NCBI GenBank assembly: GCA_944389185.1
Contig: CALXLL010000001.1
Location: 93,014 to 157,013 of the forward strand
Origin: an uncultured Alphaproteobacteria bacterium
GTDB taxonomy: Bacteria > Pseudomonadota > Alphaproteobacteria > Rs-D84
DNA length: 64,000 bases
Direction: 5' to 3'
Positions 1 to 64,000 of the stretch are shown one piece after another; position 1 is the stretch's first letter; every line of letters begins with the position of its first letter. Made by a program: the position numbers and the translations under genes. The notes beneath the pieces were generated by a model. The model had not been told where the DNA came from, did not search any database, and saw only the letters and a list, made by a program, of their open reading frames with translations.

Positions 1-100
1 AAGCACCGCTGAATAACTTACTCTTTGATAAGACTTCTATATGGGTTTCTAAGCCTATAACAACTTCCCAATCTGTCGTTTTTCCTTTTATCGTAAACAT
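1..100 (-). CDS. gatB: gatB, N-terminal fragment (Asp/Glu-tRNA amidotransferase subunit B); gene continues beyond window start
   Basis: Minus-strand translation from ATG at 100..98 gives [32 protein letters not shown], matching the conserved GatB N-terminus (WEAVIGLEIH...KLFSG). Absent from the ORF track because it is truncated by the window edge. Confidence 0.55.
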
Positions 101-154
101 TTTTTCTTTTTCCTTGCTTTTTTTCTTTTAGTATTTTATTATTTCTTTCGCGTT

Positions 155-230
155 GGCTAGATAGCTCAGTTGGTAGAGCAAGGGACTGAAAATCCCTGTG
201 TCAGTGGTTCGATTCCACTTCTAGCCACCA
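155..230 (+). tRNA. tRNA-Phe (anticodon GAA)
   Basis: Cloverleaf readable by eye: acceptor ggctaga/tctagcc, D-arm gctcagttggtagagc, anticodon stem aggga/tccct with loop ctGAAaa, T-arm agtgg-ttcgatt-ccact, 3' ACCA encoded. Confidence 0.85.
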
Positions 231-234
231 TTTT

Positions 235-1704
235 TTATTTCCCCATTATTTTTGTCGGACGATTATCTACTTTACTAAAATCTTCTATGTGTTTTGCTAG
301 CTGTAATACACGCATATCGTCAAACCTTTTACCTACAACTTGCATCCCAAGCGGTAAACCGTTTCCTGCCAAACCACATGGAACGCTGCAAGCAGGTATA
401 CCAGCCAGATTCATTGCAACCGTGAACATATCCAACGCATAGTATTCAAGTGGCGTTAAATCTGAATCAAGCGGTAAAGCGGTTCCGGCACTTGAAGGGC
501 AAACTATTAAATCGCACATTGTAAAGGCTTTGTTAAAGCTGTCTGCTATCATTCTGCGAACTCTTGCAGCTTGCATAAAGTATACTTCGTATGATTCGCT
601 GGATAAAACCGCCGTTCCTATAATCATACGACGTTTTACCTCGTCACCAAAACCTGCTGCGCGAGTCTTCTTAAATGTGTCATATATATCGCTTCCTTCA
701 ACGCGAAGACCATAGCGCATACCATCATATCGTGCTAAATTAGAACTTGCTTCAGCCGGAGCTATTATATAATAAGCTGCCAAAGCATCTAATATATTTG
801 GAATTGATACTTCTACTATTTCGGCACCACCAGACTTTAAATCTGCAATTCTTTGCTGGAATAGTTGTTTCATATCTTCAGATATTTTAACGTCCATCAG
901 TTCTTTTATCACCCCAACACGAATCGGTTTTTCTGATCTGGTTAAAATAGGTTGTAAATCCCCGTTAAAATAAAAACCTTTATCTGAACTTGTAGAATCT
1001 TTTGAATCATAACCTGCCATCGCCGATAATAGTAAAGCCGCATCTTCAACCGTTCTTGCAATAGGTCCTGGCGTATCAAGACTTGAAGCAAAAGCTATAC
1101 AGCCCCAACGACTACATAAACCATAAGTTGGTTTCATACCAACAAGCCCGGTAATTGCACAAGGAAAACGAATAGAACCACCTGTATCCGTGCCAGTCCC
1201 ACCAATTGCAAGTCCAGAAGCTACGGCACTGGTTGTGCCACCAGACGACCCACCTGCGGTTAAGCGTTTTTCTAATTGCCACGGATTTACCGGCGCACCG
1301 AAATAACTTGTTTTGCTAAAAGTCCCCATGGCAAATTCATCAAGGTTCGTTTTGCCAAGTAAAACAGTTCCTGCATCTATGAATTTTTGTGACACCGTTG
1401 ATTCATATTCAGGTATAAAATTATCAATGATATGAGATGCCGCAGTAGTCTTAATACCACGAGTCGCAAACAAATCTTTCATACCAATAGGCATACCGTC
1501 CAATTTTAACGTTTCGCCGCTTGCATAGCGCTTATCCGATTCTTGTGCGTCTTGTAAAGCGCGTTCCGGAGTTAATGTTATATAACAATTTAAATCTTTA
1601 CCGTATTTATCAATTCGATCTAGATAAGCTTTCGTAAGCTCTGTTGCGCTTATTTTACGGGATTTTAATTGTTCAAGTGCTTCTTTAATCGTTAAATCTA
1701 TCAT
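235..1704 (-). CDS. gatA: Glu-tRNA(Gln) amidotransferase subunit A
   Basis: 489 aa; amidase signature GGSSGGTTSAVASGLAIGGTGTDTGGSIRFP; downstream of gatC on the same strand. Confidence 0.9.
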   Translation of the reverse strand: MIDLTIKEALEQLKSRKISATELTKAYLDRIDKYGKDLNCYITLTPERALQDAQESDKRYASGETLKLDGMPIGMKDLFATRGIKTTAASHIIDNFIPEYESTVSQKFIDAGTVLLGKTNLDEFAMGTFSKTSYFGAPVNPWQLEKRLTAGGSSGGTTSAVASGLAIGGTGTDTGGSIRFPCAITGLVGMKPTYGLCSRWGCIAFASSLDTPGPIARTVEDAALLLSAMAGYDSKDSTSSDKGFYFNGDLQPILTRSEKPIRVGVIKELMDVKISEDMKQLFQQRIADLKSGGAEIVEVSIPNILDALAAYYIIAPAEASSNLARYDGMRYGLRVEGSDIYDTFKKTRAAGFGDEVKRRMIIGTAVLSSESYEVYFMQAARVRRMIADSFNKAFTMCDLIVCPSSAGTALPLDSDLTPLEYYALDMFTVAMNLAGIPACSVPCGLAGNGLPLGMQVVGKRFDDMRVLQLAKHIEDFSKVDNRPTKIMGK

Positions 1705-1728
1705 TTTGTATCACTTATATTGTATAGG

Positions 1729-2136
1729 TTACTTAGTATGTTCTTGGTATTTATTTGCAAAAAACTTTTTTCCTATGTGCTCTATTACAAAGGCGTCTTT
1801 GCATTTACCTGATGCAAGGTTTTTAAGACAATCGTCACTGTTGCATTTCCTTAAATTGCCGTTTAGTCTGTAATCTATTTCCATATGACTAAGGTCTTGT
1901 TCTTTTCTTGTATTTGTTGATGTCCAGCGGTTCATATCAGTAAAATATTCTTTTTGATAATATAAATGCAGATTTAATTTAAATATACAAGAATTATCGG
2001 GCAGTTTTAATTTGTTAAAAGACTCTATATAACTTAAAGCGTCGTTATATGGTATTTTATCCAATATATTTAAATACTTCCCGGTTTCAGAATGTTTAAG
2101 CGTTATCTCTGTGCCCTTTATATCTTTATTTAGCAT
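1729..2136 (-). CDS. hypothetical protein (135 aa) inserted between gatC and gatA
   Basis: Intact ORF on the same strand as gatC/gatA, filling the intergenic gap; no motif I recognise. Confidence 0.4.
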   Translation of the reverse strand: MLNKDIKGTEITLKHSETGKYLNILDKIPYNDALSYIESFNKLKLPDNSCIFKLNLHLYYQKEYFTDMNRWTSTNTRKEQDLSHMEIDYRLNGNLRKCNSDDCLKNLASGKCKDAFVIEHIGKKFFANKYQEHTK

Positions 2137-2154
2137 TTTATTGCACCCTTTTTA

Positions 2155-2448
2155 TTATTCGTCCATAACTTTAGGAACAGCAAAATACCCACGAGAGTTT
2201 CCGGTTTTGTCCGGCGTATTCGCCAAGATTTCATCACGAATATTTCCGTCCGTCACAATATCTTGTCTTTGCGGTAATTTGTGTTCTGCCGGATTCAACA
2301 TAGGTTCAACGCCACTTGTATCAATTTTTTGCAGTTTATCTAACCAATCTATGACAGAGTCTATATTCATACTTTCCAATTTTTCTTCTGGAATATCGAT
2401 TTTTATTAAATCTGCAAATTTTTGCAATTGTTGCTTGCTAAATGCCAT
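2155..2448 (-). CDS. gatC: Glu-tRNA(Gln) amidotransferase subunit C
   Basis: 97 aa, typical GatC size; sequence MAFSKQQLQKFADLIKIDIPEEKLESM...SGVEPM is GatC-like; position upstream of gatA. Confidence 0.8.
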   Translation of the reverse strand: MAFSKQQLQKFADLIKIDIPEEKLESMNIDSVIDWLDKLQKIDTSGVEPMLNPAEHKLPQRQDIVTDGNIRDEILANTPDKTGNSRGYFAVPKVMDE

Positions 2449-2495
2449 TTCTAATCCTATTCTATTTCTATGAAATTAACCAAAGAGATTATACA

Positions 2496-2948
2496 ATGAT
2501 TTTGCCAGATTTCAAGGTTTTTCCCAAACGCGGTCGCTTGATGGGCATAGATTGGGGGGCGGCTAGGGCAGGGATTGCAATATCAGACGATACAAGAGAT
2601 TTCGTCTTTGTCAGACCTGTTATTGAACTTAAATCTTATAATAAAGAATCTTTGGCTAAACAAGTTGCCGAGATGTCTATGTTCGAAAAAGTCGTTGGGA
2701 TAATTATCGGTTTACCAATAAGAACAGATGGAACAGAATCAGATACGACAAAATACGTGCGTGAATTCGCAAAAGAATTAAGCGCTTATACAGACGTTCC
2801 AATTGCGTTTATAGACGAAAGTCTGACAAGTTTTTATGCCCAAGATCAAATGGGTAAAATAAAACTTTCAGATATAAAACAAAAATTAGATTCTTATTCT
2901 GCTAAAATAATTCTAGAAAATGCAATAGATTTAATAAAAAGAAATTAA
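2496..2948 (+). CDS. ruvX: YqgF/RuvX-like Holliday junction resolvase / pre-16S rRNA nuclease
   Basis: MGIDWGAARAGIAISD...VVGIIIGLPIRTDGTESD is the RuvX/YqgF pattern. I take the internal ATG (MILPDF) as the start rather than the ORF-track start at 2442. Confidence 0.7.
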   Translation: MILPDFKVFPKRGRLMGIDWGAARAGIAISDDTRDFVFVRPVIELKSYNKESLAKQVAEMSMFEKVVGIIIGLPIRTDGTESDTTKYVREFAKELSAYTDVPIAFIDESLTSFYAQDQMGKIKLSDIKQKLDSYSAKIILENAIDLIKRN

Positions 2949-2989
2949 CAAAAAATACTAGAAACGGTGCATATAGCACCGTTTTTTTA

Positions 2990-4042
2990 TTATTCTTCAT
3001 CTTCATTCTTGTTTGGTATTTTCCCATCTGCTGATAATAATACCGCAACCCAACGCGTAGAATCAAACTGGGCTGTAATAATGAAAGTTGCCACCAACAG
3101 AGGAACGCTGAAAAACATACCTGCTATTCCCCAAATCATTCCCCAGAATACCAAGTTTATCAAAATAGCTAAAGTTGATAAGTTTAATGTTTTTCCAGTT
3201 AATTTTGGTTCCAGGATATTACCGAATATTATTTGTAAAGCTATTAATCCAATTGCCGTAAGTATTGGTTGTTGTAAACTTGGCGCAGTAACAAGTGAAA
3301 ATAGAATCGGTAATGCACAGGCTATTATCGCACCAATTGTAGGTATATAGCTGGTAATAAATACTATAAACGCCCAAACCCCTGCAAATTCTAAACCAAG
3401 AAGTTCAAGTAAGAAATATGATAATATGCCGGTTATGCCGGATATTAAGGTCTTCATAAATAAGTATTTTTTCATGTTAGTATCAATACTTTCAATTATA
3501 TATCGTATTTTTTTGGATTTTGATTTGTTCGGGAATAAAGATGCAAACTTTCTATTAAAAGTACTCTGTTCTATAAACATAAACAACATATATATTAATA
3601 TCATGCCAGTAGATGTTGCTATGTTAGCAACAGATGCGCCAACATTTGCAGCAATGTTTGTAAGATTTGGTATCATGCTGGCGTCAAACTTTAATCCTAT
3701 GGAATTATATAAATAATTACTGAAGTTGATTATCTTATGTTGTAATTCTGGTAAATATAAAAATAGTTCTGTAAACATAGGACGAACTTGTGTTATAAAG
3801 AAGTATATTACACCGCATAACGTAAGAAAAGATAAAAGCTGCGATATAAAATCCATAGATTTTGCTTTCCAAAAATATTTACTTCTTGCTTCATTAGCAT
3901 TATACGGTAAAACTTTTCTGTAATATGTTGATATGGCGTTTATTAAATACCAAAAAAACGTGGCTACTAATAAAGGTATTAAAATACTTCTGCCTACCCA
4001 TAATAAGAATAAAGCCCCAATAAATAAAATCATTCCGTTCAT
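2990..4042 (-). CDS. AI-2E family (PerM/YdiK-like) membrane transporter
   Basis: 350 aa polytopic membrane protein; C-terminal GMIWGIAGMFFSVPLL is the typical AI-2E conserved segment. Confidence 0.55.
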   Translation of the reverse strand: MNGMILFIGALFLLWVGRSILIPLLVATFFWYLINAISTYYRKVLPYNANEARSKYFWKAKSMDFISQLLSFLTLCGVIYFFITQVRPMFTELFLYLPELQHKIINFSNYLYNSIGLKFDASMIPNLTNIAANVGASVANIATSTGMILIYMLFMFIEQSTFNRKFASLFPNKSKSKKIRYIIESIDTNMKKYLFMKTLISGITGILSYFLLELLGLEFAGVWAFIVFITSYIPTIGAIIACALPILFSLVTAPSLQQPILTAIGLIALQIIFGNILEPKLTGKTLNLSTLAILINLVFWGMIWGIAGMFFSVPLLVATFIITAQFDSTRWVAVLLSADGKIPNKNEDEE

Positions 4043-4094
4043 AAAAAGACTCCTATGCCTTTATTTAATGCACATAGCGCTTTTTTACAATGTG

Positions 4095-4775
4095 CTATTT
4101 ATTTGTTATAACTTTACCTTTTGATAAAGTCGTTATTTCAGTTGGCTTTATCATTTCCGTAAAGTTATGTTGGTGACTGATAAATAAAAAAGTGGTATTT
4201 TTCATTTCTTTTATTATATCAGCAGTTTGTTTTTGAACTGTTTCGTCTGCACCTGAATCCGGTTCGTCCAATATTGCAAATATAGGTTTCGTTAATAAAA
4301 GTCTTAATAGCATTAAACGCTTTCTTTCACCACCAGAAAAACCAACGTTTATACTACGGTTAAGCCATTCTTTTGGAATGTCAAGTTTTGCGCGCGCTTT
4401 TTCTAATTCTGTTAAAAACTCACCCATAGATAAATCTTTTCCGGTTTCAAAGTGAGTGTGCGCAACAGAAGAATGCTTTAAAAAACTAAGAACACTTAAT
4501 CCAGGTATTTCAGGAACATTTTGGGCACCCGTAAATATACCCAATAAAGCACGAGTTGTTGCGTTTTCTGTCGTAATATCTTTTCCGTTAAACTTTATTG
4601 TGCCTTTTTCTATTTTATATTCTGGATTACCGGATATTACGCTTACAAGCGTTGATTTACCACTGCCATTATGACCGGATAATAAATGTCTTGCACCATC
4701 ATTAACAGATATATTTATATCTGATAGTAAAACTTTACCATCAAGTGATACTGTTAAATCTTTTATTTCAAGCAT
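4095..4775 (-). CDS. sufC: Fe-S cluster assembly ATPase SufC
   Basis: Walker A GHNGSGKST, ABC signature FSGGERKR, D-loop ILDEPDSG; 226 aa immediately downstream of sufB. Confidence 0.85.
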   Translation of the reverse strand: MLEIKDLTVSLDGKVLLSDINISVNDGARHLLSGHNGSGKSTLVSVISGNPEYKIEKGTIKFNGKDITTENATTRALLGIFTGAQNVPEIPGLSVLSFLKHSSVAHTHFETGKDLSMGEFLTELEKARAKLDIPKEWLNRSINVGFSGGERKRLMLLRLLLTKPIFAILDEPDSGADETVQKQTADIIKEMKNTTFLFISHQHNFTEMIKPTEITTLSKGKVITNK

Positions 4776-4824
4776 GTTTTTTTTACCTATCTCTTTATTA
4801 TATCATAATTTATGATTTTCTCAA

Positions 4825-6168
4825 TCAATGCTCTATAGCCATTTGTATTAATTGTTTTGATTCTACTAAGAACTCCATAGGAAGTCTGGATAATATAGGA
4901 TTTGCTGTTGCGCCGATTATTAAAGCTATGGCTTGGTCTTCTGATATGCCGGCTTGTTCTAAGTAAAGCATTTGATTGGCGTCAATTGCGCCTGTGCTGG
5001 CTTCGTGACTTTGCTGATTTTCACCGTTATTATGTATTATTGTTGGTAAAGTATTTGATGTAGCGTTGTCTCCAACGATTCTTGTGTCGCATTTAGATGC
5101 GTTTTTACAATTTTTACCGCTAAAACTTACAAGACTTCTGAAAGTCTGTCTGGACCTATCGAGCGCTATACCATAAGAAACTATATTAGATACAGTGTCA
5201 TTACCAATATGTATCATTTTCGTTCCTGTGTCTGCTTGTTGATTACCGCGAGTTATTGCCAAAGAATAAAAATCGCTTGTAGATCCATCACCAGCAAGTA
5301 TAGTAGATGGGTATTTCCATGTTATAGCAGAGCCAACTTCTACTTGTGTCCAATCAAGTCTTGCGTTTTTTTCGCACTTTCCGCGTTTGGTTACAAAATT
5401 AAGAATACCACCGTCTGGAATAGTATGTTCAAAATCGCTGTATGTAGACATTTCTCCTGCATACCAGTTTTGAACAGTTGCATATTTTACGGTCGCATTT
5501 TCTTTTGTTATGATTTCAACGACACCGCTATGTAATTGATGATTTGGTCTTCTGGGGGCACTGCAACCTTCCATGTAACTTAGTTCTGAACCTTCGTCTG
5601 CGATTATTAAAGTTCTTTCAAATTGACCGATTTTTGCTGTTTCTATCCTGAAATAGCTTGCTAAATCAATAGGGCATTTTACACCTTTGGGAACGTATAC
5701 GAATGTCCCATCTGAAAACACCGCTGCATTTAAAGCTGCAAAAAAATTATCTGTTGAAGGAACTACCGACCCTAAATACTTTTTCACTAATTCCGGATGT
5801 TTTTGAACAGCTTCGGATAATGGTAAGAAGATTATACCTAATTTCTCTAATTCTTTACTGTATGATGTATGAACTGAACGACTGTCTATAACTGTATCTG
5901 TTGCCATACCAAGAAGGGCTTTTTGTTCGCTTTCTGATAAGCCCATTTTGTCATATGTTTTTTTTAAGTCAGAATTGTCTAAGGACTTTGCTTCGTTATA
6001 GTAATTTAATTCGTCGTAATTGATGTCTGGATAGGTTATTTCTGCCCAATTGGGTTCTTTCATTTTTTGCCATTTTTTAAACGCATCTATTCGCCAGTTT
6101 AATAACCAATCCGGTTCACCGCGCATATTGGATATGTTTTTTATAAGATTTTCTGATAACTTTGGCAT
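4825..6168 (-). CDS. sufB: Fe-S cluster assembly protein SufB
   Basis: 447 aa; the ATVQNWY segment and overall SufB/SufD-fold pattern; the N-terminal region resembles SufB rather than SufD. Confidence 0.75.
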   Translation of the reverse strand: MPKLSENLIKNISNMRGEPDWLLNWRIDAFKKWQKMKEPNWAEITYPDINYDELNYYNEAKSLDNSDLKKTYDKMGLSESEQKALLGMATDTVIDSRSVHTSYSKELEKLGIIFLPLSEAVQKHPELVKKYLGSVVPSTDNFFAALNAAVFSDGTFVYVPKGVKCPIDLASYFRIETAKIGQFERTLIIADEGSELSYMEGCSAPRRPNHQLHSGVVEIITKENATVKYATVQNWYAGEMSTYSDFEHTIPDGGILNFVTKRGKCEKNARLDWTQVEVGSAITWKYPSTILAGDGSTSDFYSLAITRGNQQADTGTKMIHIGNDTVSNIVSYGIALDRSRQTFRSLVSFSGKNCKNASKCDTRIVGDNATSNTLPTIIHNNGENQQSHEASTGAIDANQMLYLEQAGISEDQAIALIIGATANPILSRLPMEFLVESKQLIQMAIEH

Positions 6169-6173
6169 ATCTT

Positions 6174-6716
6174 TTATTCGTCTTGATTTGCTAGTTGTTG
6201 TGCCTGAGCAAAAAATGTTATGGATTGACCCAATAAACCGTCGGTAAATGTTGCAGTTAGTATGCCGTCTGGCTCGTTATTCGATAGGTATTGTAAAAAT
6301 CCGTTAGCGCGCTTCATATAATTATCTACGTTTCTAGCTATTTCAGAATCTAACTTAATACTGCGACGAAGTTTTTCTAGGGCAAAAGGGTTCTTGGCAT
6401 ATTCGTCCATTATACCACCCAATGCACGCCACAATGGATGTTCAGGTGTTTGACGTGGCATTATATCTATGGCGGCCATAATAGGAATTAGATTTTGCAA
6501 CAGGTCTTGATATATCATTTCGGCATGTTCTGTTACGGTGTTGGTTGCCGATTTGTTTTTTAGTAGTGATTGAATTTTTACTATTAAATTATATTCAAGA
6601 TTTTGGCTTTTTATAACATTCTTTATTTTTTTGTTTGAATGTAAAGCTATTAATAACGAAACTATATTTAATAATATCAAAACTATAAAAAATACTAAAT
6701 ATAACGTGTTTGACAT
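6174..6716 (-). CDS. hypothetical membrane-anchored protein (one N-terminal TM helix), upstream of sufBC
   Basis: 180 aa; hydrophobic N-terminus LYLVFFIVLILLNIVSLLIAL; no recognised motif. Confidence 0.35.
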   Translation of the reverse strand: MSNTLYLVFFIVLILLNIVSLLIALHSNKKIKNVIKSQNLEYNLIVKIQSLLKNKSATNTVTEHAEMIYQDLLQNLIPIMAAIDIMPRQTPEHPLWRALGGIMDEYAKNPFALEKLRRSIKLDSEIARNVDNYMKRANGFLQYLSNNEPDGILTATFTDGLLGQSITFFAQAQQLANQDE

Positions 6717-6892
6717 AGATACTCCTGCAAAATTATTACTTTATTACTGCAGTATAACATCTTTTATCGATTCGTGCGATTCCAAACAAAAAATATATTT
6801 TTCTTGTCAAAATTGCATGTTTTTTTAATCTTGCACAGATTCGGTCAAGTTGTTATAATATATATAATAATAGTTTAGGAAAGGAAGTAATT

Positions 6893-7810
6893 ATGTTCCG
6901 TAAGATTTTTATTGCAGCTATGTTCGCAACCGCTGCTGGTTATTGCTTTGCAGCAGATAATTTGCCACAAATCGTTACTTCAGAAGTTTTTTACGTTCAG
7001 GATAAGGACGTGAACGAAACGCAGCAAGTGCAACAAAATACAGAACAATATCAAGCTCAACAAGTGATACCTGTTTGGCCTATCGCAGGGTCAGAAGCCG
7101 ATGTTGAACCTGTTTGCGACGGCGAAAAGTGCACAGAAAACACATCTGATAATATAAGAATTGTCTCTAAAATAGGGGCAGATTTGGTGGTTGAAAATAA
7201 TTTTAATCTGGGTGCAAAAAATCTTGAAGGAACTTGGTCTGGTGGGGCAAATATGCTTCATGGAAATCAAATACCAGTTGGGTTTGATGACGAATGCAAT
7301 AATGGTTCTGAAATGCCATTGCTTCATCGTGAAATGCTTGAAGACGACGGGGGAACGGTTTTGGCTGTTGCTCGTAGTGGAAGAAATAATTGTAATAATT
7401 CTTATGCTGATGGGTATGAAGCTTTTGTTGAAAAAATGGGCTTGAAAGTAGAAGACGTAGAAAATGCAAATGACGACGTGACTATTGAAGATACAGAAAC
7501 AGAAATATCAGTAGATATCTCTGCAGACGCAGAACCTGACGTTATATTAACGGACCAAGTCAGGTCTTGGGTTGTCGCAAATGGTCAAACCTTACGTGAA
7601 GTTTTGCAAGATTGGTGTAATAAAGAAGGTTGGGATTTGGTTTGGACTACACCACGTGAATATCCAATAGAAGCAAGTGCTGTGTTTAAAGGACGTTTTG
7701 TTGATGTTGCTTCTGCATTAGTTCGTAATTTCGGGCGTGCTACACCTATACCTTATGCAAAGTTTTATAAGGGTAATAGGGTGTTGGTTATATCGACTTC
7801 GGAAGAGTAA
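6893..7810 (+). CDS. secreted PilL/TcpQ-like protein (type IVb pilus / conjugative-pilus assembly accessory domain at C-terminus)
   Basis: Signal peptide MFRKIFIAAMFATAAGYCFA; acidic middle region; C-terminal ~90 aa (TLREVLQDWCNKEGWDLVWT...FKGRFVDVASALV...FYKGNRVLVIS) matches the TcpQ/PilL domain pattern as I recall it. Confidence 0.4.
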   Translation: MFRKIFIAAMFATAAGYCFAADNLPQIVTSEVFYVQDKDVNETQQVQQNTEQYQAQQVIPVWPIAGSEADVEPVCDGEKCTENTSDNIRIVSKIGADLVVENNFNLGAKNLEGTWSGGANMLHGNQIPVGFDDECNNGSEMPLLHREMLEDDGGTVLAVARSGRNNCNNSYADGYEAFVEKMGLKVEDVENANDDVTIEDTETEISVDISADAEPDVILTDQVRSWVVANGQTLREVLQDWCNKEGWDLVWTTPREYPIEASAVFKGRFVDVASALVRNFGRATPIPYAKFYKGNRVLVISTSEE

Positions 7811-7837
7811 TGTTTTATATTCTAGTAGGAGAAACAG

Positions 7838-9466
7838 ATGATGAAATTATTTAATATCTTTACAACTTGTGGGCTTTTGTGTGCCGTTTTAGCAGGTTGT
7901 GCAAAGCAAGAGTCTGCAAAGGTCGCTGCATCTGTTGATCAAGATTTTATAAATGCTTATGATGCATTTGAAATGGCAAAAAATCCAACGGCAAAAGTAG
8001 CAAGTGGGGATACTGTTTCTATGTCCGAAGGCGTTTGGTTGGGAAATAAATCTACTTTGTTGGCTCATAGAAATAATCTGCCTTCCAGATTTGAAACAGA
8101 TACAGGAATTACTATTTTGTTAAATCAACCCGTCACTTTACAGGTGTTGGCAAATGATATAAATGCTATTACCGGTATCCCTGTAAAAATAGATAGTCAA
8201 GTTAATCAGGAAAAATTAAAGAAAACTATTAATGTAGCTTATACAGGTAAACTGTCTGGCTTGTTGTCTCAGGTAGCAACAGATTTGGATTTGTTATGGT
8301 ATTACGATAAATCTTCCATCGTTTTTTATGAAACAGAAACAAAGACTTTTACTTTGTATGCGTTGGGAACAGATGTTTCTTATCAATCTTCTGTGCAGAC
8401 AGATGACGGAAATCTGGTTTCTTTGGAATCTACTTTGAAAGAATGGGATGAAGTAGAACAAACAATTGCTTCTATTATAGGTAATTCTGACAATTCTGAT
8501 TTTAATGTATCTAGAAGTTTGGGGACTATTACAGTTACTGCACCTCCTTCTATTTTGGCAAGAGTAGGCGAATACATAGATAAGCAAAATAAAAGACTTT
8601 CTCAGTTAGTTACTATCGACGTGAAAGTATTACAAGTTTCAATATCAAATGATTCTGCGTTCGGTTTGAACTTAGCTGCGGCTATTAATTCTGCTTCCGG
8701 CTTGAATATAGTAGCTAATCCGAAAAATAATCTAACTACAACTGAAGCAAGTTCCATGAATATCGCTGTCTTGTCTAATACAGTGTCTGCTTTGACGGGG
8801 GCGACACATATAGAAGACGGTAAAGAAGTTGCCGGTGCATATACATCTGATCAAATTATGAATGGGTCTTTGTCTGGTTTGGCAGGCAGTGATGCTTTGA
8901 TACAAGCTTTGGCAAAACAGGGTAAAGTATCTTTGGTTACTAACGTAGGAGTCACAACAAGAAATAATCGTGTGGCACCGGTTAATAACACAAGAACAAC
9001 TGGATATATTAAACGTTTTGAATCAAGAAACTTTACAACAGTTGAATCAAGCACTGTTGACCAAGATGATTTGGAAACAGGGTTTTCAATGCAATTGTTA
9101 CCAAACGTTTTGGAAAACGGAAAAATATTACTGCTGTTCAGAATGTCTATTCGTGAATTGTTAAAGATGAGCAGTCAGACAATCGGTGAAGTAACGTTGC
9201 AATTACCAGAAGTTGAAGAACGTAGCTTTATGCAAGAAGTAATTATGGAATCTGGACAAATGTTGGTTGTTTCAGGTTTTGAAAAGCAAACGAATAATGA
9301 TACTCGTTATGGTTTGGGTGATCCTGACTTTATGGCTTTGTCTGGATCTAGGGAAACAAGTGCTACGCGTGATGTGTTGGTCGTTATACTGACACCGCAG
9401 GTTTTGGTTAGCCCGATGGATGTTGAAAGAACTATACAGCAGCATTGGGGGGCACCGTTAAATTAA
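7838..9466 (+). CDS. lipoprotein secretin (BfpB/TcpC/PilN-type type IV pilus secretin)
   Basis: Lipoprotein signal LLCAVLAGC; 542 aa; C-terminal secretin-domain pattern (VTIDVKVLQVSISNDSAFGLN... GQMLVVSGFEKQ...RDVLVVILTPQVL). Confidence 0.6.
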   Translation: MMKLFNIFTTCGLLCAVLAGCAKQESAKVAASVDQDFINAYDAFEMAKNPTAKVASGDTVSMSEGVWLGNKSTLLAHRNNLPSRFETDTGITILLNQPVTLQVLANDINAITGIPVKIDSQVNQEKLKKTINVAYTGKLSGLLSQVATDLDLLWYYDKSSIVFYETETKTFTLYALGTDVSYQSSVQTDDGNLVSLESTLKEWDEVEQTIASIIGNSDNSDFNVSRSLGTITVTAPPSILARVGEYIDKQNKRLSQLVTIDVKVLQVSISNDSAFGLNLAAAINSASGLNIVANPKNNLTTTEASSMNIAVLSNTVSALTGATHIEDGKEVAGAYTSDQIMNGSLSGLAGSDALIQALAKQGKVSLVTNVGVTTRNNRVAPVNNTRTTGYIKRFESRNFTTVESSTVDQDDLETGFSMQLLPNVLENGKILLLFRMSIRELLKMSSQTIGEVTLQLPEVEERSFMQEVIMESGQMLVVSGFEKQTNNDTRYGLGDPDFMALSGSRETSATRDVLVVILTPQVLVSPMDVERTIQQHWGAPLN

Positions 9467-9485
9467 TAATGGTTCTTGGTATGAA

Positions 9486-9521
9486 AAGACTCGCTTGGGA
9501 AAAATAAGCGAGTCTTTTTTT
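9486..9521 (+). terminator. rho-independent terminator (probably bidirectional, between secretin gene and rpsT)
   Basis: 11-bp stem aagactcgctt/aagcgagtctt, 9-nt loop, followed by a T-run; an A-run precedes it. Confidence 0.5.
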
Positions 9522-9618
9522 ATGCACTTGTTTATATTTTATTTGTGTCTGTTATTTGTTTGTATACGACAAAAATCCCGCAAAAAGTATGCGGGACAAA
9601 CAACAAACTTTTTTTATT

Positions 9619-9876
9619 TTATTTAGCAGCAGCTTTCTTTGCCAAACGAGAAACTTTGCGAGATGCACGTTTCTTTGGCATTGTTTTACCAGCTGCTTTC
9701 ATAATTTTGCTTTCTGCGTTACGTAATGCAGATGTTGCAGCTGCTTTGTCGCCAGATTCAATTGCAACCAAAGCTTTCTTTGTAGCTGTTTTTACAGAAC
9801 TGCGACGTGCTGTGTTAATAGCGTTCTTTTTTGCTGTTACTAATATTCTTTTTTTTGATGACTTATGATTTGCCAC
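9619..9876 (-). CDS. rpsT: 30S ribosomal protein S20
   Basis: MANHKSSKKRILVTAKKNAINTARRS..., 85 aa, basic, classic S20. Confidence 0.85.
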   Translation of the reverse strand: MANHKSSKKRILVTAKKNAINTARRSSVKTATKKALVAIESGDKAAATSALRNAESKIMKAAGKTMPKKRASRKVSRLAKKAAAK

Positions 9877-9949
9877 TTTATTTTCCTTTTATTTTTTAAG
9901 GTTTTCTGCTATTTTATAGAAAACAAAGATAAAATCAAGGAAAAATAAA

Positions 9950-10537
9950 ATGATATATGTAATTACTATAATTATTTCTTATTTGTTAGGTAGCATACCT
10001 ATGGGCTTGGTATTAACGAAAATTGCAGGTAAAGGGGATATTCGTAAAGTAGGTAGCGGTAATATCGGCGCAACGAATGTTATGCGAGTAGGCGGCTTAA
10101 GACTTGCGGGACTTACTTGGATTCTTGATATGCTGAAAGCTATATTTGCCGTTTTTATCGGGGCTTATTTAGTTGATCCAGTCTGGGGGGCTTGGTGCGG
10201 ATTTTTTGCTATTGTTGGACACTGTTTTCCTGTTTGGCTGAAATTTCATGGAGGAAAGGGGATTTCTTGCTTGTTTGGTATTATGCTGGCTGTAAACCCT
10301 TTAATATTTGCCGTGCTTGGTATAGAATGGTTAATAATCTCTTTATCCACGGGGTATTCTTCGTTGGGTGCAATTATAGTTATGTGCTTATTCCCCGTTT
10401 TTGGCTTCGTGATGGGGGGCGGTTTCGGTTGGGCTTTCTTGGCAATAAGTTTGCTTTGTTTGATAAAGCATCATGAAAATATAGGACGCTTGGTCGGTGG
10501 AACCGAATCAAAAATTACATGGAAGTGGAAGAAATAA
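9950..10537 (+). CDS. plsY: glycerol-3-phosphate acyltransferase PlsY
   Basis: LLGSIPMGLVLTK...GSGNIGATNVMRVGG motif; 195 aa membrane protein. Confidence 0.85.
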   Translation: MIYVITIIISYLLGSIPMGLVLTKIAGKGDIRKVGSGNIGATNVMRVGGLRLAGLTWILDMLKAIFAVFIGAYLVDPVWGAWCGFFAIVGHCFPVWLKFHGGKGISCLFGIMLAVNPLIFAVLGIEWLIISLSTGYSSLGAIIVMCLFPVFGFVMGGGFGWAFLAISLLCLIKHHENIGRLVGGTESKITWKWKK

Positions 10538-10635
10538 AGCTTCTTATAAATAAAAAAGCTCTGCTGAATTAAAGTAGAGCTTTATTTTTAAGTCTTTTTT
10601 TGGTATAATATATAAAAATGTAGTAGGGGATAAAT

Positions 10636-11475
10636 ATGAAAAGAATATTTTTTCTTGGTTTGGGAATGTTGCTGTGTGTCAGTTCTTGGGCTGCTGATTC
10701 AGGAACGCAAAGTCGCAGGTCTATGGCTGCACAAGTAATGACAGCGCCCCGTTCAACAGCATCGGTAAATCAGATAAACGCTATGGCAATGGCAAACGTT
10801 GCGTCATCTGAAAGTGCTGCGACTGATAAATCAAGTGTTCAAGCCAATAATAATACATTACCAGATGTTTCTGTTAGCACCGAAGTAGATATGCGTGAAA
10901 AAGAAAAAGCTGCTTGCATAAATAATAATATAGGTATAGGAAATACTTTTGTGTGGGCTTCTCGTTACAGTAATACTAATAATTATGCGACAATGGTAGA
11001 GGATGTGGAAAATCCTGAAAATAATACATGTTTTGTTCGCGTAGAAGTAAAGTCAAATGATGCAAGAGTTGATGTGTCCGACGTTCCTGCTAAGTATTAC
11101 GAATGGGGTAAGACAATAGTATGCGGTTCTTGGGCAGATGAAGATATTTTGAATCAGCGAATATTAGACGCTAAAAAAAGCGGAAGAACTTGGGCTACTA
11201 TAGGTGGTGTAGTAGGTGGTGCCGGTATAGGCGTCGGTGCAATGGAATTATTCGGTAACGAGTTAATTGGCGGTAAAGTAGAAGGTCAGAATAACGAAAA
11301 CTTATCAGAAGCTGAAGTTTTACGTTCTCAGTTGCTAGCTATTAAAGGAACGCCTGATTATAATGACTTTATGGCACTCTTACGTCAATTAAAAGCAGAG
11401 TGTGATAATTGGACAGGTGAAGGTAGGCCGGAAGAATGTTCTGCTTATGATTATGATTTCTTGTTAAATCTTTAA
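10636..11475 (+). CDS. secreted hypothetical protein with C-proximal glycine-zipper hydrophobic segment
   Basis: Signal peptide MKRIFFLGLGMLLCVSSWA; Cys-containing middle; TWATIGGVVGGAGIGVGAMELFG glycine zipper. Confidence 0.4.
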   Translation: MKRIFFLGLGMLLCVSSWAADSGTQSRRSMAAQVMTAPRSTASVNQINAMAMANVASSESAATDKSSVQANNNTLPDVSVSTEVDMREKEKAACINNNIGIGNTFVWASRYSNTNNYATMVEDVENPENNTCFVRVEVKSNDARVDVSDVPAKYYEWGKTIVCGSWADEDILNQRILDAKKSGRTWATIGGVVGGAGIGVGAMELFGNELIGGKVEGQNNENLSEAEVLRSQLLAIKGTPDYNDFMALLRQLKAECDNWTGEGRPEECSAYDYDFLLNL

Positions 11476-11479
11476 AAAT

Positions 11480-11498
11480 CGCCCGAAAGGGCGTTTTT
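11480..11498 (+). terminator. rho-independent terminator
   Basis: cgccc-GAAA-gggcg hairpin (GNRA loop) followed by ttttt. Confidence 0.5.
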
Positions 11499-11545
11499 AA
11501 TAAAGTGCTTTTGTTTTATATCAATTTATTTCTATACTATGACTT

Positions 11546-12568
11546 ATGAAAGAAGATATTTTATATAAATTGTTATTATTACGCACACCAAAAATTGGTG
11601 CGGTTAAATATAACGAATTGATAAAGCAATTTGGAAGCGCAAAAAACGCAGCAGAAAGTTTAAAAAATACTTCTGTATACGATTCGGTCTTACGGGAAAT
11701 AGAGCAGGCTGAAAAGCTGGGTATACATTTTATATCTGACGATGATGATTTTTATCCTGTAAATCTAAAGGAAATTAAAAATCATCCACCTGTAATTTCT
11801 GTTAGGGGTAATTTAGATACTTTGTTAAAAGATGCTGTAAGTATAGTGGGGACAAGACATGCAACCGTTGCAGGTATGAGGCTAATATCTGAAATAGCTG
11901 AGCGATTCGCTTCTAATAATTATTCCGTTGTTTCGGGTATGGCAATAGGAAGTGATTCAGCGGCACATATGGGGGCTTTAAATGCGGTCGGTAACGGTCA
12001 GACAATTGCGGTTTTGGCTGGCGGAGTAGATTATATATGGCCACTGGAAAACGAATCTTTATATCACAAAATAATAGATCGAGGTGCCATAATTAGTGAA
12101 ATGCCACTTGGGTTTATACCAAAGGGGCAAAACTTTGCACAAAGGAATCGTTGGATTGCTGGAATAGGTGAAAAACTTGTTTTAGGAGAAGCCGATTTAG
12201 CATCGGGGTCTATGCTGACTGCTCGATTCGCACTTAGTTACGGAAGAAAACTATATGCAATTCCGTCACATCCTTTAGATGCAAGGGCTGTGGGTCCAAA
12301 TACTTTAATAAAAAATGGATTGGCAGAATTGTGTATGGGGGCAGATGATTTTTTTCATAAAGAAAAAAAGAATGACTTTGAAAAGATAAAAGAAGAAAAA
12401 ATAAAAAAAGACGATTCGCTTTTAGATAAAATAGGAACAATTCCAGTGTCCGAATCTGTATTGGCAGAAGTTGTCAAAAAATCAGTTGCGGAAATTAAAA
12501 GTGAATTAGTGGTTCTAGAATTGCAAGGTTTAATAAGAAAACAAGACGGTGGTTACGTCCGTTTATAA
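11546..12568 (+). CDS. dprA: DNA processing protein DprA (Smf)
   Basis: VSIVGTRHATVAGMRLISEIA...SGMAIGSDSAAHMGAL...AIPSHPLD, the Rossmann-like DprA core. Confidence 0.7.
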   Translation: MKEDILYKLLLLRTPKIGAVKYNELIKQFGSAKNAAESLKNTSVYDSVLREIEQAEKLGIHFISDDDDFYPVNLKEIKNHPPVISVRGNLDTLLKDAVSIVGTRHATVAGMRLISEIAERFASNNYSVVSGMAIGSDSAAHMGALNAVGNGQTIAVLAGGVDYIWPLENESLYHKIIDRGAIISEMPLGFIPKGQNFAQRNRWIAGIGEKLVLGEADLASGSMLTARFALSYGRKLYAIPSHPLDARAVGPNTLIKNGLAELCMGADDFFHKEKKNDFEKIKEEKIKKDDSLLDKIGTIPVSESVLAEVVKKSVAEIKSELVVLELQGLIRKQDGGYVRL

Positions 12569-12577
12569 AATAAAAAA

Positions 12578-12598
12578 TGTATATACAGTGTATATACA
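12578..12598. repeat. tandem duplication of the self-complementary decamer TGTATATACA
   Basis: tgtatatacaG tgtatataca, directly after the dprA stop in the dnaA upstream region. Confidence 0.6.
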
Positions 12599-12921
12599 AA
12601 GTGCGGAAATCTGGCAAAAAAACGAATCGTTGTCAAAAAATAAATGTTGAAAAATCGTTCAACATTTTGTTGAAAACTTAATTTAATCTTATAACTTATT
12701 TTACGTATCCAAAACCGATTGAGAAACATCAATCACAAACGCGAGAGAGTAAAAAGTAGGAATCTTAACTTTGTAACGTTTAAATAAAATACGATTACAA
12801 AGAATTAAGTAACAAGAAACATAGATTACTGAACGTTCAGTTAATTTAGCGTTTCTGTGCAGGTGTTTTTTACACTCTTGTGCGGCAGGAAACTCTTTTA
12901 AGGAAGGAAAGGAGAAACGAC

Positions 12922-14211
12922 ATGCAGACAGCAGCTATAAAAACAAATATGACTAACTTGGAAACAATCAAGGAGGCCATAGCTGCAAAAATGGATTCTG
13001 CCAGTTTCACTTCTTGGATTGCCCCCTTAAACTTTTCTATTTGTGACGGTGATTTAGTATTATCTGCTCAGAATCAATTCTCTGCTGATTTTATAGGCAG
13101 TGTTCATTCGGGGGTTCTTAATGCAGTTGCTGCAGAATTCGGTTTGGGTTTAAAAATATGCGTTCGTAATTCTGTGAACGCGGTTAAGAATATTGCTAAT
13201 GATAATAATGTTCAAGTTTATGCACCCGTTGCAGATGTCGTAAAAAAAGAATCTGATGAAAAAGCATTCGATTCTTTCGTTGCATGTGAAGAAAATGCTT
13301 TTGTATTGTCTGCTTGTAAGAAAGTTGCGGCGGGTAAAGTTTCTTTCTCGCCGTTGTTTATTTATGGACCTGCTGGTTGCGGTAAAAGCTTGTTGCTGGA
13401 TTGTATTAACAGTTCTTCTTTCGGTCGTTGCGTTATGATGACAGGGGCTCAGTTCGTAGCAGAGTTTACTCGCAGCCTTCAAAATCGCAGCGTATTTGCT
13501 TTCAAAGATTTTTGTCGTAATTGTGATACTTTTATCTTGGACGATGTTCAGACTTTGGCTGGTAAGCGTGCAAGTTGTGAAGAGTTTTTACAATTAGTTA
13601 TGGATTTGCGCTTGGTGGGTAAAAATGTTGTTATATCAGCTAATGCGGCGCCAAATAACTTATCTGGTTTCGACCGTCGTATGCAGTCTTTGCTTGCTTC
13701 CGGATTGGTTGCCGATGTTATCGCACCAAATGCAAATGTTAAACGCGTGATGTTAATGCGTGCCGGTGTTGAAATGGATGTTGCTGAAGCTTTGTCCGCA
13801 AGAATTGCTGGTAACGGTCATTTAATTGGCGGTGTTGCAAATAAAATAAGAACCTATAAAGAATTAATGGGGACGGTCGTTGATATGAATGTTGCAGAAC
13901 GTTTATTGGCAGATTCTTTGCAAAAAGCAAAAACACCTGTTGCAATGGTAAAGGCTATGTGTGAAAAGCTGGGGGTTACTTATGAAGCGGTTTGCGGTAA
14001 AGGTCGTAATCGTTCTTTAGTTTTGGCACGTCAGATAATGATGGTAGTTTTGAAAGAAGCAACAGGTTTGTCTTTATCAGAAATAGGTATTTATTGTGGT
14101 AATCGTGATCATGCAACAGTTTTATATGCAATTGGTCAGATAGAAAAATTAAAGCAGACAGATTTAGTTTTAGCCGCACAAATAAATCAATTAGTTGCAG
14201 AATGCAAGTAA
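12922..14211 (+). CDS. dnaA: chromosomal replication initiator protein DnaA
   Basis: N-terminal FTSWIAPL; Walker A LFIYGPAGCGKSLLL; DDVQTLAGK sensor; C-terminal DNA-binding CGNRDHATVLYAIGQIEKL. Start placed at the ATG preceded by ggaaaggag rather than the ORF-track start at 12880. Confidence 0.85.
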   Translation: MQTAAIKTNMTNLETIKEAIAAKMDSASFTSWIAPLNFSICDGDLVLSAQNQFSADFIGSVHSGVLNAVAAEFGLGLKICVRNSVNAVKNIANDNNVQVYAPVADVVKKESDEKAFDSFVACEENAFVLSACKKVAAGKVSFSPLFIYGPAGCGKSLLLDCINSSSFGRCVMMTGAQFVAEFTRSLQNRSVFAFKDFCRNCDTFILDDVQTLAGKRASCEEFLQLVMDLRLVGKNVVISANAAPNNLSGFDRRMQSLLASGLVADVIAPNANVKRVMLMRAGVEMDVAEALSARIAGNGHLIGGVANKIRTYKELMGTVVDMNVAERLLADSLQKAKTPVAMVKAMCEKLGVTYEAVCGKGRNRSLVLARQIMMVVLKEATGLSLSEIGIYCGNRDHATVLYAIGQIEKLKQTDLVLAAQINQLVAECK

Positions 14212-14291
14212 AAATATACATTTCTCTTTGAGATAGTTCTTAAAATGTGATAAAATTAGCGTGATAAGTAAATATATTTCGGGGGGAAAAT

Positions 14292-15476
14292 ATGAAAAAA
14301 ATATTTCTGCTGTTACCTGTTTTGTTTTTCTTTGTTCCAGGTTTAGTTATGGCTGGACCAGGTTGTGTTCCAGTGTCTTGTAACGAATCCACGGGTAATG
14401 ATAGATTAAATGCGGATACTATTGATATATCTAGACAAGATAGGAAACAAGCGTCTAGGTGTTATATTTGTGAAGATGGTTATTGTGAAGATGGAGACGT
14501 AGTTTATAATAAAACTTTTACCAAGTTTGCCGTATGTAAACAATCTTGGGGGTGGATTGGAGATGATAAATGGCAAGAGTTTACACCGCAGTATTGCACG
14601 GATAAATTAGATTTAAGTAGTGCTGCAACACCCGAATCTGGGTTGCAGAAAATGTGGTTGATTGAAGGGGTTTCTTATGAAGATGGTCAAGTTAGTGCTT
14701 TAGGTGGTAAATCTTATGCGTCTGGTAATAATATTTGCTATTATTATGATTGTCCAGATGGAAGTTATTTGGATTCTTCTTCTAAAAAGTGCGTTTTTCA
14801 ACAACTTGAAACGCCAGCAACAACTGTAGCCGCAACAGCCCCAAAGCCAACTATAACACCGACCGTTCCAACGTCGCCTGTAACATCATCTAAACCGACG
14901 CCGGCCATCACAGATTCGCCAAATGAAAACAATAAAAATGTTGAGTTCTCTTGTCCAGATTCAGATTTACAAAACATTTATATGTGGCAAAGTCAATATG
15001 CAACAAATCCTGAGATTTCTTCTCTTATATCAAACATTTTGACATATTGTTTTGAAACAAATGATATAGAAGAATATCAGTTTAGAACTTATATGGATAG
15101 ATTAAAAGTTTTGATAGAAGTTCAACAAAATTTGGCTGATGAAGCTCAAAAAGCTTCAGAATTAGCTAAGCAACAACAGTTATTACAACAGCAGAACGCG
15201 GCAAAAGAACGCATAGCATCTATCGTGAATAATTTAGACCAAAAAGCTACTAATTTTAAGCGATCGGATTGGAAAAATGAAGATGGTAAGTTTAATACTT
15301 CCCGCCTTATATCAGATTCAGTCGCTGGCGTCGTATTGGGAACTGCTGGCGGACTTATTACCAGCAGCGTAGTTAAAAAAAGCCAAGTTAAATCCGGTTT
15401 CGAAGACCTTAATTGTGCTATCGGCGGTCAAGTCGTGGCAGGTTGGGGCGATGAATTCCTTGTCGGTATCCAATAA
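14292..15476 (+). CDS. secreted Cys-rich / Pro-Thr linker / Q-rich coiled-coil protein with C-terminal glycine zipper
   Basis: Signal peptide; many Cys in the N-terminal third; PTITPTVPTSPVTSSKPTP linker; QQQLLQQQ coiled coil; GVVLGTAGGLITSSVV near the C-terminus. Confidence 0.4.
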   Translation: MKKIFLLLPVLFFFVPGLVMAGPGCVPVSCNESTGNDRLNADTIDISRQDRKQASRCYICEDGYCEDGDVVYNKTFTKFAVCKQSWGWIGDDKWQEFTPQYCTDKLDLSSAATPESGLQKMWLIEGVSYEDGQVSALGGKSYASGNNICYYYDCPDGSYLDSSSKKCVFQQLETPATTVAATAPKPTITPTVPTSPVTSSKPTPAITDSPNENNKNVEFSCPDSDLQNIYMWQSQYATNPEISSLISNILTYCFETNDIEEYQFRTYMDRLKVLIEVQQNLADEAQKASELAKQQQLLQQQNAAKERIASIVNNLDQKATNFKRSDWKNEDGKFNTSRLISDSVAGVVLGTAGGLITSSVVKKSQVKSGFEDLNCAIGGQVVAGWGDEFLVGIQ

Positions 15477-15505
15477 TATTCATAAGATGAGGAATATTTA
15501 AAATA

Positions 15506-15539
15506 AAACGCCGATTTTAATCGGCGTTTTATTTTTTTT
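15506..15539 (+). terminator. rho-independent terminator (bidirectional; convergent with parE)
   Basis: aaacgccga/tcggcgttt stem with a long T-run; an A-run precedes it. Confidence 0.5.
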
Positions 15540-15561
15540 CTCGCATTATTGTTACTAATTT

Positions 15562-17541
15562 CTATAAAAATAGGTCTTTAACAAATTGAGCATGCTCGGT
15601 TATAAACTTAAATCTGAATTCTGGCTTTTTACCCATCAGTTCAGATACTATCGTTCTTGTCTTCTCTGTATCTTCTGCACCGTCGTCTGTTCTTGGCGGT
15701 AATTCTACGCGTATTAATCGGCGGGTCTTCGGTGACATTGTCGTTTCTTTTAATTGATTCGGCATCATTTCACCCAGCCCTTTAAATCTTGATATTTCTA
15801 TCTTCTTATTTTTATATTTACCGTTTTTAAGATTTTCAAGCTCTTCATCCGAATCTACATAAATAGAATCTGTTCCGCATGTTAACTTATATAACGGCGG
15901 ACAAGATAAATATAAATGACCACCATAAATTAATTGCGGCATACACTGATAGAAAAACGCCATCAAAAGTGATGCTATATGACTGCCATCAACGTCAGCA
16001 TCGGTCATTACTATTATCTTTTCGTATCTTAATTTATTTTCGTCCCAATCTTTTGCGGTGCCAGCACCTATAATGTCTATTAATTCGTTTAGCTCTTTAT
16101 TCGCAACAAATCTTTCGTCCGAATTAGATATAACGTTTAATACCTTACCGCGAAGCGGCATAATAGCTTGTGTCGCTCTATCTCGTGCTTGTTTCGCAGT
16201 TCCTCCAGCCGATTCTCCTTCTACTATAAAAAGTTCCGTTCCTTCTATGCCATGCTTAGAGCAATCTGCAAGCTTTGCCGGCATACGAATCCTTTTTGTC
16301 GGGGTTTTTCTTGCTATATCTTTTACTTGCTTCGTTTTAATTCTTGCATTGGCAAGGTTTATTACGAAGTCTAGTAATGTATTTGCTGTTTTCGGATCTG
16401 ATGCTAGAAATATTTCCCATGGGTCGCGTAAAGCATTTTCTGTAAATCTTGCCACTTCAGGATTTGATAATTTTTCTTTTGTTTGACCTAAAAACTGAGG
16501 ACTTTTATAAAATACAGATACTATCGCTGCCACAGAATCAAAAACATCTTCACTTATAATGGATGCCGCAGATTTATTATTTATCTTTTCACCATAGGCT
16601 TTTATTCCTTTTGTTATAGCAGACTTAAAACCTGTTTCGTGCGTTCCACCGTCTATTGTTGCAATAGTATTACAATAAGACGCAAAAAACCCATCGTCTG
16701 ACGCAGCACCATTTTCATCGGTTAAAAAAGTCAAAGCCCATTCAATGCGACCGGAATCGTCTGGAAAATCAACGCTGCCACTAAAAATCTTGGGTAATAT
16801 TCTTGGCTTATTATTCGTTCTTTCTTCTAAAAAATCGGCAACCCCGTTCGGATAATAAAATACTGTATCCGAAGGAATATTCATATCTTCTGTTAATAAT
16901 TCTGGGTTGCAATGCCATTCTATTTTTACGCCTTTTGATAAGAATGCTTTTGCCCTTGCCATACGATATATTTTTATCGGCTTGAATACAGCACTTGGTC
17001 CAAAGATTTCATCATCTAAAGTAAATTGTATGTCTGTGCCATGACCCTTACTTTCTTCCATTCTTGTCATTGCGCTTGTAGGTTTACCCCTGGAAAACGT
17101 TTGGCGCCATTTATAACCGTCCCTGGTTATAACAACAATCATTTCAGAGCTTAATGCATTAACTACTGCGCTTCCTACACCATGCAAACCACCACTGGTT
17201 TTATATACATTGTTATTGAATTTACCCCCAGAATGAAGCGTGGTAAGTATAACTTCTAATGCAGACTTACCGGGATACTTTGGGTGCTCGTCAACTGGTA
17301 TTCCACGCCCGTCATCAATTATACGAATTGTTTTTGAATCTATTAAATTAACAGTTATTTTTTTCGCAAAACCAGCGACCGCTTCGTCAATAGAGTTATC
17401 CATAATCTCTATCGGTAAATGGTGCCAAGCTTTTTCGTCTGTCCCACCTATATACATACCAGGACGAAGACGAACTGGTTCCAGACCTTCTAATACCTGA
17501 ATATCAGAAGCGTCGTATGTGTGTGTATTATTTTCTGTCAT
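15562..17541 (-). CDS. parE: type IIA topoisomerase B subunit, ParE-like (topoisomerase IV subunit B) by length
   Basis: GHKL ATPase and TOPRIM motifs (LEGLEPVRLRPGMYIGGT...EGESAGG). At 659 aa it lacks the ~170-aa GyrB-specific insertion. Confidence 0.6.
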   Translation of the reverse strand: MTENNTHTYDASDIQVLEGLEPVRLRPGMYIGGTDEKAWHHLPIEIMDNSIDEAVAGFAKKITVNLIDSKTIRIIDDGRGIPVDEHPKYPGKSALEVILTTLHSGGKFNNNVYKTSGGLHGVGSAVVNALSSEMIVVITRDGYKWRQTFSRGKPTSAMTRMEESKGHGTDIQFTLDDEIFGPSAVFKPIKIYRMARAKAFLSKGVKIEWHCNPELLTEDMNIPSDTVFYYPNGVADFLEERTNNKPRILPKIFSGSVDFPDDSGRIEWALTFLTDENGAASDDGFFASYCNTIATIDGGTHETGFKSAITKGIKAYGEKINNKSAASIISEDVFDSVAAIVSVFYKSPQFLGQTKEKLSNPEVARFTENALRDPWEIFLASDPKTANTLLDFVINLANARIKTKQVKDIARKTPTKRIRMPAKLADCSKHGIEGTELFIVEGESAGGTAKQARDRATQAIMPLRGKVLNVISNSDERFVANKELNELIDIIGAGTAKDWDENKLRYEKIIVMTDADVDGSHIASLLMAFFYQCMPQLIYGGHLYLSCPPLYKLTCGTDSIYVDSDEELENLKNGKYKNKKIEISRFKGLGEMMPNQLKETTMSPKTRRLIRVELPPRTDDGAEDTEKTRTIVSELMGKKPEFRFKFITEHAQFVKDLFL

Positions 17542-17623
17542 ATCTTTATTTCTAACTTTTTATTAATATTTTATTATTATAACAATTTTTGTTTTTTAGC
17601 AAGCGAAAGAATTAACTGTCGGG

Positions 17624-17651
17624 CTTGATTTTTCTTATAATATACTTATAT
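17624..17651 (+). promoter_or_regulatory. candidate sigma32 (RpoH)-type heat-shock promoter upstream of dnaJ
   Basis: CTTG-N17-CTTATAT matches the alphaproteobacterial sigma32 consensus CTTG-N17/18-CYTATNT; it lies ~38 nt upstream of the dnaJ ATG. Confidence 0.35.
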
Positions 17652-17689
17652 ATTTCCCAAGAAATGTAAAAACAATATGGGATAAAAAG

Positions 17690-18826
17690 ATGAATAAAAA
17701 TCCTTATGAAGTTTTAGGAGTGTCAAAAAACGCTTCGGAAGAAGATATTAAAAAAGCGTATCATAAATTAGTTATGAAGTATCATCCTGATAAAAATCCA
17801 GGTGATAAAGATGCCGAAGAAAAGTTTAAAGAAGTTAATAACGCCTTTGATATTTTAAAAGACCCGCAGAAACGTGCTGCTTATGATAGATTTGGTGATG
17901 CGGCTTTTGCTGGTGGTAATGCTTCGGGGGCGAATCCTTTCGGGGCTGGGGCAAATCCGTTTGGAAACGGGGCTTTCCATTTTGATATGGGGGGCGGTGC
18001 TGCTGGTATGGAAGATATTTTACGTGAAGCTATGCGTGGGTTTGGGTTCGCTGGTTTCGGCGGTGGAACAAATAACAGAACTTCTGCAAAATCAGGTCGT
18101 GATTTGTTGGATGAAGTTGTAATAGATTTAAAAGATGCTTATTTTGGGAAAACTCATACCGTAAAATTTTCAAGTAACGTTAAGTGTGAAAAGTGTTCCG
18201 GGTATGGAACGGCAGATGGTAAGCCTGCGCCAGTTTGTTCAAGATGCGGTGGAACAGGTTTCGTTCATACTCAGCGCGGTTTTTTTGCTATGGAAACGCC
18301 TTGCCCAGATTGTAATGGGTTGGGACATAAAATTGATAAAAAATGCTCGGAATGCGATGGAACCGGAACTGTTCATAAAAATAGAACTTTGGAAGTAAAA
18401 ATACCTGCCGGCATAGAAGATGGTGCCAGACTTCGTTTGGCAGGTCAAGGAGAGGCCGGCGTAAACGGTGGTCCCGCAGGTGATTTTTATTTAGATGTTC
18501 ATATTCGTCCTGATAAGCGATTTGAAAGAGTCGGTAGCGATTTGATTATGCACGTAGAGGTGCCGTTTACTACGCTTGCGCTGGGTGGTGAGATAGACAT
18601 AAGGACGATAGACGATAAAGATTTATCGGTAAAAGTTCCTGCTGGTACGCAAGTTGGTGAGAAATTACGTGTTCGTGGTCACGGTATGCCAGGAAGAAGG
18701 GCAGGTTCGTTTGGTGACTTGTATATAGAAATCGGTATAAGTATACCTACGAAACTAACCGAAAAGCAAAAGAAAATATTAAAAGATTTTTCAGAGACGA
18801 AACCCGCAAAGAAAGGTTGGTTTTAA
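17690..18826 (+). CDS. dnaJ: chaperone DnaJ
   Basis: J-domain with HPD (YHPDKNPGD); G/F-rich region; four CxxCxGxG zinc-finger repeats. Confidence 0.85.
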
Positions 18827-18836
18827 AGTATAAAAA

Positions 18837-18876
18837 CGCGCTATGTGCAGTAATTTGTGCACATAGCGCGTTTTTT
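18837..18876 (+). terminator. rho-independent terminator (bidirectional; convergent with pgsA)
   Basis: 13-bp perfect stem cgcgctatgtgca/tgcacatagcgcg followed by tttttt. Confidence 0.5.
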
Positions 18877-18885
18877 GTTGCTTGT

Positions 18886-19485
18886 TTATTTTATCTTTTT
18901 TAACTTTTCTGCAAATGTGATTGTGTATTGCGTTGCAGACCATACGCTTGCAAGTAATGACAACCACAAACCCCATATACCAATCTGTGGTAATAAGGCA
19001 ATCAAGTATACAGTTGTTTGACCGGCGTCACCGCTTAGAACAAAATTACCAAGAGCAAATAAAAGTAAAAATGCACAGATTGAAATCATTTGTAATGTAG
19101 TTTTTATCTTGCCCATGGAAAAGCGAGCTTTTGGAACTGGCATTTCCATTTTTTGGGTTCCTAAAAATTCGCGCAAACCGCTGATATATAACTCGCGAGC
19201 TATCATTAATATAATAGGAACGACTATAAACCATATCGGCATTAAAGAGCTTAACATTATTAAAGTTATTGCAACTAATAATTTGTCCCCTATGTGATCC
19301 ATTACACCGCCAAGCTTGGTGCAAACGTTATATTTTCTTGCAAAGAAACCGTCAAACCAATCAGATAAAGCGGCTAATACAAATACGATAAACGCGGTTT
19401 TGTATAAGCCGAACATTAAAATTGGTATCATGGCAAAAGATGCAATTATTCTGAAAATTGATAAAAGATTAACGAAAACTTTCAT
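18886..19485 (-). CDS. pgsA: CDP-alcohol phosphatidyltransferase (PgsA-like)
   Basis: DWFDGFFARKYNVCTKLGGVMDHIGDKLL is the CDP-OH phosphatidyltransferase signature; 199 aa membrane protein. Confidence 0.7.
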   Translation of the reverse strand: MKVFVNLLSIFRIIASFAMIPILMFGLYKTAFIVFVLAALSDWFDGFFARKYNVCTKLGGVMDHIGDKLLVAITLIMLSSLMPIWFIVVPIILMIARELYISGLREFLGTQKMEMPVPKARFSMGKIKTTLQMISICAFLLLFALGNFVLSGDAGQTTVYLIALLPQIGIWGLWLSLLASVWSATQYTITFAEKLKKIK

Positions 19486-19529
19486 ATTTTTCTCCTTTAA
19501 TATATATGAATAATATAATTATACCACTT

Positions 19530-20939
19530 TTAATGGAAATAATAATATATTTTTTTTGCTGCTGCTTCCCCCAGCCCAGGGACTTTTGATAAACTTTTTA
19601 TGTCCGCATCTGCAATCGCCTTTACAGAACCAAAATGTTGCAACAATTCTTTTTTTCGGACCGCACCAATACCTTCTATTTCATCTAATACAGATGCAGT
19701 CGCAGACTTTGACCTTAATGTCCTGTGGTAAGTTATTACGAATCTATGAGCTTCGTCCCTGACTGCACGCAACATTAAAAATAATTTAGAATCTTTCGGT
19801 AACGAATCGCATATACTACCATCTGGTAGTATAAAATGTTCGTCACCGTTTCGGACTTCGCCTTTGGTAACACCAAAAATAGGAACGTCAGGTGCCGTTT
19901 TATGTGCTATGTTCCATTGCGCAATTCCACCGTCAACTATAATTAAATCTAATCTAGAATTGTTTTTCGTTGCCCTGGATACAAACTCTTCCATCATAGC
20001 TATATCATTTCCTGCCCGGGCTGCGTCTTTTAGTTTAAAATGTCTATATTCTGACTTTATAAAACCTTGATGCCCAAATGCAATCATTGCACCAACGGCT
20101 TGTTTGCCGAATAAGTGTGAATTATCAAAAACACCTATAAGATTCAATTTTTTACCGATTATTTTTTCTAGTTCAGTTACTGTGCCGTCCCAATCAAGTT
20201 TTGGTGCGTATGTTGTTTGACGTTTTATACCCCTGGTTGACGTATTTGTTAAAGCCTCTATTTTATCACGACATTTTGCTGCAGATTCAAAATCTAGATT
20301 ATCAGAAAATCTTTTCATCTCTTTTAATAAGTCTGTAATTATAGGTTGACTGTCACCAGTTAAGATTCTACGGGCCAGTTGGACATTTGAATCATAGTTT
20401 GTTTGCGGTAAAACACAAGGTGCACTGCATCTGCCGATTTGATACAAAAGGCAAGGGCGACTTCTGTTTCTCATAAAAGTATCTGTGCAAGTCCTTAACT
20501 GACATACCTTCTGAATTGTTTTTATGGTTTCGTTCAAAGCTGATACAGAAGGATACGGTCCATATACGTCTTTTTTCTGAGAAATCTTACCGCGAAACTT
20601 TAACAATCGTGGGTATTTGTGGTTGGTCAGAGCCAACATAGGATACATTTTTCCGTCTGTCAGCATTATATTATATTTAGGCTTTTCCGTTTTTATCAGC
20701 TTTTCTTCCAAAATAAGAGCGTCCGATTCTGTCGCGGTAATTTCCCATTCTACTTTTGTGACTAAACTTCTCATTACTTGCTTGTGTGGTTCAAGCTTGG
20801 AAATGTCCAGGTATTGTTTTAAACGTTTAGATAGATTCTTGGCTTTCCCAACGTATAAAAGATTCCCCTCTCGGTCATACATCTTATATATACCAGGGGC
20901 ATTAGGACTATTCTCTATCAAATCAGAAAATTGAATATT
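19530..20939 (-). CDS. uvrC: excinuclease ABC subunit C (compact, 470 aa)
   Basis: N-terminal GIY-YIG (GIYKMYD...LLYVGKAKNL); Cys cluster RPCLLYQIGRCSAPCV; UVR domain; RNase-H-like endonuclease region; C-terminal HhH pair. Start taken at MNIQF rather than the ORF-track start. Confidence 0.7.
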   Translation of the reverse strand, partial: NIQFSDLIENSPNAPGIYKMYDREGNLLYVGKAKNLSKRLKQYLDISKLEPHKQVMRSLVTKVEWEITATESDALILEEKLIKTEKPKYNIMLTDGKMYPMLALTNHKYPRLLKFRGKISQKKDVYGPYPSVSALNETIKTIQKVCQLRTCTDTFMRNRSRPCLLYQIGRCSAPCVLPQTNYDSNVQLARRILTGDSQPIITDLLKEMKRFSDNLDFESAAKCRDKIEALTNTSTRGIKRQTTYAPKLDWDGTVTELEKIIGKKLNLIGVFDNSHLFGKQAVGAMIAFGHQGFIKSEYRHFKLKDAARAGNDIAMMEEFVSRATKNNSRLDLIIVDGGIAQWNIAHKTAPDVPIFGVTKGEVRNGDEHFILPDGSICDSLPKDSKLFLMLRAVRDEAHRFVITYHRTLRSKSATASVLDEIEGIGAVRKKELLQHFGSVKAIADADIKSLSKVPGLGEAAAKKIYYYFH

Positions 20940-20992
20940 CATAACTATTATGATAGAATAAAAAATATAATTAGTAAACAAGGGATATTAAT

Positions 20993-21457
20993 ATGATACA
21001 AGAATCTGGTCGTTCAATGATTGAAATGTTAGGCGTTTTGGCAATTATGGGGGTTATAACCGTTGGTGCCGTTGGTATGATTTCTGCTGCTATGCGTATG
21101 CAAAAGCGAACAGCAGTTAATGATGAAATAATTCAAATAGTGTCCAGCGTAAGACAATTGCTGGGTGAATACGACGATTATTCAAATATAAACGGTTCTA
21201 CTATTTTTGGTGCTATTGGAATGTCTAATAAAAACCCATACGGTGGGACTTATGAATTAGCAGTTAATCCGTCAAATACTCAGCAATTCGTTGTTTCTAT
21301 TACTGGTTTAACACAGTCTGATTGCGAGTTCTTTACAACAAAAGCTTGGGAAGGATCTGTTGGGTATACTATGTCTGACGGTAAAACAGGCGGCGCGGTC
21401 GGTGATTGCAGCCAGCAGAACGGTAAAAACACCGTTCAAATCACTTATGGTGATTAA
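20993..21457 (+). CDS. type IV pilin-like protein (class III signal peptide)
   Basis: MIQESG|RSMIEMLGVLAIMGVITVGAV: short leader ending in Gly, Glu at +5, then a hydrophobic helix; 154 aa. Confidence 0.45.
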   Translation: MIQESGRSMIEMLGVLAIMGVITVGAVGMISAAMRMQKRTAVNDEIIQIVSSVRQLLGEYDDYSNINGSTIFGAIGMSNKNPYGGTYELAVNPSNTQQFVVSITGLTQSDCEFFTTKAWEGSVGYTMSDGKTGGAVGDCSQQNGKNTVQITYGD

Positions 21458-21471
21458 GTTTTGTTAGGGTT

Positions 21472-22452
21472 TTGAATATGGCTGAAATGATAGAAGTTTC
21501 AAAAGTAGAAGACGGAACAAGATTGCTACGATGGTTCTTGCGAAAGTTCCCTTCTATGCCTCAGCGAGAGTTCTATAAGCTTTGTCGCGGCGGTCAGATA
21601 AGGGTTAATTCTTCAAGATGTCATGGTCAAGAGTTTTTACGAGAAGGGGATGTCGTTCGCATACCTCCAACTATTTATAGCTATGCCAAGAAACCCGATA
21701 AAAAGACAGAAACTGGTGAAGCTTTTTCTTTGTCTGATTTAGAAAAATTAAGACAATGTATAATTCATGATGATGATGACATTGTCGTTATAAATAAACC
21801 TGCAGGGCTTGCAGTGCAAGGCGGAACGGGGATAAGAAAATCAGTGGATAAGATGCTTGCCGCTATGTATCCTTATAGTAAAATTTCTTTGGTGCACAGG
21901 TTGGACCGAGAAACTAGCGGTATCTTAGTCGTAGCTAAGAACCAACGAGCCGCACAGGTATTGTCTGTTGGCTTTCAAGATAAAAAAAATCATAAAGAAT
22001 ATCTGGCTTTATTAAATGGCGACGTAAAAAATAAAGCAGGTATAATTGATAACTATCTTGCCAAAGGTCAAGTCTTGGACACTCCAGAAAGGCTTAATAA
22101 TGGCATAGGGCAAAAACCATTACGGGCAGTGACTGAATATAAAGTTTTATCTTCAGCAGGCGGTCATTTAACTTGGGTTTTATTTATGCCAAAAACCGGA
22201 AGAAATCATCAATTAAGACTTCATAGTGCGTTTTGTTTAAATGCACCCATTGTTGGTGATAGCTTGTATGGTAATAATAAAAAATTAAATCCTGCGTTAA
22301 GTTCTGTTTTAAACACTAATAATTTATTTTTATTTGCTTATAAAATTACTTTTCAACACCCTTCAACAGGTAAAATGTTGACTTTACGTGCAAAAGTGCC
22401 AGACTTTATGCGACCCATCATGGATTTTATGGAGATAAAGTTGCCAGATTAA
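21472..22452 (+). CDS. RluA-family 23S rRNA pseudouridine synthase (RluC/RluD-like)
   Basis: S4-like N-terminus; catalytic HRLDRETSGILVVAK motif. Confidence 0.7.
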   Translation: MNMAEMIEVSKVEDGTRLLRWFLRKFPSMPQREFYKLCRGGQIRVNSSRCHGQEFLREGDVVRIPPTIYSYAKKPDKKTETGEAFSLSDLEKLRQCIIHDDDDIVVINKPAGLAVQGGTGIRKSVDKMLAAMYPYSKISLVHRLDRETSGILVVAKNQRAAQVLSVGFQDKKNHKEYLALLNGDVKNKAGIIDNYLAKGQVLDTPERLNNGIGQKPLRAVTEYKVLSSAGGHLTWVLFMPKTGRNHQLRLHSAFCLNAPIVGDSLYGNNKKLNPALSSVLNTNNLFLFAYKITFQHPSTGKMLTLRAKVPDFMRPIMDFMEIKLPD

Positions 22453-22458
22453 TATATT

Positions 22459-24519
22459 ATGAAAAAAAAACCAAAAGCCTTTTTTGCTATATTTAGAATA
22501 ATAACTTTGTTTATTATGGGGCTGGTTATAGCTTTTATAATAGCTTTGTCACAAGTTAATCTTGATACTTTAAAGGGAGATGTTTTATTTGCTTTAAAAG
22601 AGGCGTTTGGCGTGCCAATAGAAATAAACGGCTCTTTTTCATGGAAGCTTTCTTTAAGACCGAAAATAGAAATTAATAAAGTTAGCGTGAAAAACGCCGA
22701 TTGGGCAAGTCATGAATATGCTTTCAGTGCGGATAAAATAGACGTTACCTTAAACCTTATTTCGTTGTTCCGTGACAGACCAACAATCCAAAGTATTAAA
22801 ATATACGATGCAGAACTATGCATAGAAAAAAATGATAAGGGCGAGTATTCTATACCGAAATTAAGCAACGGAACTTCCGACGTGGATAAGAATAAAACAC
22901 CAAAAAAATATCCTTTTGAAGACCCAGGTTTGGGAGAAGTAGAAATTAAAAATATAAAAGCTCATATTTTTAACGACGTTTATAATTTAAATGGTTTGCA
23001 GGTAAGGTATATTTCTAAAAATGAAACACGTGAATATGCTGGGTGGATAAAAACAAGTAAAAAACTTGTCCCGTTCATTGTTTCTTTTTCTGAATATAAT
23101 TCGGAAAGGAAAGTTTATCCTGTAAAAGCTGCTTTCGCTACGAGCGGAGATGCTTTGATAGCAAATGTTGCTTTGGAAGGAACAAGTAAATTACCAATTG
23201 ACTTTATTATTAAAGGAGATGTTATAGATGTTGATACTCTGGGAGAGGTATTGAATCTTGATTTAAGTAATGTTCCTTCTATATATCTTAATATAGTCGG
23301 TGGGGCAGACAGAAAAAAAATTACGTTTAGAAACTCTTCTATAACCATAGAAGGAAATAAAGTTTACTTTTCTGGTGGTATAGATTGGTCGAAAAAAATC
23401 CCAGAAGTTAATTTAAAGCTTAGTGCGGAAACTATTGATTTACCTCAAAGTTTCCCGCAGCTATACATAAGTAAAAAGCAAGATATAGACCGGGAAAAAA
23501 ATGTGTTTAAGGATGTCCCTTTGTTTGGAAAAGATATAGTCAATTATAACTTGAATCTGGATATAACTTTAAATGATTTTATAGTTTATAAAAAATTAAA
23601 TATAAAAAATCTTAACGTTTTACTTAAAACTTCTTATGGAGTCGGACGTTTGGATATAAAGACTAATTTTGCAGATAGTGATATTGTTGTCGGGGCTGAT
23701 TTTGATTTAGATGCAGCCGGAAGGTATTATGTAAAGTTTGCAGGAACTGGGAAAAATGTGACTGTTGGCACGATTCTTAATCAGATTGGTTATGATAACT
23801 TTATATCCGATTTACCGACAAATGTGGATTTGTATGTTGAATCTCATGGAACTAACTTATCGGAACTTATGGCAAATATGACAGGACCCGTGAAAGTATA
23901 TTCGGTCGGTGAAGGTTATGCATATTCTTCTTTGGTATCAAGAATATATGGAACAGACTTTTTGACAACATTACGTCATAGCATACAAGACTTATTTAGA
24001 AGCGATAAAAAATACGACCAAATGACTATTTCTTGCGCAGTTGTGAATACTAAGTTTAGAAAAGGTGTCGCGGAAACCGAAGAAGGAGTGGCAGTAGAAA
24101 CAAACGTTATAAACTTAAGACTGGCAGGTGATTTAAACTTCGTTAATGAAACTATGAGCTTGTCTTTAATGACGGTCCCTGTCAGAGGTTTAAAATTATC
24201 TTTGACTGGTAATATAGTTAATTCAATTGAAATATCAGGTAATATAGCAGAACCTGATATAAGTATAAGTGGTGCGGCTGTCGCCAGTAAAGTTGCTTCT
24301 GCAACAGGAATAGGTTTGTTGTTAACGCCTTTTACTGGTGGAATAGGCCTGGTTGCCGGGGCTGGTGTTGGCTTGCTGGCTGGTGACTTGTTAGAAAATT
24401 GGTTGGCAGACGATAATCCTTGCAGAACGGCTTTGGAAAAAGGTGCCCCATCAGAAAAAGATGACCCTGCGTGGATGAATGAAAGTTTAGATTATTTGAT
24501 AGGAACCATTTTAAAATAA
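22459..24519 (+). CDS. AsmA-family outer-membrane biogenesis protein (tentative)
   Basis: 686 aa; single N-terminal TM anchor followed by a long beta-rich periplasmic body; architecture only. Confidence 0.35.
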   Translation: MKKKPKAFFAIFRIITLFIMGLVIAFIIALSQVNLDTLKGDVLFALKEAFGVPIEINGSFSWKLSLRPKIEINKVSVKNADWASHEYAFSADKIDVTLNLISLFRDRPTIQSIKIYDAELCIEKNDKGEYSIPKLSNGTSDVDKNKTPKKYPFEDPGLGEVEIKNIKAHIFNDVYNLNGLQVRYISKNETREYAGWIKTSKKLVPFIVSFSEYNSERKVYPVKAAFATSGDALIANVALEGTSKLPIDFIIKGDVIDVDTLGEVLNLDLSNVPSIYLNIVGGADRKKITFRNSSITIEGNKVYFSGGIDWSKKIPEVNLKLSAETIDLPQSFPQLYISKKQDIDREKNVFKDVPLFGKDIVNYNLNLDITLNDFIVYKKLNIKNLNVLLKTSYGVGRLDIKTNFADSDIVVGADFDLDAAGRYYVKFAGTGKNVTVGTILNQIGYDNFISDLPTNVDLYVESHGTNLSELMANMTGPVKVYSVGEGYAYSSLVSRIYGTDFLTTLRHSIQDLFRSDKKYDQMTISCAVVNTKFRKGVAETEEGVAVETNVINLRLAGDLNFVNETMSLSLMTVPVRGLKLSLTGNIVNSIEISGNIAEPDISISGAAVASKVASATGIGLLLTPFTGGIGLVAGAGVGLLAGDLLENWLADDNPCRTALEKGAPSEKDDPAWMNESLDYLIGTILK

Positions 24520-24612
24520 AATTAATTCTTTTGCTCTTGCACCGAATCGACATTTTTTGATAAACTTGATACTAAGAATGTGGGGTAAATATATTTTTAA
24601 CAGGAGCGTATT

Positions 24613-25731
24613 ATGGAATTTTCAGTCTTTCGCCAAGTTTTAATTCGTGCGCTGGGACATATGCAATCTATCGTTGAAAAACGTGCTACTTTGCCTATCT
24701 TAATGAATGTTAAATTAGAGGTCGCAGATAATCTTATTTTGTCGGCAACAAATGTAGACTTGGAATTAGTAGAGCATGTAAATGCAGATATTACTTTGGG
24801 TGGCAGAACAACTGTTCCCGTCCAAATGCTTTATGATATTGTTCGTAAGCTGCCAGATGACGCCGAGATTTCTTTTAAACAATCCGGTGATCAGTTAGTC
24901 GTTTCAAGCGGACGTGCTGTTTTCCGTTTACCAACTTTGCCAGCAGAAAACTTCCCTGCAATGGCGGGCAGTAATTTGACAACTAAGTTCCAAATGACAA
25001 CAGGTGATTTGGCACATTTAATTAATCAAACTAAGTTTGCTATACCAACTGATGACGTTCGCTATCATTTGGGTGGTATTTTCTTCCATATTTCTGATGA
25101 TAGTGGTGAAAAGAAGTTAACTGCAGTGGCAACGGATGCTCAACGTATGGCTTTGTGTGCTATGCCGGCACCTGCTGGAAGTGCAGAAATGCCTTCTGTA
25201 ATTTTACCGCGCAGAGTCATAGGGGAATTGTCAAAGCTTCTTGAAGATGCCAACGTTGATGATGTTATGGTCGAATTGTCTGATACAAAGGCAAGATTTA
25301 CGGTAGGTTCTGCTACTTTGACAAGTAAGTTGGTTGATGCGCAGTTCCCTAATTATCGCGTTGTTATACCGAAAGGTAACGATAAAATTGCCGTTATGGA
25401 TAGAAAGCAGTTCTTAAATGCTGTTGACTTGGTTTCTGTTGCCAGCGTAGATAAGACAAAGTCTATTCAATTGACGTTTTCTATGAATAAGTTGGTCGTT
25501 AACGCTTCAAGTCCTGATGCCGGAACAGCTACACAGGAATTGGACGTTGAATATAACGGTGATACAGAGTTTACCGTAACGTTTAATGTAAAGTTTTTGA
25601 TGGACGTAGCAGGGCAAGTAGAAGGTGATTCGTTCCAGATGGAAATGCAAGATCCTTTATCGCCTACTATCATCAAATCAACCGATAAAAATACTGATTC
25701 TTTGTTTATATTGATGCCTATGCGAATGTAA
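24613..25731 (+). CDS. dnaN: DNA polymerase III beta sliding clamp
   Basis: 372 aa; MEFSVFRQVLIRALGHMQSIVEKRATLPILMNVKLE... is typical DnaN; the ORF ends PMRM. Confidence 0.85.
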   Translation: MEFSVFRQVLIRALGHMQSIVEKRATLPILMNVKLEVADNLILSATNVDLELVEHVNADITLGGRTTVPVQMLYDIVRKLPDDAEISFKQSGDQLVVSSGRAVFRLPTLPAENFPAMAGSNLTTKFQMTTGDLAHLINQTKFAIPTDDVRYHLGGIFFHISDDSGEKKLTAVATDAQRMALCAMPAPAGSAEMPSVILPRRVIGELSKLLEDANVDDVMVELSDTKARFTVGSATLTSKLVDAQFPNYRVVIPKGNDKIAVMDRKQFLNAVDLVSVASVDKTKSIQLTFSMNKLVVNASSPDAGTATQELDVEYNGDTEFTVTFNVKFLMDVAGQVEGDSFQMEMQDPLSPTIIKSTDKNTDSLFILMPMRM

Positions 25732-25798
25732 ACAATTAGTTAGTTTGCTGAAAGCCACTTAAAGTGGCTTTTAAAATGTTTGTATAAAGGAATAAATT

Positions 25799-26329
25799 AT
25801 GTTGTTAAGTGAAGTAGAACCCGGTAAAAATCCACCTAAAAAAATGAATGCTATAATAGAAGTTCCAGAAAACGGTTTCGTTAAGTATGAAATAGATAAA
25901 TCTACTGGGCTTTTGAAAGCCGATAGAATATTGCATACGCCGATGGCTTATCCAGCTAACTATGGTTATTTCCCAGGAACTTTGGGTGATGACGGTGACC
26001 CTTTGGATTGCGTGGTGGTTTGTAATGCGCCTTTGCATCCCGGTATTTTGATCGAGGTCAGACCAATAGGCGCCTTGATAATGAAAGATCAAGCCGGGGG
26101 TGACGAAAAAATAATTTGTTTGCCTTCAAATAAAACTGACCCTTTTTATCAAAATATTAATTATATAGAAGAACTTCCGGAAATATTACAGGCTAAAATT
26201 GAATACTTTTTCATGCATTATAAAGACTTACAACCAAACGCTTGGTCTAAAGTTATAGGTTGGGGGGACCGCGATAAAGCAGATAGCTTGATTATGGAAA
26301 GTATAGAAAGATATAAGAAAAATAAATAA
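25799..26329 (+). CDS. ppa: inorganic pyrophosphatase
   Basis: DGDPLDCVVV and YPANYGYFPGT motifs; 176 aa. Confidence 0.85.
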   Translation: MLLSEVEPGKNPPKKMNAIIEVPENGFVKYEIDKSTGLLKADRILHTPMAYPANYGYFPGTLGDDGDPLDCVVVCNAPLHPGILIEVRPIGALIMKDQAGGDEKIICLPSNKTDPFYQNINYIEELPEILQAKIEYFFMHYKDLQPNAWSKVIGWGDRDKADSLIMESIERYKKNK

Positions 26330-26397
26330 AGATAAATACTTGCGTTATTAAAAATATTTTTATAACCTGTGATTTATTCAAAACAAGAGGTATTTAA

Positions 26398-26967
26398 ATG
26401 GCTTCATATATTGCAAATGATATGCGTGTCGGTTGGGTTATTTCTCATAACGGAAAACGTTATGCCGTTACGTCTATTACGAAAGTAAAACCCGGTAAAG
26501 GTGGGGCTTTTGTTCAAGCTGACCTGCGTGATATTGATTCAGGTAATAAAGGTGGGGATCGTTGGCGTGCAGAAGATAAAGTTGAAAAGTTAATGGTTGA
26601 AGATTTTGACTGTCAATATTTATATTCTGATGGAACAGATGCTTTTTTTATGAATCTTTCTGATTACGAACAATTCACTATGCCGGTAGAATCTTTGGGC
26701 GAACAGATGAAGTTTTTGGCACCGGAAATGAATGTAAAAGCAAACTTCGTTGAAGGGCAGCCTGTGTCAATTACTTTACCAAAGACTGTAATTGCAACTG
26801 TTGAAGAAACAGAACCTGCATTAAAGGGGCAGACAGCTACTACTAGTGGCGGTAAACCGGCTATACTTGATAACGGAATTCGCGTTCAAGTTCCTTTGTT
26901 TATAGAACAAGGCGAAAAAATAGTTGTTAATACAGAAACTTTGGAATATGTAGAACGTGCAAAATAA
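26398..26967 (+). CDS. efp: elongation factor P
   Basis: 189 aa; KPGKGGAFVQADLRDIDSGNK contains the conserved loop around the modified Lys. Confidence 0.85.
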   Translation: MASYIANDMRVGWVISHNGKRYAVTSITKVKPGKGGAFVQADLRDIDSGNKGGDRWRAEDKVEKLMVEDFDCQYLYSDGTDAFFMNLSDYEQFTMPVESLGEQMKFLAPEMNVKANFVEGQPVSITLPKTVIATVEETEPALKGQTATTSGGKPAILDNGIRVQVPLFIEQGEKIVVNTETLEYVERAK

Positions 26968-26991
26968 AAAAACCGCAATCGCGGTTTTTTT
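26966..26991. terminator. bidirectional rho-independent terminator between efp and fba
   Basis: aaccgc-aatc-gcggtt hairpin flanked by an A-run and a T-run. Confidence 0.45.
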
Positions 26992-27934
26992 ATATCTTAT
27001 TTGCAGAGTTCATAATTTTATTTATTTCGTTAACGCAATTTTTATAAATATTTTCTTTTCCTGCGCTTAAATAAAATCTGGGATTAAAATCTGACGGTTT
27101 TTTTCTTAAAGATTCTCTGACGCCGGCTGTGAAAGCTAATCTTGAATCGCTATCTATATTTACTTTGCAGATATTCATGCTAATAGCTTTTTTTATTTGA
27201 GCGATTGGGATCCCAAAAGCATTTTTTATATTTCCACCGTTTTTGTTGATAGTTGTTATAAAGTTTTGCGGAATAGTTGATGCACCATGTAAAACAAGCG
27301 GATATTTCGGTAATTTGTTAAATATTTCTTTTAATATATCAAATCTTAATTTCTCGTTTACCGTTTTTCTTTTGTAAGCGCCGTGACTTGTTCCAACAGC
27401 AACAGCTAAAGAATCTGTGCCTGTTTCTTTTATGAATTTAATTGCTTCCGCAGGGTCTGTATAGTTGCTGTAATCGCCAAAAGTATTTTCGTCTTCTATA
27501 CCTGATAAGGTCCCAAGTTCTGCTTCAACAGAAACCCCGTATTTATGAGCAAAATCAACTACTTTTTTAGATAATTTTATATTTTCTTTGAAAGGTAATT
27601 TACTGGCATCAATCATCACACTAGAAAAGCCCAGCTTTATAGCGCGCTTGCATATATCAAAAGAAGAGCCATGATCAAGGTGAAGTGCAATTTTGTCTTT
27701 TCTGGAAAGTTTCAGGCCTTGTATCATACCAATCAGCATATCATCGCCCATATAATTTAAGGCTGATTCAGATACTGCCAGAATAACAGGGCTTTTTGTG
27801 TCTTTACTTGCTTTTATGATAGCTTGCAGGGTTTCCATGTTATAAAAATTAAAAGCTGGTATCGCATAACCACCAGATAAAGCATCTGAAAATAACTTTT
27901 TCGTGTTTATAAGGCCAAGTTCTTCAAAGCTCAT
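26990..27934 (-). CDS. fba: class II fructose-bisphosphate aldolase family protein
   Basis: LHLDHGSSFD, AIPAFNFYNME and VLHGAST motifs of class II aldolases. Confidence 0.75.
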   Translation of the reverse strand: MSFEELGLINTKKLFSDALSGGYAIPAFNFYNMETLQAIIKASKDTKSPVILAVSESALNYMGDDMLIGMIQGLKLSRKDKIALHLDHGSSFDICKRAIKLGFSSVMIDASKLPFKENIKLSKKVVDFAHKYGVSVEAELGTLSGIEDENTFGDYSNYTDPAEAIKFIKETGTDSLAVAVGTSHGAYKRKTVNEKLRFDILKEIFNKLPKYPLVLHGASTIPQNFITTINKNGGNIKNAFGIPIAQIKKAISMNICKVNIDSDSRLAFTAGVRESLRKKPSDFNPRFYLSAGKENIYKNCVNEINKIMNSANKI

Positions 27935-28081
27935 ATTTTTCCTTTTTTTGATTTAATATTATATCATATTTAATCCAATCGGTAAACATTAGACATATCT
28001 GTTGACAACTGGTTTATTTGTGCAACAATTGTTATACGAATCGGGGAGCTTGAAGAGATAAGTTTTAAAAGGGTTACGAAT

Positions 28082-28489
28082 ATGAAAAAAGCTTTGATTA
28101 CAATATTTGCATTGGCAGGTTTATCAGGGTGTGTTTATTATGATTATTACAAAGGTGGCGTAAGATATACTCAGGACGGTGAAGATTGTATTTATTATGC
28201 AGGTGAATATGGCAGAAACTTTTCTGGGCGTATTGACGGGTTGGATAAAAATAAGAAAATTGTTTATCGTAATACTCGCTGCGCAGATTTGTATGCAAAA
28301 GATAATATGGATATTGCACCTAGTCAAGAACGTCAAGTTTTAGCACCAGCTGCAAAGCCTGCACCAAAACCTTGCGCAGCATGTGTTCAGCCACAGGTTC
28401 AATCTTGCAGTGCTTGTGCAACACAGGTTCAGACTTGCGAAAGCCAAAAAATTATTAGACGTAAATATGTAATCGTTCCGGCTATGTAA
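28082..28489 (+). CDS. lipoprotein, Cys-rich C-terminus, unknown function
   Basis: Lipobox LAGLSGC; C-terminal CAACVQPQVQSCSACATQVQTCESQ. Confidence 0.4.
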   Translation: MKKALITIFALAGLSGCVYYDYYKGGVRYTQDGEDCIYYAGEYGRNFSGRIDGLDKNKKIVYRNTRCADLYAKDNMDIAPSQERQVLAPAAKPAPKPCAACVQPQVQSCSACATQVQTCESQKIIRRKYVIVPAM

Positions 28490-28513
28490 TCATTCGTATT
28501 CTTTTAATTTTTA

Positions 28514-28540
28514 ACAAGCCCGTTCGGGCTTGTTTTTTAT
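28514..28540 (+). terminator. rho-independent terminator
   Basis: acaagccc-gttc-gggcttgt hairpin followed by tttttt. Confidence 0.5.
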
Positions 28541-28593
28541 TTGAATAAGCCCGAAAATTATGATAAAATTACATAAAATAAAAAGGAGATTTT

Positions 28594-28965
28594 ATGAAAA
28601 AGTTATTCCAGAAAATAGGTTTCGCTTCTTTGGTTTTGTTTTCCAGCAGTTTGGCCGCTTTCGCTGCTACAAGGGCAGGCGGTGCTGCCATGGGAAATGG
28701 TTTTTGTAATCTGATTGTAAGAATGCATGACGTTTTCGTATTGCTTAGAACTTTGGCTTTCGTCGGCGCCGCATTTATTATCGCCGGCTGGGCTTGGGGA
28801 ATGATAAAAGATGGAAAGGTTGACCAAGAAGATTTGAGAAAGAAAGGAACAGGTATGTTGGTCGGGTTTATACTTTTGTTTGCTATTGGTGTTGTCTTAT
28901 CGTTCTTCTTAAGTGCGACAGGTATGAATGCAATCGGGTGTTCAGATGTTATTCTTAATTGGTAA
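28594..28965 (+). CDS. small membrane protein with VirB2/TrbC-pilin-like architecture (tentative)
   Basis: Signal peptide followed by two hydrophobic helices separated by a short loop, 123 aa. Architecture only. Confidence 0.3.
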   Translation: MKKLFQKIGFASLVLFSSSLAAFAATRAGGAAMGNGFCNLIVRMHDVFVLLRTLAFVGAAFIIAGWAWGMIKDGKVDQEDLRKKGTGMLVGFILLFAIGVVLSFFLSATGMNAIGCSDVILNW

Positions 28966-28967
28966 TT

Positions 28968-28998
28968 AAAAAAAGCGACTTAACAGTCGCTTTTTTTT
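28968..28998. terminator. bidirectional rho-independent terminator
   Basis: agcgact-taac-agtcgct hairpin with an A-run before and a T-run after. Confidence 0.5.
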
Positions 28999-29917
28999 AC
29001 TTAGTTTTAATTTTCATTTCTTGTGCTTTGTTGAAAAAGTCTTTTTCTATTTTTTTAAGCTCGGATTTAACTTTTGTTATATGATTTTTGCTTATAAGTT
29101 GTTCCGGAGATTTGTTTGTGGTTAGTATAATGTTCTTCCTGGCTTTGTATAATTCTTCAATTAATATTTGTTGAAACGTTTCAAAGCTTATATGCGGATT
29201 CGTATCGTTCTTTGATATAGCGTTACGTAAAGCAATCGTTTTCTTATGAAGTGAATAAGCCGTCATATAATTTGCAATCGGGTCGTTTTCTTTTATTGGT
29301 ATCCCCATATTCGATTTTATTACATCTGTATCCCAACTGTAAAAATACGCTTTGTGCAGTCTGTTATTAAAATGTCGCATATCTGCGTGATTTCTATACG
29401 CTATGGCGTTAACGATTTTTTCTTGCTTTGCAAGGTTTTTACGTAAATATATGCGTGAAAAATATTTTGCCTGTTTAACAATGTCTTCATATTTTAGATT
29501 CGGTTGTATAAAATAAAGCTGAGAAAAAATTAAGTTATCCCATTCGTGTAGTAAAGCCCAACAGGCAAAGCGACTTAATTTGAAATCTTGACCGTTTAAT
29601 ATGTTTTTTGTCCCATGATAGTCTTTTATTTTATAATCATGGTATATTGATATTATATGGTCTTGATATAAATTAAAAGTATTTTTTTGGAGTAAATTAA
29701 TATTGTTTAAGGCGTGCCATATTTGGTTAGGAGTTTCTTCAGAATAATAAAGGTAAGGGGTTTTGTATAAATTATATAAATCCGAAAATAACCAATATTC
29801 AGTATCGATATTTGTTACAGGATTTGGAAATAAAGAGTATTTTTCTGTTTCGTTTATAAAATGCTTTTTTTGTTCAAGTGTATTAAAAACGGTTTTGGGG
29901 CTGGGTTTGAATAGCAT
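28997..29917 (-). CDS. hypothetical protein (306 aa), translationally coupled downstream of an RHH gene
   Basis: Intact ORF; aromatic and Lys/Asn-rich; its ATG lies 2 nt after the upstream gene's stop (TAGTTATG on the minus strand); no recognised catalytic motif. Confidence 0.45.
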   Translation of the reverse strand: MLFKPSPKTVFNTLEQKKHFINETEKYSLFPNPVTNIDTEYWLFSDLYNLYKTPYLYYSEETPNQIWHALNNINLLQKNTFNLYQDHIISIYHDYKIKDYHGTKNILNGQDFKLSRFACWALLHEWDNLIFSQLYFIQPNLKYEDIVKQAKYFSRIYLRKNLAKQEKIVNAIAYRNHADMRHFNNRLHKAYFYSWDTDVIKSNMGIPIKENDPIANYMTAYSLHKKTIALRNAISKNDTNPHISFETFQQILIEELYKARKNIILTTNKSPEQLISKNHITKVKSELKKIEKDFFNKAQEMKIKTK

Positions 29918-29919
29918 AA

Positions 29920-30156
29920 CTATACCTTTTTTTCTTCTTCTATATTGGCCAAAGAAAATAGAACCGAAGATATTAAAGATTGATAAGGAACATGCTGTTG
30001 TTCTGCCAGCTTTTTAATACTGTCCAGAATAGGGCGTGGTATTCGCATATTTATAACGCAATCTGATTTATTGAAAGCCCTGTAAGCGGCGTATTCTTTT
30101 AATAAAGATTCTATGTTCATAACGAACAGTTGTTGCATAACGTTTGGCATATACAC
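29920..30156 (-). CDS. ribbon-helix-helix DNA-binding protein, BrnA/CopG-antitoxin-like
   Basis: C-terminal INMRIPRPILDSIKKLAEQQHVPYQSLISSVL fits an RHH strand plus helix, with the g.gYQt.IN-type motif of BrnA-like antitoxins; 78 aa. Confidence 0.4.
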   Translation of the reverse strand: MYMPNVMQQLFVMNIESLLKEYAAYRAFNKSDCVINMRIPRPILDSIKKLAEQQHVPYQSLISSVLFSLANIEEEKKV

Positions 30157-30208
30157 AATCTCCTATACAGACTGCAATACTTGCGTCTTTACAATTGACT
30201 ATATCATC

Positions 30209-30228
30209 GTATTGACACTTGTCAATAC
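30209..30228. promoter_or_regulatory. inverted repeat GTATTGACA-ct-TGTCAATAC (candidate operator) in the divergent RHH/tolB promoter region
   Basis: 9-bp perfect arms; an extra ATTGAC copy at 30194..30199; direct repeat TTGTGTTTA at 30231 and 30243. Confidence 0.35.
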
Positions 30229-30389
30229 ATTTGTGTTTATGCTTGTGTTTACCTTTGTAAAGACCGGTGTGTAGAATGGTGTATTGTCTGCTCTTTTGTA
30301 TGGTGTGCTTTTGGGTTTTTATGTCGGCATACCTTGATTTTTGTGAATAATATTTATAAAATGTCTTGGTATTTTGGAAAGGATTTATC

Positions 30390-31709
30390 ATGATGAAAAA
30401 GATGTTATCGTTTGTTTTTGCTGTTATGTGTTTTGTCGTGACAGCGCATGCAGAACTAAAAGTTGATATTATAGCGGGGGCAGCAGAACCTATACCCGTT
30501 GCTATCCAAAAACTGGAAACGGTTGGTAATGTATCTTCTGATGATGCCAAAATGATACGTGAAGTCGTTGAAAATGATTTAAAATCGTCGGGATTGTTTC
30601 GTATAGTTTCTCATGACGCTTTTCCAGAATTCGTAGAAATGGGCGAAATGCCTAACTTTAAATTATGGTCTGCAATAAAAACTCAGGTGCTGGTGCAAGC
30701 AAAGTTATCTGCTGAATCTGGCGGTAAATATGATCTTGAATTTTACGTATGGGACGTTAACGGTAAAGAACAAATAGAAGCTCAAAGTCTTGTTTCGTCT
30801 AAAAAATCTGTCAGAAGATTGGCGCATATTATGGCAGACGCTATTTTTGAAAGGTTAACAGGCGAAACGGGTTATTTTGATACTCAGATAGTTTTCATCG
30901 CAGAAACAGGACCTGTTCATAATAGAAACAAGCGTATGGCTATTATGGATCAAGATGGTTTCGGTATGCGGTATTTGTCAGATGATAAGACTTTCGTTAT
31001 GTCACCACATTTTTCACCGAATATGCAGACTATCGTTTTCTTATCGTTTAGAAATGATGATCCTATGGTGTGGACTCTGGATTTAAATACGGGCGAGCAA
31101 AGAAGATTAGGTCAATTCGGCGGTATGAACTTTGCACCAAGATTTTCACCTGATGGAACAAAAATTGCTTTGTCTTTGGTTAAAAACGGTATTACTCATA
31201 TATATGAATATGATATAGAATCTAAAACGTTAAAGCAGTTGACTTTCGGCCGTTCATTAAATACCAGTCCTTCTTATTCACCTGACGGTAAAAAACTTGC
31301 CTTTAATTCTGATAGGTCAGGTAATCAGCAGATTCATATATTAGATTTAGAAACAGGTAAGGAAAAAAGAATTACTTATGGGGCAGGGCGTTATGCTACG
31401 CCTGCATGGTCACCAGACGGAAAGTTCATAGCTTTTACTAAAATGGCAGACGATACTTTTTATATTGGTATTATGAATCCAGAAGGTCGTAATGAAAAAA
31501 TCTTGGCAGGAGGATGGTATATGGAAGCTCCATCTTGGGCACCTGGTTCCAGACGCGTCGTTTATTATGAAACAGAAAAAGCCTTGGACGATATAGAAAG
31601 AATAAGCCATATCAGGACCGTTGATATAACAGGTCAAAACGTTTACGACATTGAATTGCCAGACGGTATAAACGGGGTTGAACCAACGTGGTCCCCAAGA
31701 CTGCCTTAA
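30390..31709 (+). CDS. tolB: Tol-Pal system periplasmic protein TolB
   Basis: Signal peptide; repeated SPDG(K/T)..A(F/L) beta-propeller blades. Start taken at MMKKMLSF. Confidence 0.85.
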   Translation: MMKKMLSFVFAVMCFVVTAHAELKVDIIAGAAEPIPVAIQKLETVGNVSSDDAKMIREVVENDLKSSGLFRIVSHDAFPEFVEMGEMPNFKLWSAIKTQVLVQAKLSAESGGKYDLEFYVWDVNGKEQIEAQSLVSSKKSVRRLAHIMADAIFERLTGETGYFDTQIVFIAETGPVHNRNKRMAIMDQDGFGMRYLSDDKTFVMSPHFSPNMQTIVFLSFRNDDPMVWTLDLNTGEQRRLGQFGGMNFAPRFSPDGTKIALSLVKNGITHIYEYDIESKTLKQLTFGRSLNTSPSYSPDGKKLAFNSDRSGNQQIHILDLETGKEKRITYGAGRYATPAWSPDGKFIAFTKMADDTFYIGIMNPEGRNEKILAGGWYMEAPSWAPGSRRVVYYETEKALDDIERISHIRTVDITGQNVYDIELPDGINGVEPTWSPRLP

Positions 31710-31710
31710 T

Positions 31711-32124
31711 ATGAAAAGTTGTGGTTTAGCTTTTGTTTTATGCTTTTGTTTTTCAACTGCGGTTTTTGCGTATCCCGCAGTTGTTGATTACATTTTTGAC
31801 GGTGATACTTTTGCAGCATATGTTATGCTTGATGAAGATATAAAAGTGGCCGCCAGAATCAGAATAATAAATGTTGATACACCAGAAATACATGGTGATT
31901 GTGAATATGAAATAAATATGGCAAATAAAGCAAAAGAAAGACTTGCTGAGTTATTGCCTGTCGGTTCGGTTGTAGAATTGAAAGAAATAAAAGATGATAA
32001 ATACCTTGGCAGAATAGACGCCAGAGTTTTTACTGGCGATAATAAAGATGTTGGTAAAATCTTAATAGAAGAAAAGCTTGGCAGAGAATATAGCGGTGGA
32101 AAAAGATTGCCTTGGTGTAAATAA
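31711..32124 (+). CDS. secreted thermonuclease (SNase-like)
   Basis: Signal peptide MKSCGLAFVLCFCFSTAVFA; SNase motif RIRIINVDTPE; ~137 aa. Start taken inside the ORF-track ORF. Confidence 0.6.
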   Translation: MKSCGLAFVLCFCFSTAVFAYPAVVDYIFDGDTFAAYVMLDEDIKVAARIRIINVDTPEIHGDCEYEINMANKAKERLAELLPVGSVVELKEIKDDKYLGRIDARVFTGDNKDVGKILIEEKLGREYSGGKRLPWCK

Positions 32125-32126
32125 AA

Positions 32127-32152
32127 AGACCGAAGTTTTTCGGCCTTTTTTA
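32127..32152. terminator. bidirectional terminator (thermonuclease gene / plsC convergent)
   Basis: gaccgaa-gttt-ttcggcc hairpin (one mismatch) followed by a T-run. Confidence 0.4.
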
Positions 32153-32155
32153 TTT

Positions 32156-32863
32156 TTAAGCGCTGTGGCGATTTATTGCTTCGGATATTTCTTCCATAGA
32201 TGCGTTACAAGGTAATAATGGCTCTATATACACATTTGCAGTTCCGCTTTTCATTTTACCTTTTTTGGGCCAATACAGTCCTGTATCTGTGCCAACAGGT
32301 AAAATAGGAAGCTTTAAATGGCTGGCTAGGAACATCAGACCTCGTTTAATTGGGATTCTGTGACCTGGTTTTGCGCGGGTCCCTTCTGGAAATATTATCA
32401 AGGTTTGACCGTCTAAGATTTTTTGCTCTACTGCTTCAGTAAGTTTCTTCATATTAGTAGCACCTTTGGCACGATTTACAGGTAACAAACCATATCTACG
32501 AAAAGCCCAACCGTAAATCGGAAACCACATTATTTCACGCTTTACTATGAAAAAAGCATTAGGAACTATTTTTTCCAATATTGCTATTTCCAATATAGAC
32601 ATATGTTTTGCTGCAACTATTGCTTTCCCGTCCAGTCTTAGATTTCTGTTCTTTTTTACAGGTATACCGTTTTCTTCTGTCGGAGGAAAATGAACTTGAT
32701 ATTTTATGCCGACTATTACCCGGGCAAGCAACATTACGCCCCCAGCGCACGTATGAACCAGAAAATGATTCAGCCGTTTGGAAATTAAACCAATTAATAA
32801 TATCGGTGCCCATAAAACAAAATATATACCAAGTAATGTTTTAAAAGTTATCGTTTTTATCAT
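32156..32863 (-). CDS. plsC: 1-acyl-sn-glycerol-3-phosphate acyltransferase
   Basis: Acyltransferase blocks AAKHMSILE and IFPEGTR. Confidence 0.75.
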   Translation of the reverse strand: MIKTITFKTLLGIYFVLWAPILLIGLISKRLNHFLVHTCAGGVMLLARVIVGIKYQVHFPPTEENGIPVKKNRNLRLDGKAIVAAKHMSILEIAILEKIVPNAFFIVKREIMWFPIYGWAFRRYGLLPVNRAKGATNMKKLTEAVEQKILDGQTLIIFPEGTRAKPGHRIPIKRGLMFLASHLKLPILPVGTDTGLYWPKKGKMKSGTANVYIEPLLPCNASMEEISEAINRHSA

Positions 32864-33390
32864 AATTTTTCACCCCTTACGTGACCTTCTTTTATTCCAA
32901 ACATCGTAACGATGTATTTTATATACTCTATGGTCCATCTTTCAAGTCTTTTCGTAGTAGACATTCCATAAAGAGGAACAGGACAAGAAATTATATTTAC
33001 AGATGGAAGCTCTTGTTGAATTAAATATTTTGCACGATTTATATGATCTTCCGTTGTTATTATAACTATTCTGTCCAAGTTTTTATTCTTTACTATCTGG
33101 CGTATTGCCTTTGCGTTTTGATACGTAGATTTTGATTCTGATTCTATTTTTACTTTTTTGCTTGGATTATAAAAGCTTTCTGCACCTGCGCCTATTATAT
33201 ATATATTAAGGTTAGGGTATTTTTTTAATTGACGCATAGCAAAGGGGATTCTGCGATAATCACCCGTTAAGACGAATACAGAATCTTGGGAATGAATTAA
33301 AGAACAATCGTAAGAAACAGACGATTTAAATAGTAAACCGCCTAATACGAAACAGCTTGCAATCAATAAAGATGGCATAATTAATTTCAT
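32860..33390 (-). CDS. DUF218/YdcF/ElyC-family protein
   Basis: N-terminal anchor; VFVLTGDYRRIPFAMRQL...IYIIGAG pattern of the DUF218 family. Confidence 0.45.
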   Translation of the reverse strand: MKLIMPSLLIASCFVLGGLLFKSSVSYDCSLIHSQDSVFVLTGDYRRIPFAMRQLKKYPNLNIYIIGAGAESFYNPSKKVKIESESKSTYQNAKAIRQIVKNKNLDRIVIITTEDHINRAKYLIQQELPSVNIISCPVPLYGMSTTKRLERWTIEYIKYIVTMFGIKEGHVRGEKL

Positions 33391-34232
33391 TAACTATTTT
33401 TTAGAATGTTTAATGTTGTGCGCTTTGTTATCCAAATAGCGAAAATTATTATAACTATCGGTAATAAAAGTAAAAGAAACCAGCCAAAACCAGATATAGA
33501 AAGCATTGCCATTAAACCAACTCTGGCACTGTGGGCCGCAGAAAGTATTAACAGTAAAACAGGACATGCTACTATAAAACCAATACTTGTAGCAGTTATG
33601 CATATTTTTGCAACTATGATTTGCATCTGTCTTGCAACAAAAGAATCACTGGCACCGATTTGATTTAAAATTTCTAGCTCTCTTCTATGTAAAAGTGCAG
33701 TGTTTTTTGCTATGTAAGATATACATATACCTATCGCACCAAGAGTAAATATCAATACTAAACCAGATATCAAAATCATCTTCCAACCAGCAGACATAGA
33801 AGTTTTTAACGCGTTTGAATGCGTTAAAAATCTGGCTGCGTTACCGATTTCTTTTTCAACAGCTTCTAAATCTTCTTTAGTTTTAAACTTTACTTCATAC
33901 ATTTTAGGAAGATAATTTTTTAAAGCTGCATTACCATCTGATAACCATGGACGCATTAATTCTTCCATCTGTTGGGTTGTGATTTCCTTGTTTTCTTCTA
34001 TCTTATCGGCATTTGTGTTTAATATTTTTTTTACTTTTTCTGCATTGTCAGATTTCATAACTTGGACAGTTGCAAATAAATCCCATTGTTGGTTCCATTT
34101 TATAACGCCCGTGCCAATAGATAAGGATATCCCCAGTGCCAATACCGATAAGAAAGTTAATAAAGACATTATCGCAGTCATAAATAAAGACTGTTCATGA
34201 ACAAGTGAAAATACAATTGGGCGTCTTATCAT
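33390..34232 (-). CDS. ftsX: FtsX-like ABC transporter permease (4 TM; cell-division FtsX or Lol-type)
   Basis: 280 aa; TM1, a ~100-aa periplasmic loop, then 3 TMs; immediately downstream of an FtsE-like ATPase gene with 3-nt spacing. Confidence 0.5.
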   Translation of the reverse strand: MIRRPIVFSLVHEQSLFMTAIMSLLTFLSVLALGISLSIGTGVIKWNQQWDLFATVQVMKSDNAEKVKKILNTNADKIEENKEITTQQMEELMRPWLSDGNAALKNYLPKMYEVKFKTKEDLEAVEKEIGNAARFLTHSNALKTSMSAGWKMILISGLVLIFTLGAIGICISYIAKNTALLHRRELEILNQIGASDSFVARQMQIIVAKICITATSIGFIVACPVLLLILSAAHSARVGLMAMLSISGFGWFLLLLLPIVIIIFAIWITKRTTLNILKNS

Positions 34233-34237
34233 AATGT

Positions 34238-35029
34238 TTATGCTTTTCCTATTTCGTCAAATTGCTTGGATAATTCTGAAAAATAATTTTGAGGCTTAGG
34301 ACCTTTCCATGTTTTATGTGCTAATTCTGTAGTGTCTTTTTTTTCTTTGGCTTTACCTATAAAGCTTACTTTATGATTTTCTACATGAATTACAGGAAAC
34401 TTATAAGTATCCATTAATTTTTGACTGTGAGTCGCAAGAATTATTGTTGTTCCAAACATTTTATTCATCTGAATAAATAATTCCATTAATCTTGAAGCGT
34501 TTTCATCGTCAAGATTTCCCGTCGGTTCGTCGGCAAGTAAAATTGCAGGTTGAATTATAATAGCCCTTGCAACAGAAACGCGTTGCTGTTGTCCGCCACT
34601 TAAAGCCTTGGGGTTGCTGTCTGCGTATTTACCCAGTCCAACCCATTCAAGCGTCTTCGTCACAAGCTTTTTTATTTTTGCTTCTGGAAAACCGCGGACC
34701 CTTAATGGTAAAGCGATATTATCAAAAACTGTTAAATGCGATAGTAAAGAATATTCTTGAAAAACAATTGCCATTTTGTGGCGAAGATTTGTTATTTCGT
34801 CCCTGCTGATATCATTAGTTGTTTTACCGAAAAGCTTTATTTGACCGCGCGACGGTTTGTGTAATTGATATATTAATCTTAATAAAGTAGTTTTTCCTGC
34901 ACCAGATGCACCAGATAAAAAATAAAAAGAACCATTGCTGATATTAAAAGAAACGTCTGATAAAACTTCCTGAGAATTATCATATCTTGCGCCCACGTTT
35001 GCAAAAGATATAGCAGTATTATCTTCCAT
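34238..35029 (-). CDS. ftsE: FtsE-like ABC transporter ATP-binding protein
   Basis: Walker A GASGAGKTTLL, signature LSGGQQQRV, Walker B ILLADEPTGNLD. Confidence 0.6.
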   Translation of the reverse strand: MEDNTAISFANVGARYDNSQEVLSDVSFNISNGSFYFLSGASGAGKTTLLRLIYQLHKPSRGQIKLFGKTTNDISRDEITNLRHKMAIVFQEYSLLSHLTVFDNIALPLRVRGFPEAKIKKLVTKTLEWVGLGKYADSNPKALSGGQQQRVSVARAIIIQPAILLADEPTGNLDDENASRLMELFIQMNKMFGTTIILATHSQKLMDTYKFPVIHVENHKVSFIGKAKEKKDTTELAHKTWKGPKPQNYFSELSKQFDEIGKA

Positions 35030-35083
35030 GATTTTTATACTAGTAGATTTTTTTTAGTGGGTCAAGTTTTCGAAAAAAAATAA

Positions 35084-35117
35084 ATAAAAAAACTTGGCTT
35101 TTACGCCAAGTTTTTTA
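35084..35117 (-). terminator. rho-independent terminator downstream of pal (bidirectional in shape)
   Basis: aacttggc-ttttac-gccaagtt hairpin flanked by A- and T-runs. Confidence 0.45.
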
Positions 35118-35513
35118 TTCTGATATTTTTGTAGTAGAGTTTCTATTTTTTGCCCAAACTTCTTCACCTGTGCCAGGATATTGTGGGCGTTCTTTACCAT
35201 AAGAAATAGTCTTTATTCTTTCTGGTTCAATTCCTTCATTTATTAAAACATGAGCCGCATTACCAGCGCGTAAGGCACCTAATGCAAGGTTGTATTCTGT
35301 GGAACCGCGTTCGTCACAATGACCTTCAAGTATTACGTCTTGGTCGGAATTGACTTTCATGTATAAAGCCTGTTTTTCCAGATTTTCGCGTGATTCCGGT
35401 GTTATAACAGCTGAATCAAAAGCAAAGAATACTTTATCATCGTTTATGTCGCTTGGAACGCCAGAGCAAGCCGCCAAACCAACAGCGATAAATGCTAAAA
35501 TAACTTTATTCAT
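35115..35513 (-). CDS. pal: peptidoglycan-associated lipoprotein (OmpA-family C-terminal domain)
   Basis: Lipobox LAACSG; OmpA-like FDSAVITPES...LEGHCDERGSTEYNLALGALRA. Confidence 0.8.
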   Translation of the reverse strand: MNKVILAFIAVGLAACSGVPSDINDDKVFFAFDSAVITPESRENLEKQALYMKVNSDQDVILEGHCDERGSTEYNLALGALRAGNAAHVLINEGIEPERIKTISYGKERPQYPGTGEEVWAKNRNSTTKISE

Positions 35514-35654
35514 ATCTCTTTCCTTCGTTTTTATGATAGTATTAATCTAGCAGAAAAAAATAAATGTTGTCAATAGTGATTTTGTGTTTGGTATGCGATT
35601 CGTTTTGTGATATAATAAAAAAAACTAATAAATTAAGATAAAAAGGAAAGGATT

Positions 35655-36374
35655 ATGAAAAAGGTTTTATTAGCCGTTGTTTTTGGGTCTGTGTTTTTTT
35701 GCGCAAATTCTTGGGGGGCGGCAAGTTATTTACAAAGAGATGGCAATTGGGGTTATCAGGTTACTTATGATTATACAGATAAAGCAAAAACAGGTTGGTA
35801 TGTCGGTGGACGTGCAGAACTTAGTTTGTTAAATTGGACGAATAAATATGATACCGATTGGCCTGGTGCGGTCGGGGCTTTTGAAGAAGATAAGTATTCT
35901 TTTGAACCGGTTTTCGGTGGAAGTTTGTTTGCCGGTAAAAGATTTGCTTATTTTTGGCGTGCTGAATTAGAAGCTGGTTATCTGGGGTATTTTGAAGATA
36001 AAGATAATATAGCAGAGTTTTCTTTGTCTATTCCATATATGACGGCAAATATTTACTATGATTTTATAAATAATTTGTATGTTGGGGCAGGAGTCGGCGT
36101 TGCGTTGCCTATGACTACATTAGACGGTTCATTCTTTAAATATGAAAAGCGTCAGGATATTGCGGTTGCGCCTATGGTTGCTTTAATGTTGGGGTATTCT
36201 TACGAGTTGGATGATAATCTGGTATTAGATTTGCGCTATCGTCTGTCTGGTATGACTGGTATTACTCATAGAGTAGATATGGAAGAATATAGCGGAACAG
36301 TAAGATACTTTGAAAATAAAATAGATTTTATTTTGGATAATTCGTTTTCTATTGGTTTAAGGTATGAATTTTAA
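35655..36374 (+). CDS. outer-membrane beta-barrel protein (OmpW/OmpA-like)
   Basis: Signal peptide; alternating amphipathic strands; C-terminal GLRYEF with terminal Phe. Confidence 0.55.
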   Translation: MKKVLLAVVFGSVFFCANSWGAASYLQRDGNWGYQVTYDYTDKAKTGWYVGGRAELSLLNWTNKYDTDWPGAVGAFEEDKYSFEPVFGGSLFAGKRFAYFWRAELEAGYLGYFEDKDNIAEFSLSIPYMTANIYYDFINNLYVGAGVGVALPMTTLDGSFFKYEKRQDIAVAPMVALMLGYSYELDDNLVLDLRYRLSGMTGITHRVDMEEYSGTVRYFENKIDFILDNSFSIGLRYEF

Positions 36375-36395
36375 GAAAAAAGTTGATAACTGGTA

Positions 36396-36425
36396 TTGAC
36401 GCGATTCGGTAAAATATGATATTAT
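36396..36425 (+). promoter_or_regulatory. candidate sigma70 promoter for the tail-fibre-repeat gene array
   Basis: TTGACG-18-TATTAT, ~20 nt upstream of the ATG at 36446. Confidence 0.3.
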
Positions 36426-36445
36426 AAGAACGGCAGAGAGAAGAA

Positions 36446-38119
36446 ATGAAAAATAAATTAAAAATATCAATTTTAAGTCTTGTATGCGTGCTTGGCGTAG
36501 GTTTTGCAGATGCACAAGCGGCTTCTTCCGTAAGAACTTTGGGCGGGACAGGTACTTATGTAAGTGCGTCCAGTGCGGCAAATGCGGAAAGTGGTGGAAC
36601 GGTTGCTTCTATTGCTAGGGGCGGGTCCGTTCGTGTAAGCCCAACGACTTCTCAGACTACTACTTCAAGCTCTTCTGAATCAAGTTCCGGAACGCGCGTT
36701 GTTAATGTGCCTCGTTTATCTATTGGACAATATTTGGGTGGTGGAACTTCTGTAAGTGGTGGAAGCTCTTTAAGGCCTCAGACGCCCAGCACAGGTTCTT
36801 CTTCTGGTGGCGGAACAATAGATCCTGGGCTTACATCGGAATTGCAGCGTGATGTCGATCAATTAAAACGTGATTTTTCTGATTTGGCAGATAGTAACGA
36901 CAGAATAACAGAAGCTTTGAATGAAAAGCAAAATATTTTATTACCGGATTCGGAAGGTTTTATTGATATAGACCAAAATACAAATGAAATATATCTTAAT
37001 ATAGAACCTTTAAAAGAAGCAATTAGCGATATTGTCGGGCAGTCAGGGCGTGAAATAGAAATAGGGCACGACACCAACCAGTTACAATGGCACTATGTAG
37101 ATGACCCGAATTGGAATACTATAATTTCGTTCGCTGATTTGGCTGCTTATGGTAATTATGCGGTTAGTGATGATTTGGCTGATTTTGTTAAAGCAGATGA
37201 AATGGAAACTGCTATATCGCAAGCTATTACAAATGCTGCGACAAACTACGCTACTAAATCTGATTTAGATTTGAAAGCAGATAAAGCGGATTTAGATTTA
37301 AAAGCAAATGTGGCAGATGTTTATACAAAATCTGAAACCTTAAACAAGCAAGAAATAGCTGATGCTATTGCAGAAGCTGTGACAGACGGGACTGTAGATT
37401 TAACTGGTTATGCAAAGACAGATTATGTTGACGCTCAGCTTGGTTTAAAGGCAGACGCTGATGACGTTAGTGATTTGTCTGGTCGTGTTGATTTGGTAGA
37501 AAGTGGCGTTCAGGCATTGGGGGTAAGTGTTGGAACTGCCCAAGACACTGCCGAAGCCGCTAAAACAGAGGCAGATAAAGCAAATCAAGCCTTGACAACT
37601 AAAGCAGAACAAAGTGATTTGACAGCGCTTGAAACTAGGGTTGGGGCAAATGAAGCTTCTATTACAGGCTTGAATAATAAGATAGGTTCAGATGAATTAG
37701 AAACTACTTCCAAGCAGATAGTCGGGGCCATTAATGAAATAAAGCAGAAAGCAGATAGCTTGCCAAACGACGATAATTTTGAAGAAATGAATCAGAAAAT
37801 AACAAATATAGAATCAAAAGTAGATACCGCCGTTACAAGTATCGATAGTAAGGCTGATACTAGTTATGTTGATGAAGAATTAGCCAAAAAGGCAAACGAG
37901 GCCGATTTAGGTTTGTTGGCTAAGAAAAATCAGGTTGTAGATGCAGATATTGCAGATGGTGCCGAGATTTCCAAAGCAAAACTGTCTGCTGAAGTTCGTC
38001 AAAGTTTAGCTAATGCGGATTCGGCGGTCAATATGGAAGGTGCCGGTCCAAATATGGTCTTGGGGACAGACGAAAACGGCGACAAAGTCTGGTATGAAAT
38101 AGTAGATATTAAAGAGTAG
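36446..38119 (+). CDS. secreted repeat protein, paralog 1 of 4 (Ser/Thr/Gly-rich linker plus tail-fibre-like and coiled-coil repeats)
   Basis: Signal peptide; TTSQTTTSSSSESSSG low-complexity region; repeats KSDLDLKADKADLDLKANVADVYTKSE; same strand and family as the next three genes. Confidence 0.6.
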   Translation: MKNKLKISILSLVCVLGVGFADAQAASSVRTLGGTGTYVSASSAANAESGGTVASIARGGSVRVSPTTSQTTTSSSSESSSGTRVVNVPRLSIGQYLGGGTSVSGGSSLRPQTPSTGSSSGGGTIDPGLTSELQRDVDQLKRDFSDLADSNDRITEALNEKQNILLPDSEGFIDIDQNTNEIYLNIEPLKEAISDIVGQSGREIEIGHDTNQLQWHYVDDPNWNTIISFADLAAYGNYAVSDDLADFVKADEMETAISQAITNAATNYATKSDLDLKADKADLDLKANVADVYTKSETLNKQEIADAIAEAVTDGTVDLTGYAKTDYVDAQLGLKADADDVSDLSGRVDLVESGVQALGVSVGTAQDTAEAAKTEADKANQALTTKAEQSDLTALETRVGANEASITGLNNKIGSDELETTSKQIVGAINEIKQKADSLPNDDNFEEMNQKITNIESKVDTAVTSIDSKADTSYVDEELAKKANEADLGLLAKKNQVVDADIADGAEISKAKLSAEVRQSLANADSAVNMEGAGPNMVLGTDENGDKVWYEIVDIKE

Positions 38120-38139
38120 GGTTTTAAAAGGTGGCCTAA

Positions 38140-39861
38140 ATGAAGAAGAATAGCGCGATATTTCTGGGGATAACGGGTTTATTAGTTTTTGCAGATAGTA
38201 TGTCTTATGCTGCAACTAAAAAAATAGCTTCTCAGTCATATGTTGATAGTAGAGAATCAGAGATATTAAATGAAGTACAAAACACTTATGAAACAAAAGA
38301 AAATGTTAGTGCTATAAGTCAGAAGATTACAGACTTAGGAAATCAAATATCTGATCCTACTGATGGTTTGTCCGCTAAAATAGATAAGGTGGCTGGTGAT
38401 TTATCAACAACGCAAGGAACCGTTGCCACAATAAGCGGCGATTTAGAAAATAAAGAAGACGTTGGAAACAAAGCGACGAGTATTACTGTTGAGAATCAGG
38501 CATCACCTACGGCTTATCCTTCTGTAAGTGCAATAGTTCAATGGACGAACGATAAAATATTAGAATTATCGGAAGAAGGTTTACCTGTAAGCCCTGACAA
38601 TATCGGTGCAGGTTCTATTACAGAAGATAAATTAGATGCGGCGGTTGTAAATAAAATAGACGGCAAAGAAGATAAGACTAATAAAGTTATCACGCTTCGT
38701 GATTCTGCCGTGGCAACTGATACGGCGTATCCGTCAGAGAAAGCAGTTGCAACTGCTTTGGAAGGTAAGGCAGATATTGCAGATTTAGATTCTTATGCGA
38801 CCACAGATTCTTTGGCTACGGTTGCAACGACCGGTTCTTATAATGATTTAATTGATGCACCAGATATACCAGAAGCAGTCGTTGTTGATGAAGCAATTAC
38901 AGCACAAGGAACGAACCCCGTTCAAGGTAAAGCTGTATATGAAGCTTTGGCGGGTAAACAACCGGTTGGTGATTATGCAACAAACACAGAATTAAGTGAT
39001 GTTAGTTCTACTGCAGAATCTGCGCAAAGTGACGCTACTTCGGCATTGAGTGCAGCGGCAGAAGCAAAGACTTTGGCCGGCACCAAAGTTACTGCAAATG
39101 AAGATATAGTCGCAGGCACTGGAACAAAAATAACTTATGATGCGAAAGGTTTGGTAACAGGTAGCGCAAATCTTGAAGTTGCGGATTTACCTGATGCTAT
39201 ACCGACAAGCAAGATAACCGGTTTAGCCGATGTCGCAACAAGTGGTTCTTATAATGATTTAGCAGATACCCCTGTTATACCAGACGCAGTCGTTGTTGAC
39301 GAGACAATTACAGCGCAAGGAACGAACCCTGTTCAAGGTAAAGCTGTATATGAAGCTTTGGCGGGTAAGCAGGCTGTTGGTGATTATGCAACAACTGATG
39401 AATTGTCTGCATATGCGACTACTGAAGACATTGCAAAAATGGAAAATGTCGATAATAAGGCTGCTTCTATTACATCTGAAAATCAGTCTTCGGTTACAGC
39501 TTATCCTTCTGTTGGTGCAATAGTTCAATGGACGAACGATAAAATATCAGAACTATCAGAAGAAGGTCTGCCCGTAAGTCCAGACAATATCGGTGCGGGT
39601 TCTATTACAGAAGATAAATTGGATGTGGCGGTTGTAAATAAAATAGATTCTAAGGAAGACAAAACAAATAAAGTTTCACAAATTGACGATACTAACAAAA
39701 CAGACGAGACGAAATATGTCAGCGTCAAAGCTGTTGCGGACTACGTTATACCAAAGCCTAGCAAAGATTGCACTGCTCAATCTGGGTTATGTGTTCTTTC
39801 TGCTACGACCGATGGTGGTTTTGCTTGGGTGAATGTTACTGCCCCGGCTGGTGAAAATTAA
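38140..39861 (+). CDS. secreted phage-tail-fibre-repeat protein, paralog 2 of 4
   Basis: Signal peptide; TKKIASQSYVD; repeats AYPSEKAVATALEGKAD, ATTGSYNDLIDAPDIP and NPVQGKAVYEALAGKQ; two internal cassette duplications; C-terminal two-Cys module. Confidence 0.65.
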   Translation: MKKNSAIFLGITGLLVFADSMSYAATKKIASQSYVDSRESEILNEVQNTYETKENVSAISQKITDLGNQISDPTDGLSAKIDKVAGDLSTTQGTVATISGDLENKEDVGNKATSITVENQASPTAYPSVSAIVQWTNDKILELSEEGLPVSPDNIGAGSITEDKLDAAVVNKIDGKEDKTNKVITLRDSAVATDTAYPSEKAVATALEGKADIADLDSYATTDSLATVATTGSYNDLIDAPDIPEAVVVDEAITAQGTNPVQGKAVYEALAGKQPVGDYATNTELSDVSSTAESAQSDATSALSAAAEAKTLAGTKVTANEDIVAGTGTKITYDAKGLVTGSANLEVADLPDAIPTSKITGLADVATSGSYNDLADTPVIPDAVVVDETITAQGTNPVQGKAVYEALAGKQAVGDYATTDELSAYATTEDIAKMENVDNKAASITSENQSSVTAYPSVGAIVQWTNDKISELSEEGLPVSPDNIGAGSITEDKLDVAVVNKIDSKEDKTNKVSQIDDTNKTDETKYVSVKAVADYVIPKPSKDCTAQSGLCVLSATTDGGFAWVNVTAPAGEN

Positions 39862-39892
39862 AACAAACAACAAACTAAATAAAGGAAAAAAA

Positions 39893-41071
39893 ATGAAAAA
39901 ATTAACCGCAACAATTTTTGTGGCTTTATTAACGGCTGTATCTACTGGTGCTGCAAAGGCAGATATCGCTTCCAGTGGATATGTTGATGAAAAAGTTGGT
40001 GCTGTGTCGGCTACTGTAGCTACTAAGGCTGATCAATCAGATGTTGATACTTTAAGCGCAAGTGTTGAAACTAACACAGAAGATATTACAGCTTTGGAAG
40101 GACAAGTTGCTTTGAAAGCAAATTCTGCTGATGTTTATACAAAAACAGCTGCTGATGGTAAGTTCCAAACATTAGAGAATATATCTGATTCTGCAAATGC
40201 TGTTGTTACAGATAAAGATAGTGAAGTTAAATATCCTTCTGTAAAAGCTGCCCATGCAATCGCAACAGCAGCAGTTGATGGCGTAACTGGCAATGTGTCT
40301 GGTTTGACAACTCGTGTAGAGACAATAGAAGATGAAATGGATACTTATGGAAATATAGTCACAACTAATAAAGAATCCTATGCAACAGCTGCACAAGGTG
40401 CTTTGGCAGACACAGCTTTGCAAAAAGAAGGTGCTTTAACACAAGGTAATTTATTAACAACTGATGCTGCCGGTAAAATTATAGATGCTGGTGCAAAGGG
40501 GGCTTTGGCAAATAAAAATACAGTTTCCGCAGCTGATATAGATGCAAATGCTGTTACAACAGAAAAAATCTTAAATGCGAACGTTACAAGAGCTAAATTG
40601 GCGACAGATGTAACAACATCTTTGGATAAAGCTGATACTGCATTGCAAGAGGCAAGTTTGGAAGGCTATGTGACAAAAGAACAGGCAGATTCAGACTATG
40701 CACCCAAAGCAACTGAAACAAAGGCTCAACAAGCTTTAACGGATATTGGCACAAAGGCTAATTTGACAACAGAGAAAAAAGATAACTTAGTAAATGCAAT
40801 TAACGAAGTTGATGCTGCATTGGATACAAAAGCCGATAGCAGTGCTGTTGCAGATATGTTGACTAAGACAGAAGCGTCTAGCACATATGAAACGAAAACG
40901 AATGCGCAAGCAACATATGAAACGAAAACGAATGCGCAAGCAACATATATACCAAAACCAGGTGTTAACTGCACAGAAGCTGGGGCAAAGTGCGTGTTGG
41001 TAACAAATGGAACAGACTTTACTTGGGAAGATATCGCAAGAGGAACATCTGAAGCAGGTGCTGAACAATAA
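39893..41071 (+). CDS. secreted phage-tail-fibre-repeat protein, paralog 3 of 4
   Basis: Start at MKKLTATIF preceded by aaaggaaaaaaaa (the ORF-track start at 39833 overlaps the previous gene); ADIASSGYVD; 30-bp tandem repeat; C-terminal IPKPGVNCTEAGAKCVL module. Confidence 0.65.
   Translation: MKKLTATIFVALLTAVSTGAAKADIASSGYVDEKVGAVSATVATKADQSDVDTLSASVETNTEDITALEGQVALKANSADVYTKTAADGKFQTLENISDSANAVVTDKDSEVKYPSVKAAHAIATAAVDGVTGNVSGLTTRVETIEDEMDTYGNIVTTNKESYATAAQGALADTALQKEGALTQGNLLTTDAAGKIIDAGAKGALANKNTVSAADIDANAVTTEKILNANVTRAKLATDVTTSLDKADTALQEASLEGYVTKEQADSDYAPKATETKAQQALTDIGTKANLTTEKKDNLVNAINEVDAALDTKADSSAVADMLTKTEASSTYETKTNAQATYETKTNAQATYIPKPGVNCTEAGAKCVLVTNGTDFTWEDIARGTSEAGAEQ
40883..40948 (+). 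repeat. perfect 30-bp tandem repeat (2 copies plus a 6-nt partial) inside paralog 3, encoding TYETKTNAQA x2
   Basis: acatatgaaacgaaaacgaatgcgcaagca occurs twice back to back, then acatat. Confidence 0.85.
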
Positions 41072-41080
41072 AGCCTTGTA

Positions 41081-41115
41081 ATACATCAGGAATCTGTTCT
41101 TGATTCCTGATGTAT
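41081..41115. other. perfect 14-bp-stem hairpin after paralog 3, followed by an A-run rather than a T-run
   Basis: atacatcaggaatc-tgttctt-gattcctgatgtat then aaaaaaag. Confidence 0.5.
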
Positions 41116-41181
41116 AAAAAAAGTTAAAATAAAGATGATAATAAAAAGATAGATAGTTAATTGTAGGACTTTATAGCGGAA

Positions 41182-42441
41182 ATGATAAAACGAAAGGTTG
41201 CTTTTTTCTCTGTTGGTGTTTTAAGCTTGATGATTCCTTGGTATAGTGCAACAGCTGATATTGCTTCAAAAAGTTATGTGGATCAAGAGGTAGGAAAAAA
41301 GCTAACTGCTGTCACAAGTAATACAACAGGCAGCGGTAATGTAGTGTCTGCCGTAAGTGCAACAGGCGGAACAATTACTGCAACAAAGGGTATTACCGCA
41401 GAAGAGGTTTCTAATAAAGTTAATACAATTCGTGATTCTGCTGCTGCTACTGATATTGCGTATCCATCTGAAAAGGCGGTTGCAACGGCTTTGGAAGGCA
41501 AAGCTGACAGTGCAGATTTGTCGGATTTAGCAACAAAAGCAGAATTAGAAAATTATGCAACTACAGAATCTTTGGCAACAGTCGCAACTACTGGTTCTTA
41601 TAACGATTTATCTGATAAGCCCGTTATACCGGAAGGCGTTGTTGTTGATGAAGTGATTACTGCAGAAGGAGTAAATCCAGTTCAAGGAAAAGCAGTATAT
41701 GAAGCTTTGGCTGGTAAGCAACCTGTGGGTGATTATGCTACAAATACAGCTTTAAGCTCTGTCCAGGCTACGGCGGAATCGGCACAGGATGATGCAACTG
41801 ATGCAATGCAAGCAGTGGATGGCAAAGTTTCAAAATCTCAAGGAACAGGAGCCGCAAATAAAGCTTTAGTTACAGATGCTTCTGGAAACGTGACTGCTGG
41901 AACGATTTCGTCTGCTATGATTACAGATGGAACGATAACAAATGCTGATATTTCAAGCTCTGCGGCAATTGATCAATCTAAAATATCAGGGTTAACAACT
42001 GCTTTGGCCGGGAAAGCCAATACCGAAGATTTAGCAGAAGTTGCAACAACCGGTTCGTATAACGATTTGACAGATAAACCTTCAATACCTGCTGCAATAA
42101 CGGTTGATACTGCTTTAAGTTCTACCAGCATAAATCCCGTTCAAAATAAAGTGATAAATACTGCTTTGGCCGGGAAGTTATCCACAACTGGGACCGCGGC
42201 AAAAGCAACAGCAGATGCAAACGGTAATAGTATAGTTGATACTTATGCTACTAAAACTCAATTATCAAGTTATGTTACTACTACTACTTTGAACGGTTTG
42301 GACAGCACAAGTTCCGGAACAGGCGCTGTCGTTACAGGGGTAAGTCAGACAAACGGTAAGGTGGCTGTAACTAAGGGTAACGTAAAAATACCGGTAGGAT
42401 CTGAAAGTGCTACTACTTATGCTACAATATGGATAGAATAA
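41182..42441 (+). CDS. secreted phage-tail-fibre-repeat protein, paralog 4 of 4
   Basis: Signal peptide; ADIASKSYVD; shares the ~190-bp ATTGSYNDL...NPVQGKAVYEALAGKQPVGDYATN cassette with paralog 2. Confidence 0.65.
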   Translation: MIKRKVAFFSVGVLSLMIPWYSATADIASKSYVDQEVGKKLTAVTSNTTGSGNVVSAVSATGGTITATKGITAEEVSNKVNTIRDSAAATDIAYPSEKAVATALEGKADSADLSDLATKAELENYATTESLATVATTGSYNDLSDKPVIPEGVVVDEVITAEGVNPVQGKAVYEALAGKQPVGDYATNTALSSVQATAESAQDDATDAMQAVDGKVSKSQGTGAANKALVTDASGNVTAGTISSAMITDGTITNADISSSAAIDQSKISGLTTALAGKANTEDLAEVATTGSYNDLTDKPSIPAAITVDTALSSTSINPVQNKVINTALAGKLSTTGTAAKATADANGNSIVDTYATKTQLSSYVTTTTLNGLDSTSSGTGAVVTGVSQTNGKVAVTKGNVKIPVGSESATTYATIWIE

Positions 42442-42460
42442 TCAAAATAATATAAACAAA

Positions 42461-42490
42461 AAGACGCCTTTTCAGCGTCTCTTTTTTTTT
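42461..42490. terminator. bidirectional rho-independent terminator (array end / dedA convergent)
   Basis: agacgc-cttttca-gcgtct hairpin plus a 9-nt T-run; an A-run precedes it. Confidence 0.5.
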
Positions 42491-42506
42491 ATAATTGTTA
42501 TTTACG

Positions 42507-43082
42507 TTATAATAATGTCATTAAACCTATACCAAGAGCCGCCGCTAATATTGCAATTAATGTTAATGGCCAAAAGTATTTTTTTACTATTGCATTTGCA
42601 CGTTCTTGGAAAAAGTATAGCAATGTAGCAATTGTTGCAAATCTTCCTGTTCTGAATATTGCAGATACCGCCAGAAATATCCATATTGGATAACCGATGA
42701 AACCAAGCCATATCGCAAGCAATTTATAAGGTATTGGCGTTACTGCTGTTAAAACGATTATCATAATCCCATATTTTGTAAACATAGGTTTTATAGTTGA
42801 TTCTATTAATTCTGGATTAGAAAATGTGTTAATCAGCCATATTCCAACCGAATCCCATAACCATGCACCTATCATATAAGCAATTGCACCGCCGACTATT
42901 GAACCAAGCGATGTAGCTATGGTAATTGGAACAGCTCTTTTTTTATCTGCTATTATCGGAGGTGTCATAAACACTTCTGGTGGAATGAATAAAAATATAG
43001 ATTCAAATATGGTTAGTATGAAAACTATCCACGAATAAGCCGGGTGTTCAGATTTCTTTAGTATATATTCTGCAAATTTCAT
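42507..43082 (-). CDS. DedA/SNARE-associated family membrane protein
   Basis: 191 aa polytopic membrane protein with a DedA-like pattern (FIPPEVFMTPP...GAIAYMIGAWL). Confidence 0.5.
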   Translation of the reverse strand: MKFAEYILKKSEHPAYSWIVFILTIFESIFLFIPPEVFMTPPIIADKKRAVPITIATSLGSIVGGAIAYMIGAWLWDSVGIWLINTFSNPELIESTIKPMFTKYGIMIIVLTAVTPIPYKLLAIWLGFIGYPIWIFLAVSAIFRTGRFATIATLLYFFQERANAIVKKYFWPLTLIAILAAALGIGLMTLL

Positions 43083-43165
43083 ATTTTCTCCTTGCCGATA
43101 AAACTATTTGATTGTAATTTAATCTTTGCTGTTTTACAATCAATATTATTTAAAGAAAATACGAT

Positions 43166-43519
43166 ATGAAAAGACAAAGTAATAATTCAAATAGAGAAGA
43201 ACGTATCGCTAGTAAAGTCCAAACTTTAGTAGCCGAGATTCTTCGTGATGACTTTTCTGATGATAAAATTATTTCTGGGGTGTCTTTAACCGGTTCTGTC
43301 GCGCATGGTGGTTTGCAATTTGTTCGTCTTTTTTATTATTCCAGAGAAAAAGATATAAAACTTGTTCAAAAACGTCTTGAAGAAATTACGAAAACAGTGC
43401 GCTTTGAATTAGCAGCCCGCATGAATCAAAAATATGTTCCTGATATAAGATTTCAATATGACGATTCGTTGGATAAGGCTGATAGAATAGAAGAATTATT
43501 GAAAAATATATCCGATTAA
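43166..43519 (+). CDS. rbfA: ribosome-binding factor A
   Basis: 117 aa; REERIASKVQTLVAEILRDDFSDDKI...VSLTGSV is the RbfA KH-like fold signature. Confidence 0.8.
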   Translation: MKRQSNNSNREERIASKVQTLVAEILRDDFSDDKIISGVSLTGSVAHGGLQFVRLFYYSREKDIKLVQKRLEEITKTVRFELAARMNQKYVPDIRFQYDDSLDKADRIEELLKNISD

Positions 43520-43580
43520 AAATAAGCTTGATAGTTGCTTTATACTGGTGTATCATTGCCGCATAGTATAGAGCCTTTTT

Positions 43581-45374
43581 ATGAATCAAAAGAATATTAG
43601 AAACTTTGCTATTGTTGCTCATATTGACCATGGTAAGTCAACTTTATCTGACAGGTTGATTGAATTTACTGGTGGTTTACAGTCGCGTGAAATGAAAGCT
43701 CAGGTCTTAGATTCTATGGATATAGAGCGTGAGCGCGGTATTACTATTAAAGCTCAGACCGTTCGTTTGAATTATAAAGCCAAAGACGGGCAAGAATATC
43801 AGCTGAATTTAATGGATACACCTGGCCACGTTGATTTTTCTTACGAGGTTTCTAGAAGTCTTGCTGCGTGTGAAGGTGCTTTAATTCTTGTGGATGCTAC
43901 GCAAGGCGTGCAAGCGCAAACTTTGGCAAATGCTTATCTTGCTTTGGATAACGATTTGGAAATGCTGCCTGTTTTAAATAAGATAGATTTACCTTCAAGC
44001 GATGTAGAAGCAGCTAAAGAACAAATCGCAGACGTAATAGGTTTAGATGCAAAAGACGCGGTTTGTGTTTCTGGTAAGACGGGTCAAGGTGTGCCAGATT
44101 TGCTGGAAGAAATAGTGCATAAATTACCCGCACCAAGCGGAGATGAAAATGCTTCAAGTCGTGCTTTGTTGGTTGATTCTTGGTATGATTCTTATCTGGG
44201 CGTTGTTATCTTGGTGCGCGTAGTTGACGGTAGTTTAAAGCGCGGACAAAAAATTAAGTTTTTAGCAACTGGTGCAGAATACTCTATTGAAAAAATTGGG
44301 TATTTTACTCCGAAAATGGTAGATGTCGATTCGTTGAATACAGGTGAAATTGGATTTATTGTAACGGGTATGAAAACCATACACGATTGCAAGGTCGGTG
44401 ATACAATAGCTGATGCAAAAGCAGAAAATGTTGAAGCTTTACCTGGTTTTAAGCCATCTGTTCCCGTAGTTTTTTCTTCTTTCTTTCCAGTTGAAGCAGA
44501 TGATTATCCTAATTTGCGCGAAAGTGCAGAAAAGCTGGCTTTAAATGATGCTTCGTTTATGTTTACTACGGAAAAATCTTCTGCGCTGGGGTTCGGATTG
44601 CGTTGTGGTTTCTTGGGATTGTTGCATATGGAAATCATAAGTGAAAGATTGGCACGTGAGTTTAACTTGAATCTTATAAATACCGTTCCAAGCGTGCTTT
44701 ATAAAGTTCATCTTAGAAACGGTGATGTAATCGATTTGGAAAATCCTGCCGATATGCCAGACGTAACTAAGATTGAATCAATAGAAGAACCATGGGTCAG
44801 GGCAACTATTATGATGCCAGATAAATACATGGGTGGGATTTTGTCTTTGTGCTCTGAAAGACGTGGCGTGCAAGAAAATATTTCTTATGTTGGGAATAGG
44901 GCGGTTTTGACTTACTTGTTGCCTTTGGCGGAAATAGTTTTTGATTTTTATGATAGAGTAAAATCTTTATCTTCTGGATACGCGTCTTTCGATTATGTTT
45001 TGCATGGTTATCAGCCTTCTGATTTGGTTAAAGTTTCTATACTTGTTAACGAAGAAAATGTAGAGCCTTTATCGTTTATGTGTCATAGAAGCTTTGCAGA
45101 AAAAAGAGGAAGACAAATCGTAGAAAAGTTAAAAGATTTGATACCAAGGCATCAATTTAAGATTCCTTTGCAGGCGGCAATCGGTGGAAAAATAATTGCC
45201 AGAGAAACTATTGCTGCTTATCGTAAAGACGTTACTGCTAAATGTTATGGCGGTGATATAACAAGAAAAAGAAAATTGCTGGAGAAGCAGAAGGAGGGAA
45301 AAAAACGTATGCGCAGTTTCGGTAATGTAGAAATACCACAATCTGCATTTATAAATGCGCTGAAAGTGTCTTAA
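43581..45374 (+). CDS. lepA: elongation factor 4 (LepA)
   Basis: GTPase motifs [14 protein letters not shown] and NKID; C-terminal LepA-specific domain; 597 aa. Confidence 0.9.
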
Positions 45375-45397
45375 ATACTTATTATAAAGGGTAAAAA

Positions 45398-45778
45398 ATG
45401 TCGCTGTTTAAATATTTAAAAAATAAAAAAATTAAAGATATAAAACAAGATATAAATCAGTATAGATTTTTGGGTTATATACAAAATGGTGCTAAAAAGG
45501 CCTATTTCGCAGCGTTAAAAAAAGTAGCTGTTGTATCTTTGAAAGATCCAGAAGATTATAAAATATGTATATTTGAAAGCGTCCCTTTGGTCGCAGAACC
45601 AGCAAATATTACTTATTGCAAAGATTTTGATCATAAAAATATGATTAATAATTGTAAAAATACTAATTGCCCGTGTTTTGAAGATAATCGTAATTTGTTT
45701 GATGCGGTCAGGTATTTAAAACACATTAAGGAAGTTAAACGCAATTTTTGGAAAGAAAAGTTAGCTTGTCAAAAATAA
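45398..45778 (+). CDS. small Cys-rich hypothetical protein (paralog A)
   Basis: 126 aa, starts MSLFKY, C-terminal C..C.C cluster; paralogous to the next ORF; RBS aaaggg. Confidence 0.4.
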   Translation: MSLFKYLKNKKIKDIKQDINQYRFLGYIQNGAKKAYFAALKKVAVVSLKDPEDYKICIFESVPLVAEPANITYCKDFDHKNMINNCKNTNCPCFEDNRNLFDAVRYLKHIKEVKRNFWKEKLACQK

Positions 45779-45790
45779 AGGTGTTAAGAA

Positions 45791-46204
45791 ATGTCTTTAT
45801 GGAAATATATAATATCAACGCCAAAACAAGCAATTTATGCTGATTATAAAAAATATAAAGATTTATGTAATGATATAAATAACGCAAAAATAAATTGTTT
45901 AAATCTTAAAATTAGTTTGGTTATAGACTTGGCATATGAAACAGATAAAGATCTGTTAAAAAAACAAAATGGTTGCATAATTATTAAATCTTTTGAAAAA
46001 CCAGATGCTGTGCAAAAACTTCCGGGAATAATAAGCGTTTTTAGTAATAATTGTGAATTTTTTAATGAAACTAGATGTTGCGATAAGGAAACGTGCTCGT
46101 TTTATAATAAAAATGCTGAATATTTTAAAGCTAAGAGAGCTTGTCGTGCGCTGGAAAAGCAAAAAAGAATATATTGGAAACAAAAGTTTGCTAATGCCAG
46201 GTAA
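45791..46204 (+). CDS. small Cys-rich hypothetical protein (paralog B)
   Basis: 137 aa, starts MSLWKY, CCDKETCSFYN cluster; shares the C-terminal K(R/Q).(F/Y)WK.K(L/F)A ending with paralog A. Confidence 0.4.
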   Translation: MSLWKYIISTPKQAIYADYKKYKDLCNDINNAKINCLNLKISLVIDLAYETDKDLLKKQNGCIIIKSFEKPDAVQKLPGIISVFSNNCEFFNETRCCDKETCSFYNKNAEYFKAKRACRALEKQKRIYWKQKFANAR

Positions 46205-46237
46205 TAACTTATAAATATATGAAAAGGGGGATATAGG

Positions 46238-47236
46238 ATGGCACATCAGTTTTATTTTAATCCTTATATTTTGGATAACCTTCCGGCCCCAAGTTCTGGC
46301 TTTGACGTAGTGCAAGATGTTTCAGAACCAAGACTTCGTATGTATATAACAAGTCGCGGTATTAAAAGCTTTTTTGTTCGTAAAAGAGTGCACGGTAAAG
46401 ATAAAAGAATAATTATAGGTAATTACCCAGAAATAGATATAGAAACCGCAAGAAGTGCAGTTCAAGATGTTTTAGATAAAGCTTTGCAAAAAGTTCCCGT
46501 TAATCGCCATAAAATATCATTTAAAAAAATAGTTGATATTTATATGTTAAAGCATGTAAGACGAACAGGGGGCGCAAAAGAAAAATTATATAGAGCTATT
46601 AATCTTCATTTGTTTAGTCTGTTTGATAAGACCCTTGTTGATATTACGACCGAAGACGTGAAAAGCGTTATAGATAAAATATCTGGACCTGTAATAGCAG
46701 GACGTATGCAAGAGCTTTTAAGAAGTATATTTAACTATGCTATAGAAACAGGGTATGCAAAAAATAACCCAGTTGATAATCTGCCAAAGCGAAAACATGA
46801 AATAAAAAAATCTCCACTAAATAAAAGCTTGTTCAATAGATTATTGCGATTAATAAAAAAGCAAGAATCTCAAAATATCCGTTCTGCTTTTTTGATGCTG
46901 ATTTATGGTTTCGCACCTAAGTCAAAAATATTTTCTATGCAATGGAAAGATTTGGATTTTAATCACTATACTTGGAATGATTTCCCTTTGTCCGATGCTG
47001 CGGTTGTGTTATTGCAAGATTTACCTCAGAATGGACGTTGGGTATTCCCTGGGCGTGGACGCGGACACTTAACAGACCCACGTATAGCGTGGCGCAAAAT
47101 AGTTGACACTATCGGGGTAAGTAATCTTACTATGGATGACTTATATAAATACTTGATGCGACAGTTAACCTGGACAGCAAATAAAGAAGATTTACGATTT
47201 AATATGAATGATTTACTGAATAATCTTATAGACTAA
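46238..47236 (+). CDS. P4-type tyrosine integrase remnant (arm-binding N-terminus intact, catalytic residues substituted, C-terminus truncated)
   Basis: N-terminus GFDVVQDVSEPRLRMYITSRGIKSFFVRKRVHGKDKRIIIGNYPEIDIETARSAV matches the DUF4102-type integrase arm domain. The catalytic-Arg box reads GFAPKSKIFSMQWKDLDF (R replaced by P), the HxLR box reads TMDDLYKYLMRQ, and at 332 aa the ORF ends before the catalytic Tyr. Confidence 0.45.
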   Translation: MAHQFYFNPYILDNLPAPSSGFDVVQDVSEPRLRMYITSRGIKSFFVRKRVHGKDKRIIIGNYPEIDIETARSAVQDVLDKALQKVPVNRHKISFKKIVDIYMLKHVRRTGGAKEKLYRAINLHLFSLFDKTLVDITTEDVKSVIDKISGPVIAGRMQELLRSIFNYAIETGYAKNNPVDNLPKRKHEIKKSPLNKSLFNRLLRLIKKQESQNIRSAFLMLIYGFAPKSKIFSMQWKDLDFNHYTWNDFPLSDAAVVLLQDLPQNGRWVFPGRGRGHLTDPRIAWRKIVDTIGVSNLTMDDLYKYLMRQLTWTANKEDLRFNMNDLLNNLID

Positions 47237-47356
47237 TCTAAAACCTCTTTTGTTATCGTTTGTTATAATTCCTTGACACTTTGGTTGTAAAATGATAGCT
47301 TTAAGTATGACGCCTTAATTATGGGCCACAAAATTAACCTAAATAAAGGATAAAAA

Positions 47357-47596
47357 ATGACAACTTTTGATGAAGTAAAAAAATTAGTAGTAGAAAAGCT
47401 TAGCGTTTCTGAAGATAAAGTTACAGAAAATGCAAAGTTTATTGAAGATTTGGGTGCAGATTCTTTGGATGTCGTAGAATTTGTTATGGAAGTTGAAAAG
47501 CAATTCGGGGTCGAAATACCTGATGATGAAGCTGCTAAATTAAATACAGTTGGTGATGCAGTAAAATACATCGATGCACAGAGAGCTAAAAAATAA
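47357..47596 (+). CDS. acpP: acyl carrier protein
   Basis: [16 protein letters not shown] phosphopantetheine-attachment motif; 79 aa. Confidence 0.9.
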
Positions 47597-47620
47597 TAAC
47601 TTATCGTTATTAAACTTTTT

Positions 47621-47657
47621 CCGCTAAGCAATTTCTAAGCTTGGCGGATTTTTTTTT
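47621..47657 (+). terminator. rho-independent terminator after acpP
   Basis: ccgcuaagc/gcuuggcgg stem (one G-U pair) plus a 9-nt T-run. Confidence 0.5.
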
Positions 47658-47724
47658 CTGTATTTTTAAGTTAAAAACTTGTATTATACAAGCGTATAAT
47701 TAACTTTTAAAAGGATTCTTAAAT

Positions 47725-48978
47725 ATGAAAAGAGTAGTTATTACTGGTATGGGTATAGTTTCACCAGTTGGAACTGGCGTTGAATATGCGTGGAAAAATA
47801 TCGTTGCAGGAAAATCAGGGGTTCGTAAAATAGATTTGTTTGACGCTTCTGATTTGGCGTCACAAATTGCAGGCGTGCCAGTTTATGGTAGCGAGCCAGG
47901 GCAGTTTAACCCAGATACTGTTTTTGATGCCAAAGAACAAAGAAAAATGGATAAATGTATAATTTATGGCATGGTCGCTGCAGACGAAGCCATCAAAGAC
48001 GCTGGCTTGGATAATTATACGGGTAATAAAGAAAGAATAGGCGTATCAATAGGTGCCGGTATAGGTGGCTTGAATACTATTTATGATAATTGTGTAGAAC
48101 TTTATACAGGTGGTCCAAGACGAATCAGTCCTTTCTTTATACCAAAAGCAATCATAAATATGACAGCAGGTAACGTATCTATTAAATATGGGTTAAAAGG
48201 GCCTAATTTGTCTGTTGTCACAGCTTGCGCTTCCGCAGCACATTCTATCGGTGAAGCGGTTCGTTTAATTATGCATGGCGATGCAGATGTTATGGTGGCC
48301 GGTGGTGCAGAAGGGGCCGTAGGTAAAATTGGGGTTGCTGGTTTTGCCGCAATGAAGGCTTTAAGCACAAGAAATGATGACCCAGAAGCTGCTTCTAGAC
48401 CGTGGGATAAAAATCGTGACGGTTTTGTTATTGCTGAAGGAGCGGGTATATTGGTCCTTGAAGAATATGAACATGCCGTTGCTCGCGGTGCGAAAATATA
48501 TGCAGAAGTTGCAGGATACGGTTTGTCAGGTGATGCTTATCATATAACTGCACCTGCTGAAGGCGGTGAAGGTGGTTTGCGCGCAATGAAAGCTGCTTTA
48601 AAAGATGCCGGTTTAAAACCAGAAGATGTTGATTATATAAACGCTCATGGAACTTCTACTGGCTTAGGAGATTTAGGCGAACTTGAAGCCGTTAAAACTT
48701 TATTTAAGGATTTGCCTGTGTCTATGTCTTCTACCAAGTCCATGACAGGGCACTTGTTAGGTGCTGCCGGTGCTGTGGAAGCTATATTCTGTGTATTGGC
48801 GATTCGTGACGGTATAGTGCCTCCTACTATTAACTTACAAGACCCAGAAGATGCGGTTGGTAATTTTGATTTGGTCCCAAATAAAGCCAAAAAGCGCAAG
48901 GTTGATGTTGCAATAAGTAACTCTTTTGGTTTTGGGGGAACAAACGCAAGTCTGGTTTTAAAAAAATTAACTGATTAA
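47725..48978 (+). CDS. fabF: 3-oxoacyl-ACP synthase II
   Basis: Active-site Cys region VVTACASAAHS; His-His (NAHGTSTG ... HLLGAAG); 417 aa. Confidence 0.9.
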   Translation: MKRVVITGMGIVSPVGTGVEYAWKNIVAGKSGVRKIDLFDASDLASQIAGVPVYGSEPGQFNPDTVFDAKEQRKMDKCIIYGMVAADEAIKDAGLDNYTGNKERIGVSIGAGIGGLNTIYDNCVELYTGGPRRISPFFIPKAIINMTAGNVSIKYGLKGPNLSVVTACASAAHSIGEAVRLIMHGDADVMVAGGAEGAVGKIGVAGFAAMKALSTRNDDPEAASRPWDKNRDGFVIAEGAGILVLEEYEHAVARGAKIYAEVAGYGLSGDAYHITAPAEGGEGGLRAMKAALKDAGLKPEDVDYINAHGTSTGLGDLGELEAVKTLFKDLPVSMSSTKSMTGHLLGAAGAVEAIFCVLAIRDGIVPPTINLQDPEDAVGNFDLVPNKAKKRKVDVAISNSFGFGGTNASLVLKKLTD

Positions 48979-49010
48979 TTTGGTTGGAATCCTAGCAACT
49001 GGATACTAAA

Positions 49011-49050
49011 AAAACAAACGCAAGATTTTTGTCTTGCGTTTGTTTTTTCT
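49011..49050. terminator. bidirectional rho-independent terminator (fabF / acyl-CoA synthetase convergent)
   Basis: 12-bp perfect stem acaaacgcaaga/tcttgcgtttgt flanked by A- and T-runs. Confidence 0.5.
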
Positions 49051-49063
49051 GTATCATTACTTT

Positions 49064-50758
49064 TTATTTTTCTTCGTCTTTATCTAGTCCCATAGCCGTT
49101 TTTACAGGGTCTATGATGGGATCTATTAAAGTATTTTTAGCGCTGTCTAAAGTTCTTATTAATGCGCGCTTGATTTTACCGCTGATAGTCATTGGAAGTT
49201 CATCAACAAATTCTATAACGCGCGGGCATTTATACGTTGCTGTTCTGCTGCGGACGTGATCTTGTAACTGGCGGACCAATATGTCAGAAGGTTGAAAATA
49301 TTTGTTTGTTACAACAGTTGCCTTTATTGCCATGCCACGAGAAGGGTCTGGTATTCCTGTTACTGCAACTTCACGAACAGCAGGGTGTTCTAATAAAACG
49401 CTTTCTACTTCAAAAGGACTTACGCGATAACCAGATGTTTTTATCAGGTCGTCATTACGTCCTACAAACCAATAGTATCCGTCCGAATCGCGATAAGCTA
49501 CATCACCTGTGTGATAATAACCGTCACGGCAAGCTAAATTGGTTTTTTTGTCGTTCTTATAATACCCTTGAAATAAACCAACCGGGCGACCGTTCTTTAA
49601 TGAAATACATATTTCACCAACAGTTCCTTCGGGAACAGGGCGACCTTTTTCATCTAATAATTGTATGTCCCAACCTGCTGCTGGCATACCCATACTGCCT
49701 GGTTTTGGTTCTATCCACTGATTGTTGAATAATAATAAGCATGTTTCCGTTTGACCAAAACCTTCACGCATTTTTATACCGGTTTGTTCTAGGAACCGTT
49801 CGAATACTTCCGGATTCAAAGCTTCGCCGGCAATTTCTGCTTTTTTCAAAGAAGACAGGTCATATTTTGACATATCTGCATGAATCAGCATTTTATAAGC
49901 CGTTGGAGGAGCACAAAAAGAAGTAACGTGATTATCAGCAATTGCGCTTAATAAATCATGAGCGTTTGCTGCGCTAGAGAAATCATAAACGAATACGGTA
50001 GCGCCGGCAAGCCATTGACCATACATCTTTCCCCACGAGCATTTTGCCCAACCCGATTCGGATAAAGTGAAATGTATATCACCGTCAGAAAGTTGTTGCC
50101 AGAAAACAGCGGTATTTATATGGCCAAGCGGATAAGTGTAATTATGTGCAACCATTTTAGGCATATCGGTAGTTCCGCTTGTGAAGTAAAGCACCATTGT
50201 TTCTTCGTTGTTATTGGGGACTCGTTCAAAAGAATCGGGCATATTATTCAAAGATTGGGCAACTTCGGTATTATAAATAAGTTGTATTTGGTCTTCGCCG
50301 ATAGCTTCTTTTATTTCTTTTATTATGTGGCCGTCATCAAAAGCTATAATATTTTTAACGTTTGCGGTATCAATTCTGTATTTTATATCTTCGGCTTTTA
50401 ACTGATTCGTTGAAGGAATAGGAATAGCCCCGACTTTATGCATAGCCATCATAAGAATCCAGTATTCCCAGCGTCTTCTCATAAATAACAGAACAGTGTC
50501 GTTTTTATGGATACCTTTGCTTATCAAGAAGTTAGCGACTTTATTGGACATGATAGATAAATCTTTGAAAGAGAAAGTCTTTTTTTCTTTTGTATCGTCT
50601 GTCCAGAGTAAAGCAGTTTTATCTGGTGTTTCGTTTGCAAGCACATCTATTACATCATAAGCAAAGTTAAAATTATTTGGCACGTTTGGTATAGCGTTTT
50701 TTATATAATCATCATAATTATCGAAAGTATTTTTATTTAAAAATCTAAGGGCAAACAT
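49064..50758 (-). CDS. AMP-dependent acyl-CoA synthetase/ligase
   Basis: AMP-binding motif YFTSGTTDMPKMV; 564 aa; C-terminal ISGKIKR. Confidence 0.7.
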   Translation of the reverse strand: MFALRFLNKNTFDNYDDYIKNAIPNVPNNFNFAYDVIDVLANETPDKTALLWTDDTKEKKTFSFKDLSIMSNKVANFLISKGIHKNDTVLLFMRRRWEYWILMMAMHKVGAIPIPSTNQLKAEDIKYRIDTANVKNIIAFDDGHIIKEIKEAIGEDQIQLIYNTEVAQSLNNMPDSFERVPNNNEETMVLYFTSGTTDMPKMVAHNYTYPLGHINTAVFWQQLSDGDIHFTLSESGWAKCSWGKMYGQWLAGATVFVYDFSSAANAHDLLSAIADNHVTSFCAPPTAYKMLIHADMSKYDLSSLKKAEIAGEALNPEVFERFLEQTGIKMREGFGQTETCLLLFNNQWIEPKPGSMGMPAAGWDIQLLDEKGRPVPEGTVGEICISLKNGRPVGLFQGYYKNDKKTNLACRDGYYHTGDVAYRDSDGYYWFVGRNDDLIKTSGYRVSPFEVESVLLEHPAVREVAVTGIPDPSRGMAIKATVVTNKYFQPSDILVRQLQDHVRSRTATYKCPRVIEFVDELPMTISGKIKRALIRTLDSAKNTLIDPIIDPVKTAMGLDKDEEK

Positions 50759-50885
50759 ACATAAACCTCTTTGTTGAACAAGTGATAGTATTGCAGAAAA
50801 AAAAACGAATTAAAGCACAAATTGCTATAAAAATATTGATTTTTGTATAAATGAATAGCATAATTTGCGAACTATTAGTTTGATA

Positions 50886-50962
<77 letters not shown>

Positions 50963-50987
50963 GAAATACACACTAAAACGTCATAAA

Positions 50988-51019
50988 AACAAGTAATTTA
51001 CAAACTTGTTCATTTTTTT
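50988..51019 (+). terminator. hairpin plus T-run downstream of tRNA-Pro
   Basis: aacaagt-aatttacaa-acttgtt followed by cattttttt. Confidence 0.4.
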
Positions 51020-51041
51020 AGCTTTTTTATTTTGTGTTTGT

Positions 51042-51050
51042 TGTTATAAT
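51042..51050 (+). promoter_or_regulatory. extended -10 element (TGnTATAAT) upstream of the methyltransferase gene
   Basis: TGTTATAAT lies 36 nt upstream of the ATG at 51087. Confidence 0.35.
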
Positions 51051-51086
51051 GAAAAGCGCAACTTTTGTATATTCTAAGGGAAAAAT

Positions 51087-52220
51087 ATGATTGATTTGTT
51101 TGGCGATAATAATTTTATAGATTTTAGCTCGGATTTTTATACTAAGCACCTAATTACATACATCGGAAACAAAAGGGCGTTATTACCTTTTATAAACTCT
51201 GGTATAGAAACTGTAAAAAAAAGCTTGGGTATTGATAAACTATTTTGCTTAGATGGTTTTGCTGGTAGTGGTGTAGTATCAAGATTGTTAAAACACCATT
51301 CTAGAATTTTGCATTCTAATGACATAGAAAATTATTCTTATATAATTAATCAATGCTATTTATCAAATAAAAGTGATATCGATGAAAAATATATAAAAAA
51401 TATATTGGATATATTAAATAACATACCAGAAAAAGATTTATATGAAGGCTTTATAACCAAGAATTATTCTCCTAAAAATGACGACGACATAAAAGAAGGA
51501 GAAAGGGTTTTTTATACACATAAAAATGCCCTTATTATAGATACTATTAAAAAAATGATATTTGAAACTATACCGAAAGATAAGCAGAAGTTTTTTTTAA
51601 GTCCTTTACTTATAAATGCCTCTGTTCATACAAACACTTCAGGTGTTTTTAAAGGTTTTCATAAGAAAAATGGTATAGGTCATTTTGGGGGGGCAGGCGA
51701 AAACGCATTGACAAGAATAAAAGGAAAAATATTTTTAGAAAATCCTGTGTTTAGCGAAGAAGAATGTGAAGTAAGAGTTTTTAATCAAGATATAAATGAG
51801 CTAATAAAAAAAACAGAAAATCAGAATTATGATTTAGTTTATTATGATCCACCTTATAATCAGCACCCTTATGGATCTAATTATTTTATGTTAAATATTA
51901 TAGCGAATCCTTCAGAAGAAATAGAAATTCAAACAGGCGTAAGTGGAATAGCAAAAGACTGGTATAAATCTGCTTATAACAAAAAAGATGCTGCAATAGT
52001 TGCTTTGGAAGATTTGATAAAGAATACGAAGTCTAAATATATTTTGATATCTTATAATAATGAAGGAATAATACCATTTGATACTTTTAAAGATATATTA
52101 AATAGATATGGGAAAGTTTCTGTTTTAGAAAAAGATTATAATACATATAGGGGCTGTAGGAATTTAAATAATAGGGATATAAAAGTAAAAGAATTATTAT
52201 GGATTCTTGAAAAGAGGTAA
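51087..52220 (+). CDS. Type II N6-adenine DNA methyltransferase, alpha class (Dam-like motif order)
   Basis: YIGNKRALLPFI (Dam-like motif X), AdoMet motif I DGFAGSGVV, catalytic motif IV YYDPPY. 377 aa; very AT-rich. Confidence 0.75.
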   Translation: MIDLFGDNNFIDFSSDFYTKHLITYIGNKRALLPFINSGIETVKKSLGIDKLFCLDGFAGSGVVSRLLKHHSRILHSNDIENYSYIINQCYLSNKSDIDEKYIKNILDILNNIPEKDLYEGFITKNYSPKNDDDIKEGERVFYTHKNALIIDTIKKMIFETIPKDKQKFFLSPLLINASVHTNTSGVFKGFHKKNGIGHFGGAGENALTRIKGKIFLENPVFSEEECEVRVFNQDINELIKKTENQNYDLVYYDPPYNQHPYGSNYFMLNIIANPSEEIEIQTGVSGIAKDWYKSAYNKKDAAIVALEDLIKNTKSKYILISYNNEGIIPFDTFKDILNRYGKVSVLEKDYNTYRGCRNLNNRDIKVKELLWILEKR

Positions 52221-52224
52221 AAAA

Positions 52225-52923
52225 ATGAGTGACTCTGATTTATTAAGAAAGACTAGAAAAAATACTGTTATAAATCAAATTTCTAAATATCAAGAGAAAG
52301 AAATAAAAAGGGCTTTGGTAAACGTTGTTGAAAAAATACAAAAAGAATTTCCTAAAATTAGATTAAACTTTAAACCTACTTCTAAATTAAGTTTTATCGT
52401 AAAACATTTAAGGAAGCTTTTTCCTGATATCGATTTTCATTATAAATTTGATTCGTCTTTTATTTCTCCGGATGGCGGTTTTTTAAATCTTGAAGATTCT
52501 GAAGGTAATCTTTATCCTGTATTAATATCAGAAGTTAAAAATCAGGGGACTAATGATAAAAGACAAAAAGAAGGACTGTGCAAACAATCAAAAGGTAATG
52601 CCATAGAACGATTAGGCAAAAATGTTATTGGTTTAAGAGCTTATTTATTAAATGAAGGAATATTCCCATTTGTGTGTTTCGGATATGGATGTGATTTTGC
52701 AGAAGATTCTTCTATTCTTGATAGGGTTATAACAATAGGAATGTTTGGTGAATTGAATAAAACATACTTGGTTAATCAGGGACTGTTCAATAGGGGAAGT
52801 TTTTATTTTAGAGATAGCAAATGGTCGGTAGAAGAAATGACAGAGATAATGTATGATATTTGTAAAAGAAGTATACATTATTATTTTGCAAAATATGGAG
52901 AAGACATATTTTTAGAAAAATAA
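52225..52923 (+). CDS. EcoRI-family Type II restriction endonuclease
   Basis: Alignable by eye to R.EcoRI: FISPDGGFLNLEDSEGNLYPVLISEVKNQG vs SIKPDGGIVEVKDDYGEWRVVLVAEAKHQG (Asp91, Glu111, Lys113 equivalents conserved); GNAIERLGKNV vs GNAIERSHKNI; C-terminal KWSVEEMTEIMYDI vs EWDSKIMFEIMFDI. Start at the ATG preceded by AAGAGG, 4 nt after the methyltransferase stop (ORF track uses TTG at 52207). Confidence 0.8.
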   Translation: MSDSDLLRKTRKNTVINQISKYQEKEIKRALVNVVEKIQKEFPKIRLNFKPTSKLSFIVKHLRKLFPDIDFHYKFDSSFISPDGGFLNLEDSEGNLYPVLISEVKNQGTNDKRQKEGLCKQSKGNAIERLGKNVIGLRAYLLNEGIFPFVCFGYGCDFAEDSSILDRVITIGMFGELNKTYLVNQGLFNRGSFYFRDSKWSVEEMTEIMYDICKRSIHYYFAKYGEDIFLEK

Positions 52924-52933
52924 AATTTATATT

Positions 52934-53953
52934 ATGAAAAGAAAATTGCGCTGGTTTAAAACTTTATTCTTACCTCAGACCTTTTATGCTTTGGTCGCTG
53001 CTTTCGCAATCGCTGCTTTTTATATCGTCTTTTGCGTTTCTGCGGTTGAACAAAATATAACTTTTTCCGTTAAAAAAGGAAGCTCGGTTTCCGCAGTAGC
53101 TTATGCCTTGAAAAAAAATAATATCATCAATTCTATACCTGCTTTTAAAATATCGGTCCTTTTAAATGGTAATAATATTAAAAGTGGCGATTACGATATC
53201 CCAAAAAATGCTAGCGTTTATAAAATTGCTAAAATGCTGGCCACAGGTGATATCGCTTCTACTACTATCGTAATACCAGAAGGACTTACCGTTAAACAGA
53301 TTAAAGAACTTCTTAATAATAATCCAAACTTAACCGGCAGTATGACTTGCCAAGACGATTCGGCTAGCCCTGTGTGCAATCTGCAAGACGGGCAAATCTT
53401 CCCTGATACTTATACCGTTGCAAAAGGAACTTTGCGACTTGCCGTGCTGGAGCTTGCTTATAAAAAAATGCAAACTATTCAAAATAATTGGATTAAAGCC
53501 GGCGCAAAAGCGCCTAAACCTCTTAAAAACTGGAATGATGTCGTTACTTTGGCTTCAATAGTGCAAAAAGAAACTCCTGTCGCTAAAGAAATGCCAATAG
53601 TTGCCAGCGTTTACCTTAACCGACTGAATAAAAATATGCGTCTGCAAGCTGATCCTACTGTTGTATATGCTTTGACAAACGGTTTGGGCGATATGAAAGG
53701 TGAACCTTTGCTTCGTGGGCATTTAAAAATAGAAAGTCCTTATAATACTTATGCTAATAATGGTTTGCCGCCAGCACCTATCGCTAATGTCGGTAAAGAT
53801 GCTATCAAAGCCGTTCTTAATCCTGCAGATACAAATTATCTTTTCTTCGTCGCAGACGGAACGGGGGGACATAGGTTTGCTGAATCTTATGAACAACATA
53901 TGCAGAACCATGCTGACTGGCGCGAAATAAAAAAATTGCAAAATAAAAATTAA
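52934..53953 (+). CDS. mltG: endolytic murein transglycosylase MltG (YceG family)
   Basis: N-terminal TM; YceG signature ASIVQKETPVAKEMPIVASVYLNRL...LQADPTVVYAL. Confidence 0.75.
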   Translation: MKRKLRWFKTLFLPQTFYALVAAFAIAAFYIVFCVSAVEQNITFSVKKGSSVSAVAYALKKNNIINSIPAFKISVLLNGNNIKSGDYDIPKNASVYKIAKMLATGDIASTTIVIPEGLTVKQIKELLNNNPNLTGSMTCQDDSASPVCNLQDGQIFPDTYTVAKGTLRLAVLELAYKKMQTIQNNWIKAGAKAPKPLKNWNDVVTLASIVQKETPVAKEMPIVASVYLNRLNKNMRLQADPTVVYALTNGLGDMKGEPLLRGHLKIESPYNTYANNGLPPAPIANVGKDAIKAVLNPADTNYLFFVADGTGGHRFAESYEQHMQNHADWREIKKLQNKN

Positions 53954-54107
53954 AAAATCTGCATCGGTGATTTTTTATAATAAAATTCATTCTATTTTTT
54001 AATGATTTTTTGATTTTTAATATGCTTGATTAGCAAGCTTTACAGAAGTTTTTATGATTTTATTCCGAATCGGAAACTTTTTAGAGAGTAGCACATTTTT
54101 AAGCGTT

Positions 54108-54136
54108 TTGCAAAAATCTTTGTCCTTGCTTATAGC
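54108..54136 (+). promoter_or_regulatory. candidate sigma70 promoter for the OMP gene
   Basis: TTGCAA-17-TATAGC, ~72 nt upstream of the ATG at 54209. Confidence 0.25.
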
Positions 54137-54208
54137 TTTTGCCGCACTGTAAAATATAAATGACTAGGTAAAAAACTAGTTAGTTAAACAAAACCATAAG
54201 GATGGAAA

Positions 54209-54976
54209 ATGAGAAAAATAGTTTTGACTTCTTTGGTCGCAGTATTTGCTGTATCAGGTGCTCAGGCTGCTAATGTTATAAATGATAATCCGTTATATCG
54301 CCCGGGGGCAAATCAATTTTACAGCATGACTTCATTGTTGTCACATTCTGAAAACGCAGATTCTTGGGCGTTAGCAGAAAAATTCGGTTATGGAATAACA
54401 GATAAAGCTGCTATTTATATGAATACCGCTTTTAATGAATCTAACTGGTTTGATGGCATGGGTTGGAATAGCTTTGAAATCGGTGCAGATTATCGCTTGT
54501 TAGATGAAATGAACTGGAAAATTGATGCGTATGCTTTGTATGAATTAGGTCCAGTTTGGGGCGACCATATGTCTTTCCTAGATAAAAATTATACATCATA
54601 TAATTGGGGTATCGGTGTTAGAGCTGGTTATATGACAGAAATGTGGACGGTTGCAGGTCATGTAGAGTTTAATTATTTGAATAGCGAATCTTTCAATTGG
54701 GGTGACGATGGCTTCCATTCAATATTGGCTGGCGTAGACGGATTCTTATCTTTGAATCAAAATTGGGCACTGTTAATTGGTGCTGAATATACAGGCTGGT
54801 TAGATGACGAATTTGAAAACGCTGGATCGTGGGCCGCAAAGTTCGGTGCAAATTATAACATTGATGCTAATAAGTTCATCGGTGCTTATATATCTGGTGA
54901 AATGTCACATAGAACCGGTGATTGGGAAATCGCTAATGGTTTTGGTTTTGGCGCTAAATTCGGTATCCAATTCTAA
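54209..54976 (+). CDS. outer-membrane beta-barrel protein (porin-like), unknown family
   Basis: Signal peptide ending AQA; aromatic-rich alternating strands; C-terminal GIQF. Confidence 0.5.
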   Translation: MRKIVLTSLVAVFAVSGAQAANVINDNPLYRPGANQFYSMTSLLSHSENADSWALAEKFGYGITDKAAIYMNTAFNESNWFDGMGWNSFEIGADYRLLDEMNWKIDAYALYELGPVWGDHMSFLDKNYTSYNWGIGVRAGYMTEMWTVAGHVEFNYLNSESFNWGDDGFHSILAGVDGFLSLNQNWALLIGAEYTGWLDDEFENAGSWAAKFGANYNIDANKFIGAYISGEMSHRTGDWEIANGFGFGAKFGIQF

Positions 54977-55000
54977 AAACTTAAAAGTATTAAATATTAA

Positions 55001-55027
55001 AATCCGACCAAAAGGTCGGATTTTTTT
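55001..55027 (+). terminator. rho-independent terminator
   Basis: aatccgacc-aaaa-ggtcggatt hairpin plus ttttttt. Confidence 0.55.
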
Positions 55028-55092
55028 GTAAGATTTGCTTCCTGTTAAGTATTTTTATTAAAAATGTAAAAATATTTTTACGGGTTATTCAT

Positions 55093-55848
55093 ATGAAAAA
55101 TATTTTTCTTATTATTTTATGTCTTGTAATTGTTTCAAATAAAGCATTTGGAAATATATTAGATGTAAGCAGATTGTCGGATGAAAACGAGTTTTCAGCA
55201 AGCTTTGGCGTTGGATTTAAAACCGGTCTTAATAAGGCAGGAACAGCAGAAACTGACTTAGGTGCAGGTAAAGTAAAAGAATTGGGCTTAGAATTAGATT
55301 ACTCTTTTACTGATAATTTATCGTTTTCTTTTTCTACTGATAATTCTTATGCGGATTCGCAGATAGGAATAGATTATAAAATATTAAAGACTTTCCCTTT
55401 AAAACTACATTTTTTTAGTGATTATGGCATAGCTTGGACTAAAAAGGCCGCAGACGGCAAAAGAATAGGGCAGAATAATTTGGATGCAGGGTTTCGGTTT
55501 CATGGAATCGCTTGGGACGATTTTCAGTGGGCCGTTAAGTTTACAGGACAATATGTTTTTGCAGAAAGCGGTAATTTTTGGAACTTTGGCACTTCTTTAG
55601 AAACTATGTATTACTTTAAAGAAGATATGGCGGTAAAAATAGACTTTGAATACAATTTTGAAAATACAAATAAACCAATAATACAGTATGATAAATCGCT
55701 ATCCGTTGGTTTAATATATAATATCAATGAAAAAGCAGCGGTGCACCCTTATTTAAAATACCACTTTAAAACCGCAAATAATAAAAATGATATTTTGCAA
55801 CCAGACGATTTTTGGAAGTTGGCCTTGAAGTTTTCAATAGAGTTTTAG
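55093..55848 (+). CDS. outer-membrane beta-barrel protein, unknown family
   Basis: Signal peptide; beta-strand periodicity; C-terminal SIEF. Confidence 0.5.
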   Translation: MKNIFLIILCLVIVSNKAFGNILDVSRLSDENEFSASFGVGFKTGLNKAGTAETDLGAGKVKELGLELDYSFTDNLSFSFSTDNSYADSQIGIDYKILKTFPLKLHFFSDYGIAWTKKAADGKRIGQNNLDAGFRFHGIAWDDFQWAVKFTGQYVFAESGNFWNFGTSLETMYYFKEDMAVKIDFEYNFENTNKPIIQYDKSLSVGLIYNINEKAAVHPYLKYHFKTANNKNDILQPDDFWKLALKFSIEF

Positions 55849-55995
55849 TAAAAAAAATGCTATATTGACTTATTGTTTATTTGTATAATTTATTATTAAT
55901 ACAAAAGATTTTTTAGTAAAAATATTAGATTATAATTCATTTCTTGTAATATTAGTTTTTCTGGGTTTTTATGTGCGTAAGGCATAGATTTTTCC

Positions 55996-56024
55996 TTGAC
56001 AATAAAGGGGTTGAAGTTTATAGT
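55996..56024 (+). promoter_or_regulatory. near-consensus sigma70 promoter of the str operon
   Basis: TTGACA (55996..56001), a 17-nt spacer, then TATAGT (56019..56024). A leader of ~150 nt follows, with a ctttccg/cggaaag hairpin at 56031..56052. Confidence 0.45.
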
Positions 56025-56177
56025 ATATAAGCTTTCCGGGTAAAAGCGGAAAGAGAAAACACAAAAAATATGCTTATGTTTTTACAGATTTATAATCACG
56101 GGAACCCGTTGAAATAAGTCTGATAGGCGGTTTTTTTGTGCAGGTAAAGTATGCAAAAAAAAGAAAAGAGATTTTGA

Positions 56178-56549
56178 ATGCCAACAGTAAATCAACTGAT
56201 TCGGAAACCTCGTAAAAAGGTCGTTGTAAAAAGCACAGCGCCGGATATGATGGAATGTCCACAAAAACGTGGTGTTTGCACTCGTGTGTATACAACCACA
56301 CCTAAGAAACCTAACTCTGCACAACGTAAAGTTGCTCGTGTTAAACTGGCAAACGGTCGTGAAGTTACAGCTTATATACCTGGTGAAGGTCATAATTTAC
56401 AGGAACACAGTGTCGTTATGATACGTGGTGGTCGTGTAAAAGACTTACCTGGTGTTAAATATCACATTATTCGTGGTGTTTTAGATACAAAAGGCGTAGA
56501 AAGCAGAAAACAAGGTCGTTCTTTGTATGGTGCAAAGACAAAGAAATAA
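56178..56549 (+). CDS. rpsL: 30S ribosomal protein S12
   Basis: [14 protein letters not shown]...[14 protein letters not shown], essentially invariant S12. Confidence 0.95.
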
Positions 56550-56636
56550 TAATTTAACAATACACATGGCTTTGTCATGTGAGTAATTTAAGCGATGTGT
56601 GTAAATCGCTTGGGTGAAGATAAAAAAGGAAAAATA

Positions 56637-57110
56637 ATGTCAAGACGTAAAAGAGCAACAAAACGTGAAATATTACCAGATTCCAAATATAATAATTTGG
56701 TAGTTGCAAAATGTATAAATACAGTTATGTGGGATGGTAAAAAAGAAGTTGCCGAACAAATAGTTTATGGTGCTTTGGATAGTTTGAAAAAAATAGCAAA
56801 AGATGGTGATGAATTGGCTACTTTTTTGGAAGCTGTCGATGCTTTAAAACCTTCTGTTGAAGTAAAAGGTCGTCGTGTTGGTGGGGCAACTTATCAAGTT
56901 CCTGTTGAAGTTCGTCCAGACCGTCAACAGACATTGGCTTTGCGTTGGTTGGTTATGTTTGCTCGTAAACGTGGCGAACGCTCTATGCAAGAAAGATTGT
57001 TTGGTGAATTGCGTGATGCTTTGAATGGTCAAGGTGGCGCGTTCAAGAAAAAGATTGATACTCATAAAATGGCGGAAGCAAATAAAGCATTTGCTCACTT
57101 CCGTTGGTAA
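56637..57110 (+). CDS. rpsG: 30S ribosomal protein S7
   Basis: Start at [18 protein letters not shown] (internal to the ORF-track ORF); ends ...KAFAHFRW. Confidence 0.9.
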
Positions 57111-57156
57111 TTTATTGGGACGAATAATAATAAAACAAAAAATAAGGAAAGAATAA

Positions 57157-59238
57157 ATGTCAGTCGGAAAAACAGCACCTTTACATATGTATCGTAATAT
57201 TGGTATTATGGCTCACATTGACGCTGGTAAAACAACTACTTCAGAACGTATTCTTTTCTATACCGGTAAGACATATAAAATTGGCGAAGTGCATGATGGC
57301 GGCGCCACAATGGACTGGATGGAACAAGAACAAGAACGTGGTATTACAATTACTTCAGCGGCAACAACTTGCTTTTGGCGCGATCATCGTATTAATTTGA
57401 TTGATACGCCAGGACACGTTGACTTTACTATGGAAGTAGAACGTTCTTTGCGTGTTTTGGACGGGGCGGTTGCTGTTTTTGAGTCTGTATCAGGTGTTCA
57501 GCCACAGTCTGAAACTGTTTGGCGTCAAGCTGATCGTTACAACGTTCCACGTATTTGCTTTATTAACAAGATGGATCGTATTGGTGGTAATTTTTTCCGT
57601 TGCGTTGATATGATACGCGAAAGACTTGGGGCTAATCCGTTGGTTATTAACTTCCCAATCGGTGCGGAATCCGATTTTAGAGGTGTCGTTGACGTTGTTG
57701 AAATGCGCGGTATCGTGTGGGAAGATGATTTGGGAAAGGATCCTCATATAGTTGACATTCCTGATGATTTGAAAGAAAAAGCAGAAGAACTGCATAATAA
57801 GCTGATAGAAGAAGTCGTTACTTTAGACGATGATATTATGGAAGCTTATATGGAAGGTAAGAAACCTGACGTTGAAACAATTAAAAAGCTTATTCGTAAG
57901 GGAACAATAAATCAGAACTTTAATCCTGTTTTATGCGGAACTGCGTTTAAGAACAAGGGTGTGCAACCTTTATTAGATGCTATTGTTGATTATTTACCGT
58001 CACCATTAGATATTCCTGCTATTAAAGGAACGAAAATGGACGGTGAAACAGTTGCAGAACGTAAACCTGACCCGAAAGAACCCTTCAGCGCCTTAGCGTT
58101 TAAGGTTGCAAATGATCCGTTCGTCGGTAATTTGATGTTCATACGTATTTATTCCGGTAAATTAGTTTCTGGTTCTTACATCTATAATTCTAACCGTGAT
58201 AAACGTGAACGCGTCGGTCGTATGTTGTTGATGCATTCTAATCAGCGCGAAGAAATTAAGGAAGCTTCTGCCGGTGATATTATTACGTTGGTTGGTATGA
58301 AGGAAACGATAACTGGTGATACTTTGTGCGATGAAGCAAACCCGATCATTTTGGAAAATATTCACGTTCCAGAACCTGTTATCAGTATCGCTGTTGAACC
58401 TAAAACAAAAGCAGATATTGAAAAGATGTCTTTGGGGTTGCAAGCTTTGGCTAAAGAAGATCCTTCTTTCCGCGTATCAGTTGACGAAGAATCCGGTCAA
58501 ACGATTTTGGCGGGTGTGGGTGAATTGCACTTAGAGATTTTAGTAGACAGATTATTACGTGAATTTAAGGTAGAGGTTAACGTTGGGGAACCGCGCATTG
58601 CTTACCGTGAAACTTTCCGTAAAGCTGTCACAGAAGAATATACGCATAAGAAACAATCTGGTGGTTCTGGTCAGTATGCTCAGGTAAAGATAGAGTTCGA
58701 ACCTTTGGAACCTGGTAAGGGCTATGAATTCGAGAATAAGATTGTTGGTGGGGCTATTCCAAAAGAATATATCCCTGGTGTAGAAAAAGGTTTGAAGATA
58801 GCACAACAGACGGGTGTTCTGATTGGCTATCCTACAGTGGATTTCAAAGCAACTTTATTAGATGGTAAGTATCATGAAGTTGATTCTAATGTATTGTGCT
58901 TTGAAATAGCGGCACGTGCTTGCTTCCGTGAAGCAATGAAAAAAGCGTCGCCAAAATTGTTGGAACCGATTATGAAATTGTCGGTTACTACACCGGAAGA
59001 ATACGTCGGTGATATTATTGGGGACTTGAACAGTCGTCGCGGACAAATAAATGGCATTGAAACGCAGTTTGGAAATCAAGTTATTTCTGCTTTCGTTCCA
59101 TTGGCTAATTTGTTCGGTTATGTAAAGACTTTACGTTCTTTGTCACAAGGGCGTGCAAATCCTTATATGGAATTGTCTCATTATGATGAAGTTCCACAAA
59201 ATGTTGCTGATGAAGTAATAAAGAAGTTAACAAAGTAA
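57157..59238 (+). CDS. fusA: elongation factor G
   Basis: GTPase motifs [17 protein letters not shown] and NKMD; 693 aa. Confidence 0.95.
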
Positions 59239-59346
59239 AAAAAAGTTTATGATTCTTGATTTTTTGGTTTATGATTGGGAACGAATACCAACGAATCGGA
59301 TTCAGGAATCAGAAAATTAAAATTAACAAGCCTTAAGGAGAAAACT

Positions 59347-60534
59347 ATGGCAAAAGAAAAGTATATAAGAACCAAGCCACACGTTAACATTGGTACTATC
59401 GGTCACGTTGACCATGGTAAAACAACGTTAACTGCAGCTATTGTTCACTACTATGGTATCGGCGCAGACCAGGGTAAAGGCGTAGATCAAATTGATAATG
59501 CACCAGAAGAAAAAGCTCGTGGTATAACAATTAACACAGCACACGTTGAATACGAAACACCAAATCGTCACTATGCACACGTTGACTGCCCAGGGCACGC
59601 TGACTATGTTAAAAACATGATTACCGGTGCTGCACAGATGGACGGTGCTATATTGGTAGTTGCTGCAACTGATGGTCCTATGCCACAGACACGTGAACAC
59701 ATTTTGTTGGCTCGTCAAGTAGGTATTCCAAAAATCGTTGTTTACTTGAACAAATGCGATTTGGCAAACGATCCAGAATTGTTGGAATTGGTTGAAATGG
59801 AAGTTCGTGAATTGTTATCTGCAAACGAATTTGACGGTGACAATACACCTATCATTCGCGGTTCTGCAATTTCTGCTTTGGAAGAAAAGCAAGATGGTTT
59901 GGGTAAAGAATCTATTGATGCTTTGTTAAAAGCTTGCGATGAATACATTCCATTACCAGAACGTCCTGTTGACAAACCTTTCTTGATGCCGATTGAAGAC
60001 GTATTCTCTATCACAGGTCGTGGAACTGTTGTAACAGGTCGTATTGAATCTGGAACTGTTAAAGTAGGTGACGAATGTGAAATCGTAGGTTTGCGTCCGA
60101 CACAGAAAACTACTGTTACCGGTGTTGAAATGTTCCGTAAATTATTGGATCAAGGTGAAGCCGGTGATAACGTAGGTTTGTTGTTACGTGGAACAAAGAA
60201 AGAAGATGTAGAACGTGGTCAGATTATCTGCAAACCTGGTTCTATTACACCTCATACAGAGTTTGAAGCTGAAGTTTATATCTTGACGAAAGAAGAAGGC
60301 GGTCGTCATACACCATTCTTCACAAATTATCGTCCACAGTTCTTCTTCAGCACAACAGACGTAACAGGTACAATTACATTACCAGCTGACAAAGAAATGG
60401 TATTACCTGGTGATAACGTTCGTATCGCAGTGCAATTAATTGCACCTATTGCTATGGACGAAGGTCGTCGCTTTGCTATCCGTGAAGGCGGTCTCACAGT
60501 TGGCGCAGGTGTTGTATCTAAGATTATAAAATAA
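59347..60534 (+). CDS. tuf: elongation factor Tu
   Basis: Start at MAKEKY preceded by aaggag; [26 protein letters not shown]. The ORF-track N-terminal extension is not used. Confidence 0.95.
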
Positions 60535-60613
60535 AATGGTAAAACGGGTCGGTGTAATTGAAATAAACATTCAATGATTACCGACCCATAATTAAGATAA
60601 GGAAAACGAACAA

Positions 60614-60925
60614 ATGGTACCAGCATCTAAAATTCGCATCAAGTTAACGGCTTTTGATCATAGAGTCTTGATGGAATCAGTAGAAGAAATAGTTAAAACT
60701 GCAAAACGCACTGGCGCAGATGTCGTTGGGCCTGTTCGCTTGCCGACATTGATTCAGAAGTTTACAGTTAACACTTCTCCACACGTAGATAAAAAAGCAC
60801 GTGAGCAATTTGAAATTCGCAATCACAAAGCGGTTGTGGATATTGTTAATCCAACCCCTCAGACGGTTGATGCTTTGATGAAGTTGGATTTGGCTTCGGG
60901 TGTAGACGTAAAAATTAAATTGTAA
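60614..60925 (+). CDS. rpsJ: 30S ribosomal protein S10
   Basis: [29 protein letters not shown]..., classic S10. Confidence 0.95.
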
Positions 60926-60982
60926 AAATTGTTAGAGTTAGTTTAGTATTACTAACCTACTGACAGAAAAAAAGGCAAAAAA

Positions 60983-61726
60983 ATGAAACGTAGCGGATTA
61001 ATTACAACAAAAATAGGAATGACGCGTCTGTATGATGATAGCGGGGTTGCTCATCCTGTAACGGTTTTAGCCGTTGGTGACTGCACTGTTATCGGAAATC
61101 GCACGTCTGAAAAAAATGGTTATGTTGCGAATGTATTAGGTATTCGCGAAGCAAAAGCTAAGCATATCGCTAAACCACAGGCGGTTGCGGCGGAAAAAGC
61201 AGGGGTAAAACCTTATCGCAAAGTTGTGGAATTTCGTGTAACTGAAGATTGTATAATTCCCGTTGGAACTGAATTATCCGCTTCTCATTTTATTGCTGGA
61301 CAATTTGTTGATGTCCAAGCGACTAGTAAAGGTAAAGGTTATCAGGGTGCTATGAAACGTCATAATTTTGGCGGTAAAGAAGCATCTCATGGTGTATTAA
61401 AAGCTCATCGTTCTATTGGTGGAACGGGTATGCGTGAATGGCCTGGGCGCGTGCTGAAAGGTAAAAAAATGGCGGGGCAGATGGGAAATGAAACTGTAAC
61501 CGTTCAGAACCTTAAAGTATTCGGCATAGATGAAGTAGAAAACTTAATCTTCGTTGAAGGCGCAGTTCCTGGCAGTAACGGCACTTTCGTATTAGTAACC
61601 GACGCGGTAAAAAAAGAACAAAAAGATTTACCTGTCCCAACTAATACAGTAAAACCAGCAGAACCTGTTGAAGAAGCGGCTGCTGAACAAGTAACAGAAA
61701 CCGAAACAGAAGCTGTTGCGGAATAA
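60983..61726 (+). CDS. rplC: 50S ribosomal protein L3
   Basis: GLITTKIGMTRLYD...; 247 aa with an acidic C-terminal extension. Confidence 0.9.
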   Translation: MKRSGLITTKIGMTRLYDDSGVAHPVTVLAVGDCTVIGNRTSEKNGYVANVLGIREAKAKHIAKPQAVAAEKAGVKPYRKVVEFRVTEDCIIPVGTELSASHFIAGQFVDVQATSKGKGYQGAMKRHNFGGKEASHGVLKAHRSIGGTGMREWPGRVLKGKKMAGQMGNETVTVQNLKVFGIDEVENLIFVEGAVPGSNGTFVLVTDAVKKEQKDLPVPTNTVKPAEPVEEAAAEQVTETETEAVAE

Positions 61727-61752
61727 TGACTTAACAGCGACAGAGAAGTAAG

Positions 61753-62382
61753 GTGGAAAAAATGCAATTAGATATTATTAATTTTGATGGTAAAGCGGTC
61801 GGCAAAGTAGATTTGCAAGACAGCATATTTGGTATTGAACCGCGTGCAGATATTTTGCATAGAGTTGTTACTTGGCAACGTGCAAAGTCCCGTGCAGGAA
61901 CTCATGCAGTAAAAACCGTATCTGACGTAGAAGGAAGCGGTAAAAAAGCTTTCAAACAAAAGAAAACCGGTAACGCACGTCAAGGTGAAAAATATAATGT
62001 TCATATGCGCGGTGGTGGCGTCGTTCATGGACCTGTTGTTCGTGATCACAGTATAGATTTACCGAAGAAAATACGTAGCTTGGGTTTGAAGATGGCTTTA
62101 TCTTCAAAGATGAAAGACGGCAATTTAATCGTCATTGATTCGGAAAAGTTGTCTGCAACTAAAACAAACGCATTTGCAAAACAATTAAAGAAGTTAGATA
62201 TTAATTCTGCTTTGTTTGTAGGGGCGTCTGATTTAGACGGTAACTTTAAAAAGTCTGCTGCAAACATTAAAAATATTGATGTTTTGCCAACAATCGGTTT
62301 GAACGTTTTAGATATATTAAAACATGAAAAACTGGTTTTGACGGCAGACGCAGTGAAAGCAGTTGAAGCTAGATTAGCATAG
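61753..62382 (+). CDS. rplD: 50S ribosomal protein L4
   Basis: Position in the S10 operon; ...RAKSRAGTHAVKTVSDVEGSGKKAFKQKKTGNARQG. Confidence 0.9.
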   Translation: MEKMQLDIINFDGKAVGKVDLQDSIFGIEPRADILHRVVTWQRAKSRAGTHAVKTVSDVEGSGKKAFKQKKTGNARQGEKYNVHMRGGGVVHGPVVRDHSIDLPKKIRSLGLKMALSSKMKDGNLIVIDSEKLSATKTNAFAKQLKKLDINSALFVGASDLDGNFKKSAANIKNIDVLPTIGLNVLDILKHEKLVLTADAVKAVEARLA

Positions 62383-62417
62383 TTGTCAATCTGGATTTGA
62401 TAATAAAAGGTTTAGAA

Positions 62418-62753
62418 ATGGCAGAAAAAAAAGTTAATTCAGAGAAAAAAATCGTTGCGACTGCTGGTATGTATGATATACTGCGTCGTCCGATAATCTC
62501 GGAAAAGGCAGCAAAGTTGTCCGATAACAATGGCGTTGCTTTTGAAGTTGCTGCTGATGCAACTAAGGAAGATGTGGCTCGTGCTGTTGAAGCAATATTC
62601 AATGTTAAACCTACGAAAGTTAACATTGTTGTGGCTAAAGGTAAGGTTAAAACTTTCCGTGGTCGCGGTTATGGTACTCAACGCACAGTTAAAAAAGCTT
62701 ATGTATCTTTGCCGAAAGACGCTAAGATAGATTTATCGGCAAATATACAGTAA
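62418..62753 (+). CDS. rplW: 50S ribosomal protein L23
   Basis: YDILRRPIISEKAAKL... L23 N-terminal motif. Start at MAEKK is uncertain (alternatives: 62397 or 62469). Confidence 0.8.
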   Translation: MAEKKVNSEKKIVATAGMYDILRRPIISEKAAKLSDNNGVAFEVAADATKEDVARAVEAIFNVKPTKVNIVVAKGKVKTFRGRGYGTQRTVKKAYVSLPKDAKIDLSANIQ

Positions 62754-62825
62754 ATAACTTGCTTTGACAGAGAATCCTATTATCTTGGACGTTAGTGTCA
62801 AAGCTTAAATAAAAGGTAAAAAAAA

Positions 62826-63659
62826 ATGGCATTAAAACATTATAAGCCAAATACAGCTGGTATGCGTGGTTTGACTTTAATAGACCACAGTGAATTGCAT
62901 CGCGGTGCACCAGAAAAATCTTTAACGTTTGGCTTAAAGTCCAAAGGTGGACGTAATAATTTTGGGCATGTCACAGTTCCTCATCAGGGTGGGGGGCATA
63001 AACGTAAATATCGTTTAATAGATTTCGCTCGTAAGAAAAAAGGTATTCCTGCAACAGTTATTCGCTTGGAATACGACCCAAATCGCACGGCTTTCATTGC
63101 TTTGATAGAATATCAAGATGGTGCAAAGTCTTACATTTTGGCACCGCGTGATTTGAAAGCTGGTGACGTCATTATTTCTGGTGAACGTGAAGATATTAAG
63201 CCAGGTAATGCAATGCCATTAAAGAATATGCCTATTGGAACAATCGTGCATAATGTTGAACTAAAACCAGGGGCAGGTGGTCAATTGGCTCGTAGTGCTG
63301 GTTGTTATGCTCAGTTAATGGGTAAGGACGGCGTTTATGCACAGATAAAGATGAACAGCGGTGAGTTGCGCAAAGTTCATTCTGATTGTTTGGCAACCGT
63401 TGGCAGCGTTTCTAATCCTGACCAACGTAACGTAAACTTGGGTAAAGCTGGTCGTGCTAGGTGGTTGGGTATTCGCCCATCTGTTCGCGGTATGGCACAG
63501 AACCCAGTTGATCACCCAATGGGTGGTGGTAACGGTCATTCTAAGGGCCACGAACCAGTATCACGTACAGGTATTCCAGCCAAGGGATATCGTACCCGTA
63601 GCAATAAAAGAACTGCAAAGATGATTATCCGCAGCAGACATTTGGCAAAGAAAAAATAA
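62826..63659 (+). CDS. rplB: 50S ribosomal protein L2
   Basis: [15 protein letters not shown]...; 277 aa. Confidence 0.95.
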
Positions 63660-63712
63660 TTAAATAGCCATTATCTATATGGTAATGGCTGATAAAAAAA
63701 ACGGAGTAATTG

Positions 63713-63994
63713 ATGTCTCGTTCAGTATGGAAAGGTCCTTATATTCATCCTTCTATTTTGAAAAAAATAGCCAAGGCTAATGAAAATAACGACCACAAAC
63801 CAATTAAGACTTGGTCAAGAGGTAGCACAATCGTGCCACCGATGGTTGGTTTTACTTTTGAAGTTCATAATGGTAACAAATTCATACCTGTTTCAATCGT
63901 AGAAGATATGATTGGGCATAAGTTGGGTGAATTTGCACCAACACGCACATTTAAAGGACATGCAGCCAATAAAAAAGCGGCAGCAGCAAAATAA
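63713..63994 (+). CDS. rpsS: 30S ribosomal protein S19
   Basis: [18 protein letters not shown]...; an ATG at 63998 probably starts rplV just beyond the annotated end. Confidence 0.9.
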
Positions 63995-64000
63995 TTAATG

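Follow-up and report, generated by a model that had tools for sequence, protein, structure and literature searches.

We propose that the 332-residue (aa) protein encoded between lepA and acpP in this uncultured alphaproteobacterium is a domesticated, catalytically dead integrase of the P4 type, which in our assessment is likely to act as a sequence-specific DNA-binding protein with the acpP promoter as a candidate target and the small proteins encoded directly upstream as candidate modulators. The protein retains the DNA-embracing architecture of an integrase and has substitutions throughout the active site, and its gene is held at one chromosomal position across the lineage.

The locus lies within a 64-kb stretch of DNA that was analyzed as a whole (hereafter, the window). 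Three plus-strand ORFs, of 126, 137, and 332 aa, fill the lepA-to-acpP interval exactly where the original prediction had placed them (Table 1), and the features noted for them proved to be real rather than products of chance. The successive gaps from lepA through the 126-aa and 137-aa ORFs to the 332-aa ORF measure 23, 12, and 33 nt, and, in agreement with the earlier remark that lepA is not followed by a terminator, no terminator-like site was found between lepA and the three ORFs. In nearly all relatives, lepA is likewise followed within 3 to 35 nt by the integrase-like gene or the small ORFs, and the integrase-like gene appears to be cotranscribed with lepA.

Table 1. Features of the lepA-to-fabF region, in coordinates of the window
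Feature	Position	Strand	Basis or remark
lepA (EF4), first gene of the apparent operon	43581..45374	+	Pfam GTP_EFTU/LepA_C; 89-93% identity across loci
Small Cys-rich paralog A, 126 aa	45398..45778	+	MSLFKY N-terminus; Cys56/74/86/91/93; FWKEKLA tail
Small Cys-rich paralog B, 137 aa	45791..46204	+	Family-invariant C62, C88, C102, W129
Integrase-like protein, 332 aa	46238..47236	+	ORF
Integrase-like protein, arm-type DNA-binding domain, residues 1-85	46238..46492	+	Pfam PF13356, Foldseek
Integrase-like protein, core-binding (SAM-like, Phage_int_M) domain, residues ~95-185	46520..46792	+	Pfam PF22022
Integrase-like protein, degenerate catalytic-fold domain, residues ~196-332	46823..47236	+	Alignments, AF2 model
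Tandem direct repeat TTTGTTAT-cg-TTTGTTAT, candidate operator	47249..47266	+	Immediately 5' of the acpP -35 box
acpP promoter P2	47273..47301	+	TTGACA (47273-47278), 17-nt spacer, TG-extended -10 TAGCTT (47296-47301)
Small stem-loop, acpP 5' UTR	47312..47326	+	By eye in alignments
acpP (47357-47596) and fabF (47725-48978), invariant downstream neighbors	47357..48978	+	

Several similarities bear on the origin of the 332-aa protein. In Pfam, the arm domain Arm-DNA-bind_3 (PF13356; 29.2 bits, residues 32 to 82) and the core-binding domain Phage_int_M (PF22022; 30 bits, residues 112 to 182) are both recovered above their cutoff of 27, and no match to the Phage_integrase catalytic domain (PF00589) was obtained. 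On the latter profile, representatives of the family score 17.6 to 24.4 bits, below the cutoff of 27.1, whereas genuine P4-type relatives score 74 to 110 bits. Further, the protein matches the PHROG_1 integrase family at 7e-29 over residues 26 to 298 and aligns over about 300 residues with genuine integrases of 380 to 430 aa at 27 to 34% identity, with E values down to 1e-32; on the XerC/XerD equivalog TIGR02225 of NCBIfam, it reaches 15.7 bits against a cutoff of 329.6. Foldseek searches with the full-length AF2 model (pLDDT 82.5) matched lambda Int (1z1b) at an E value of 3e-7 and the P4-like/HPI arm domains 3jtz and 3rmp at a TM score of 0.80, and together with the PF13356 match these bear out the P4/CP4-57-type arm-binding N-terminus that had been recognized earlier. 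As judged from these similarities, the 332-aa protein descends from a P4/CP4-57-type tyrosine integrase, and its three-domain C-clamp architecture, comprising the arm-binding, core-binding, and catalytic-fold domains, is kept. No second tyrosine recombinase was found within the window, and none of the PADLOC models matched any of the three proteins.

The active site presents a very different picture from those of genuine P4-type integrases and lambda Int, to which the protein was aligned in order to assign the catalytic columns. The column of Arg-I (lambda R212) holds Pro227, within the motif GFAPKS; in the HxxR box, which reads MDDLYKY, the His-II and Arg-II columns hold Asp300 and Tyr303, respectively; and the column of the catalytic Tyr holds Leu327, five residues before the C-terminus. 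In addition, a 12-column alignment gap takes out the TKNG beta-hairpin (the Lys hairpin), and neither the His-III segment nor a canonical C-terminal tail is present. The same holds family-wide: among 67 unique sequences, the Arg-I column is occupied by P, S, T, or H, the His-II column by D, the Arg-II column by Y, H, or N, and the Tyr column by L, I, or M, with a catalytic Arg or Tyr at those columns in 0 of the 67. Representatives at 38 to 49% identity likewise lack the active site, all of them falling below the PF00589 threshold. The profile alignment, in which the R-H-R-Y set is not intact, thus upholds the earlier by-eye call of substituted Arg and H-x-x-R boxes; the accompanying claim that the ORF stops before the catalytic Tyr has to be revised, the column being present and occupied by Leu327. 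As far as these alignments can tell, the catalytic residues have been lost across the whole family, and we infer that recombinase activity was lost with them. Because all the residues that cleave DNA are gone and the clamp is kept, the protein is most likely a DNA-binding protein.

The integrase-like gene is a conserved chromosomal gene under purifying selection. When the lepA-acpP interval was compared across related genomes, it was present at the same site and intact, encoding 332 to 346 aa, in 65/65 species loci sampled from Candidatus Enterousia and its gut alphaproteobacterial relatives, the sequences of which span 58 to 66% identity. In 71/71 close loci and in three further metagenome loci, the genes run lepA-(small ORFs)-int-acpP-fabF, and the integrase-like gene occupies the same position in distant relatives at 40 to 49% identity; the most divergent family member adjoins genes for an acyl-ACP thioesterase and recR. 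Farther out, an AMP-binding ligase gene and mltG vary in orientation and position among species. The dN/dS of the integrase-like gene is 0.14, versus 0.10 to 0.11 for fabF and rbfA, and its GC3 matches that of host genes. Invariant columns among the 67 unique sequences number 42/85 in the arm-type DNA-binding domain, which is the best-conserved part of the protein, 14/91 in the core-binding domain, and 35/137 in the catalytic-fold domain. The degenerate domain also carries new family-invariant motifs, GRGRGHLTDPR and NLTMDD, and new invariant residues (H243, H277, R282, D300, D301, K304, and R308).

Traits expected of a mobile element were sought in and around the locus. A search of 42400 to 49100 for att-like flanking direct or inverted repeats returned short chance matches only; a bidirectional terminator hairpin 3' of fabF was met in the same search. 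There is no tRNA target beside the locus, the nearest tRNAs lying at 155 and 50886, and an Rfam scan over the window found two tRNAs and nothing else. In phage and plasmid collections, the integrase-like protein matched only genuine phage integrases, at no more than 26% identity, and it had no match in viral contigs; the small ORF had no match in phage, plasmid, or viral collections. None of these searches supports a mobile element, and the context of one is missing from a locus that has neither att repeats nor a tRNA target and is fixed in 65/65 species.

The small Cys-rich proteins A and B, which had been noted as paralogs of no known family, are 27% identical by BLASTP (E value of 5e-5) and fall into one family by profile, with invariant Cys62, Cys88, Cys102, and Trp129 and an FWxxKF tail; searches of Pfam, NCBIfam, PHROG, and PADLOC placed paralog A in no family. 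In the AF2 model of paralog B, a helical hairpin, long helices (residues 12 to 48 and 103 to 136) flank a poorly modeled Cys region of low confidence, and a Foldseek comparison of this fold with the PDB gave nothing below an E value of 3. Their four Cys residues suggest that these proteins probably bind a metal. The small ORFs have a GC content of 27%, versus a window mean of 36%, and are a faster-evolving family with a median dN/dS of 0.34, which indicates purifying selection. They occur in 0 to 3 copies and have repeatedly been lost, and since they are absent from the locus in 11/65 species, they are ruled out as obligatory partners of the integrase-like protein unless copies lie elsewhere. 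In the loci found, they are always confined to the lepA-to-int gap; a metagenome scan with a narrower subfamily alignment (A6), used in place of a broad one (A2) that is too divergent, added three loci, all syntenic. This confinement and the purifying selection run counter to their earlier description as a cargo gene. In one lineage, a small paralog is fused to an ACP-like domain (32.5 bits on PP-binding) that is 39% identical to the neighboring AcpP. The fusion may have arisen incidentally when the adjacent acpP was duplicated, and it also hints at a link with acyl-carrier-protein status. By analogy with the SroF antirepressor considered below, the small proteins are probably lineage-specific accessory modulators.

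The region upstream of acpP is a possible site of action for the integrase-like protein. Its 110 nt show 75% pairwise identity across loci, versus 50 to 59% in other intergenic regions, and include two helically phased TTTGTTAT repeats that abut the acpP -35 box. Conservation of this double motif across loci is 80% or higher at each position; the motif is also found in the locus of a relative at 49% identity and in its exact form is unique within the window. The promoter P2, read from the sequence, is nearly invariant in at least 65 species, and the proximal TTTGTTAT copy overlaps the extended -10 element TGTTATAAT (47261-47269) of an upstream promoter, P1. In the source genome, TTGTTATAAT is a generic promoter (extended -10) element, and TGTTATAAT recurs at three other promoters in the window. 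A second double-TTTGTTAT site, in inverted orientation, is found between mltG and the OMP gene in about 20 relatives and is absent from the window; the two motif sites share only about 20 nt, which coincide with promoter elements. We had considered the TTTGTTAT repeats as a dedicated operator and downgraded this candidate, TTGTTATAAT being generic at three other promoters and the mltG site being absent. With the proximal TTTGTTAT copy belonging to a generic extended -10 element, the conservation upstream of acpP could therefore reflect the tandem promoters of a highly expressed gene alone. The stem-loop in the acpP 5' UTR is conserved in position and, by eye, shows compensatory stem changes between lineages; RNAalifold returned no consensus for it, gaps misaligning the short hairpin, and it matched no Rfam family.

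Several parallels are offered by known systems. Compared with P4/CP4-57-type integrases, the protein has the same domain order, arm and core-binding domains above the Pfam thresholds, and a predicted fold like that of lambda Int; unlike them, it is about 50 to 100 aa shorter, is devoid of the catalytic residues, the Lys hairpin, and His-III, and is encoded by a single-copy core gene in fixed synteny, away from any att, tRNA, or element context. A functional parallel may be MrpR (YopR)/SroF, the tyrosine-recombinase-fold master repressors of SPbeta-like Bacillus phages (PMC10516654; bioRxiv 10.1101/2025.11.27.690993), in which a recombinase fold without catalytic function is re-used for DNA binding, as we predict for the 332-aa protein. 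SroF, moreover, is controlled by a small dedicated antirepressor, Sar, and the integrase-like gene has small partner-like proteins encoded directly upstream. The phage repressors differ, however, in being phage encoded and comprising only the CB and CAT domains, whereas the 332-aa protein is chromosomal, keeps the arm domain, and belongs to the P4-integrase branch; MrpR also retains the Tyr and Lys, both of which the 332-aa protein has lost. Neither MrpR nor SroF was among the best 50 Foldseek PDB matches of the integrase-like model, and this, along with the chromosomal synteny and the additional arm domain, argues for an independent domestication. Another inactive recombinase derivative devoted to sequence-specific DNA recognition and paired with Zn-finger or Cys-rich modules is TnsF, the target selector of Tn6022-like Tn7 transposons (PMC10293859). 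In contrast to the integrase-like protein, TnsF is transposon borne and has N-terminally fused Zn fingers and tandem CB-like domains; the integrase-like protein has lepA, acpP, and fabF as its neighbors and no Zn-finger N-terminus, the Cys-rich module being a separate protein.

The homology, the lost active site, the conservation, the synteny, the purifying selection, and the fold are established by the analysis; from these findings and the parallels, we infer DNA binding, a target at acpP, and a modulator role for the small proteins. In this reading, a dead integrase has become fixed as a chromosomal gene of a reduced-genome gut lineage that includes Candidatus Enterousia (order Rs-D84); the pseudo-recombinase may bind specific DNA as a transcriptional regulator or an architectural factor; its candidate target would be the conserved acpP-fabF promoter region with the two TTTGTTAT repeats; and the small Cys-rich proteins might modulate it as Sar does SroF. 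Counting against such a regulator is the adjacency to lepA, which is as strong as that to acpP and which the model leaves unexplained. One tentative and, on balance, doubtful elaboration is a lipid-status switch of a new type that would also involve AcpP, in which the pseudo-recombinase clamps the acpP-fabF repeats and the metal-binding small proteins, one of them with an ACP-like domain of its own, relay the acyl-ACP or redox state. If true, the fatty-acid scavenging module of a bacterium that depends obligately on partners and has a genome of <1 Mb would be under the control of this switch, and a heterobivalent (arm plus core) integrase would for the first time be seen to have given rise to a host-essential bacterial transcription factor.

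Other readings of the locus have to be weighed against a domesticated DNA-binding protein. The original prediction saw in it a decayed mobile-element remnant, with the integrase as a pseudogene being lost and the small ORFs as leftover cargo. The missing catalytic residues, the low GC content of the small ORFs, and their variable copy number and repeated loss would all fit, yet the gene has kept a constant length and position in all 65 species and in relatives at 40 to 49% identity, its dN/dS is low, 35 columns of the supposedly dead domain are invariant, its GC3 is host-like, and neither att repeats nor an adjacent tRNA accompany it. The small ORFs too are under purifying selection; recent horizontal copies of one element are contradicted by the 58 to 66% identity and the host-gene synteny; and the streamlined hosts, with genomes of <1 Mb, do not accumulate pseudogenes (PMC12306168). 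The ORFs thus have the conserved chromosomal orthologs that had been named beforehand as evidence against decay, and the remnant reading, to which we assign next to no probability, is essentially refuted by the conservation data; of the earlier interpretation, the dead site and the domestication are supported and the decay is not. We also consider it highly improbable that the protein is a still-active recombinase with noncanonical chemistry, for instance one that inverts the acpP-fabF-ligase-mltG segment. The seven new invariant residues of the C-terminal domain, the differing orientation and position of the ligase gene and mltG, and the inverted double TTTGTTAT motif beyond mltG in about 20 relatives could be so read. 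However, the C-terminal 40 residues contain no conserved Tyr, and relatives have H, N, or F in place of Tyr303 and Tyr305. The simultaneous loss of five catalytic positions and two catalytic segments also speaks against activity, and the short stretch shared by the two motif sites coincides with promoter elements, with the second site missing from the window.

Tyrosine recombinases work as multimers, and their tetramers tolerate inactive protomers. It is therefore conceivable, albeit unlikely, that the protein, instead of being a transcription factor, serves as a noncatalytic subunit or architectural cofactor of an active recombinase or of chromosome maintenance (e.g., Xer/dif or segregation); the retained clamp and arm domain, a DNA-bridging module, and the position of the most divergent family member beside recR are in keeping with such a role. 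On the other hand, the window encodes no other tyrosine recombinase, the conserved neighbors are lepA and acpP and not recombination genes, and the C-terminal tail, which in canonical integrases mediates the cyclic contacts between protomers, is absent. The neighbors themselves suggest a role exerted through protein contacts, in translation with LepA or in acyl-carrier-protein biochemistry, with the DNA-binding surfaces re-used for a non-DNA ligand. The lepA gene is tightly adjacent, and possibly translationally coupled, at 3 to 35 nt in loci devoid of the small ORF; the other neighbor is acpP or an acyl-ACP thioesterase gene; and one partner paralog carries a fused ACP-like domain. We nevertheless regard this role as quite unlikely, given that the arm-type DNA-binding domain is the most conserved region of the protein and that the papers retrieved offered no precedent.

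Until now, the described cases of dead tyrosine recombinases turned into DNA binders, MrpR/SroF and TnsF, have come from mobile elements. Here, the host keeps one at a single chromosomal site, arm domain included, across an extremely reduced gut symbiont lineage, and in such reduced genomes nearly all genes still present should be important. The domesticated integrase would thus be a natural example of an enzyme turned DNA binder on a bacterial chromosome, and it points to a regulator or architectural protein, unannotated and probably important, in the Rs-D84 order at large, Candidatus Enterousia included. Annotators should also note that a gene called "integrase" in these genomes is no sign of a mobile element. 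A concrete, testable lead to function comes from the linked Cys-rich family and the ACP-like fusion.

The 332-aa integrase-like protein is encoded together with two small Cys-rich ORFs, A and B, between lepA and acpP, the latter being followed by fabF. The original prediction took the region for a decayed mobile-element remnant made up of a dead P4-type integrase and duplicated Cys-rich cargo, and its coordinates for the three forward-strand ORFs match the ORF listing exactly. The spacings from lepA through small ORFs A and B to the integrase-like gene are 23, 12, and 33 nt, and the absence of terminator-like sites from lepA to the end of the 332-aa ORF makes lepA and the three ORFs look like a single operon.

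Features of the lepA-acpP locus, its surroundings, and loci of relatives (L001-L071, syntenic loci of close relatives; L078, locus of a 45% identical relative; dN/dS by the Nei-Gojobori method)
Feature	Location	Strand	dN/dS	Remarks
rbfA			0.11	
419-aa ORF	41182-42441			
lepA	43581-45374		0.02	upstream flank of the three ORFs
Small ORF A	45398-45778	+		126 aa
Small ORF B	45791-46204	+		137 aa
Integrase-like gene	46238-47236	+	0.14	332 aa
Double repeat TTTGTTAT-cg-TTTGTTATAAT	47249-47269			spacer between integrase-like gene and acpP
acpP promoter, TTGACA	47273-47278			followed by 17-nt spacer
acpP promoter, TG-extended TAGCTT	47296-47301			
5' UTR hairpin	47312-47326			short
acpP	47357-47596		0.10	downstream flank of the three ORFs
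fabF	47725-48978		0.10	next after acpP
AMP-binding ligase	49064-50758	-		adjoins fabF
D12-class N6-adenine DNA methyltransferase	51087-52220			
238-aa ORF	52207-52923			overlaps methyltransferase
mltG	52934-53953			
Second double motif TTTGTTATAATT(T/C)GTTAT	L017:12271-12288 (-); L018:9229; L038:10530; L048:1843 (+)			also ~15 other loci
ACP-like fusion paralog	L004:4345-4974; L005:4346-4975; L006:2290-2919			209 aa
Inverted acpP start copy	L018:8024-8073	-		50 nt
Tandem ~150-nt copies	L048:521-881			
Palindrome	L078:5926-6000			lepA-to-integrase spacer

In Pfam, the integrase-like protein matches Arm-DNA-bind_3 (29.2 bits) and Phage_int_M (30 bits), with no match to the Phage_integrase catalytic domain; its residues 26 to 298 match the integrase family PHROG_1 (7e-29), and the NCBIfam XerD model yields 15.7 bits against a cut-off of 329.6. 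A full-library HMMER search recovers a handful of full-length relatives (327 to 353 aa, 38 to 49% identity), and a score gap, from E values of 1e-58 to 1e-32, separates this short family from ordinary integrases of 380 to 430 aa that are 27 to 34% identical to the window protein. The latter score 74 to 110 bits against PF00589, whereas the short family reaches at most 24 bits, under the cut-off of 27.1. An AlphaFold2 model built with a 43-sequence family alignment (mean pLDDT 82.5) has full-length lambda Int as its top Foldseek match in the PDB (1z1b, E 3e-7, ~348 aligned columns), with the Tn1549 integrase next, and its N-terminal domain resembles the HPI/P4-like arm-binding domains 3jtz and 3rmp (TM 0.80). 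The matches to lambda Int and to the arm domains show that the three-domain clamp architecture is preserved in the modeled protein, whose descent from a P4-type integrase is clear.

The substitution of the catalytic residues, originally read by eye, is borne out by a joint alignment of the window protein, its relatives, and ordinary integrases, without gaps around the anchors, and by 67 unique family sequences. The Arg-I position (canonical TG-x-R), to which lambda R212 aligns in a profile alignment, is Pro227; a 12-column gap takes the place of the E/K-TKNG beta-hairpin segment of canonical proteins, on which the catalytic Lys (lambda K235) is located; the HxxR positions are Asp300 and Tyr303; and the LGH segment bearing His-III is deleted. 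The ORF had been thought to end before the catalytic Tyr, but that position is reached and is occupied by Leu327, five residues ahead of the stop, with the canonical C-terminal tail missing. Throughout the 67 sequences, the Arg-I, His-II, Arg-II, and Tyr columns hold P/S/T/H, D, Y/H/N, and L/I/M, and none retains the Arg or Tyr of the Arg-I, HxxR, and Tyr columns. At the level of aligned residues, these comparisons show loss of the entire catalytic apparatus.

A word-indexed protein search returned 1064 matches, the best 120 of which are all 332 to 362 aa long and 63 to 99% identical. Scanning one genome per GTDB species gave 65 loci, nearly all from metagenome-assembled genomes of animal and human guts labeled Candidatus Enterousia or (uncultured) Alphaproteobacteria; every one has an integrase-like match of 58 to 66% identity, and the gene is intact (332 to 346 aa) in 65/65. 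The order in all loci is rbfA, lepA, zero to three small ORFs, the integrase-like gene, acpP, and fabF. Conservation within the protein is highest in the arm domain (42/85 columns invariant), and the “dead” catalytic-fold domain is itself strongly constrained (35/137 columns), with invariant motifs that are new, among them GRGRGHLTDPR and NLTMDD. The GC3 of the gene (0.255) matches that of neighboring host genes (0.19 to 0.29). Genomes of Enterousia and the Rs-D84 order are below 1 Mb, with normal coding density, no accumulation of pseudogenes, and no amino-acid, nucleotide, or lipid biosynthesis (PMC12306168); that a gene of 1 kb is kept in every one of these genomes is a strong argument for its being functional.

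The genomic context of five distant representatives of 50% identity clusters extends this picture: lepA-int-acpP-fabF in P0121 (49% identity; 3-nt gap after lepA), the same order followed by yceG in P0122 (45%), lepA-int in P0123 (40%), int-acpP-fabF-yceG in P0125 (41%), and acyl-ACP thioesterase-int-recR in P0127 (38%), with small ORFs in none of the five. These contexts indicate that the integrase-like gene was dead and had its fixed place between lepA and acpP by the time these lineages diverged, and that the small ORFs are a later insertion on the Enterousia branch. In L078, the lepA-to-integrase spacer contains a long near-perfect palindrome with GGTTT(G/A)AG-type repeats, which could be a hairpin, terminator, or repeat element.

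As for the mobile-element reading, the region lacks flanking att-like repeats, the window contains tRNAs only at 155 and 50886, and no further tyrosine recombinase is encoded in it. Small ORF B has no match in phage and plasmid collections, from which the integrase-like protein retrieves only genuine phage integrases at ≤26% identity, and IMG/VR contigs gave no matches. Of the earlier reading, “domesticated” is supported and “decayed” is not, the gene being intact, constrained, syntenic in 65/65 loci, and without a mobile-element signature. Although homologous to P4-type integrases, the protein failed the tests for a functional enzyme of that type on PF00589 score, on catalytic residues, and on element context, and classing it as an integrase would be wrong. 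Across a deep lineage, it is encoded by a host gene that is under constraint and fixed at a single locus.

The small proteins belong to no family in Pfam, NCBIfam, PHROG, or PADLOC. They are indeed paralogous, as predicted (27% identity, E 5e-5), and ORFs taken from the lepA-to-integrase gap of all loci form a single family of 117 to 146 aa. It is defined by a conserved N-terminal helix (M-x-W/L-x-x-Y...D-W-x-E-Y), a central Cys followed by C-x(7-13)-C-x(4-5)-C, and a C-terminal helix ending in FWxxKFxNVK; C62, C88, C102, and W129 are invariant and C97 nearly so. The four conserved Cys suggest a metal site. An AlphaFold2 model (pLDDT 73) shows two long helices around a poorly modeled Cys region, with no match among PDB folds. 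Unique loci carry no copy (11), one (49), or two (7), and L004 to L006 carry three. Species without small ORFs are scattered in the integrase tree beside relatives that have them (the integrases of L010, with none, and L008, with two, are 94% identical), which indicates repeated loss. With a median dN/dS of 0.34, these are real genes evolving faster than their neighbors. Searching the database with the family profile brought up only 13 relatives, all without a name, and further metagenome loci with small ORFs keep the lepA-small-int-acpP-fabF order in 3/3 cases. The third paralog in L004 to L006 has a PP-binding domain (32.5 bits; cut-off 20.8) joined to its N-terminus; the DSL serine motif is retained in this domain, which shares 39% identity with the adjacent AcpP (E 6e-22).

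The 110 nt 5' of acpP show 75% pairwise identity, against 50 to 59% in the 5' regions of fabF, lepA, rbfA, and the integrase-like gene. Here the double repeat and promoter are followed by a hairpin whose stem varies between lineages in a compensatory way, and then by the Shine-Dalgarno sequence and ATG; 47237-47356 has no Rfam match. Both this spacer and its orthologs in L001-L071 appear to contain tandem promoters, an extended -10 TGTTATAAT and then TTGACA-N17-TGnTAGCTT. The exact double repeat occurs once in the window and is kept at the locus of the 49% relative. Since TTGTTATAAT occurs at three other window sites, each 25 to 45 nt 5' of a Shine-Dalgarno sequence and ATG, it is an extended -10 element of a generic kind; the proximal “repeat” belongs, in part at least, to a second promoter, P1. 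In ~20 relatives, the double motif is found again in the mltG-to-OMP spacer, between mltG/yceG and an outer-membrane beta-barrel gene and antisense to both; it is absent from the corresponding spacer of the window (53954-54208). We consider the double repeats only a candidate operator.

Further features were noted in the window and in loci of relatives. The inverted copy in L018 comprises the ribosome-binding site of acpP and its opening codons (MTTFE...), suggesting that this species has another acpP-like gene in a divergent position. The tandem copies in L048, 92 to 96% identical and with internal inverted repeats, lie 5' of an outer-membrane protein gene. The ligase, a possible acyl-ACP/CoA synthetase, has a GC3 of 0.47 against 0.19 to 0.29 in its neighbors and differs in orientation and position among species. 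Between it and mltG (50886-52923) lie tRNA-Pro(CGG), the methyltransferase, and the 238-aa ORF; as this interval is empty in many relatives, its content may be an inserted restriction-modification-like module. The 419-aa ORF, with a signal-peptide-like start and repetitive Ala/Thr/Ser-rich sequence (internal repeats …ATTGSYNDL(S/T)DKP(V/S)IP…), matches no Pfam family; it could encode a surface or fibre-like protein.

Among the papers retrieved, none deals with the integrase-like family, and no source names these proteins. In SPbeta-like phages, MrpR/YopR and SroF are operator-binding repressors with a tyrosine-recombinase fold that no longer function as recombinases, and a small dedicated antirepressor inactivates SroF (PMC10516654; bioRxiv 10.1101/2025.11.27.690993). 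In Tn6022-like elements, the target selector TnsF is a tyrosine recombinase that has been inactivated (PMC10293859), and the P4 integrase regulates its own expression (SroF preprint, bioRxiv 10.1101/2025.11.27.690993). These precedents make it natural to infer that the protein now acts as a DNA-binding protein, and by analogy the small Cys-rich proteins may modulate this pseudo-recombinase. The conserved acpP-fabF adjacency, the acyl-ACP thioesterase beside the most distant member, the ACP-like fusion, and the conserved acpP promoter point loosely to control of acyl-carrier function and lipid scavenging, a role that we regard as improbable; the regulator reading does not account for the linkage to lepA, which is equally strong. 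The integrase-like protein would work most like the integrase-fold repressors MrpR and SroF. It differs from them in having an arm domain and being chromosomal, and neither is among its top 50 Foldseek PDB matches; hence, its domestication is independent of theirs.
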